The notes beneath the pieces were generated by a model. The model was not told the origin of the DNA, made no database searches, and was given only the letters and a program-made list of their open reading frames with translations. A DNA stretch of 64,000 nt from Tubulanus polymorphus (taxonomy: Eukaryota > Animalia > Nemertea). The first letter of the stretch is position 1, and the number at the start of each line of letters is the position of its first letter. The DNA lies in the NCBI RefSeq assembly GCF_964204645.1, contig NC_134026.1:27500150-27564149 (forward strand), given 5' to 3'. The position numbers were made by a program, and so were the translations under genes. Below are positions 1 to 64,000 of this stretch, piece after piece.

Positions 1-994
1 ATGTAGGAAGCGAAGTAAATGCTATCTTGTCATGTTCTACAAATACGGCTTTGATTTTTCACGCAATCCAAACTACACCGCTAAATAATCTAGCAACTTA
101 AAATACATTATTGATATGAATAAGGCACCGGGTAATTAACACATTCTAGTAGTGATTGAGCGCGATTAGGTCCTTTCCTAATAAGTAACTGCTATCGAGT
201 TTGCTCAAAATCCTGAGATCACTTGTTAAAAGTTATCTATATCATTAATACTGCAACATCAATCCTACTCGCGAATTATATATATATCATTATGCGGGGT
301 AATATACAGACTCCAGCGGCGAACATCAGAAGTCACGCTCAGGACCCTCCTCTGACTAAACAGAGAGAGGCTTTAGTTCTGTCACATCATCAAATCCAAT
401 GAGCACTTCACTGTCGCATGTCTACCATTTATACTATCAGCACTGTTACGAATTCACAAGACGGTGTACAACAGAGAAGATTGATATTCATATGAATTCT
501 TGAATAACTCAAGAACACAGTTGTCTGTCGAGGCGCCTAACAATGAAGATGCGAGCACCACCAATGCGTTACAATTAGTTGCGTAATTGTCACACTAAAT
601 AATGAAATATTCCAGTCCTCTCTCCTTTCCACGGCAGATTAATCCCAATATTTTGTTTCAACTGTTCATGTCAACAACCAGAGCACATATATTCACAACT
701 TTCTCTTCGTGTTGAAAAGGAGAAGCAATGCGTGGGTTCCCAATAACAACTACGAGTATGGATGATAGATAGCGAGTGCTGGCCTGCCTGCCCTGGGGAT
801 GCACGATGTTTCAGGCGATTTATCAGTCAATATTGAACGCGATCCTACGAATTTTCGTTAGAAATTCTAACCATCATTGGCTCTTAATAACTCGGAATAG
901 AATGCTCCGCTATCTAGGTGCTGTCATTCAGTGGCAAATGGGAAATTTCTTGAATTTTCTACTAAAATATCATTTTTTGCGGAAACGATGCAAG

Positions 995-2286
995 ATGGCG
1001 GCGAGGTACCCGTTTGGACTGGTTCCGTCACTTCGCGGTCTCAGCCGAATTATATCAGAAATCAATTAAATAAAAGATTTATGATTTTTATTCAATTATG
1101 TTAATCGTATTAAATCCACGTTGCTTTATCTTAATTAGTTAAATATATATTCATCCAGGTGAATCTAGTCCCATATTAAAATTACCAAACATTCTCTACT
1201 TTGTAAACGCCTCCTCCAAACCAGGAAGTGATTGATAATTATTAAAAAATAATTTTTTGGAGGTAATTGACATACTAAACTGTAAACATACATTTTTCCG
1301 ACATAACTTGCCAGATTTTCTTGTGTAGAAACTATACATCTATACGTCTGTGTATGATGAATGTCAAATCTTATCGCGTTAGTAAGTAAGATGTCGCTTG
1401 TCAACATAATTGTAGTCTGGGTATATTGTGTTAAGCTGTCTGATATTGATATGAGCAACTACTATTCTCTATTCATTGGCGTTTTCATGAATTTTGGTTT
1501 TTTTACAGATTCATCATTGGCATGATGATAGTGAGGAGGCCTGCATTACTACTGTTGCAGCATTATCCCTTTTGGGCTGCTCGGCAATTCAGCTGGTATT
1601 CAACTTCATACAACCTTACAAAGATCAATGGAAGCTATTCAAAAATCTTTAATCAAGCTGATGACAATAGAAGCAAATTTTCGGTTTACACTGGAATGAC
1701 CTCAAAGTTGATCCATACAACTCCAACTAAACAAATTGAAGAAGACCATAAAACAAAAGCTCTAACTATATTCAAGGATCTACATAAAGTGCGCCATTCA
1801 CCTCTACCAGCATTGACTCTTGGATTATCAGGATTAATCCCATTTGTAGCAGTTCCTGGATGTATGATTTTCATGCAGACGTACTGTCCTGAATTAGCAT
1901 TTGCACAGGTAGCGTACGGTGCTAGTATACTATCATTTCTAGGAGGAGTTCGATGGGGATTGACTCTTCATACAGGGGGACAAATACAACCTAATTGGCA
2001 TAACCTTGGATATAGTGTTATGCCATCATTGGTTGCTTGGACTGGACTGATGTTACCGCATACATTTTCGGCATTAACGCTGATTGGAGGACTGGGCATG
2101 GTAGCTTATTTTGATACTGTTATGCGTGGTTATCCAGACTGGTTCAAAGCTTTACGCTTCATTCTTAGTTTCTTCGCTGTTTTGTCACTATGGACAACAT
2201 TGATTTGCAAATACATACTGGGTGCCAAAAAATCTGCACAAACTGCACCACCAGGCTTGGCGAACACAGAGTTAACAGATTCTTAA
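995..2286 (+). CDS. TMEM69: Transmembrane protein 69-like (DUF3429). Two coding exons: 995-1005 and 1509-2286
   Basis: ATG GCG GCG AG|gt at 995-1007 splices in frame to ttttacag|A at 1509, giving MAARFIIGMMIV. Family motifs LGLSGLIPF, QVAYGASILSFLGGVRWG and YPDWFKALRFILS are present. AATAAA lies at ~2396. Confidence 0.9.
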
Positions 2287-3058
2287 ATGCCAGTGATAAC
2301 TGATATGGATAAGAATGAATATCATTAAACTTATGTAGCTTTTCGCTTATAATGTACAGTATTTCATGTAGTTTGTTAAACATGCTTTGAGATACAATAA
2401 ATTATTTTAGGTTGTGTTTGAATACAGTAGTTATTTAGATTGTTTTAGGTATAGTTTTGAAAGTGAGTAGTCTATTGCATGTAGGTAAACTATAAAGGTT
2501 TCTTTGGTTAGGATACGAAAGAGAAAAATTATCAAAACTGAAAGATTACATAACGTTTTTATGGCGATTTATTAGATTCTTGGATGAATTAATTGACATT
2601 TGATCACTTAAAATATTTCATTCTTTAATACGTTGATGGCATTTTAAAATCTACCTAAGTAAAAGTCTTAAAGCAGGATAATTATGCGTAGATATGGTTT
2701 ATTCTATGGATATACACAGTACATCGTATTCCTCTAATGAGTTCTAAAGCCGTAAAGGAGTCTTCATTAAAACTATTACGGTATATTCTTCATCTCTTGA
2801 ATAGCATGACTGAACACTCGCTACCAGTACAATATTTACCAGTTTCTACAGTCTTATGGGTGCTGGTATAAAAGATAACTTCATCTTTCAAAAAGATCAA
2901 ATTTTTAAGTAAATTTCTCTCCACGGCAATGCATGCTTTCCGAATCTGAACCAACAACTACACTGTGGTCATTGTACCGGTAGTTTAAAGACACATGATT
3001 ATGATGCTGTTGAATGGTGAAACATTATTTATGGCAGTGGTATTCACAATCACACAGG

Positions 3059-6000
3059 TCATAATAACAAGCACTTGTTGATAGGGTTTTTTCTGCCTTG
3101 AGTTCGTCTCTTTGAAGGTTCAAGAATAATTGTTCCGTCCGATGACTTTTTATTGTTCTTAATCCGAAAACGATTTTTCCAATGCTTATTTTTCTTGCCC
3201 AATTGTCCATGTTTTCCATCTCCATTTGAATTCATAAAATCTACAATGCAATCAGATGAATTTCCTGATACCAGAACATACGATCATCTTTTGAAATATT
3301 CATTAAACAATTACTCACCAGAGCCTCCACCAATAGTTTCTTGTTTACAATCGTCATCGTTTATACTACACGCTTGATTTAGGTAATTTTCACAAAGATA
3401 ACTAAAAACTGAAATCAAAAGAGGTGAAAAGTTTAAAAAAGTAATTGCATAGTACATGTACATCGTATGCAATAATTTATTAAACTGTAAATATTGATCA
3501 GGCAGACATTTGTTTGAAACATATTTTTTTCAGATACTCAAAATCAAATCGATATTCGTTGGGTAAAAAAATTGTGTCAATGGCTAGTAACACTGACACT
3601 CCATATGTTCATTCGATATTTCCTAAATAGTTGTCATGTATACCACATTACATATACATGTGCTACATTACATATACATATGTAGGCCTATATATAGCAG
3701 ATATAAGCATAGGGAAATAGATATGTCATCTTGATTTGAAGCATTTTGAAAATAAGACTAAAGTGGCTTGTTATTGTAAGAGAACAAATAAGCCAAGTGG
3801 CGCATTTAAACTGAACTTGCATGAATATATGAAATTGTATTGCCAGTAAATTTTTTTGCAAATTTAGCTCAAGTTTAGTATTACCCAATAAAGCATCAAA
3901 TATTCATTAACGCATACAATTCAAAAAGCTTTACAGTAGTCAATTCATAAAGCATTATTGGCATCCACTGTATACTCAAAGACATTTAAGCATTGTTCTG
4001 GTCGTATTGATGAATATATCACTCTTAATATTCATAGCGTGAAATCTGCAGTGAAATCAAGTATGAATAGATTCAGTTTGTAAATTATTAGATACCTTCT
4101 TCCACATTTCTATTATCTTTGACGGAAGTTCTGTATAATCTCAAACGTAATGACTTGGCCAGTGCTTCAGCCTCATCCCTGTAAATGACACCAGCAGAAA
4201 CACTTGTATTTCATTCATTAAATTGCATATATTATTTATTTGCATTAATGTAATCAGATGAGTTTTACCAAAAATACATAAAGAGATCCCTTTCATGTAC
4301 TTTGGCTTTACTTACAATCGCACTACCGCCCGTTCTTCAAGATCTATCTTGTTCTGAACTAGCACCATTGTAATTTCACCAACTTCATCCTCAACCTGTC
4401 AAATAGAGAACCAAATCATCTTGAATGATAATCTTGAAGGCTCGAGAAATAAATGTTCAATATAAGAATTAAGTCTAGATAGTGAAATTTCAAACTCTAG
4501 GACTCCTGAAACCCCTAGGACATTGTTTTTAGCATTTTCAGTAGCTGTATGTTTTCACATTTAACTGGACAAGCGCAATGAAATAAATCATGTGCCATTT
4601 TATACCTTTTTTTTCCAAGAATGAATTGCTTCAAAAGAATTTCTGTCAGTCGTTGAATATGCAAGAACACAAGCTTGTGCACCTGCAAATAACAGTTAAA
4701 CATAAATATTTACACAGGGAAGTGACAGGTATATGTTAAATGGGTCTATATGAATATCTATATGATTCTTATTTGATGAAAATGAATATAACACAACTTA
4801 ACATCAGGTCTGCTGAATAAATGAATATTTCCCGAAATAAGCGAAAGAACTCAAAGCCCGACTCAAAGGAATGTACCATATCACAACTCAATTAGATATT
4901 TCACATTGTGAAGTTTCAAAATTGGCCCAATAGATTTTGTTGTTAATAAAATACATGGCCCCCACTGTATTGACATACAATACAAAAAAATATTATTCAG
5001 AAGCAGTGCTCTAAATCACCATAAGAGCACTTTCGACTTCGTTGCTTAGCAAAATTGCAACCTGACAAAGCTCTACATCGATCGAATCTCCTATTAACAA
5101 CATCATTAACGCCAATGCTATGATGATGTCCGTACCATTTTCCAGATTCCTGGGGCATATTCTGCTAAAACATATTTCACAAACTATATGATATGGTTGC
5201 ATTGAATATACCTCGGTAATAAGCCTTTGTGATGGCATCAAATTCTTCTTGACCCGCTGTATCCCACAACATTAATCTGATGTCCTCTCCATCCATACTA
5301 TAAAAATAAGTGAATGCATTGATGTAATCATTAAATATTGGAAGTAAGAATCTACCATATATGGAAAACCGAGAGAATCATTCGGATATTAAAATGCATT
5401 GAAACATGTCTAAACTCTGCACTAGACTATGAGCGACAGTTAGGAATTATTATTCATTGATTAATCATTCTTCATCATTTCCTTTCTAAATTGTGCATTG
5501 CTCTATTGCTTTCATAGGTAAAAGTTAATTGGATTTCATGTAAGTCAGTAAGGCTTCTGTTGAATGTCATGGTTTTTCTATGAAAGCGCTGATTAATACA
5601 AACAAATACAAACACTGATGCTCAGTGATCTTTGAATGCCACGGGTAACGATCCAATTTAGAACTTGCATTCCATCAACGAAACAAGCCATGTAAACCAT
5701 AATTCACCAATGCATGCATATTAGAAGTGTATTTTGTACAGATAGCGCATGTGATATAAGGCATACATCACATTTATTCATTTCTTTTTTGGGAAAGTAA
5801 ACAGAGCCCTCTGAAGCAGTTTGATTCAATGTAGCAAAAATATAAGCCCTATATGTAGATTGACCACCCAACTTACAAACTTTCATTTAAGATTCATTTA
5901 AAAATTATCAATTTCAATTTTCGAATTCTAAGCAATGATGGAGGCTTTTAGTTTGAAATGAATTAGACTTACTCGATTTGTCTCTCGAGGAAATCCACAC

Positions 6001-6127
6001 CAATTGTCTTTTTGTAATCCTTCGTAAAAATGCCTTTACAGTATCTCTGAATCATGCTGGATTTTCCAACGGCTCCATTGCCAACAATTACAACTTTTAT
6101 AGCTGTTTCGACCTCTTCTTCACGCAT
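3059..6127 (-). CDS. RAB23: Rab23 small GTPase, about 7 coding exons
   Basis: Spliced translation: MREEEVETAIKVVIVGNGAVGKSSMIQRYCKGIFTKDYKKTIGVDFLERQI / DIRLMLWDTAGQEEFDAITKAYYRG / AQACVLAYSTTDR / VLVQNKIDL / YRTSVK. It ends in the CaaX box CLLL followed by TGA at 3061-3059. All introns are GT-AG. Confidence 0.95.
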
Positions 6128-7700
6128 TTTTGTTATTTAAAATAATCTCTATATCACAGCACAGTATCCATATAGCACAAGTGTTCAATCTAGAAAATCT
6201 TCACAGTCCGTCGATAACAAGTTAAAATCCAAAGCGAAGTTGTTTGTCATCGATTTAAAATTCCTTATTTGTTTTCTCCTCCTCATCACATCTTCCGGTC
6301 AAGTTGAAAAATGTTTGACTGAAAATAAATCGCAATAAAAAATGAATTCGAATTATTAGCGAAATTCTGAATAAATGTTAATAGATATAACTAACACAGA
6401 AGATACAATCTCACGGAGTAAAAATGAATGTGTGAGTATTTATTGAGCTGCCAACAACTGAATGACTCTGTCTCCATTTCAAAATCATGACAGATTTCCT
6501 TTCAACAATGGACCCTGGACCAACAAAAAAAGCTTTTGACCCACAAATTAGATATTCATTTATTCATAGGTTTCACCACACCATGAAAGGGGGTTTCTTT
6601 CACATGGCCCATGGTCAATGCAATTGTAAGGAATAACAAAATCATATGACCTCAAAGTTACAATTTGTGTCATTCTATATTTGCTTGCCATTTGCTTTAC
6701 CACAAGTTAATAATAATTCAGCTTAGTCTCAGTTAAATGCAGTTATGAAACACAAAATACCTAGGCCTACCTTCAAATAAACATTTAGTCCAATAAAGCT
6801 TTCATTCTCTTGATAAATTCTGTAATAAAATGTAAAATCAATTACTATTTATCCACTATTTTTTCTATCCATGTTCCAACAGTAGTCACATAATCCACTA
6901 AACTCTAGCCTATTCACTTTGCAGTATATTTATAACTGCACAGTACTGGGGCTTTACAGTGATTCAACCATGAAGAATGGCCGCCTACAACAAGCGCATG
7001 TCACCTGAATCAATATTGTCAACCGCTATTCAACTCTAAATAACATTTCTGTCTACCAGATTTCTACAAGCAAAAATCCAACAATTGATTGAAAGTTATG
7101 ATCATACAATTACCATAGGTCCTCCTGTAGTAAAATTCTATCACTGACTCCCCACATTACTGTGAACATAGGCCCAGGCCTATCCATCATTTATTAATTA
7201 ATGACCAACCCCTCGATTGATTCAACATCTATCCATTGTATAGTAATTAAGCCTACTAATTCTGGCTTTTCTGATATTGCCCCCTGGTTGAGTGCTTAGG
7301 GGCAGTCATTAACAGGACATCACAATGTAATTCCAACACACTTTCAATCACTAGCTTGTATAACAGTATGCAACACAATTACCGAATAAAGGGAACGACG
7401 ATAACAAAAATTGAATTGCGTCACCCGACACCCGGCCCGCCAATCAAGAATATATAGCGCATTTGAATTTGACTTAATTTATACAACATTCGCACAACTC
7501 TGGCTTTTGAACAGATCACAACATCTGAAAATGCATCTAAGTAGAATAATCATAGACGACCAGCAAATCATTTTTACCATGTATCAAGAACGTGACAATA
7601 TGATATTTGCCTAAATATTAGAAATTTCCATCGGTCAAATATTCCAGGGCTACTCTTTCGCCATCTATCGCTTAACTACCCACTGGAAGTTCCATATTAC

Positions 7701-7738
7701 ACTTCCGGGTTTCGAAAATCTTGTGTCGTGAGTCTGCA
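7701..7738 (+). promoter_or_regulatory. ETS-like ACTTCCGG and ARE-like GTGAGTCTGCA immediately 5' of the USP14 ATG
   Basis: Both motifs are seen directly (7701-7708 and 7728-7738). Function is inferred from the ETS and CNC-bZIP/ARE consensus sequences only. Confidence 0.4.
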
Positions 7739-7750
7739 AAAGCCGGTAAA

Positions 7751-11999
<4,249 letters not shown>

Positions 12000-14900
12000 A
12001 AATGTTTGCGTGAATCTATCAAATACTTTAAACATGTGGCATAAAGATAGAATCAACTCTCATTTGATATAGCCAGGATTATGTGAAATTAGTGCCAAAT
12101 CACATAAATTTGAATTAATTTCGACATGTGATTTGATAGTCTGTGGTCAAACCAGTTCTAATATAATTGAAAGATTATTCTGATCTAATTTACCGGTATT
12201 GACCATCAAGTTAGGAATGATTTGAGTGAGTGAAAATCAGATTGCTACGAAGTAGAATGCATGTGATTACAGCTAATGCGTAAATAAAATGGTTTTAAGT
12301 ACATTCACAGTTCTTAAAAGTTGATTTAAGGGAGCAAGATCTTAGTTCTAACATTGCTTTACTGTAGATTTAAATCAATGTTTCCACATCTAGACTTGGT
12401 GCCATCTATCTGTATTTGATGTTGTTCACTTATCTACTGGTTGTATGCCTACGTAGTTTGGTGGATTGTATAAACGTACATACAAACTTGTATATTTTGT
12501 AAATGTTTGATATTTCATGTTCGGCATTTTCAAGTAAAAACCTCACTTGGTTTATTCATGGCAATGTGTATTCAGTGCTAAGTATATACTGCGTATTATA
12601 AACCTAAAATGATGCAAGTAAAATAAATGATTATATTATGATATTTTTTGTTATATTTCTGGTTTAAACATCAATCTACTTCTGTAAGAAACGACTTGTC
12701 CCGACTATTTAGACTACACCTTATTCTGTAGAAAGACGGACAATTTCACTGGCTTAAGGCGACTACCATTACTCTACTTCATAAAAGACACTGTGACAAG
12801 CCGAGTTGACAATACTGTATCCGAGCACAGCCATTACATCCATGATTTTTATTACGGACAGTATCTCTAGTTGATTATCAGTTCTTTGTTGACTTCAGGT
12901 ATTTAGAATAGAGTAGAATACTGCACTAGTAAAACTGACGAAGTATCATATGCAACATAGTACGTCAAATTAAAGCACGTCAAGGGACCAGATTAATTAC
13001 ATATGCTGTCCATAAATCACCGGTATAGAGGTCTTGCAGTCATTTGTTTTTGCCATATTAGTGGGCAAACAAGTGATTTACATCACATATCCTCAAAGAT
13101 TGTAAATCCCATGTATTTTCATTTAAGTTATTCATCAAAAAGGGCTTAGTCTCGCCCAGTCATAAATGTGTAACTGGGTCGTAGGTGCCAGTGATATGAG
13201 GTAAGCAGCATTACAATCCTGAATCTTAGAAACAAAAACACATTAGTTTAGTTAAAAGAATTACATTTTTATTCATCATTATTAAGTAAACTTAGGTCAT
13301 CATATGACTTCTATAATCAAAACCATTCAGCACAAGTTTTGGAACAAAAGTTGCTCTTAGTTATTAGCTAATTATATACGACTAGACGAGCAAATTCAGC
13401 GATTTGAATTCTTGTTTTTATCTGTTTTTTCAACATAAACATGTTATCAGTATTAACAATAATTATAGCAATTTGACGATTGATCATAAATACCAAGTAA
13501 AAATACTATGTCAAAGATTACATATCTCATACACTTCTCCAGTATACAAAACCAATAATAGTAAAAAGAAACGTGTATAACTTATCAATAGATTATATCG
13601 ATTAAGACATGCATATCTCATGAAAAAGAGAATAATGATGTCTTAAGAGTAATATTAAGGCATTATAATGTATAAAATAAAAAGTTGAAATTACTAAAAT
13701 CATTTTTCAATTCACAAATTTATATGAGTACTATATTCGCAAATTTCAATATTTCGTAGAGTACCATTGACAAATTTGATTACATACAAAAAATACAGGG
13801 TAAACATAAATGAAAGAAATGTACAATATTTTAATACATGTATTGCAAACTCAATATTGTTTACACACTTAAGAATGAGAATTAATACAACCAGATATTC
13901 GATACATCATAGAGGATGTAATTCTCCTTGAAAAATGATTTACACATCCTAACAAAGTTTTTATGTACCAGTTATTTGAATATCATACATATAGACAACA
14001 TGGATTCTACCCTCATCAGGAGAAAATGATGTTTCTATCAGGAAGTCTTGCCAAAACCGCTGCATAGTTTTCACCTGAACATCCATGTTAACAAGCTGAA
14101 ACATAAAAATAAAAATCAACGGTTAGATAGAAAACAATTTTGAATTTCAATCATGATAAATGGATGTTTAGATGGTTGCAGTAAACCTCGCCTTACTCGG
14201 ACAAAAATGGAATCATTTTTCTAACTTCCCAACATAATTCCCCATCCTTAACTCTTGACTTCGCTGGTCCCAGGTTATCCGACCTTATATAAGTTTTCGT
14301 ACCCAAGTTTTCGTACGGCAAACCTGCGCACGCACCCAGTCTAGTCTAGTGTGGCAGGGGTTCGTGCCATCAGGTCTGAATCCCTGCCAAGGGAGGACGT
14401 GAAACTCGCTGTCCCAGACTTTCTAATGACATCAAATTTCTTCAAGCCACATTAGCAATTCACCATTAGCTCTTACAGCATACGTTTGCGTGATCCTCCA
14501 CTTAACAGTTAATCACCCATGAGAATTGGCATTTCATAAAAGGTAAACTCAGACTCCATTAGGAAATGCTTTACATAAACCCTTAATTATTAGCTTGAGG
14601 ATCTATCTGAGGTCAATTCTATTCATGCTTACAGTAATCAGGTAACAACCGTTACAGTCATTTATGGTCATAATGAGGATATGCGGGAATGGCGTGCATC
14701 CATCTTAGAGACAAACACTACTACTGGTGCAATCCGAATCCAGATTCGTAAAAAATTTATGATAGTCACTGTAGCGTTAATTAACAGTTGCAAAGGAGCC
14801 AGCAACTTGATCTAGTGAAGGCTAATAATGAAAATTCCTCACAGGTTACAGTAAGAACAGGTGTAGTTCTGTTTGATGTACTTGTAGGTGGTAATTTATG

Positions 14901-15458
14901 ATTTAAATTGGCTGTACTGATCCAGAGAAGTATCAGCAATCAATCAACCTCCAATATCAAACATACCAGCAGCTATATACCGAACAAAAAGCTATCTATA
15001 ATCTCATCAGAGATAGAATATATTCAACTTGACATGATCTAATAGCATCAATATCAAATACTTATCAAATCCATACCAACGGGATATTTGATCCTTCTAT
15101 TACCGCCGTATGGTTACATTAGATAAGCCCCCATACTCATGCTAGACAGCAAGATTTTCATTCAACCTCAACCTAATATATTAAACATGAAAGAGAATAT
15201 TTTTGTATGTTCAGTATATTCTTTCATGTGTTTTTATTCTAATACATAAAACAGTATATGATCAGTCTCAATCTATTAACCATGTGATGTGTGCAGTGTA
15301 TATATTTAGTTTTCATGTTCAAAGCATCCAATAACGTATCAGTTGTCAGAGAAGACATCAGTATCATATCTACCACAGGAAATTAATCTATACCATTATG
15401 CCCACTAATTAGAAATTCTGGTGCTAAATCTGTTCATAAATTTTTCAATCTACTATCA

Positions 15459-15702
15459 GGCCATCCCAAAATAATGGTCTGTTTGCCGTAACCCGACCGA
15501 CCCGACTTCAAAGGTACCGAGTGAAAACTATTTTTTGGGATTCATTGAAAGAAATTTTATTTCTAATATTGTTTCCATATAAAAAAGGTGATAAAATTTT
15601 TTGCCCTAAAATTTTGCAAAAAAATATTTTTACCTACCTACCGACTCATCCTGAAAACTTGAGTTGGTTTTACGGCGAACAGACAATTATTTTGGGGTGG
15701 CC
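15459..15702. mobile_element. 244-bp MITE, PIF/Harbinger (Tourist)-like
   Basis: The left end is GGCCATCCCAAAATAATGGTCTGTTTGCCGTAA. The reverse complement of the right end is GGCCACCCCAAAATAATTGTCTGTTCGCCGTAA. A TCA 3-bp target-site duplication flanks both sides. Confidence 0.85.
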
Positions 15703-16592
15703 TCAGTATTGCTCAAATAGCAGCAAGACATTTTGGAAATCATTTGGCTGAATACGAAAAACTAATGCATCCAATGCATTGCTCAACAGGAGATGTAATC
15801 AAACTAAAAGCATCACATCAATGACTCTCATTTTCACCAAACATGAAATTGGTGGTAAAATTCATAAAAGAATCATCGTAGTGTCTGGCTATTCAATACA
15901 CAAACGATGTACATTCACATGCAAAACTGGGGTTAATACATCGCTAGTCAATGCTGTCTCATCTAATGTGACATACGTGTTCTCTGAAAAAATCTCATCA
16001 ATAGCGACCCAGTCTCAACCATTAGTCATTGAATCATTCACTATTCAGTTCGCCAATACATAATCAATCATATGAACAACACACATTCCATCTTATAGAA
16101 TGTCCTAACAAAATGGCTGCATTCTGCAATTTCTCAAGTTAGTCTCCTAATCGTTGGTGGTAAGCATAATCGGATGGGCTTATATGTGGTTCGTGAAAAT
16201 AAACGACAGACAGGTTACTGACTACATGGCATTCTACTCCCAGTAATAAATGGCAACTGAATTTATGACTTAAGACTGAATTTACACTTAATAAACTCAG
16301 TAACTAGTATCATTCTTACCATTACATGTCTAATCACAATAGAATACCTTAGAAATCAATTGTAATTTACGCGGAATGATGGCTTATTAAAGCATCGTTG
16401 ATTCAATAAAAAGCAGTATTGATTTAATTTCAGCGAAGATAATCGGAGATTCTTTCGTATAGAGAGACAGACAGAAAATCAAAATCAACATTCTCTGCAT
16501 GACACATTTAGCCGGGTGATTCTGGTCATCGACACAGATAAATACCTGGAACATGCAGGTCACCATAGCAACAGACTCACCTCATATCTCTT

Positions 16593-18136
16593 TCAGTTAG
16601 CCGTGCTTTTTGATCGTGCTTTTTTCACATTACATAACCATTTAATAATTCGAGCATCTCGTTCTATAATATTCATCGGACCGATCGGCTTCTCAGTCGC
16701 TGATTTGCCTTCTTGTAAACTCTTACGACTAGCCACACTTCGTGCGTCAGGCGAGGCCACCGAGCTTACGCTGTCGTAACACTTTAAATGCGAGTCTTTC
16801 TTCGTTGCTTTGAGCATTGGTTCCAGAACTGATTTCTCCAGTCCCATTTCGTTGAAGAATTTCTCCAGGTCGGTGCTGTTACGTGACCGTTTTGAGCCAA
16901 TGTCCGAGAGATCAGAACCGGTATGTGAATACCGGTGCGTGAGATCTGACTTTGACCGCTGAACCGGTTTCGGTAAATATTGTTTTATTTGAACGCAATC
17001 GCTTATGTCTTCACGAATATCCGATTCATCATCGCGGTAACTATCGACATCAGAGAATGAACACAGGGGGCGCTCCCGCCAATCTAGCGGTTTCACTTCC
17101 ACATCAACTTCCATGTCCTCACTTGCCACATTTGAATCTGCCATACATTCCAGTGACTGATAACAGTTACAAGCGTCGCAATCTTCACTTTCCATGAATA
17201 TTTCATTACCGCAGTTTCTTTCGGTATGTAAGCGAGATTGTACAAGTGGAGATGCCGCCCCTTCTGGCAAATGAGGGGTACTACCACGAAATACAGACCT
17301 CTGCGTATTGGCTGCTGGTAAACGTAAATTAGGCAACGACATTTTCCTCGGCGTTACTGGGTCTGTTGCAACATCGGATACTTTATTATGGCTAGAAAAC
17401 AATACAAAACATTCATTCAATGTTCATGAATAATAATACAACCTCAACTTAATCAACTAAACAACGAGCAATTTCATAAATCTGATGTAGACTGATGTAG
17501 TAAAGCTGACTATGTTGTTTAATATATCAGCCATACAGCTGAAAGGATCAGTCTTTCACTTGTCCGACGTGACAAGAATTTTCTGTATTCATGCGAGCAT
17601 ACACAATTCCCCCATTTTCTGTGATTATCAGTAACCTGCTGGTGCTCAGCGATATTCATTTTTCCTTGATACACAGTTATTCTTAGTAGAGAAATTAGTC
17701 TTGCGACTAAGGAACTGGAAGATATCGCGAGATACCAAAGCTATAAAACTGAGATTGCATGCAATAGCGCATGGTTACATTCTAGATACAAAAATCCATC
17801 CTGTGGGAGTGATAGTGCGTTTTAATGAATAATGGCCACGATATTTCCCAACAAATTGTTTTTTTTTCAACATTTTTGTACGAACATCTCAAAATTCTCT
17901 AATACAAACCTTATGCATAATGAAGTCCTCATAAATAAGATGATATCTTACCTGTCGAAAATATGTAGACTTTGCCAGTTTTTTAGGAGCTGATTGTTAT
18001 TGAGAACACTATCGGTTTTGACGTATTGAGATTTAGACTCTGCAAGCAATTCAACAGCACTCTTTCTTCTCGTTTGAAATTCATAATTACAAACATTACC
18101 TATAATTAGAAAGAACGGTCTTCGTAGAATCATCAT
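16593..18136 (-). CDS. FAM110: FAM110-family protein. Coding exons ~17952-18136 and 16593-17391; true start uncertain
   Basis: The FAM110 N-terminal motif RRKSAVELLAESKSQYVK and the C-terminal motifs RSKSD, DLEKFFNEMGLE and IIERDARIIKWL are present. A phase-2 intron at 17392-17951 joins them in frame. Confidence 0.85.
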
Positions 18137-21100
18137 CTCTGAACTAATAATAATCTGTCAAAGTTACTTTTGCTTCTTAATGAACAATGTAACCATAGCA
18201 ACTTGTACAAAAAAGTGATAGTACGTCATCATCAAATGTCATCATAATAATTTCATGAAAAGTCACTTCAAATCATCACAGTTATATCCATCAGGCAAAC
18301 GCACCCATGATCAAAAACTAACTTCCAATTTTCTGAGGACTTTCTTATCTTTTGAACTGATGATGAATGCTGGATGCAGCGGAAATATCTCAGTTCACCC
18401 GGAAAAAGGCTAAATAAATAATAAAATACAAATACCCCGAGTTCCGAGTATTCGATGATACGAAAAGAGGGTACAAGTTGAAAGGATTTGTAAAACATAG
18501 TCGGTGCCTTTAACTGAAGTACTGATGATACCGTTAATAGACTGTTCAAAGGAATATTCTAGCTACAGATTTAGGTACAACAAGATTTATATCACCACTA
18601 AGATAACTATTTTAATCTTGGAACTGATTTCTTTTGATCAAATTTACCAGTTTACAACATAACAATCTTCCAATACAGATTTCTAGGAAATAAAGCTCAT
18701 TACATCTAGTGAATGATAGCATTTCATTCATGACAATATTTTTCGGTGATTAAAAGCAAGGAAGAAAATTTCTACTTTAATTTGAATTTAAATTAAATTA
18801 ATTAAAAATAAAGAAATTTTACCAATAAGAGAATTTTTTACTGTATCCAATAAATCTTACCATGTATCAGTAGAAAACGAAGCTGATCCCCTGTTGATCG
18901 GCAATCCTAAATCCTAGGACGTATAAGTCTAGCAGAGATAGTGACTGAGAGAGCTGCTTAGATATAACAGACATTCTCACACATCACTCTCTCTCTCCCT
19001 TCTAAGCCCCTCACTGAACGATCTAAATCAATACCTGTCTGGGTACTGGCGATAAGTGAAAGAGACATCTACCAACAATCGATGGAACTAAGTATCAATT
19101 GATGAGTCAGACATTATGCAAAATAATGAAGTACTGTTATTTCCGTCACAAAATTAACATTCTTTTTTCACCTTATTTTTATATAACTAGTGTCTCTACA
19201 ATAAAACATAGAGTGAGACAGTAGCAACAGCCCAATTACCTGAGGGTAATACACGACTGCGGACGAAGTTCACTCCCTGAAGAAGAATATCATTTGGATT
19301 TTTGTAAAGTACTGAGCACATGTTGTCTAAAGACATGCTATTTCGTGGACGGACCGAATCAGCTGAGGCAGGATTATCATGGAATGTTTCATTGTTACTG
19401 CTGCAGTTTATCATCATTTCTGTATATTACGTACTACCTGAAACGATATACCAATAAACCATCAATATTACGGGTTTTCAGCGCCTAGATCTAAGGGCCT
19501 CAGAAATTGCATATAGTAAATTGATAAGAGTCCCGAAGATGCCAAATGTGTACCTCCATGGAAAAAATGTGCACTTTAGATCCGCCCAATCATCCTCCCC
19601 TCCCCCTCCCCCCCAGATATCAAATAAACCATGGTCATAGAACTATATGCGTAGTTTAACGATTATGTTGATGCAATATGTTAGTAGTTCTAATTCTAAG
19701 CCTTGTAGCAAGCACCTAATATCCCACCTGAAAGTGAAATGACCTACCTACCTATAAGCAATCATATAACATTTCTAGCAAATGCAGAGAAGTCTTTTCT
19801 CCATGTCATTGCATGCATAAATCTCTTTATGTTACAGTACTGTGTAGAATAGCGCTGTATGCCATCTGATGCATACGTTTGAATGAAAAGCGGGTGTTTC
19901 CTACGTTTAATATGAAATGAATTACTCTGGTGACTCATATAGACACGTGCCGCCATACAACTCAGGTGCATTCACAATTGTTGAATTTCTGATGCTCATA
20001 AATTGAGAATGCTTTGCCATCATATGCGTCCTCAGAAAAGTCACTGACAGGAACAGATCTAGGGGTGTCTGTGACTCTGAATTTATTTCAAAATGCCCTC
20101 AAAAAGGAAACCATTTTAATTAAGGCTCTGACATTTTTGTTGGATCATAGTACAAGCTATATTGAAAAGTTCCAATTTTGCAGAATTTTTGTGAATGTCA
20201 ATTCTATTTGATCAGGAATATATTCTTACCTCGATTCCAGCACTAAAAGAAAAACTATCCAAGTGCCTTGATTTAATATAGAGTGACAGATGGATCGTTA
20301 TGCTTATATAACACATGCCTGCACCAAATTCAGCGGGTTTCCTATGTACACAATAATCAAACACCATAGACCTATATATAGCTTTCAGCGAATAATCAAG
20401 TGACACAGCACAATATATAAAACTTCATTCCTGATCAATAACTAGGCCTATGCCAAATATGTCTAATCTCTTTATTAACAAAAATAATTACCAGTGTATA
20501 AGAACATTCTTGGATAGCAGCTAAAATAAAGGGAGTTAGTTATCTGCTTAGAGGCCAGGGCATGATAATATCATTTGACATATGGCCTGTAGAGTGCTCT
20601 CAGTCTCATTTCGGCCCACGTACTTGTGCTGGAGGGGGGGGGCCAAAATTATGGGTCCTCCCGCTCCACTTAGTCCAATATTCTGCCATGCTGTGTTGAC
20701 ACAATAATACGATACCAGACCCAAAATGTCATACGAATCCTCTCTCGCATGAAAGAGAGCGTGAGAGTCTAACTCCCTAGACTAACACATGAACAGATGA
20801 CCATATATGATTATGTGGCCATATGTCATGAACAATCTCCATTCTCTCCAAAAAAGCATTCGAATTGACAAGATCATCAAATTTAACTTACAGGAGCTCG
20901 GATGAAAGTTGGCAACGATCGAGTTGTTATTCATATTGTAGACACAATCTATTTTGACGGTCCATCCGAGACCATTCAGTATCCGCGGCTGTTTTTTCCG
21001 GATAAAATCCATTTATCAGTTTATTGCGAAATTTATTTTGACATATTCGATGTTCGAGGTGGCGCCACATTCCGAGCACTCATTTCAAATTTCAATTTCA

Positions 21101-21341
21101 TAAAGAGAGCCTTACTGCGGCGAGTGGGGTTTGATAAGCGTTTCACTATTGGTCAAAAGTTTATTAAGCTCCGCCCATATTATGGCGCCAAACAGGTTGG
21201 GGTATGGTTCGAAACCTGATAATACTCTACCGCAAGCGGGCGCGTCTATTAATATTCTATTAATTTTTTTGCAATTTTATCAGGTTCTCTGAAGCCGTGT
21301 TTAGCCGTTTCTAAAAAGTAACCGGAAAAGTAATCCTTGCC

Positions 21342-21733
21342 TGGGTGCAGTTTCACGGAAAATATGGCTTAAACGGCTAATCTTAGGTAGAGAGTCTAGA
21401 TAATTAAAAATCCATAGAAGTAAAAAGAGTACAAATCTCATTTTCTAATGAGTAATGTATATTTATTATAGCGAACGTTTTCGGGAGTTACATTATCCCC
21501 TCTTCAAGCATAGCGCAAGTGATTAAATTTACATATCATACTGGTATTTAAGAAAAAGACGAAGCTAACTACAAACAATTTCAAATTTTCACATTTGCGG
21601 AAATCCTTCACGTATATTGCTCTCTGTTTTTCTACTGCGCTAAACGTTGAATTGTTGTCCTCTGAAGAAATGAAGTAACCAATGGCAATTACACCAAGAA
21701 TTTGAGTTTAACTTTTTTGTGAAACTGGGCCAA
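21342..21733. mobile_element. Degenerate non-autonomous DNA transposon relic
   Basis: Imperfect terminal inverted repeats: TGGGTGCAGTTTCAC versus the reverse complement of the right end, TTGGCCCAGTTTCAC. There is no clear TSD. Confidence 0.4.
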
Positions 21734-22024
21734 TGGAAACCAAAACCTTTTCCATAGAAAATAAATTTGTAATTTATGCATTCCACATAAAAAAATAAGC
21801 TCTTCTACGATAAGCTAAATGATCTAGTAGTGGATATTTATTGCATTCGTAATAATATCTATAAACACAAATTAATCCGGCGAAAATCTGAACAACGCAG
21901 GAAGTCGCGTTTTATGAAATGCAAATTATAAGATCGGATTTTTTAAAGAACACTGTTTAGAAAACTCTATCAGCCAATTCTTTTATAAAGCAGAGTATCC
22001 AAGGCAAATATTGCTTAACAGTTT

Positions 22025-22777
22025 TTAGTGGTGAGCACATCGTTGTAGTCTGGTTGCAACAACTGTCATTAGAATGTCGGGTTCCTCTGTGGAATTATTA
22101 CTCACATTCTCCAACGGTTCGGAGAGTTTATTTTCAGTTTGGGATGGATCTTCTGGTAAATTCCTTGTAAACCAAACCCCATCCACATCGCCACCCCTTA
22201 GAGATTTTCTGACGTTTTCAGCAAACTTTTTGTAATCGGCACCGTCCTCGATGATTGTTGATAGAGTATCCTCTAGATTTGGTTGGTAGAATAAAAACAA
22301 TATGCCTTGAACTAAATCTTCCAGAGTTGGCCGTAGTTCCCCTTCAAACCACTCATCTATTAGGGACAAACAAATGTTTGAATTGCTGCCCATATATGAC
22401 TGATCCGGATTCATGTTTGGATGGTAAATCGGTGTCAAGCAGTTGGCAGTCGGAGAAGTTAGAGGGTAATCATCGGCCAAAATCACCTTGATAATAAACA
22501 TATACAATTAATTACATTTGAGAAATAATTGAAGCGTAGCACGTGTACCGAGAAAATTCCGAGTTAAACGTGGCGGACTTACTTCAAATTCGAATGTACC
22601 ACCCTCATATAGTCCATCATTTGGTTTTATACGCAGTTTGAAACGATTAAGACAGTCATTTTCGCGAACGACAATTGCTTGATCGTTCGAGAAACTACCG
22701 ATATTCTTCATAAGTTGCATTGTTTCTTTTAACAACTGGCGATTCGTGGAAACCTCGAGATTATCGCAGTGATCCAT
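22025..22777 (-). CDS. Divergent ubiquitin-conjugating (E2) enzyme, most like Ubc12/UBE2M/UBE2F NEDD8 E2s. Exons 22583-22777 and 22025-22486
   Basis: Translation FKLRIKPNDGLYEGGTFEFE|VILADDYPLTSP...TPIYHPN...NICLSLIDEW...GILFLFYQPNLED contains the HPN motif and catalytic Cys. The 96-nt GT-AG intron is phase 0. Confidence 0.85.
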
Positions 22778-24099
22778 GAGATCCTCTCTCGGCAACCGGC
22801 AGGCCCGAATTGAGATAAGAAATAAATAGAAATTTACTCACGGGTATTTTGATGTCGCAACCGGTTAAATCGGCGATTGCGCCAGAGAATCGCGAAATTA
22901 CGTGCACCCGCTGTTACTGGTATGCGTAATCATGCCGTATAGTGCTGCCCTCATGTGTAGCTGTGGCACGTGTAGCTGAAACAGCAACACGCGTTATTTG
23001 TGGCGGGAGTTGATACAAACAGCCAAGGCGCTTACTCAATCGGTGTAACAGCTGTCTGCGCACCCTTGATTTGCATATACGAGCGGAGCTGGGCCTTGTT
23101 CGTAGAACTGGGTCAATCATAGGCGGTTTCGGCGGACTTATTGGGGATATTTTGAAGTATTGGAAAGGTAGGAATATGTTAAAACCATAGCGGATTACGT
23201 TGCGGTTATAATGTTCTAATTTTTACTGTGGATTATCATGCTGCAAAGGTAGATTTAATGGTTGAGATACACCGGCTTCTGGTTTAGTGTCTGGGATTTT
23301 TACGAGTTCCGTCATGCCCGCCGAACTGTCAGATTTGTATCGAATAACGTTTTCCTTACGTCATAGTAAATTTTATAGATTTATAAACATCGATGGCAGT
23401 GATAGAATTATCCAACCAAATAATTGATTGTCATTCTTTGGAAAGGAATATTTGCTTTGAAATATTTAAGATATTCTTGCTGGCGCGACGCCATTTTGAA
23501 TTAAAATGCCGTTCGTTCGTGCCATCGTCTGGTACACGGCTCGGGTCATGCGTCCGATGATAACAGTAACACGCCAAGCCAAAGTTTTTTAAGACAAAAT
23601 GAGTTATTGCGCTTTTGCAAATCGTTTCCCTTTGCTTTGTTATTTTGTTTAAAGGCTTCTAAATCCTTGAAAAGCGCTATGGAATTTATTTGGCATAGAT
23701 GGCAGCACCGTCGAGTGGGCAGGGCAGCTGCACTGAAAGACATTTGACATTATTCTCACGAAGTCAACCGAAAGATGCATTCCTTACTCGTTTTATGTTG
23801 CAGTACCAAATATAAGACCCAGATTTCCCGGTATTTGATGCCTGATTGTCCCCATGAAAAATTATGATAATTATAGATAATATGTATTGTGGTTGTCGTA
23901 TTGCAAACGTCACTGATTGAAGTCTATCTATATGGACATGGTCTCACTGACGTGACTGGTCCTATCTGAGTTGGTGCTGCTACCGGTACCAGAGTGTAGC
24001 TACAGCTCTTGGCCTGAAGGTTGAAGTACATGGCTGATTAGAAATTGGATTTATTTCATTTGTAGTTTTTAAGAAGGCAGCACTGGATATTTAGTAACA

Positions 24100-27000
24100 A
24101 TGACAGAAGCTCAGGTGAATGGCCCTGAAAATGGGGGCAAATTCATTGATTCTGTAGGTAGGTAACATTTTCATTAAACTGTTGTCAATAATCGTAAATG
24201 CTGGTTGAGGTGATGTTTTTCTCAAGACACATGAACACATTTTTCTCCCATCAATGACTATGAACTGAATGACTGCTCGCCAGTGGCGTTTATGCAGCAC
24301 TACTGAATTACCATGCTAATGGCTGTCATAAATTTTCATTATGCACTAGGGGTAACAGTAGTGGCAAAAATACAGTTATACAGTTGTTTCTAGTCTGACA
24401 ATGCATTCATGCTAGTATATAATATAATAAACCTAGTATTACAACTCAGCTGTGTTTGCTTTTGAACCAAATGTTATGTTACTTCTCTGTCCTTTTTGAT
24501 TTACAACTGACTCAAAAGTATTAGTGATACCCAGGCAGCTCAATTTGTATAGTACTGAATCTGAATAGTGAATAGTTGGTATCTTAAGAATCGAATTGTA
24601 TGCAATCATCATCTGTAACCTTCCAACTATTTTCTGTGTGTTATAACCTTGCTATCACTCTAATGATGGAGGTGGTTCTTGCGAACATCTGCAGTGAATC
24701 ATCTTCAGTACTGACTACTTGCGGCCTGATCAGATTATCATGATCCTTCCTGCCTGATACTAAGGGAACATTTTAAAATATGTTATTTACAGATCCTGAT
24801 GACCCAGAATATCAGAAAAATCTTCGACGTCCAGCCGAAATAAAGGAAGATGTTCGACAGATGGAAGCGAACAAACGCGTATCGCTCATTTTGAGCAGTG
24901 AGGCATTCCGAGAAGAGCTAGAAGAAATCATTGAAACACAAATTCGATCGGGTCCACACCCCGCTAGTTTAATAGCGTTACAACAGATTTCAGAATTGTT
25001 AGTTCCTACAAGCGGTGGTCGATCCGGAGCAGGGTCCGCTAGAAGTAAGATACCTTTCCATCGCAGTGTCAATGTTATTAGTTAAATTGTTTCTATTGAC
25101 AGATGTTCAGTGAATAGTTATATCAATGCATAAACATTCAGACTAAATTCTATCAGCGAGGACTGTATAATGTATGTATACGATAAAGCATTGTATTTCC
25201 ACATGCTGTTCGCTGAATAGTTTGCTGAAATGAAGAGAATCGTATTAAAACCTAAAACCATTCTTCGTACAAATTCATGATGAAATGAGACTAATTTCAG
25301 ACGTGCATATGTTATGATTTCAGGTGGTTATTCTAATGTAGTGATTCCAATTTCGGATATTCGTGGTGTTGGTTCTTTGAATTATAGCAAACAAGAGAAG
25401 TCTTTGCGAAATAAAGTGGCAGCATGTTACAGACTGGTTGACATGTTTGGTTGGTCCCAGAACGTATATAATCATATCACTGTAAGTACTTGTTTGTTTT
25501 ATGATTTCAGGTCTTCATTTCGGTTTAGTGGCTCCTATTTCGGATATTCGAGGTGTCGCTTCTTTGAATTATTCGAAACAAGAGTTGTCATTAAGGAACA
25601 AAGTGGCAGCTTGCTTTAGACTTATTGATAAGTATGGCTGGTCACGTAGTATTGACACTGGTGTCACTGTAAGTAGGAATTGCTTTAGACCCTATACCTC
25701 GGCGAAGGGTTACTCGCGTTATAATCCAACCTTTTATCCAATCCATGTAGCTTTATTCTAATCATGCATGAATCAATTTAAGTATGATTTTCATATTTTT
25801 ATCTTCATTCTATCTGTCCGTATTTAAGAACACCTTTTTCATCATCATCATCATCGAATTAACTGATTATAGCAGTTCTGAGCTAAAATGCTTAGCTTCA
25901 GTAAATAAGTATATATAAACCGGCAGCAATGCTACGTACTTTGGCTATATACAAAGCAGTATTGATAACCAGAGCTTGATCTGCAATCAATCATTTGCTA
26001 AAGAATCTATTTAAGTTTCAATAGTTAAGATTTTTGATAAGCTATCAAAAATGGTGAATCATCATTACTCTTGAGACTTTCTGAATAACCTTGAGTTGAA
26101 CTTAAATTTGCCTGTGATATTTAGGTGCGATACCCTATTATACACATTGGGCATCGGGTGTTAAAGACAGTAGGTTCAAGGTGTACCGGATCTGTGGCTG
26201 TAGTAGATTACACAGATATCCGGGTTGTAAAGAAAGATCGATATGCATCATTCATAGCTCTATCTCAGCTACACTTGGCTGGTTGCAGCACTAGATGTCA
26301 ACAGATGGTTGAGTAATTACTATGAGTCACTGTGAGTCAATCTCTATCAGGACAACTAGTTTTGATATTAATAATATTCATACAGTAACATTCATAATAG
26401 ATCTAGGTATTTGTTTTTCTGTCCCTGAAACATATTGAGATGCAAAATCAGCTTCTCAGATTATTGATTTCTATGCAGTGAAGAGGTATGTCTGGTATGA
26501 TTGATTTACTAGTGTTGCGGTAGAAGCAGCATTCTGGGCTGTGAGTAATAAATACTGCAGCCTTTACATGACTTGGCTATTACCTGATAGTCTTCTGCTA
26601 TGTATATGAGTAAAAAGCAAGTCAAAGAAGCCGTGTAAATACACTGCTAATACTACAGCTCTATGTAAGCTGATGGAGAACTGAAAATTTAGTATTTGAT
26701 TAGTTGCAATTTGTATGCTGGTACTGACATACATATGACTTCATTAGCATCTCATTATCTTGCTGCAAAAGTGTACAGCAAATATTAGACTACTGTATTA
26801 ATCTATTGCGAATGAGATGATAATTGTTGTATTAATGATTTAGTAAGTGTATCTATGAACTGGCATCTTCTTTGGAATATTTTGAATCAGTAGTAGTAAA
26901 GTATCGGTTCCTATACGTGGTACATTAACAACCAGCTGGTTCTGCTGCGCATTAAATGATAACCACACAATATGCTGTTGTAGATTGAAATGTAAAATCA

Positions 27001-30000
27001 ATAATAGGCTCATGCTCTATGTCTGCAACTATTTCGTAATGTTTCCGTTATAGACATCTTCTATTTCGTAATGTTTCCGTCATAGACATCTTCGAGTGAA
27101 CAGTCTAAAATGCCTTTAGACATCTTCGAGTGAACAGTCTAAAATGCCTTTAGGCTATATGAACCAGAACAAAGTCTGGCTATAGAACAAATATTTAGTC
27201 AGTGATGATATTGGTTTTAAGCCTACTGCCAAACAAAACATTCATTATGGGTTCTTCCCAGTCGGTGCAAGAATTTACTATGAATCAGATGTTTGTTTTG
27301 AAAGTTTGGGAAAAGTTTCATATATGCATCGACTGAAACACTTTACTTTTACTGTTATACTGGAACACAAGACCCCTCGATTAGATATATTTTACCATGA
27401 GGAATATACATATTTAGATGTTCAGGCTTTTGATCAACGCCAGTAGAACTGTAGGTAATAGTGTATTATGCACTTCAGACTTGCATTATCGATGAACAAT
27501 TCCAACAACTTATAACGCATATAGCGTTCTGTCTAAAGGTATTGAATTCATTGTTATTCTATAAAAATCATGTTTGGCCCTACATGATTGTATGAAAATT
27601 GTTCTTTGTGAACCGGTGTTTATATCCTCCGCATACATATTATTTGCAATATATGAAACATTTCTGAAGCAATTATATTCTGTGATATATTTTTTTAACT
27701 ATAATTGTCGCTGTGTGATCTATTTTATATGATTATCCTTCCTCTAAATTGACTGCTCGTTCTGTGATCTAATGAGATGTAAATAAATAATCTCAATTCT
27801 TATTAATGGAATACAAGTCACATTCACTAAATGACTCAATTGGGTACAATGTGAAGGTCAGTGACATTGAATTGACCTCTGCCTAATGCAGTCTACCCTA
27901 TTATTGGGTTTTCACAAAAGTTCATCTATTTTATGTATTGGTGTCATACATATTTGCATGGAATTTTATTTCATTCACTGGGACTATGAGCTACTTTCGT
28001 ATCACAGTGAAAATGGTCTGATCTGTGATTTCCTTGCTATTTTCAGGCCAGAATAAGCCAGGATACAGAACACTTCCTGATCAACCCATTCGGTTTGCTG
28101 TATCATGAAATAACTGCCTCAACTTTGGTGAAGATTGATATGAGGGGAGAAGTCCTCGACCCAGGATCTACAACATTAGGTGTAAACAAGGCAGGCTGGA
28201 TGATACATTCGGCTATCCACCAAGGTCGACCAGATATTAAAGCTATCATCCACATTCATACGCCAGCTGCTTCTGCTGTAAGAATACTTTTAAGCAATCG
28301 TCAATTCTATATCTGTCAACCCGAGCCTGTATGTTTATCGTGAGCGGTATTTCATTTTCAATTGACAGGTGTCCGCGATGAAATGTGGACTTCTCCCGAT
28401 TTCGCAAGAAGCTTTAGTCATAGGTGGAGTTAGTTACCATAGCTATGAAGGAATCTGCATCGACGCAGAAGAAAAAGAAACTTTACAAAGAGATTTAGGA
28501 CCCATTAATAAAGTGTGTAGAAGCATGTCTGATTTTGAGTAGACTTTAAGGATACTTTGCATCTAAATTTTGCATGTTTGATTTTTAGGTGATGATTTTA
28601 CGTAATCATGGTGCAGTAGCGTGTGGTGAGACAATAGAGGAAGCTTTCCACTATGCCAGAAATCTGATGGAAGCATGTGAAACACAGGTACGGCAACTGA
28701 GCTACATCTAGAATATTAAGTGAAATTTCAGCTGTGGACGAGACAAGATGATCACTAGCTGTCTCAAACTGTATTTTCTTTCATTATCGGTAAATGGATA
28801 TGGAATATTTTAGGTACGACTGGCCCCAATCGGACTGGATAATTTAATTCAAGTCGATGAAGAAACTCAGAAGAAAGTAGCCGAAACAGCCAGTAAAGGT
28901 GGTGGTGGTGTGAATATGAAATCAGAGGGTGGCAGAAAATGGAGAATTGGTGAATTAGAATTTGAAGCGCTGATGAGACAGTTAGATAATGCTGTAAGTG
29001 TTGAAATTTACCACTACATTATAGATATTTCATACATGAGCTGCTGCATGAGCATACTAAGTTTTGATTCTGCATTCCATTAGCTTTACGCATAATGATC
29101 CATTTAATAGCAGTTATTAGATTAAATTGTTTTTACTATCAGCAAAACCCACACATTCCTACATAGAGTTCATCCTTATCTGAACTAGTTCCTTCTTCTG
29201 ATTTTGATTTCCTGTTGTTAGATTGGGTCACGTAGATTTCAGATCCTTTACTCACTCCTATCTCTATGAGACACGACATTGCTTCTACTTAATGTTCTAT
29301 TAAGACTCAACAACTTAATATGGTTTCAGACATGACAATTAATCAATATTGAATCAATTGATAGAAAGGATTGATTTGAGATATAGGCTGTATAAGTCAG
29401 TAGGTAATTGATTCATCGGTAGATCAAGGAATGACAACTTAACAATTCGCTCACACTGTATAAACTTTTAATTTGATGTTAACTGTAACATTTCAAAGAT
29501 ACTTGATGTCATACTATAAAACCTAATGATCGAGTAATATGGGGATGGTACACTATATAAGTGTATGTATATGTATATCTAGTGAAGCTTGTTAATGGTA
29601 TGGATTACGCTTACATTCTGTGTCAATAGCAATTCATGCTCGCAGTGAAGGTCACTGTGTCAAGATCTAAATGTCTGATATGATATTGGCATGAGTGTAT
29701 GCTATTTATTGTATATTCATGCATGGTTTAATTATCCCTATGGTAAAACCTAATCATCATGAAATGAATCTTCCAGTAGCTGTATGATGACTAAAATGAC
29801 ATCTTGTGTAAAATTAATGAGTTCTGCTTCCAGACATTTTATGTGTGTACTTAATATCTGCCAACATTTAGAAATCAGTCAGTTGTTTATTTCATCTCAA
29901 TCTAAATAATCATTGACCTATTTGACAGTGCTGCTCCTGAAGAATCTTGACTTCCAGTGATGAATATGTTTTATTTATCTTACAGGGATACAGAACTGGA

Positions 30001-33000
30001 TACCAGTATCATCAAATTATTTCCAGAGAACCAGCTGATAAAGGACACAGTGATGTGGAGATTCCACCTGCGACATCATCACTGGCTTACCAGGATGATG
30101 ATATGTCGTAAGTTCTCTATAACTCGCCAGCATTGCTACTGAATCTAACTCGATTTTACTTTGGTGATTGAATGTATTTTTTCGGTATCATATCCTAGAT
30201 CGCCGCTTAAATTGGCGTTGGAAAAACAGAAGAAGTCTTCGCGTAAAGAATGGTTAGTGTCAACACCGAATACCTACATGAAGACTCAGATTGAGGAAAC
30301 CGGTACCTCTAATCCGAAACTGATTACCAAGGTAGGTCAGCTGTCAACTGAGACGGAAATCTGATGGGGAAGATCATCTGCAAATTAAACCACATGAATG
30401 TAAAGTGCTTTAATCCCTTTCGATTTAACATAATATACCTTTGTATTTGTCGTGTCTGCTCCATTGCTTCTATGGAAGTTAATTGAAAAAAAAATCTGCT
30501 AATGGGGAAAATTTTAACCCATTTTATACTCAGATTTTAGTGATTTAACAGCTATTCCAATGAATGTAATGATATATCATTTGCGTATGAATATGATATT
30601 TGATATTATCAATTGTGTAGGTTAGTCGATGTTGTGGTAAAATAGTAACTTGTGCTACAATAGTAAATGGAAAAATTATGTAATTGCTTTGCTTACTAAA
30701 ATCTAGTTCTTTGCGTAATTCAACAAAATGAATAATGTATCTCGAGTTTCTAGGTATCTTCTATCGCAATCGTACATCAATTGCTGAATTAGTCACTCTG
30801 AAAGTCCTATATAAGATTGTGTAGATGATTTTGAAATTGGCTATCGATTTTGTCTCGACAAGGTGTGTGTTCTTGCATGCTTCACTGTGAAGAATTGGCA
30901 TTTATTGTGTCTATGTTAAAAGCATAAAGAGTCTCGACGATACATAACGTCATAATCTTAATCTGTAGTGCCATTAACCGCTTTTTGTTAAAAGAGGACG
31001 CGTGGTTGTTGAAATCATAGCGAGCTAGTCCCTACCTAAAGAAAGAGCAATATTGCTAGATATTTTATTTCTAAAGAAAAGATATTTGTATTATGGACTT
31101 GTCCCCAAAATCCATTATTTATTGTGCTGATAATCAATCACATTTATGTATATGGAAATTTTTACCATACTTATAGTTACTTACATTTCTGAATTTTTAT
31201 ATGACAATATAATTTGAGCGTCAAATCAGTCAACACTCAGATAGAGTACAAATATGGCTTGGCTAGGAGAGCGCATGTCTGAAGAAGTCGTCCTATCATT
31301 ATTTCGATCATTATGTGCTTCCATTATTCATATTGGTGTAATATTTAACTCTTTCCTTCAGGCATTCAATGCTCTTCAGATTCTTAGGTACTTAAGAAAA
31401 ATTATCAGTCGGGTTTTTCGATGATAGCTACAGCCCAACTTTGAAACCAGTGGGTCATGTATGAAGATTACTAACGTTTGTTAATGTGCGTGCTCAAAGT
31501 AAAGAGAGTTCTTGAATTGACACTCATGGAGTATAGCTTTGTACTGTCATACTTGTTTATATTTGTGCAACCTATTACCCCGCTATAATACACAAATATT
31601 AGGTTTTTTACATCCGATGATCTAGGAATAAGTGAATCATGATTACGTTTCGCTAACCGAGGTGATTCCACTATCAGAATCAATAACTTTTAATTTTAAC
31701 TGAAATTATTTTATATAATTGGAAGCTGATGATGCTAGATATTCAATTCTTCACGCTACATATACCATTATCAGCAGAGCTTTACTGGTGCAATTGCAAG
31801 TCAGTGTAATTTTGTGAGGTCAGGATACTTAGTAACTGATACTATAATTGTAAAGGGACCAGATTTCCATCAATGTTCAACGCAAGTTATTTTTACAATT
31901 TTCGAAGGCATTCCTCGCCTGACTCATTCCATAACACGTGATGCCAACCATTAATACACTCAGATTAATGGAGAATGGTCCCTGCACACTGATTGTGTAC
32001 TGACTTTTGCATGTAATTTGAAATTTTTCCACTGATTTTGAATTATTTAAGAAATAAATAAATTTGATTGCTTCATGCTTTTAACCGCACGATTGTTCTT
32101 GTTAACTAGTCAATCAGATAAAAAGGCTCTATCTGGATATCGGATTAGTGTTTTCATTGTATTGTCAAATCTAACCAAAACAATTTTTACGATTCATTAT
32201 CGCTCATTTATATTTTATTGAATTTTCATTAACATGTTATTGCATGCACTCTTGTTTGACAAACTACTGCAATCTAGATAGAGCCTATATGTCTCTCTAT
32301 GGATGCAGTTCTTCGATCATTTTTTCCGATCATTCAGAGCCTTTTTGTCGGTTGGTTGGTTGCAGGAATTCTCGCTCACAGTTTTGGCCTAGGTACATCA
32401 TTCTCCCGAGACCTCAAATCACTTTCGATCACTGTGTTCTCCCTCGTCTCTTGAGATGTAACAAGATTCCATTTTATTTGGAGCCTGAGATATGGTGGAA
32501 AGGAAGCCTATTAAAAGCATCGAATCAGGAGAGCGACACCTGAGGGATTATCATAGGAGTGGATTATTTGAGAGGAATATTAGATTTCAGGGAGTATTAT
32601 TAGATAATGTTTTTATTGATTTTGAATAGTGGGTGGCTGAAGGAGATGCTGGGGAATCACCGGCAAAGTCAAAAACCGGAGAGACTATGAAATTAGAAAA
32701 TCCAAATTCATTCGCACCACAGGGAGAAAATCCTAAGGAGTTGAGGGCCAAACAACAGCAGGTAGGTAGTTGGGGTCGACTTTTCTGTCCTTTCCTATAA
32801 ATACAAATTGGTTACGGGTAGATCTTACAGAGAAATATTCTTATTGCTACAGTTGAGAAACCAATATTACACAGATAAGATAAGCGCTGGACCACAGTCA
32901 CGAATCCTTGAGGGTACTACGTGGGAAGAAGCGCGTAGAATGCAGGTATGTATAATTAAGCTAAGATCGTAATTAGTTCTTACAATTATATAATGTCCTG

Positions 33001-36000
33001 CTATGGTAGACACTTGTTTTGTTTTTTTGTGGCCAGATTATGCTAAATTTGTCTAGAATGATTACAATCTATTGGAATACTGATTCACTGATTTATTTTG
33101 CCTGATGTTGTATTTTGTAGGCTGAAGCTGTAAGTCGTTATTAAGTTTGGTTTGTTTTACATATCTAGTATACTAAACAATATTAGCTTTTATTTACTAA
33201 CTACTATAAGAAGCACTTCCTGGTTAGCTGATTAAATGATACAACTCAAATTTATTTCATTCGATTCGCAGTTAGAAAGAATTTGATTTTTCCCGGAAGT
33301 GCTTGTTTTCAAGGTTTTCTATAAAATGTTCCCATAACGTACAACTTGGAGTTTTGCATTGGGTTAGTTCGGTACCCTAATGTGTGTCAAGGTTGTTTGT
33401 GTATTGGCATGCTATAGAAACAGACTTAGAATAGTAGCTTTTCTTCTTCAAGTTAACTTAATAATTACAACATTACATTAATGATAACCTCAAACAAAAT
33501 AAAGGTCTATTTGGCACATAATTTTGATTTCGTATCCTGATAGTTGGTTACAGAGTTTGGTGTTGGTTTGTTTTTTACATTACTGTTTAGGCCAATGTAA
33601 GAGAATTTGTTCGCTATTTTGTAATAGGATGGTAATCTGAGTGGTGCTGGAGATGTTGTGGTTGTTGGAGCAGCGTCTAAAGGTATTATACAGCGTGAAC
33701 ATCAGCACAATGCAGTTGTATATAGGAGTTACTTCGCACCAAATCCATTTGAAAGTATGACTGATGAAGACATCCAGAAATATAAAGATGAAATAGACCG
33801 CAAAAATCGAGGTAATGTATGGTATTTGATTTAGTTTTCCCCTTGCGTTTGATACATATATTCTCTCATAAATTACCTGAAGATGTGTCCATTTCTGTGA
33901 ATGATTTACAAAATCATATTTCTGCTTATCTGAGGTAGTTTCGACCTTTCTATCATTAGAGAGAAATATTTTTTGCATGTTTCTAAGATTTGTGCGATAT
34001 AAATCTACCCCGTATAAAAGTTATTGCTCTAAATGCATGTGGATTGAAATGAATTCTTACGCTTCGGATTTCATTGAGCTCATCATATACTAATGTTATA
34101 AACTACGGTAACTGTTGACGGAGCGTAGAGTGTTTTGTGATATGTGTGCGTGTGTCTGTTTTTGTATAGGAGATGCTCCTGAAGTAATCGTTGAAGGTGG
34201 TACTGAACTACAACAAGAAACCAACGTCGATGAATTCGAGCAAGGTAAAAATATCTGTACATTAGTTCAGTATTACCTCATATTATCGTAGATATATTTC
34301 TGTTGTAGATCGATTGTACACTCACATCCTTCGTATAGATTTTGTTTCGTAGATTCAGATTATTTTAGGTTAAATATTTTTGTGTGTCCACTGTGATATT
34401 AATTTCAGAGGAAAAGTTGTATCGATTTAATTTTAATGAGCAATTTGATTAATGCAGGTGCACCTAAAATTGAGGAGTTACCTCTAAAACAGCAGATCGC
34501 CTCGAAACCGGAATCGGGTCCTAAACTAGTACCTAAAGACGAATCAGATTCCCCGCCTGAAATAAAAAAGGAGGGCGGTTCGCTACCAGCGACAAGTATT
34601 AAACCGAGACCGAAATCTGGTGGTTCAATGACTCCTCCACCTAGAACTGATAAGGATCGTTGGCCTGAATTGCCGAATCGTGCTAATACTATGCCACCCC
34701 CTGTTCCACCTAAACATAAAAGGGGTTTGTTTATTTCAATTGTCCATTGATAATGGCTTCGGTTAACAGGTTTTTAATGCTTAGCATGCTGGATTGATAT
34801 TTGAAGGTTATCACTTTGAAACAACTGCACTAGACTAGAGGGTCGATATAGGTATGACATATTCTTATAAGGACGAGAGAATCAAGTGATAGGGATCAAG
34901 TTTTTAATATCAATTTTCAATGCACAACTTTTCTGTGAGTTCTGAATATTTTGATATGGAATGTTTTGCTAGGAATTTTCAAGTTAAAAGATATTCACAA
35001 ATGTGCATGTGTGCTGTGGTTGTAATGGCTTGGGTATTTGCAGTAGATAAAATGCAAATGCTTTCGATATATCAGTTGACTAAATTGTTTCTAAGAATAA
35101 GAACAAATCTTATAATATTTACAAAATAGTCCTTAAAAATAGGAAGATAAGATGGGAATATGTGATTAATAAATGTATTATTGATATGTAGGCAATGATG
35201 ATAAAAAACACAAAACTCCTCCACTTAAATGTTGGGGTAGGTAAACAGGACTGAATACTTGGAGTGTATACCTATATACATAATATTGAGTTTCCCTGGG
35301 ATATACATGTAGTATAGTCTACCGATATTCCAGTGAAGCTCTTTGCATGTTTTTGGGAAAACTGGTTTCTCAAGGGTTGATATCTCCTATGCTCTCCTCA
35401 TATATTTGTTTTTGTTTTTAATGGCTCACAGCACATTCCCTCGGATCGCGAAAATCTTTAGAAACAAATCTCGATGACATTGAATTAACCCCTGATGGGC
35501 ATGCACCGACTCCACCTTTGAAGACTGCATCTGTTCGTCAGGGTTGGTATCTCATAAGACATTTCTCTTGGGGTTCGGTTACACTTATTCATTTCGACAG
35601 TTTATTTTTGATTTATTTTTGACGCTTGAAACTGATGCAGCGCTGGATATAATGATAGGGTCCCTACGGCTCCTTGATTCCTTGAAAACTCCTTCTAAAC
35701 CAAAAATATTTTTCAAGGTCCTTGAAAATCCTTGAATTTGAGTAAAATGCCCATAAGTCTTTGAAAACTTAAATTTTGAGAAATTGGCAAATTAAAAAAT
35801 TCTAAGGTTAGGCCTAGTTATTATACACTCAGATTCCACCGAATAAAATTGTTTGCTAAGTTGAACAACACCGATTTAGGAGGAGTCAACAGTAATTGAG
35901 ATACGAAAGTGATATACATACACTTTCTCCTTGAAAAGTCCTGAATTCTGGAAAGACTTACCGGTATCTGTAGGAACCCTGAATAATTATTTCGGTTATC

Positions 36001-38927
36001 GGTGAATCACTAATCATTGCTTAGGATATAAACGCACAATTTTATCTATAACAAGGAGTTTTATGTTCAGTTTTTCATACTAAAGAAAAGGTTCTTTTGC
36101 ACAATTTGAATTTCGTTATAGGTTTGAGGAATAAAAAGTTGAGACAGCCTTTTTCAAAGCATCTCATACTTCGTTAACTTCTCGCATGGTGCAAAGGGTT
36201 TATATCAAGTAACACGTTTTTGATTTTCACCACGTTTAATGGCAATTTTGATTTACTCCTATTGATAATTGTGCCAGTCTGTCAATGTATTTAGAAGATA
36301 GTAATGGTAGAATATTATTTAAACTATTTTTTAATTCACCTTGAGTTGATGTATTTTTGTTATATGTTGTATTATATCCCTGTTGATAGGCACGACACTG
36401 ATATGTTTCTTCATGTTTTCACGAAATATTTTCTTTTTGTTTCGTGTTTGTGTTCAGGTCGGCCAAAGTCACGAGAAACGAATATAGATGATGTATTAGA
36501 TGCTCATCCTGAGGGTTAGTTTGTATATTCTTATATATGCTTTATCATAAGCTGTCCGTACTGGTTGCAGTTGATCGTATTCTGGTCATAGTTGAGCCTG
36601 TTTCACATGAATAATCATATACTCAACAGTTTCATCCAGATTCATCGATTTAAGTGTATTTGTATGACAATGGTTGAAACTATTGACTGTTCACCTTGTA
36701 TAATCAATGCATAATCAAAATATAAATGCTATGATTCTAATAAATTTTACATCAATTATTTACGGCATAATTTGTGATACAGTGCTCTGAGTAATACTCG
36801 GATTTGACGTGCTTTTAAATATGTAGACAGATGCTTTACATAGAACAATTACAATTTTACAGCTTATCTACATATTTATCAGGGTTTAGGTGTTTGAATT
36901 GTGGTGGTTTTAGGTTTATTGTCACGAGTTACATAATTTGTAATACACATTTTTCTTCTATCACATCACTTGTTCTATATTGTTTGTATTGGTGGTCTTT
37001 TTACATACGGTAATCTGACTGTAATGTGTTTTCACTTTCAGCTGAATAATTAATCTATTCTGGTTTTTAATTTGAATATATGATGACAGTATGTGTGAGT
37101 GTATGTGTAAATGGCAGGAGTTCTGTGACCTCTAACTGAATGTTTTCTATCTCTCAGTGTACATTTCATTGATATAGAATGTTGAATCTCTCGCTCAACT
37201 TGAATGACTTTAAAATGGCCACAGTGATAACATTTACATCTATGATTATCATAAATATGTGTTATTTGTTGACAGAACGAATTCAAGTTAGTCGATCACA
37301 ATCGGCTCGTGTGCCGGCCAAAAATAGGGAGCGTAAGTTCACTGAGCTAACACTAGAGGTCCTGGGCAGTTTGAGTTTTATATTACAAAAATCTTATCAC
37401 AATTCATTCATCCATCATAGTTCATCCAATCAATAACATCATTTGCAGCTTGAAGGCTCTTTAAAAATATTCTTGCTAGTAATAACTGATGACTTGTTAT
37501 TGATTACGTCATCGAATATCTAATAAGCCTGTATGTTATAACTACCTATTTGCATTCAGCGCCTTTAAGCTTACAGTTATGATTTAATCGAGAAATTTCA
37601 CTAACCATTTCATAATGATCTAACTATTAATTCTGAAACATATTGTTAAAAATCATGGAGGTGTGTTGGTAATCTGTGATCTAAATAACTTTTCTTATGG
37701 AGTATCTTTGATCGGCATCTAAACCGTTATCATTTGATTCTGATAGTTCCTGTTTGTTGATATAATGAAATGAAATAATTTATAATGATTGAATTTGTTA
37801 TTCAGACAACATCAGTTCTAATGAATTATAACATTGAAATGAATTGACTGAGTATTCTCAATCGAAAAGTTTTAGGCATATAAAATTTTGAATAAATGAA
37901 CAATGAACTGACGTTTTATAGTTGTAGATGAGCTGAAGGCACGAACATTAGAACGTTCACTGTCCCAGGATGAGAAACATCCAAGGGGTAAGACTCATTC
38001 CCCAGGTTTATAGTCTACATCCTGGGTAACCCCCTGTATATTCTTCATCATGTAATCACTATTAGTAATAACAATTCAATAGAGTATCATCTGGAAGAGA
38101 ATGAAAGCCTTCCTGGGAGTATTCCACTCTGTCAATCACTGCTTTAACCTAAATATTATCTTCTCCAATCATTTAGCTACCATATCTATTATTCCATATC
38201 TTGCCATCCTGCCCTGAATTTCTTCAATGAATAGGTGTTGATTTCTTCATGTTGATGAAATAGTGTGTGTGTGGTGTATGTGAGTTCTATTGAGTTACCT
38301 TCTTCTTATGACCGCTTTTATGTCCAACTTATATAAGAGTATTTTTGTAATAATGATCATAATTACATTTACCCAAATAATATCTGACACAACTGTGAGA
38401 TGTACTGATTCATTATTAAATGGTTGTATGCCATTAACTGCTTAATAATTGTGTACTAGAATGATAATTTATTCATAATGATTTTTTGCATGTATCTTTC
38501 AGGATTCATTGAATTAATTACAATACATATAGTATCAGTGTATAGAACCAATGCCTATATAGTGTTTGTTTATCGATTTTGTGTTTATTTATTTTCAGGT
38601 GAACAGCCGCAAGTGAATGGAGAAGGAGAAGGCAAACCGAGATCGCCAGCCAAATCTGACACACTGAAGTCAACAGATACCGAGGGAGGACACAGTGCTG
38701 TACGTATTGCTTCGACAACTTTGAAATTTTGTATCTTAATTGTTGGTTAGATCAAACACTTTTGACTCAATAGAAAATCCTATTAGTTCAGAGCCATAAA
38801 TTCGTGATTGTAGGGTTCACCGTCAAAAGAACATCCACCAACCGAGGATTCCCCCTCGAAGAAGGAGAAAAAGAAGAAATTCAGAATGCCATCGTTCTCT
38901 AAAACTAAGAAGAAGGAAAAGAAGTAA
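24100..38927 (+). CDS. hts: Adducin (hu-li tai shao-like), more than 20 exons, heavily alternatively spliced
   Basis: The class II aldolase-like head includes [57 protein letters not shown] and ILRNHG. The neck includes [21 protein letters not shown] and [15 protein letters not shown]. The C-terminal MARCKS-like domain is [15 protein letters not shown], with TAA at 38925-38927. Confidence 0.95.
25324..25481 (+). CDS. hts: Adducin mutually exclusive exon A (158 nt)
   Basis: Boundaries are atgatttcag|GTGG...ATCACT|gtaagt. It encodes [15 protein letters not shown]...[12 protein letters not shown]. Confidence 0.9.
25511..25668 (+). CDS. hts: Adducin mutually exclusive exon B (158 nt)
   Basis: Boundaries are atgatttcag|GTCT...GTCACT|gtaagt. 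It encodes [15 protein letters not shown]...[12 protein letters not shown] and has the same length and phases as exon A. Confidence 0.8.
27029..27150. repeat. Two adjacent short tandem duplications (32 bp x2, then ~34 bp x2) in an adducin intron
   Basis: CTATTTCGTAATGTTTCCGT(T/C)ATAGACATCTT occurs twice, then TAGACATCTTCGAGTGAACAGTCTAAAATGCCTT occurs twice. Confidence 0.85.
33121..33129 (+). CDS. hts: Adducin 9-nt microexon (Ala-Glu-Ala)
   Basis: The sequence tattttgtag|GCTGAAGCT|gtaagt is phase 0 on both sides. It sits between the exon ending RRMQ and the exon starting DGNLS. Confidence 0.7.
35656..35981. mobile_element. ~325-bp non-autonomous DNA transposon (hAT-like ends) in an adducin intron
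   Basis: The left end is TAGGGTCCCTAC and the right end is GTAGGAACCCTG (reverse complement CAGGGTTCCTAC). Subterminal CCTTGAAAA repeats are present. The flanks TATAATGA and AATAATTA resemble a decayed 8-bp TSD. Confidence 0.65.
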
Positions 38928-41900
38928 ATGGTTCATTGCGAAATGAGAAAACTGGTTTATCGTTAATTGAAAAGTGTACATGAAATGACAAACATTATGA
39001 TTGGTGGACAGTCTTAAAGCACTGCTACTACAACTACTAAACTAATTCTCTCATGATATATGTACCAGTATGCTAGTTTTGAATGGCATATTTTATATAT
39101 AATTTCACATGTATTTTAGCCCTTATGATAAGTTTGCAGAGATTTCTAGTAAACAAAAGATGAGTCTAGATATTTGATGAATATGATACAGAAATTAGGG
39201 GGGAGGGATTTCTTGTATTCTATGATGTCTATGTAATTTGTGATGATGTTTTAAATTGCACACATAAGTCTATCTCTGTCTTTCTCTCTTGGCGCTCACT
39301 ATCCCTGTCATATGTGTGAATAGCGCCTTGGTGGAATTTTAGCTATAGTAGCCGTGCTTCAGTTTCTATTTTATTAGTCTTCCTAACTTAGCATTGTACT
39401 ATTACTGAAGAGGTGATTATGTATATGGTATTTAGAGAAGTGCTGGAATGGTAGATTCACAAGGCTTTAGCGTTAAAATAAAAACGCACATTATGTTTTG
39501 TTGATAATTGAATATCCAATGAAACATCAATAGGTGTCGTACATTGTGATGTTGTTTGTAACTAATAGGTGGCATCACTGTGATTTGTCTGCTGATATTA
39601 TCTATTCGAAACACGTCCCAAAATAAGCATTATTTATATTTAGCTATTTGTATTAGTTTACCATGCTTATTTGCTATATTATAAAGTGAAATTTTTTATC
39701 TTTGATTAAAGCTTCTTACTTGCCAAAATGATCCAAGAAACAAAATATGTCTGGGTCTAGTTCCTTCCAGCACTTTTCTAAGATTCAAACTTTGATGAGG
39801 GAAGAATGAGGATATTTGTTCAGCTTTTTCTTATAAATGTGCAATGCCTAGATTAGTATCGTTTTGTACAGAAAAGTGAAAGTACGTGATTATATATGAT
39901 TTCATGATGAAATTTTGTTATGACAAAGATGATAATGTCAGAGGACTACATGCATAAAAACCAGTTTAGGTGAAAGAAAATTGTAAATTTATTTTTGTGA
40001 AGCTAAAGCTTTTGTAAAATTAGTTAGTCCAGTGGCCTAGGATTGAACAAGTATTTGTTGATAGCGTCATTTTGAAAGACCAAATATCGGGCGCAAATGG
40101 ACTTTGTTAAACATTCACGTATTACCTTTCGTTTTATACACATTGAAGAAGTCTTTATGATATGGAAGACATAAAAGTGTAATATATATATCTATATATA
40201 TATTAAACAACTCTTCTCTAATTATTATTGTTGAACAGATTTGTATACAACGGATCAATGGTTGAAAATACTCAAAAATGTGCAGGTTCAATTGATGCAA
40301 ACAAATGTAAACATGCTTTTAACTATATCTTATATGATAAGTATCTTATTTAGCTGCAAGTAAATATTTGTGGATTTTTTTAATGGAATGTATTCTACTG
40401 TGAGTAACAACCAGTTCTCGGCAGAACTAGACAGATTCTCCTTGCATGGTCGCCGTACCAGCTAGTCTTAAGTATTATCATGAGATGAGTTCCGTATGGA
40501 AGCAATGAGTAGTCACTTGCTAATGTCACTTCTCTGCTTTGATTGTGAAATCTGAAAACTGGCAAGTGATAGTGGCAGGTATAAAGGGTTGAAGGTCATC
40601 AGCCTGTGGCAAGTAAGCAGGTACATTCCATCCATGATTTTATATATACATAAAGTAATTTCTAGTACCATCAGGGAAACAGGAGTTTTTAAAAACCATG
40701 CTGATACCATAAATAGTTGTGTGTTGTATGCTGATAATGAGTCAAATTGTTTACATCAATGCTATAAGAGTTTCACTGTAAATTGATATTTAATAATACT
40801 GTGTTTTCCTGGTTGATGTAACCCACTCGACGTATATGACTAAAAATATTATATCACAAAGGTGTTGTATATGATAATTATTGAAGTATCTATGCCTGCT
40901 AAAGTTAAACTCGCTGTCTGTGCAAACTCATAATCTGGACATATCAAATAAAATCCTGCAACATCTATAATTAACATCTCTGTTTTCCACTTAGTTTTGC
41001 TAGGTATCGATGCTTTATCCAGCCTTTGTACTATGCTCAGTTTTGGATGTCACCTTCGATTCCAGTTTCACTTCAGAATTCTTCTAGTTTATGGGAGTAG
41101 TTGTTTTGTAAGTTTTGGGCCAGTAGGACTTTGGCTGTCGCGAGACATGTTCTTTGTTGAGTTTGCCAGATATATGTGAGGAAAGTTGTTTCTCAGAAAG
41201 CTAAATATTCTCTGGCAAGCTTGGCTTGTCTGTTTTGAAAATTGATATTCTAATGGCTTGTTTAATTTCATTTCTGAATACTCTTTAAGAATGGTTGAGA
41301 TTGCGCCTGCTATTCATTATATACTAATAAACATTTTCTATCTAGACTCATGATTTCCTTGAACATTGATAAATATTATAGTAGATGGAATTATCCTCTT
41401 CATGTATTTTTGATATTACTCAAAGCTTCATGTCATTTCTGCATTTTTCAGGCATTTAACCATAGACAATATAGACTAATTCAATTAAAACCAACCACTA
41501 GCTGCTTGTTTGTAAATATCTGCATTATCATGATGATTTTTCCCATTTGTTGGTGATTCAAGGAAATGTGGCTTCAATAGTAGATAAATTTATAATTGCG
41601 TTAAAAAAATGTTTCAATATTGTTTAAAGATTTATGCAACTGGTAGTTTGACTATTCTAAAACACTATATATTAATTATATCAGAAATTCATATGCTCTT
41701 ATAAGTTTTATAGATTTTTTGTTGCAATTTTTGATATGCCCCTTACATGACCCTAATATTTGCTACATTGTCGATCTATCATGATATGTGAACATGATGG
41801 CAATGGAGTGGCGTACCTTGTAAATATAATTCCACTAGCCCATCTGTGAACAGATTTGAGAAACCTCCACCATAATGTTAGTAAACATTACTGCATCGAA

Positions 41901-43033
41901 GAGTAAGACGCTGTGTTGGAGTTTGTTGACTATTTCTCTGGTATCCATACAGATTATCAGTGAAGTTGTTTTGTTTATTGGTTGCTGGTGTTAATGTTGT
42001 TTTAGTCGTAGTTCAATGTGTGCTATCAAAGAATAGCTCGGTGCATGTAATGGGCATATTGTTTCCTCTTCAAAAGCTGGATATCTCATACAACTGTCCA
42101 AATTTATAAAATCTTAGCTACATAAAGAGTCCACTTGATTCGGATCATTTTGAACTGTCAAAATTTGTCCGGTTTTTGGAAAACCTGGATTTAAAGTCAT
42201 TTTGTTGTATATTAATGAACAAATGGACTGCAAATGAGTGTACTAAGTATTTTCTGGTGTAAACAACAGTTGTATGTTGTTTCTGGATTATGAAGAGTTG
42301 TGTAGCTTTTTGTACAATTTTTGGTCAACATTATCCATTTCTATTATAGCTCCTGGCACAATTGATTGGGTAATGGTCAAGGTTGATATGCTAAAATATA
42401 TATACAAAAAACATTTTTATGTTGCCAGCTTCGAATCTGCTGTATCTAATAAACAGTCAATGCTATAATCCAAACTTGTTTCTCACTGTGTCAATTGAAG
42501 AATTAGATCATGAAGCCATATGGACTCATTCAGGCTTTCCTGACTTGGTGACCATTATTGTTCCAATTTTTGATTATCCAGACTCATTTTGTGGTCGTCA
42601 GGACATCAGCTCAGTAATGTTGTTGAGTGAACGAACTAACACCAGGGCCTGTGTTCATGGGTAACAAAGTTACCATCAACGTAGGTGACAACCACTGAGA
42701 AACCACAGCAATAATCGAAAATAATTTTTATAAGTCAAAAAATAAGTTCAAATATGGGCCCAAAACGTAGCTTTAAGTGGAACTTAGTCGACAAACCATG
42801 ATATATCACTTTTCCCAAGAACATAAGAGGAAAATGTTTTACAAAACATTTATTTAGCTGAAGATTCGCAAATAACTTGCTACAAAACATCACGATACAT
42901 ATTTATAACAGAATGTGTTACATGTAATTCACAACTTCCCATCTAGCTAGAATTCTGATGAACTGTAAGCAGTTGGTCATATCAACTATGAATCAATCAA
43001 TATATGCACAATTTTTTTTAATCTAAACTAATT

Positions 43034-45236
43034 TTACTTTTTCGGTTGATCTTTTTTATTTTTATCATCATCTTTTTTTGCTAAGGAGCCCATTGCATTT
43101 TGTATTGCGGAACTACCAGGATCAACGCCTGGTAAATTTTCTAATACGCTTTGTAAAAATGCGGGATCGTTCATGACTTCACTATAGTCTTCCTCTTCAT
43201 CTTTTGACTGAAGTGAAACAAAATGCATACAATAGAATACATGTATATACGCTACATGCCGCTACATGCCGTTTAATATCTTGAAAATTGAATATTCAAA
43301 ATTTTACCTCGACTTTCGATGCAGTTCCAGATGCAAGTGTACTATCATCTGTTTCCATAGGGGTTGGAGCATCACTAGCTTCTAATAAACAAATCATATA
43401 TTATCATATCATCTCAGGGAGGTCCACTAATTTATGACGAGCGAATCATATCTTAATCCACTTTTAACCTACCTGAAGCTAAAGACATACGCATGGCATA
43501 TGCAATCTGTTCTTCTTCAGTCATCATACCGAGATCAGGCATAGGTTCGGAATCCTCACTCTGCATTGACATAGCAATCGCTTGTTCTAAAAGTGCTTCT
43601 TCGCCAGTACCAGGGGCTGAATTAAAATCATCGAAGTTTGAAAGATGAGACTCATCATTGATACACTGATAAAAGCGTAACTAAAAAGCATAATGGAATT
43701 GATACCTTCAGCAATAGAGGGAGTGGCAGTATCTGTGCCAGTGGCAGGTGTTACTTTTCTTGAATCTTCCTCTTGTCTCGCACGCTGTTCTTCCATCGAT
43801 ACACGTAAAGCCTAAAATGAAATGAATAAAAATTGAAATTCAGCTTCGTCAAAGGGTTATTCGATAAGATGATTCAAAAATAATGAAAATCTATAATCAA
43901 GATAGTTACCAAAGCAAGTTCAGGATCTTCATTAGGATCAACACCAAATTCAAATCCAGCACTGCTCATACCAGCAACTGGTCCGACACCATCTTCTCCC
44001 ACTACTATCGGTGAACTGATCAGTGCATCGGAGAGAAGAGGGCCAGGAGGAACGGTTACTAAATGAGAACTGAAAATAAAAACATGAGACTTATTATGTA
44101 TAATATTAATATTCATTTTTAGTTGGGCTCCAAAAACCATACTACACATACCTGGTTCCATCTTTGCCATTTATGGTGTTAATGAATGTAGTCAGTTTAT
44201 CAGTATTTACAGTCTGGAAATATAAACGTCACTTATTCTATAAACTATCAAACGATTATCTTTTGAATTAAAGAGGTTTGTATGATTTGTTCTTACCTCT
44301 TCACCAAAATTGATAACATCAACATTGACTTTCTCCTTCTTTAATCTTTTAGCTAATTTAATCAACTGTAATGAAAGGAATTTTGAAGATGAAATCAGTA
44401 TTCTTCAAGACCTATTTATGCATTGAAGCAAAAATTCATAAAAAGTCTTTGTGAATTTTTGATAGAAGTTATAAATATCTACCTCTTTCTCATCTTCAGT
44501 GATTGGACTTCCCACGAAGGCCACGATGCGCATTTTATGATTTTTTCCTTGACGATGCTTCAGTGCCAACTAAATAACGAAGAAGAAATCAAGAGAAATT
44601 AATTTTTACACTTCTATGATCTTAGATGAAAGGCTTTTAAATATAAACTTACATGAGCAATTCTAATTCCAGACATGAAACTTATTTCTCCTCTTGGTTG
44701 AACTTGATGTAATTTTGACAATACTCTTCCAGTATCAGTTGTGAGTGTACACAGGACCTCCGTACTGAAAGATCCACATGAATACAATGATAGTCATAGT
44801 TAATGACTACTAGATAGATGGGCCTAAAAAGGTATTTTTATTTTTTTACCTTGCCAAAGTCAGCAATCCAACATTGTTCTCAGGATTGGATCTGGTCTTT
44901 GAATGCGATATCAAATTCACCGCATCTTGTTGAGCTTGCAAACGAGTTGGTAAAAAGTCGCCATTTCTCATATAATCACTGTTGTCAACACTGAAACAAA
45001 ATTTCAAATTTGTATGACAGGAGTTCACTCAGACTAGATTATGACACTGCAGTTTTGACAAGGGATATACATCTTCTAAACATAATTTACATTATCGGTA
45101 CTGCAATTTCAAAGATTCTCGTAAAACCATATGATCGAATCTGTATTTAAATTTCATAAAATATGCAAATACAATGAAAAAGGATAAGAAAACGCGATTA
45201 TTTAGCTTACCAAAGGATTGTACTTTCCAGCACCAT
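43034..45236 (-). CDS. PSMD4: 26S proteasome non-ATPase subunit 4 (Rpn10/S5a)
   Basis: MVLESTILC|[20 protein letters not shown] (vWA domain), [35 protein letters not shown], UIMs [15 protein letters not shown] and [15 protein letters not shown], and C-terminal [14 protein letters not shown]. Confidence 0.95.
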
Positions 45237-45584
45237 CTTGAACCCGGAAGCTTATTTACCTGAGCGAGTTGGCACTTGGTGGCAGCACAATACGGTCACT
45301 AGATAATTTCTATGCACACCGCGGGCCAGCGCACTGGCGAATGAATGACTATTAATCGGCCCTCTATTAATCTTTCCAAAATCAAATCCAGCCATTTCTA
45401 TTTTTAGATACATGTGATCATGTAAATGACAGTTACATAGCACGGCCCCAATAGAAAGCTGTTTTTATCCAAAACAAACTTACAAATTTCTTTGCCGCAA
45501 GATAGCGCCAGCGGCTAGCCGTCTTAGAACGCATGATTTTTTATATATAATGATTATATTATATAGTCCGTATATATTGAAACA

Positions 45585-47334
45585 ATGCAGACTAGATGCT
45601 ATTTATGTGGCTGTAATACTTTCAATATTTTTGACGTGAAAAATCAAGTTGACACCTCTAAAACATGCCTTAATTCGCGGTTACAATCGGTACAGCTAAT
45701 TCCATCCTCACCTGCAACAGCTAATTCTGAAGTTTCTCATGTTGATTTATCTTGGCATTCTATCATCACCTTAACTTCGGGTAAAGTATTTTACGTTGTT
45801 TTGTAGAGTATTGAGGATTAAGCCGTTTAGTATAGTATTTTGCAGTATGTATGAGAACTTGTGATTTAATGATTCTATTTTAGTAATAGATTAATGATTG
45901 ATTGATTTAATGATAGATTAATAGATTTTATAATAGATTCATGATTTAATTTTAGTAATAGATTAATGATTTACTGATTCTATTTTAATTTTTTTATTTA
46001 TTTCTATTTAATGATTCTATTTACTGATTCTATTTTGAACAAATCTTTTAACTTTTTAGACGCTGAATTGTATATAAGCGGATTCCATGGAGGAAAAGAT
46101 CACAAGGACAAATTAATTGAATCCAATGTAGATTGTTTTGATCGTTTGTGGGATTCAGTACTTTTTATAAGTAAAAATGGGAAACTACTGGTTAAACATG
46201 GAGACACTAGTATTCCAGTAGAAGTTGAATTAGCTGCTAATAACAAACTTGTCCAGATTTCATGTACAGATGAAGATACATATATTTTGACAGGTGATTA
46301 CGTATGTCCCAGCTATAAATCATTGCATTGGATTGAAAGGTTGTTGTTTGATAAATAATTGGTATAAATTTCAATAGATGAAGGATCTGTGAAAAGATGT
46401 TCCCATTCAGAAAACTGCTGGTCTGTCAACGATATGGATTTAGATTTTAAAGTAGCACAAATAGCATGTGGAAAAGAGCATACTTTGTTACTGAGTGAAA
46501 GTGGGCAGGTTTATAGTTGTGGGTCTGGAAGGTAAGAGATCCAAGTCTTTCAGTGTGTATTTCACCTTATCTTAGGACATGCCTGTAAATTATCATTGTA
46601 TCTTTTTTTCATTCCCTGAAAGTCGGGGTCAGCTTGGACATGGCGAAATAGATGTCACTGTTCAAAGTAGTCCAAAGCTAGTTGAAGATTTAGATGGTGT
46701 CAGGATGAAGCAGGTTGCTGCAGGTGGTTGGCATTCAGTTGCATTGAGTGGTAGGTACAGATTATACCACATATTCATACTAGCTCAAGGAAACATTTAC
46801 ACACTTTATTTGTTCATTATGTGAGATTCTCTGTATTATACAACATAACTCAGTATCATTTTAAAATAACTTGTCTGAATGGGTCTTTTCCAGAAATTGG
46901 TGACGTTTATATCTGGGGATGGAATGAAAGTGGTCAACTGGGATTTACAAATGATCTATCAAGTGAAGCTGTTAACTTTCTTCTTCAACCAACCTTACTC
47001 AATATCGATGGAGAAGAATCAATTCAAAAAGTAGTGTGTGGTTCAAGGCATACAGTTGCTCTAACAGGTTAAAATCGGTATCTACATGTAAATTACTTAG
47101 GTCATTTTGCGCTCGTCACCACTAGGCTAGCCTTTTTTTCACCTCATTCCAGAAAATGGAGATCTGTTCACATGGGGATGGAATAAGTACGGCCAGTTAG
47201 GACTAGGTGATCAAACTCAAAGCAATAAATGCTTTAAACCTACCAAAGTTTCACAGATTGTTATCAAAGACGAGAGACTAGTGGATATATATGCTGGAGC
47301 CTGGAACACTGCAGTTATTACCAAAATCCTTTAA
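45585..47334 (+). CDS. RCCD1: RCC1-domain-containing protein 1-like, about 6 exons
   Basis: RCC1 repeats: IACGKEHTLLL, GSGSRGQLGHG, VAAGGWHSVAL, GDVYIWGWNESGQLG, VCGSRHT and TWGWNKYGQLG. The C-terminus is AGAWNT, with TAA at 47332-47334. Confidence 0.85.
45880..46040. repeat. AT-rich degenerate minisatellite in RCCD1 intron 1
   Basis: Repeated TAATAGATTAATGATT and GATTCTATTT units. Confidence 0.6.
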
Positions 47335-47906
47335 TCTGTAAATCATGAATTTATTCTATTAAAGAAAGCATTTATATTTTATAATAAACTATCTTCATTT
47401 TGTTTATTCAATCTTTCAATATATCTGTTTAACATGGATTATTTACATAACTAGTACCGGTAATTACCATTAAGTATGAGATTTTATTGACTAGAAACAA
47501 CATTGTCATAATCACATCAGTGAAATTATGCTTGTAACAATTAAAGTACTGAATCAACTCGATAACTTGTTTGCGATCAAAAACGATGATTTCAATTAGA
47601 TTAGTTAAATAATCTCATATTTGGCACATTATTGCCTATCCTGACTAGAAAATTACGAGGATAAACAACAAAGGTATCTTGAATCGCTGTTCTCAAAAAG
47701 AATTTTACCATTTAAACTTAGATTTGGTATGTGTATGCATAAACATTTATTCATTTTATAAAGACTACACTAAAATATTATAAATGGTTTAATACCATAC
47801 ATAAAATATGATCCCTGGATTGCTAGCACTGCGTGTAGATTATTCTCAAGTTCATACAACAACGTAATTACATCTCATCGATTTCGATTTACCAAAACTT
47901 CATATT

Positions 47907-50900
47907 CTATTGCTTGAGAAGTGTCGACACCATAACCTTTCCATCCATTGCTCCTGTTAAACACATTCGACAGTCTATAGCTGTTGACCAGTCTACTGTT
48001 ACTACCGGTGCCTTGTGGCCACTTAAAATCATTGTTTTCTGAGCTCCTTTTTCCCTGTCCAACTGAAATACAATACAATAAATAATATACATGTACACAT
48101 TTGTCGTATTCACTGTTGCAATCGTTTTTCTTTCTAATTCAACGAAATACATACATTGTACATTAAACCATTGGATTGAGCACAAGTTAGTACATATTGT
48201 CCTTCAGCATCAAATGCAAATAATTTTCCTTTAGGAGACTGCATTTGTTTATAGCCTCCAAAAGCAGATGCAACAAATGGTCCGGCAGCACCACTGTGGA
48301 CGCACCAGTCGCATACTTTGTTGCCTGTTTGATGTATGCTCCACTGTAAGAACTAAGAATAAAGAAAACAAGAATAATGGTTACCTGTAATTGCCGGCCC
48401 TAAGTATCAAAAGCAAGCATAAGTTCACATACCTTTCCATCTCCACCCATGCTATAACAGGTATTTTCATCAGAGCTGAACTGTACACAGTAAACCTCAC
48501 CTACATGAGCTCTCCATGAAGCGATACATTCCACTCGTTGCATGTCTGTCAAAAAATAGGTTAACAGTTTGAGCCACTCTCAATAGATAAAGTCCCCATA
48601 TTTCAATATTTCTTTCAAGTGAACTTACCAAAAAGACGAATCATACCATCGGCACCTCCAGTTACGAGTAGTTGGCCATTATGGTTGAAAGCAGTACAAT
48701 TAACAGCAATGGGACTGGGTGTTAATGGTAGTTCTTTCTGTAAGTTAGAGGATAGTTTGTCAAGATACACTGCTTACGCAGTATACAATATAAATCATGA
48801 TCAGTTTACCTCCATTTTCATAGTTTTCATGTCCCACAAAGATAGTTTACCAAGTCTCGCTCCAACAGGTTCAGCACCAACTCTGCCGATCCTACCAGAT
48901 GATGCACACACGAATGATGTACCGGCAGGACTACACGCTAATGATACAATCCTACAATAATAAAGTTTTCAAGGTAAACACCACATAAAACTAATTGAGA
49001 TGAAATCACAATTCTGTACACTGTATACCTAGGGAAAGCTGCATCAGCAGCGACCTCTATAAGTGTTTTCTTTTCCTTGATATCAAATAATCGAACACGT
49101 CCTGCTTTGTTACCAAGTAATAACTGAAATTGAAAATGTTGATAAATGAACTTTCATTAATTGTTTGAAGTAAATGGATGAAGTTTGCTGATATGACATG
49201 AACTTACTAATCGGTCAGCTTTACTCGCCCATTCTAATGATAACAGTGGAGCAGTTGACATAATTGAACCCACCGTTACGGGAGCAGGATCTAATGCCCA
49301 TACCCTGTGCAAAATACCATGAAGTATTACAAGACTCATAATTCAAAAAATATTCTAACACATTTTCTTTGGAAGAAAAATGAAAACACTTACTTGACAA
49401 CTCCATCTATATCTACACTGGCTATCATCTTTCCAGTTTCACTGAATCGACAATGCGTAATTGAAGAGTGATGTTCGTTGTATTCATCTTGGCTCAATAA
49501 CAGAAATGGTGATTCAACATCTGTTTAAAATGACAACAGAGCACAGAATCTAACTTTACTGAAAGCCATGACTGTAATAAATACCAGACCAGTAATGTTT
49601 TAATACTTCACTAACCAGTGTTTTCTATGGAATCAATTGGAACTTTATATCTCATCGAATCTTTCTTTGGTTCTTCTCGGTGATTTTCGGATGTAACAGA
49701 TTGAGGTGGAATAATGGGAGCAGATATCTGTCGGTTGACTGCATCCTTCTTTACTACATTACCATCAAAAGATTTACGTTTATCATCTACAAACTACAAG
49801 ATATATTGAATTGCAGAAATCCTGGGGGAACAATTGGCTCTAGGACACATGATCAGTGTTTCAAATAATTACCTTGTCTTTCTCCTTACAATTTCGTCCC
49901 ATTCCCAGTAATTCTCTACGCTGTTTGTCATGACTTTCTTGCAATTGTATCTTATGTTTCAATTGATTGATTGCAGCTGGATTTGCGTGTATTGATGATT
50001 GACCATTGTTTCCATGTATTTGTACTGGTGGGAATGATTGTCTGGCTGCACTCGGTGAATTTGTGCCCAGTTGACGCATTTTAACATCATCTTTGCCACC
50101 ATTTCCTTCTTTTCCTCCAAATCTTTTGTTCATGTCATCGGATTTCATTTGAGGCTGTGATATTTTCCGCCCAAAGGATGGACTAGCAGTTTTACGGAAT
50201 GTCGGTGATGTAGGCAGATTAATTTTCTTAGCAAAGGATTTGATAATTCCAGGTTGTGGTTCTGGCTCCTGAATTGTTGTATCTCTGTAAAGGAAATGTC
50301 ATGTTAGGCCTTTTTTTCTCAACATGTTTCAAGTATATTATGAATACTAGAGAAAGTACCTACTTACTGAGATATATCATAGAAATCATCCATTAATTCC
50401 AAATTTGTCGCTGTAACCAAATTGATATCGGCAGGCTTCTTTTTTTCAAGTTTTTCATTCATTTGACCGAGCCAAGGATCATTTTTCTTCTTGTCCTTAT
50501 ACATAGCTAACTGCAACAACAAAACGAACATTCACCACGCTGAAACTGTGATTTGAAAATTAAAAGAATAAGTTTAGAGATGCAAAAAGCGTCTAAAATT
50601 ACCTGCTTCAGATAGTGACCAGTTTCTTCTTGTAACCTTTTAATTCTTTGAAGATCTTGCTCAAACATGAGAAGAGCAGGGAGGGGTAGAATAGTAAATT
50701 AAGGATAAAAACATCTAAGATTCTAATGTTATATTTGGAAATCACTGACAACCGGTAAATGTGAACATTAAAAGGATATGCATACTCTGATATACAACAC
50801 TTAGGAAGTTGTGTAACGATAAGAGGAATGTATCCTGCCATTGCTTTGTGAAATACATAGCAAATGTAGCGTTATCTTCTGGGTTCTTAATGAATGGTAA

Positions 50901-51840
50901 AGCTGTAAAAGTTTCAACAATGTCATGTATAATCATAAGAATCATCAATGAGAATAAAGTCTTTTTCAATACTTACCAAACCATTCTTTCCATTCAGACT
51001 GATTCTGAATCTCGGGAGCCATTTTTTCAAAGAATTCATTCACTTTTTCGAGTCTGTTAGCTGAAACAGCTGTAACCAGATACCACCTAAAATTAATTAT
51101 GATGACAATCAAAAGTATGGTTTGAATTAATTTTTTTTCTTCAAACTTACGATTACTAATCATTAGGACTTAGGCCTACCTGTAAAGGCTGACCTCCAGT
51201 TTTCTAACACTAGATGAATGAATATATTCAAGACGAGAGAACAAGCGCGTATCCAAATATATCCAGTATTCCTTTAACGGAACTAAGTCAGAATTCACAA
51301 CATAAGAGTGAATCAGTTCAATTATCTTTTCAGCCTGAAATTAGAGATAAGTGAATGTCAAGTAGTTATTAGGCTAGTTCTAGTAGCAAGTAGGGTTAGT
51401 CTAGTACCTAGCAGTCAAACTTAGAGGGAACCGTAACGTAACAACAACTGGTATTCAGACTAATAGTAGGGGTGGTGGAACCAACTGCAGACTGGACATA
51501 AATTTTAAAAGGGCCTCATGTCAAGACCTGTCTCGTATAACTAACCGCAAAGGAGCTGTTTATACGTATGAAATGTTACAATGTTCGCTTCCCATAAATA
51601 ATAGAAAGGCTGCATCAATAAAATCTGTCTCGATTGAATTTGATTGAAATACGTTCCACTAAGAAATCTATGCATTATGGGGTTTATGAACTGTTTGAAA
51701 GTCGAATATGCCTCTACCTTGAATCCTTTATCTTTGTCATTTTTCAATTCGACATCATAATTCTTCAGACTTGTGTGGAATCCACGGAATAAGATGTATT
51801 CTTTCACCATCTCGTCTAAGTTCGGTACAGCCGACGCCAT
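47907..51840 (-). CDS. WDR91: WD repeat-containing protein 91
   Basis: The N-terminus is [21 protein letters not shown]...DKDKGFK, followed by [15 protein letters not shown] and [21 protein letters not shown]40 repeats include [20 protein letters not shown] and [13 protein letters not shown]. The protein ends STLLKQ*. Confidence 0.93.
50686..50779 (-). other. U12-type (minor spliceosome) AT-AC intron in WDR91, 94 nt
   Basis: On the minus strand the 5' end is ATATCCTTTT, the branch site TCCTTAAT lies ~12 nt before the 3' end, and the 3' end is TTCTAC. Removal gives in-frame [14 protein letters not shown]. Confidence 0.9.
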
Positions 51841-52196
51841 ATTGTTTGTGCTGTAAGATCGTGAGAAATCGTGCTCTATTATTATCGAATTAAGCCGTAA
51901 TTCGTTTGAATAAGCGATGAATCTGAGTTCAATCATTTAAAACAATACTGTACCATCTAGTGAAACACTTCGTAAGTAAATCATTTCAATAATACTCTGA
52001 TATTTTACTTATATTTGGCTCGCATAATGTGCACGTGTTAGTCTGTGTTTCAACCGTCCGTATTTATTTAACCTGTTAACCACTTTCCCTTTCACATCCT
52101 TCTTTATTCGACTCTTAGTAATCTTTAGCAAACGTAGAATGCATTAAATTGAACCGAATTTAAGATCATTGTTGACTATTTTCAGGATCGGAACTA

Positions 52197-55100
52197 TGTC
52201 GTCTGGTCAGCAAGATTCGAATAATACAGCGGCTGCTGCTGCTTACTACCAGATGTGGCAACAATACCAACAACAATCAGGTTCAGCCACATCGGGAACA
52301 TCAACCTCTACTACTAGTACTGGTCCTCCTGGTCCACCTGCTAATTCATCCGCACAGGACTACGCACAATGGTGGCAAATGTACAGTCAGTGGTACCAGA
52401 ATTATGTATCGAGTATTGGTGGTGAGTCTAGTGGAAACTCGCAAACAAATACTGCATCCACGAATTCTGCTTCAAACATGGCTGCACAAGCTGCCCAGTG
52501 GGCGCAATGGGGGCAGCAAAGTCAACATCAGAACCAGGGAAATTGGGGCCAAACCGGTGGTTGGGGAAATCAGCAGAATAATGCCGGGTATTGGGGCTCG
52601 TCTAGTGCTGGTATGAGTAGCGATGGAAGTTATTGGGGACAAGGAGGCTATGGAGAAGGTTACAATCAAAGTGGTTATGGAAGTAATTACGGTCAAATGG
52701 GTTATGGACAAAATCGAGGATCGTGGGCTCCCTCCCAGCGTGGTGGAGGTGGTGCGTATCGTCGTGGAGGGAGTGGAGATCGCAGTGGGCGTTCTGATAG
52801 TAAAAAAAGAGGATGGGCTGATAACAGTTGTTCTACAGATAACAGTGATTATTGGGGAGTGAAGAAACAAAGAACTGAGAGCTGGGACAGATATAGTAAA
52901 GATAGGTTCGGTGAAAATCGCGACCGCTCATCCGATCGTTTTGGAAAAAGTTCCGGTGGCGACAGAGCGTTTGGTTTTGGCGGCAACCGTTCCGATAGGA
53001 AAGATGACCGTAGTCATTATCGAACGTCAAGTTCTGCTCGACGCGGCGAAATCAAGTCCTTGCTCGACCTCGATGTAAAAGCCCCGACGTCGGCGAGAGG
53101 CAGAAGAGATTCTGATCGTGAGGACAGACCGAGAGATCGATACGGCAGCAGTCGACGTGATGATAAATACAGTAGTGATGATCGATACGGAAGTATGGAC
53201 CGCGACAGAGGAAGAGATAGGCGTAGACGTGAACGCACTCCCGAACGTAGAGAACGCAACAGACCAGAGTTTTCATCTCCTAGACGCCACGAAAGCGATT
53301 CTGACGTCAGTCATAATCGTCGCGGAAATACAGCCCTTCTAAAGCAGAAACTCAGAAAACTTGAAATGCTGATTTGTGATGCTATTAAAGAGAAACGAGA
53401 CACAGGGAAATGTATCGAATTGGAAAAGGTGAGAAATTATAAAACGTTAAAATTATTTGGTGTATTAGAAACGTGGTGTATTCACACATTGTGGTTGATA
53501 ATGTTATAATTCATATTTCAGTATATGGAGGAGTTGACCTTACAAAAAGCTTCAGCTGAAGGCAAAATATGTAATGATGAAGCCACCAAAAAAATAGCAG
53601 AAGAGATTAAAGCGGATAAAATAGGGGATGATAAAAATGTAGAACATCCTGGTGAGCCTGATACTAAAGAGTCTGAAAGTGAAGGTCCTGCTGAACCTGG
53701 AACTGAAGATACTAATAAAGCCGGAACTGAAGGTACTGATAAGCCTGGAACTGATGGTACCGATGAGACTGGAACTGATGGTACTGATAAGCCTGAAACT
53801 GAAGGTACTAATTTACCTGAGACTGAAGGTACTGATCAGCCTGAAACCGAAGGTACTGATAAACCTGAAACTGCGGGCTGTGGTGAGGGAATGGAAGCAG
53901 AAGAACCAAAACCAGAACAAGAGGACGAAACTGCCAAGACATCTGATACAATAACAGAGGAGAAAAATTGTGAAGATGAAGGTGACAAAATGGTAAGTAG
54001 CCTTAAATAGACACATGGATGTTCTTGTAATCAAAGCTATCGATAGATCTAAATGATGATGTAAGTTTTCTTTTCTGACAGGAGAGTGTACAAACCGAGA
54101 AGCCAGTTGAAGCCTCCAGAGATGCAGAGAGTACAATTCCTGATTCGGAAATGATTGACGATTCGATACAGAAAGAAGTGGAAGATGAGTCAGAAGTTGA
54201 GGAAATTGAGGAAGATGAAGAGCAGGAAAGTACCATTCAGCAAAGCCACGAAGAAGGGGGAACATTCACAAATAGCATGGTTGAAACATTGTCATTGGTT
54301 CAAAAGCGTGAACAAAGTACAAGAAAGCACAAACCCATTCCATTTACTGTTGAAGAATGTCAACATCTTGTTACTATGTTCCTGAAGAAGATCCACCTTG
54401 AGACCATGATTGTTTTAACTGACTTTGTTCATGATGGAACCCCTATGGTTCTATGCGAGTTGTATGTGCAAGAATATTGTTTGGGTACAGGAGAATCAAG
54501 GAGTCATAAGATAGCTGTTCAGCGTGCATTCTACACTATCGTTGATTTCTTTAGAAAGTCTCCATCTATCAAACTGCTTTACTTTAAGAGAACGACACGA
54601 TCAATCCTCGAAGAGATAAAACACGAATTATTAGTTAAAGGTTCTGAAGATGCTGAACTTATGAAATCTCTTGATTTACCCCCCGCCACAGATACTGTAA
54701 TACCGGCAAATACTACTGACGATCTCCCTGTGGCTAAACCTGAGGAATATGGAAATATTGTAGTACTTGTCCATCCAGAACGTAATGACCAGGATCCTTT
54801 GAATGTCATATATCAGCTTGCTGAATTCAACAACAAGGAAGTGAAATTTTTGTACAAGGAAGTCACGCGAAGGCGTCGAGCTGAAACCAAGTAGGTGTAC
54901 CTCATTTTCTGATCTCGCTATGAATCATTTCCTGCAGATGATGGTAAATATAAACAAACCTTTTTCTATTTTAGATGTGCCCTATACTTCGATAATCATT
55001 TGATGATTGTTACCTTTGATGAAGGTCAAGCCTGTGCCAGACATCGTGCTTCAAAAACATTGCTTCGCAAATTGTATGAAAGACACTGGTCACTTGTTGT

Positions 55101-58100
55101 AAGTATATTTCTATATGTGATTTCATATGTTTTATTTCATTCTATTTTTAGAAAATCAATCTCTAAATATTTGGTTCTATAGCAATTTCTCATTCAGAAA
55201 TGGCATAATTTTTGAAAACCCATTTGATAATCCAATTATTTTTCTATATTGCCCTTCAATTACACCAACCAAGAAAATAGTCTTTTAATTCTTCAATTTC
55301 TATGAATTTCGAAAGTTAGTTTTTGGAATTAGATGTGCTTTATATTCGTTGTCACTTCAACGTCCTTCAACTTCAGTTCATAGCAACTGAAAGATAAGGT
55401 TTTGAGGTGACAAAGTGTCTAATCTAGTCATTCAGCTTTCAGGTTTATTGCCTAATGATCTCTGCAATAAAATGAACCAATTATAAATACATGTTTGTTT
55501 GTTATGAAAACCTGTTGGGTAGGTTACATGCGATGGAAATTTACTGAATATCAAAGGAATTTAAGGGTTAGATCCTGTGCTTGAGCTGTCTGGTAAATGG
55601 TGTCGGAGAGAGAATGGTCTGTATTATCGAGTCATGTAAATCTTCGATCTGTCTGGAGAATCCTCAATAAGCCATCTTAACTTAAATGCTGACATTTTAT
55701 CGAAAGCCCATCATCGTCCTTGCCAATTTAGACTATGGAATTCAGAAAAATGGTTCATCATATGAAGGAACAGCATCGGTATACATAAGGAAAGATTTAA
55801 CTACATACGCATTACGTGATAACTTTTTGCTGAATGGACCCTGCTTTGCTCAGACATTCCTGTCCCCCATGAACTATGTTCTCCATGGATGCAATAATGA
55901 AGAAGTCCCAGGCACGTCTCTTGTTAATTATTTGTTTAACTTATATATCGAACTGTTCTATTCCAGGCTAACTTTCATCCGTCCATTTTGTTCCCCTTTC
56001 TCTTTTTACATTAAAAAGAAGGGTGTCCTCCCACAATATCTATCACTTTAACAATCGTCCTATCACAAAACATTTACATTATGAAAATAATTTAAAATCA
56101 TATCTTGGATTAGGGATGTACCAGATACATGAAAGTGATGCAGTTGGAAGTCAGTTGTACAAAATATTTATTCAAAATTCATCTAAAAGATGCAAATTAT
56201 ACGTTACTACTTACGATTTTATGTTGCTGCATTTGTAGATTGAAATCTGAAAATCTTTTGGCATGTATTTAGTTAAGTTATTATAATTTGATCATGTAAA
56301 TATTATTATTTTATGTAACAGAAACCTAAACCTATAGTATTAGCTCTAAAATAGCACACTCCAAAATGCATCAATGTGACAAGGGAAGAGGTCTCCTCAA
56401 ATTCATGAGGTTCCTGCCTCAAAATCTAGAGGTACCAGCCAGTCAGAAAATACATTGAAGGTAACATAAACCAGGAATTCGATTTCAGGTTCCCCAAAAA
56501 TAAGTTTGCGCCTCATCACTGGATAACAACTGCACAATGGCGTCACTGAATCTGATGTTTTACCAGGAACCCCAGTAAATACGAACGGATATATATGCTG
56601 AAACTGAATGATCTCCTCATACCTCTTGCACACATGGATGGATCAATTTGCCCTCTGGATGAATCGGCTATTGGGACATATCCCCAAATTATATCCCTAA
56701 AAGTCAATCTAGATCGTATCCTGGATATTAGCTGTATTGCTTAGTTATACCTTTGTTGTATACCGGTACAAGCTGCAATTGGACTGCCTAAGAGATGCGA
56801 GATACCCACTATCAATCTTCTTTGTGTGTGCGTTAAGAGGAATGTTTATCCACCTATTATTCACCTATGGTACATGCAAACAAATTTGATATTTATATCT
56901 TCATATTGTAGTTTGGCTTGGATAAGCATTCCTATCTAGTTAATTATACTGATCTCATTTTCAGGTTAAAATTGTTGATTTCTGTGAGGCTTATTTGAAT
57001 TCTATTCATTTTTTAGAGTAAACCATTTGATCTTGGGAAGAAAGTATTTGATATGTGGAAGGATGGGGTGTTTGAAGGAATGAAAGCACTTGAATATGAT
57101 CCAATCGAAGATGAGCGACTTGAACAGGAGCGCGAGAAAGAAAAACAGATAGAACGCGAGAAAAGATCAACTCGAGATCATGAAAGACAAGATAGACGTA
57201 CTGGTAGTAGGTGGGATGATAAAAAGGATCGAGATAAAAATAGGGATTCAGATCGTGGAAGGGGTCGGGATAGTGAGAGGCATGATAGATCAACTAGGGA
57301 CAGTGATCGTAGGGACAGAGACAGTGATCGTAGAGATAGAAATAGTGACAGGAGAGATAGAGATAGGAGAGACAGATCTGAGAGTGATAGGAGAGACAGA
57401 TCAGATAGGCGAGGGGATAGAGACAAGGGTCATAGAAGTGACAGTAAGGAGAAGGGTGAAAGGAAAGTTGATGAAACTGTTGACAAAAAAGATGATGGGG
57501 ATGCTGATAAGCTGAATGAAACAGACTCCAAATCAATGGAAGAAAAAGAAATCAACTCTGAGGTAAAATCAGAGGAAATGCAAGCAGTAGAGTCGAAACA
57601 AATGGAGACGCTGGACACTGAAAAGATAATGCCTGAAGTAAAACCACAAGAAGAAATGGAGATAAAACCGGATAATATGGAACAGGCGAAGCTAATAGAG
57701 GAAACCGACCAAGGAAGTGAGATGAAAGTTGAAGATAATGCAGAGGACGTAGAGATAAAGCAAGAAGACAATATTGAAAAAGTAGACATTGAACAGAAAG
57801 ATGAAGCAGAAACAAAACGTAAGGATGAAAGCCTAATGGAAGAAATACAAGGAAAACTAAATGCTGTTGATGAACAACAAGGAGAATCTGAAAAGATGGT
57901 GGTAGAAGAAACTAAAGTTGATGAAAGTGAAACCAAACCTGAGGAACCATTAGAGGAAGCACCAGTAACAAGAGTACTGCGAAGAAGTAGTAGGCGAAGC
58001 GGAGGTACACCAGATAAAAAAGCAAAAACTGAAACAAGTGGAGGTCTTCGAAGAAGCGGCAGACGTGGAAAGAAAGAGGAACCTAAAGAAGAGCCTAAAG

Positions 58101-59674
58101 TTGATGAGGAGATTAAACCAGATGAAGTTAAACCTGGTGGTGATGTTGAGATGGTGGAAGCTGTATGTGAGATTCAGGATGAAACATCAATTAAAGATCA
58201 AAAAGATGAAATTAAAAGTAGTGATGACACAGAAGTTGAAAGACCAAATTTAAAAGTTGATAGTAATACAACTGTAAACTCAAACGAAGCTGAAAAATGC
58301 ATGGAGACCGCTGAAAGCAAGATGGCTGAAAACGAAAATACGAAACATGATGAGCCTGATAAAGATAAGGAATCTAAAGCAGATGATAAAGAGAATGTCA
58401 AAGAAGATGAAACAGTGGATAAAATTGCAGATGAGGAAAAACATGGTAAGAATGATGGAGGTGACAAAATAGATGAAAATGTTAACGCTAAGGGAAATGA
58501 AGCTAAAGATCAAAATCAAGAAAATAAGGAAGAAAGTGAAGAGAAAGTTAAAACTGATACAAAAGATGAAAGTGTGACAGAAGATATTGTTGATTTACTG
58601 AATGTAAGACGATATGGTAGAGAAATATTGGCAGAACTTGGTTGGACAGGAGATGCCCTTGGACGAGAATGTGGCGAAATTATCTCTCCTATCCCAATAA
58701 TAAGTGTTGCTTATGTGCATGGGCCAGACGCTGTCATTCCTTACAAACCTCCGAAGCCCAAAAGATACAGGAAGAAAGTGAAACTAGTTGCACCATCTAA
58801 TGTGGATGAAGAAAATAAGGAGACTAATAAGGAGCTAGAAAATAAGGAACCAGAGACTTTAAACGCACCAGAGAATAAAACGGAGGAAAATATGGAAACT
58901 GAAGTGACAGAAAGGACAGACGTATCTAATTTGACTGAGAAAAATGATAATGACACCGATATGACGGAGGCAAACAATATTGAGGAACCTTCAGTTAAAT
59001 CTGACAAGAACATACACGATATGAACACAGAGGCCACAGATGATAATTCAGAGATACCGTCTGACTCTAATACGCAAGATTTGAATGCAGAGGCAGCAGA
59101 CAAAATTGATGACACAGAAAACAAACCTGAGGTACTTCCAGACAAATCTGATGCTAATACACAACATGTGATGACAGAATCAGTGGACGAAACTAATGAG
59201 ACAGACAGTAAGACTGAAGACAGTAGTAAGGGTGAATCTAGTGAGGTAGCCCCTGCAGACAACGTTGCTAATGCTTCAAAAAGTGATGCCAAAGAATCAG
59301 TTGCAGAAGAATCTGAATATGAAGAAATAACTGATAACGAAGAAGAAGAGGTTCCTGATCCTAATATCCCTCTGAGGCGTTTTAACGAGCAACAGTATGA
59401 ATGGGTTCAACAAGCTGTAAATCTTTATGCGACAAGTGGAATTGTTGATGAACTTGTGTTCTCCCCTGGTTTTAATAAGTTAGAACGGGCTCAGATTCGT
59501 TCGATATGTAAGAAAGTGATGTTAAAAACAGAACTGATTATAAAAGAGAAATATTGTTTCCTTGTCGCTTCACGTAAAACTGAAGATCCTGAGAAAATTC
59601 TACGCATTGTAAGAATGTTTGGTGGAGTCACCAACAAGTATGCTTCTCATCCACCCCAAAAAGTTAGGTGGTGA
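52197..59674 (+). CDS. Large NKRF-like RNA-binding protein: low-complexity N-terminus, dsRBD-like segments, G-patch and R3H-like domain. Exons ~52197-53429, 53522-53992, 54082-54890, 54975-55098, 57017-59674
   Basis: The G-patch-like segment is GREILAELGWTGDALGRECGEIISPIPI. The R3H-like segment is ELVFSPGFNKLERAQIRSICKK. A dsRBD-like segment reads CELYVQEYCLGTGESRSHKIAVQRAF. This domain order matches NF-kB-repressing factor, but orthology was not tested. Confidence 0.7.
53690..53875 (+). repeat. Coding tandem repeat of ~24-bp units (P-[GE]-T-[ED]-G-T-[DN]-x), about 7-8 copies
   Basis: Translation EPGTEDTNKAGTEGTDKPGTDGTDETGTDGTDKPETEGTNLPETEGTDQPETEGTDKPET, with repeated ACTGAAGGTACTGAT at the DNA level. 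Confidence 0.85.
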
Positions 59675-60796
59675 ATTATTTACTATAGGAAACTCTTCCT
59701 TACAGGTACCCTCTGCATTTGCAGATATTCTGATCTTCAACTTGTCTGATATCTGGTCGATGATATATTTACAATCCTAACACACTATTCAGTAAGGCAG
59801 GTTTTCTTTGAGATGAGGACGAGCTGGAAATTGTTAATATTCATGTTTATATATCTGGTGGACAATTAGTGTAAAAATTTTGTATTTTGCGCTGTAATAG
59901 TTATACGGTGTATCTTATATTAACTAGAAACGAATATATCTTGTTTTTCTGTATTATTGCTGATTAGTGGGTTTTGGTAAACATAGATTATTGTTGACAT
60001 TTCTCATGCTATGATTTTATTGTGTATAATGTTAGTTTAGAGATATATAGGGTACAGTGTATTTCATATTGCATTTGAGAGAGTTTTTACTGGAATATCT
60101 GAATCAAAATGTTTCTCATGATCAGAAAATCTAAATATCACAATCATTGTAAATTTACTGTTGAAATTAAAACTTATCATGTACCGGTACATTTGTATAT
60201 TTCAAAATAGAAATTTGGTAAATTTTGTGCTCTATGATTTATGATGCTTCAAAACTAATAGAAAATGCTTTCTTAAATGATAATATAATCAGATTAGAAC
60301 ATAATGCCAATTTTCTCATAAATGTTGAACTGGACTCGATTTAACCTTTTTAAATAAACCTACATCTATTTGTATTGGAAAAAATGTATGTATGTTTTTT
60401 ATTTGTGGAAAGATTTCTCAAGGTATAGTGCAGGTGTATGAAGTTAGGGCGAGGTTGACCAAGAACATAGTGTCTGCGACAGTTGGGTACATGGTACAGG
60501 ATCTTAAGAGTGATTGAGATCACTGAGCTGGTGGAAACAACCATGGATCTTATCAGCATACCACTTCGGCCCAGGATTGGGTGAAGGGTCTCATGAGTGT
60601 GAGGATTCTGCCCTGTCCCTGTGCCTAGTCTAAATATTAGACGATGTACGGGAATAATGGCACGATACTAATTAAACTATGCCCTAGGTACCTCTTTTTG
60701 AAAGATGGGATTTTTAGGGTTCGAATCCACAAACGACCACTTCAATTTCAATAACCCGGCCACTGAGGATACGAACGAACCATTATCGATGTCAAC

Positions 60797-63700
60797 ATGT
60801 CGATGGAACAAACATTTATTTGGGTCATTTCTGCGTTATTTTCACCCTTTCTAATCACACTATTTTCGACAGTCATTCTTGCATCATGTGGAAAATCCTT
60901 GGGTATCCGGAAATTATATGTGAATACGCTACTAAAGGTTTTCGAGGTAAATATACGGCTTGATTGTGTAAAGTTCGTCGGCAATCCTCGCCTGCCACAG
61001 CTGGTTCTATAATCTCCAATATGATATGTGGATAGGATTTATTCAGGAAATTAATGTTTTTTCGATTCTACTTACTGCTACCTACATGAAAGCGCAAATC
61101 TAGGGGTGTATGTGTGTGCATAAGCAATGATGAATGGCAGATGAGTATCACCTGCTGAATCAATCAAAAATAAATTGTGATAGGATTATTTTTTCCTGTC
61201 AGTGGGGACACCAACGAGTGAAAGATCATGAACAGTTGAAAAGAGATTTCGAAGATGATGGTGAAGATGAGAATAAAGATAAAGACGATCCACAATTAGC
61301 AACAGGTGATAGTAATGACGTAAATAATGGTGAGTTGTTATTGAACCAGGGACAAACTCTACGTTAAAAGTATAAATGAGAAAATTCGATCAACTTCAAG
61401 TGATTCTGGTATGGAGTTACTCTACCAGGCACATCCACAATCAAGACTGTCACTGATCTTCATCTCATTCACTTTCAGTACAGCCACAAGTTATCAAGAA
61501 GGAACTACCAATTTCCGCCTCAAAGCCCATTGAAATACCGAATGAAAGATCTTTGGAGTTGATGGACAAGGAATTTCATCTTTCAGATGTGATGTATTTT
61601 TGCAAAAGCGGTATTGAGGTAAGTCTGAGGTAATCTCTCCTCTGTAAAAGTCTTTATTTAAGGTTGATGTGATCAAAAATGTGTAATATATACACGTGTT
61701 GAGCATGACACATTTCTGTAACCATCAGGAGTTGAACCAAAGGTCAAGTATTGTTGATATGCCGTAGATTACATGAATTATGTTTGGTTAACTGACTGAC
61801 CTTTTATCATACGGCTAAATGCCTGGGCAAGAACTTGACATGAACCTAAATGATATTGAAAGAACAATTTTTTATATAATGAATTCATTGATATTCCAAT
61901 CATTCAAAAACAGTTAATTTATCCATATGAATCAGGCTAATGAATATTATACTTTATTTTGCCATTCTTTGATTTCAGGCTATTATAGAAGATGATGTAA
62001 CTCAGAGATTCAATGCCGAAGGTTTGTATTCCGGTTGTTGCGATCGATATATCATCTCTTCTAAATATGTTAAATATTGATTGTGACCATTCCAGAATTG
62101 ACAAGTTGGAATTTGCTGACAAGAACCAATCGGAATAATGAATTTGTTAGGTAATGGAAAAATTCTATTATAAGGAGAAAAAGCTCTTCTTGATAACAAA
62201 AAAACAATGAATATGTCTTGAAAATTTGGATTACCAGGGTAAAAGTTACCTTCTTGCTATTTCAGTTTGCGTCTAACAATATTATGGTGGATTGGATGTT
62301 TAGTAAGATATTTGATATTACTGCCTTTTAGGTTAGTTAGTTAGATACCTTGTTATCTAATAAAATTCTATTTAGCATGATTATTTTAATGCATATAATG
62401 CCTATAACTAAAAATATTAAATGAGCGATGAATTACATCACGTTTCAGAATTGGGCTAGCTTGCATCGGGATTACTTGGCTGCTCATCGGTACTGCATGT
62501 ATTGGATATCTGAAAAATGGCCGGTAAGCAAATGTCAAATTGAAACCTTAAGAAAAGGCTCAAATCGCAAAGAAAATATCTTATTAATGACCTGTTCTAT
62601 GAATTATTTCATAGAATGAAGAGGAGATTGAATGAATATGTAAATCTGACTGCATTCCGTATTATGGCAAGAGCATTTTCTGCTGTCATAACATTTCATA
62701 ATCGGTAAGCTATCATTGTGTTAAATCAGTAGTTGGGTCGCTGTATAATTTTTACTATATTTGTTATATTCTCAGTGGTTACCAGAAAGTGTAAAATAAA
62801 CGATGGTAAATTGCTATTATAGATGTATTGACGTATGTTTATGTATACCTGGTAGACTATAAAAACTTTTCTGCAGTCTATGGTTTATGGTAGAGATCAG
62901 CAATGATTCTTTTTGGAATGTTATTTACAGTAAATCTACTTAATTCAGACTTTTGAATGGTCCGGATAACACTCCAAAATGAAAATTCAGATCATTTCAT
63001 TTCATTGACCCTGATTAAGCAGGTTTTACTGTGAATCCTGTGACTAAGAAAGTTGAAAAAATCAACAAGATTTTTCATCTAGAAAAATGAAAATCATTTT
63101 ACAGAGAGAACAAAGCAAAGGGTGGTGGAATAGGGGTTGCTAATCATACATCACCTATAGATGTAGTGTTTTTATCTACCGACAACTGCTATGCTATGGT
63201 ATGTCAACTTTGCCATTTCCTGAATAATAACTTTGTATTGGTTATTCTTACTTTAAACAACCATATGACAGTGGTTTTATGATGCATTAGATAATGTCAC
63301 ATGCGTATAATGATTAATTGTTATAGGTGGGTCAGGCACAAGGAGGATTCCTAGGAATGATGCAGCGTGCATTAAGTCGAGCAGAAGCGCAAGTTTGGTT
63401 TGAGCGTTCTGAAGTTCGAGACAGGGTCGCTGTAGCTAACAGGCTACGAAACCACGTGGAAGATAAAAATAAATTACCAATATTAATATTTCCTGAAGGT
63501 AACTTTCTTGATTTTGAGATAACAGAATTGGTTGGGTTTTTTTAAGAAAGTTGATGTTGATATGATACTGCTGTTTTTTTTTGTTCAGGTACATGCATTA
63601 ACAATACCTCAGTGATGATGTTTAAGAAAGGTAGTTTTGAAGTTGGTGGAACAGTTTATCCGGCTGCTATCAAGGTATATTTCCAGTAATTTCTTTTGCA

Positions 63701-64000
63701 AAATATTAGAATTGTTAACACTTCCTGAAAATTCTGATCTTACAGTATGATGCCAGATTTGCTGATGCTTTCTGGAATAGCAGTAAAGAATCAATGGTTC
63801 AGCATATCCTTATGATCTTGACCAGTTGGGCAATTGTGTGTGATGTTTGGTACCTTCCGCCATGTACGAAAGGAGTAAGTTAAGATAATATCTGAACATA
63901 AAATGCTGACAGTAAGTTTTACCAGAAGACTTTCATTCCATTCCTTATTTGTAGGAAGATGAGAGTGCTATAGAGTTTGCTTACAGGGTAAAACAAGAAA
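60797..64000 (+). CDS. GPAT4: Glycerol-3-phosphate acyltransferase 3/4-like, 3' end beyond the window
   Basis: GKSLGIRKLYV, AIIEDDVTQRFNAEELTSWNLLTRTN, the catalytic HxxxxD motif ANHTSPID, WFERSE, LPILIFPEGTCINNTSVMMFKKGSFE and DAFWNS. GPAT3 and GPAT4 cannot be told apart; this is probably their common co-ortholog. Confidence 0.92.
62928..63031. mobile_element. ~104-bp pogo/Tigger-like MITE relic in a GPAT intron
   Basis: The left end is TA|CAGTAAATCTACTTAATTCAG. The reverse complement of the right end is CAGTAAAACCTGCTTAATCAG. CAGT termini with a TA target are typical of Tc1/mariner-pogo elements. Confidence 0.55.

Follow-up and report, generated by a model that had tools for sequence, protein, structure and literature searches.

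Alternative one-or-the-other splicing of a tandemly duplicated adducin head exon in the nemertean Tubulanus polymorphus

Pairs of exons that are spliced one or the other, because the two lie too close together to be joined, are a well-known class. In Caenorhabditis elegans, exons 9 and 10 of let-2 are separated by an intron of 30 nt and exons 5B and 5A of egl-15 by one of 14 nt, in each case too short to be excised (PMC4165533). The same organism also has clusters of exons whose lengths are not multiples of 3, and 14 of 19 of these rely at least partly on decay of the aberrant mRNA (PMC4165533). Exons 2 and 3 of rat Tpm1 and exons 4a and 4b of OGDH owe their exclusivity to a different distance, that from donor to branch point, which is 41 nt in the former and 25–41 nt in the latter (PMC7969005) and for which the minimum is put at roughly 50 nt (PMC5740500, PMC7969005). 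Mutually exclusive exons typically vary near functional sites (PMC7954323).

Adducin of vertebrates forms alpha/beta or alpha/gamma heterotetramers, the subunits being encoded by three genes, ADD1, ADD2, and ADD3, and the adducin splicing treated in the accessible part of the same account is that of a cassette exon near the tail (PMC5976920). Hts of Drosophila is the product of one gene and has been modelled as a homotetramer; neither splicing nor isoforms are mentioned in the accessible sections (PMC12599920). A preliminary description of the locus reported here, made from its sequence, knew of no description of mutually exclusive exons for adducin, and we likewise found no report of them in an adducin head among papers searched by title and abstract opening, with subscription papers and web-hosted data lying outside the scope of the search. 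Adducin gene names are absent from the supplements of PMC5740500 (10 files) and PMC7954323 (6 small files, the main data set being web-hosted), and from the human supplementary table of PMC8373072, in which the control, TPM1, is present 27 times.

The exon pair and its transcripts

The window analyzed here is a stretch of 64,000 nt of DNA from the nemertean T. polymorphus, the + strand of which carries an adducin gene with a coding sequence running from position 24100 to about 38927. The exon 4 product agrees at 100% identity with RefSeq proteins annotated as 'hu-li tai shao-like', and the N terminus contains the class II aldolase-like head (PF00596, E = 2.7e-20 in a Pfam search) that marks a metazoan adducin. 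The best match of the product, both by sequence and by fold, is 8IAH. Alignments to pig alpha- and beta-adducin span residues 13–749 and 3–750, respectively, so that the neck, the tail, and the lysine-rich MARCKS-related C-terminal segment are also present.

The head is encoded in part by two versions of exon 3, referred to here as A (25324..25481) and B (25511..25668), which lie between a constitutive upstream exon 2 (24793..25044) and a constitutive downstream exon 4 (28047..28277), all on the + strand. Exon A is the ancestral-type version, encoding residues 105–156 with Y152-N153-H154, exon B is a derived version with D152-T153-G154, and exon 4 carries the class II aldolase/adducin domain together with H225 and H227; Pfam searches with exon A alone and exon B alone returned no match for either. 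Each version is 158 nt long, exactly at the positions first given for them, and 111 of the 158 nucleotides are identical. Their acceptors both finish ATGATTTCAG and their donors are both ACT|GTAAGT, a shared context that was also part of the original description. A repeat search showed that the pair is a head-to-tail duplication of a unit of 187 nt, in which the exon is preceded by a 23-nt acceptor tail and followed by a 6-nt stretch of donor: copy 1 occupies 25301..25487 (+) and copy 2, which is 72% identical to it, 25488..25674 (+). The spacer between the exons (25482..25510, +) thus consists of the 6-nt donor of A and the duplicated 23-nt acceptor tail, 29 nt in all, and no excision of it was seen. 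Two further, neighboring tandem duplications, of 32 and 34 nt, lie in the intron downstream of exon B (27029–27150).

The reading frame is open through exon 2, A, and exon 4 and likewise through exon 2, B, and exon 4. Because the exon length is 3n+2, joining or skipping both versions shifts the frame, as had been proposed, and early stops were computed in each case: inclusion of A and B together leads to a stop 5 codons into B, retention of the 29-nt gap also produces an early stop, and skipping of both leads to one about 20 codons into exon 4.

Transcript evidence was drawn from assembled contigs. The sets X2, X5, and X6 were taken as RNA from their GT..AG joints, X5 and X6 being from one sample and X2 from another study. 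X3 and X4, which have neither joints nor cover at the exon pair, and X7, which has almost no match, were not used as evidence. (X7 is labelled as the same species as X1, a DNA-like set considered below; its match to the head-coding region is limited to 41 nt and the flanks diverge, and it is possibly from a different species.) Contigs of X5 contain GT..AG joints for exon A (25044>25324 and 25481>28047, depth 46.4) and for exon B (25044>25511 and 25668>28047, depth 22), the direct B joints being those of one run and one sample with a short side of 25–28 nt. The two depths together approximate that of the downstream contig (70.2; that of the upstream contig is 48.5), and the share of B is about one-third, although contig depth is a poor gauge of level. 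Both forms occur within this single run, and a tissue-specific binary switch is therefore no more than a possibility. X6 (depth 14.1) has joints for exon A only. A contig of X2 starts at 25640, exactly 30 nt ahead of the last base common to the B donor and exon 4, and a branch in a 31-mer graph is expected at that position if B splices onward; this boundary is indirect support for B splicing from a second study. Mapping of RefSeq proteins likewise joins the donor of exon 2 to A, which is present in 7 of 7 isoforms of the cluster. Since all use A and none uses B, exon B has remained unannotated.

Neither an A>B joint nor one that skips both versions is among the joints listed for the two spliced runs, X5 and X6, of the four examined, with the qualification that contigs lose rare forms and that decay could mask double inclusion. 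The junctions are those by which homologous mutually exclusive pairs are recognized in the accessible text of PMC5740500: 25044>25511 bridges A, 25481>28047 (in X5 and X6) bridges B, no listed joint connects the two, their joining would be frameshifted, and the exons share length, phase, and homology (33 of 52 residues identical). Exons A and B are therefore spliced one or the other, and the feature is expressed and unannotated. The mutual exclusion predicted from the sequence is thus supported by four single-inclusion joints, and the junction mapping proposed as a check of whether B is read found that it is, in contigs of X5.

The same gene has other variants. A 9-nt microexon encoding Ala-Glu-Ala (33121–33129, +) in the adducin tail occurs in none of the 7 RefSeq isoforms; it is included in X5, as 8 extra letters at a joint, and X2 also has the skipping joint. 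Long contigs of X2 and X5 extend over the intron past the donor at 30331 (30332–32088, +; depth 437 in X2), where read-through stops after 10 codons, which suggests a short isoform without the tail and the MARCKS-related end. A proline-rich alternative tail exon (34459–34726, +) is found in 1 of 7 RefSeq isoforms and is skipped by a joint, 34242>36456, in X2 and X5. Finally, an adducin intron contains a dispersed high-copy repeat (35655–35920), for which the bin depth in X1 is about 70x that of its flanks.

How joining of A to B would be prevented

Of the introns that the listed adducin joints support by RNA, the shortest measures 76 nt, in line with the figure of about 75 nt originally set against the 29-nt gap, and the next are 91, 91, 91, 114, and 126 nt. 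The spacer is also below the donor-to-branch-point limit of about 50 nt, such that any branch point within it would be sterically too close to the donor of A. The spacer does not, however, appear to be where the branch point of B lies. A motif scan of 25482–25510 gave no nTnAy at a distance of at least 12 nt from the AG, and the sole branch-point-like adenines for B are 25471, 25474, and 25479, all of them within the 3' end of exon A (25466..25481, +). The predicted branch point of exon A itself is adenine 25294, 30 nt ahead of the exon, in the sole yTrAy match within 60 nt of the A acceptor (25289..25295, +). These assignments use a motif that is weak in AT-rich DNA, 1 of 17 acceptors being without any match.

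Adenine 25294 sits seven bases outside the duplicated unit, and the duplication of 187 nt would thus have left the branch point of A behind. Exon B probably borrows a branch point within the last codons of A, upstream of the donor of A; where the branch point of B precedes that donor, an intron from A to B cannot form. The 3' end of A would then double as code and as splicing signal, with factors at the A donor competing with those at the B branch point and occupancy of the 3' end of A deciding the choice. Frameshifted products that leaked through would probably be cleared by nonsense-mediated decay, acting as a second safeguard. An arrangement of docker and selector RNA structures was also considered: 33 short inverted repeats were found and, among the 25 listed, none pairs one common site with both exons. 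Overall, joining of A to B is likely to be physically blocked.

In let-2, egl-15, bet-2, gly-5, and gly-6 (accessible parts of PMC4165533) a tandem pair, a sub-minimal spacer, and the absence of double inclusion are found together, as here. The exons of those five clusters are 3n, whereas the nemertean pair is 3n+2, with decay as the additional safeguard, and only in the nemertean pair is the branch point of the second exon predicted to lie inside the first. In the preliminary description, alpha-tropomyosin was cited as the precedent for introns that are too short. Exclusion by closeness is still likely, but rat Tpm1 is a case of donor-to-branch-point distance, and let-2 and egl-15 are closer precedents. 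Tpm1, OGDH, and the nemertean pair are alike in that donor and branch point would be too close for joining. They differ in that the branch point of Tpm1 and OGDH follows the donor and lies a long way from the acceptor, whereas the nemertean candidates are upstream of the donor and the whole spacer is only 29 nt.

Origin of exon B and selection on it

Trees were built on 47 columns with rows hand-picked from homologue sets, the vertebrate beta and gamma sequences being left out. In a tree of 27 rows A and B pair as sisters with support of 85/75, and in one of 36 rows, which includes motif-degenerate sequences, they do so with 100/95 and end branches of 0 and 0.4. Uniting A with two other nemertean-type sequences to the exclusion of B was rejected (p-AU 0.018). 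Duplication within the Tubulanus lineage is the simplest reading of these trees.

A full HMMER search with exon B returned 183 matches, and among the 149 examined of the best 150 there is no close orthologue, the top identity being 65%; conservation of B in relatives, put forward at the outset as a check, was therefore not found among the matches listed. Y-N-H is retained in 67 of these 149 and absent from 82, of which 8 have D-G-Y or D-S-Y; a repeat protein among the 149 is a spurious match. Searches by word index with exon B gave nothing at longer or near lengths, but one of them also missed A-type proteins of the same species, and these negatives accordingly carry little weight. Among the isoforms listed for Lineus, for five mollusc clusters, and for other named species, no second exon type is present, and no tandem copy of exon 3 inside one gene was found in 80 loci, many of which are transcripts or bacterial. 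The pattern used for the metagenome scan included Y-N-H, biasing it to A-type genes.

The searches yielded some other divergent heads. In genomic contigs of low GC content, a canonical adducin gene is preceded, at a distance of about 1.3 kb, by a coding region for a divergent adducin head (10181–11912 of L004, also L005, L038, and probably L061), giving a second head type through gene-level tandem duplication. Exon-sized open frames with the same donor end have D-G-Y or D-S-Y in place of Y-N-H (P0210, P0216, P0220, P0225, P0226, P0231, P0247, and P0249), and the five of these that were tested group as a clade at 99/98. Three full-length adducins (P0212, P0327, and P0332) lack both Y-N-H and the His triad.

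Of the 33 residues that A and B share, 14 have codons that differ silently. When the 47 base changes were re-placed randomly in 100,000 trials, the observed amino-acid identity was reached 1 time. The pN/pS ratio of the pair is 0.43 (bootstrap 0.24–0.76); in the core, codons 8–42, dN is 0.13 and dS 1.05, a dN/dS of about 0.12, and codons 43–52 contain 7 replacements. The earlier suggestion that both copies are under selection agrees with these values, on which the core of B is under purifying selection. Against five outgroups, the lineage-specific changes of B and A are in the ratios 9:1, 10:1, 9:1, 11:1, and 8:3, with p = 0.021, 0.012, 0.021, 0.006, and 0.23; the first four are significant and the fifth is not. 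By this comparison, B took nearly all of the amino-acid change since the duplication. Fourfold sites are identical at 7 of 15 positions between A and B, whereas comparison with a nemertean-type transcript (L001) gives 5 of 13 in the case of A and 14 of 28 in that of exon 4. A young duplication, initially read from dS, was dropped, as silent sites near saturation cannot date the pair. The same near-saturation implies that the copy is old enough to have decayed if unused.

We favor, with a probability of roughly 0.72, the reading that a tandem duplicate of exon 3 is spliced one-or-the-other into otherwise identical heads, that double joining is likely to be blocked, and that the head containing B, without Y-N-H, is predicted to assemble with a remodelled vestigial loop. 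That B is instead a leaky, decaying duplicate, spliced through good sites that it happens to retain and having lost Y-N-H under relaxed selection, would account for all of the change having fallen on B, for the failure to find an orthologue, and for the lack of B in RefSeq isoforms and X6. It is nevertheless unlikely, since frame, length, and splice sites of B are intact although silent sites are near saturation, the low core dN/dS and the randomization both point to constraint, and B makes up about a third of X5 contig depth, poor gauge of level though this is. A somewhat smaller chance attaches to exclusivity that exists only in surviving mRNA, the 29-nt intron or the skipping of both exons being used to some extent and nonsense-mediated decay destroying the products. 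Both aberrant forms do stop early, 158 not being a multiple of 3, and the partly decay-dependent non-3n clusters of C. elegans (accessible part of PMC4165533) offer a parallel, but 29 nt is far under both the shortest intron and the donor-to-branch limit (PMC5740500 and PMC7969005, as accessible) and the spacer is without a branch-like motif; the part that concerns skipping of both is still plausible.

It is very unlikely that the pair is ancient, with B descended from an old motif-degenerate adducin type, beta-related or of the D-x-Y group, the core of which was later converted toward A. The many listed matches without Y-N-H, including the eight with D-G-Y or D-S-Y, speak for such an origin, trees that group B with either of two motif-degenerate groups were not rejected (p-AU 0.149 and 0.13), and fourfold sites do not place the pair younger than the nemertean split. 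The best trees nonetheless join B with A, the acceptor tails of the two are still 16/20 identical despite being non-coding, and neither the listed isoforms nor the 80 loci gave a second exon type or a tandem copy. As for an assembly artefact, or A and B being alleles or the exons of two paralogous genes, we give this next to no credence. The view is that of a 64-kb window rather than of the whole genome, which leaves room for a second adducin gene in this species, and X1, which lacks splice joints and is DNA-like, is possibly from the assembled individual, yet its contig was built separately and represents another haplotype. This one contig (24749–27058) runs across both copies and departs from the window at 18 bases over 2304 nt; none is listed within A or B, where chance would lead one to expect only about 1.6, so that the zero is uninformative. 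Moreover, the copies are 30% divergent, and in RNA each is spliced to the same exons on either side. The artefact against which the first description had advised a check is thus largely contradicted by X1.

The two heads and their vertebrate counterparts

A model of isoform A was built from 36 sequences (mean pLDDT 57, mostly 65–90 in the head), and its fold matches 8IAH and class II aldolases. In it, the exon 3 product forms a helix (126–144), a loop, and the start of a strand (154–158). The alignment to FucA opens at residue 146, equivalent to FucA 21, and residues 148–154 fall on the alpha1-beta1 loop of FucA (23–27) and Asn29, a mapping good to plus or minus one residue. In the accessible text on FucA, this loop is mobile and essential to substrate binding and Asn29 binds phosphate (PMC11841055). 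None of the 36 aligned rows and none of the 25 tree outgroups, the rows having been gathered via the downstream exon, departs from Y152, N153, and H154, which B replaces by D-T-G. Exon B would therefore swap a conserved motif in the loop of a vestigial aldolase active site, as judged from alignment and model. The change from YNHIT in A to DTGVT in B had been noted correctly, but its location was taken to be the head surface in general and not this loop.

Other positions are retained. Through the alignment, G146, R140, and the hydrophobic residue 151, all kept in B, correspond to G134, R128, and L139 of Hts, of which the first belongs to the central cavity and the others touch the neighboring subunit (accessible part of PMC12599920); because B retains these positions, tetramer assembly is probably preserved. 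Isoform B would also keep the His triad, H225/H227/H288, which comes from shared exons. The two heads are otherwise identical, the 19 of 52 residues of exon 3 that differ being clustered at the pocket loop. Which heads came together, in homo- or mixed tetramers, would depend on the ratio of A to B, in the way that vertebrates combine alpha with beta or gamma chains encoded by separate genes.

Loss of Y-N-H is seen in other adducins, such as those of fly and wasp (G-A-Q in Haematobia and G-G-Q in Ampulex), but unlike isoform B these have also lost the His triad. Of the 13 matches without H154, 12 also lack the triad (21 of 28 long matches being scorable, and rows not independent), which suggests that loss of H154 with retention of the triad is an uncommon combination. 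Pig beta-adducin shares it, with D-T-Y at the Y-N-H site and the triad kept. Gamma-adducin is likewise not known to have the Y-N-H motif. At residues 145, 152, 153, and 155, B matches pig beta and A matches alpha, in a comparison made after the fact and with motif loss being frequent in animals. Over its whole length exon B scores 35.6 bits with alpha versus 33.9 with beta, Y145 and V155 are found in 4 of 25 and 5 of 25 invertebrate rows, and D152 and T153 are each a single base change from Y and N. Orthology of B to vertebrate ADD2 or ADD3 did not emerge from the trees, from which beta and gamma are absent and in which B is sister to A of its own species. Because of that sister relationship the likeness to beta is probably convergent, and it could be due to chance.

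A bolder proposal, which we regard as doubtful, is that the ribbon worm reinvented the vertebrate alpha/beta split within one gene, an exon without a branch point of its own making use of one in the codons for just that motif which it discards and giving a beta-like subunit for mixed tetramers. If this were so, repeated loss of the loop in partner subunits across animals would imply that the dead-seeming aldolase pocket of alpha-type subunits still binds a ligand or partner, and the number of such pockets per tetramer would be regulated. The findings rest on one species and a well-known splicing class, and the reading of an alpha/beta-like split in one gene, though appealing, is unproven. They bear nonetheless on the need of vertebrate adducin for two kinds of head and on whether its aldolase-like pocket acts. 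About half of the residues differ between vertebrate alpha and beta, and the motif difference cannot be isolated in them for that reason; the A and B heads are a clean natural pair in which assembly, actin capping, and metal or ligand binding could be compared. A duplication that leaves a branch point behind would, in addition, be a simple route to exclusivity at birth, and the RefSeq set is corrected by addition of the B isoform.

It is likely that head subunits of two kinds are provided here by one gene. Adducin of vertebrates, whether alpha/beta or alpha/gamma (PDB 8IAH), has two head types, with and without Y-N-H, as does the nemertean gene. The vertebrate subunits, however, are the products of separate genes and differ along their full length, whereas those of the nemertean come from one gene and differ only in 19 of the 52 residues of one exon.
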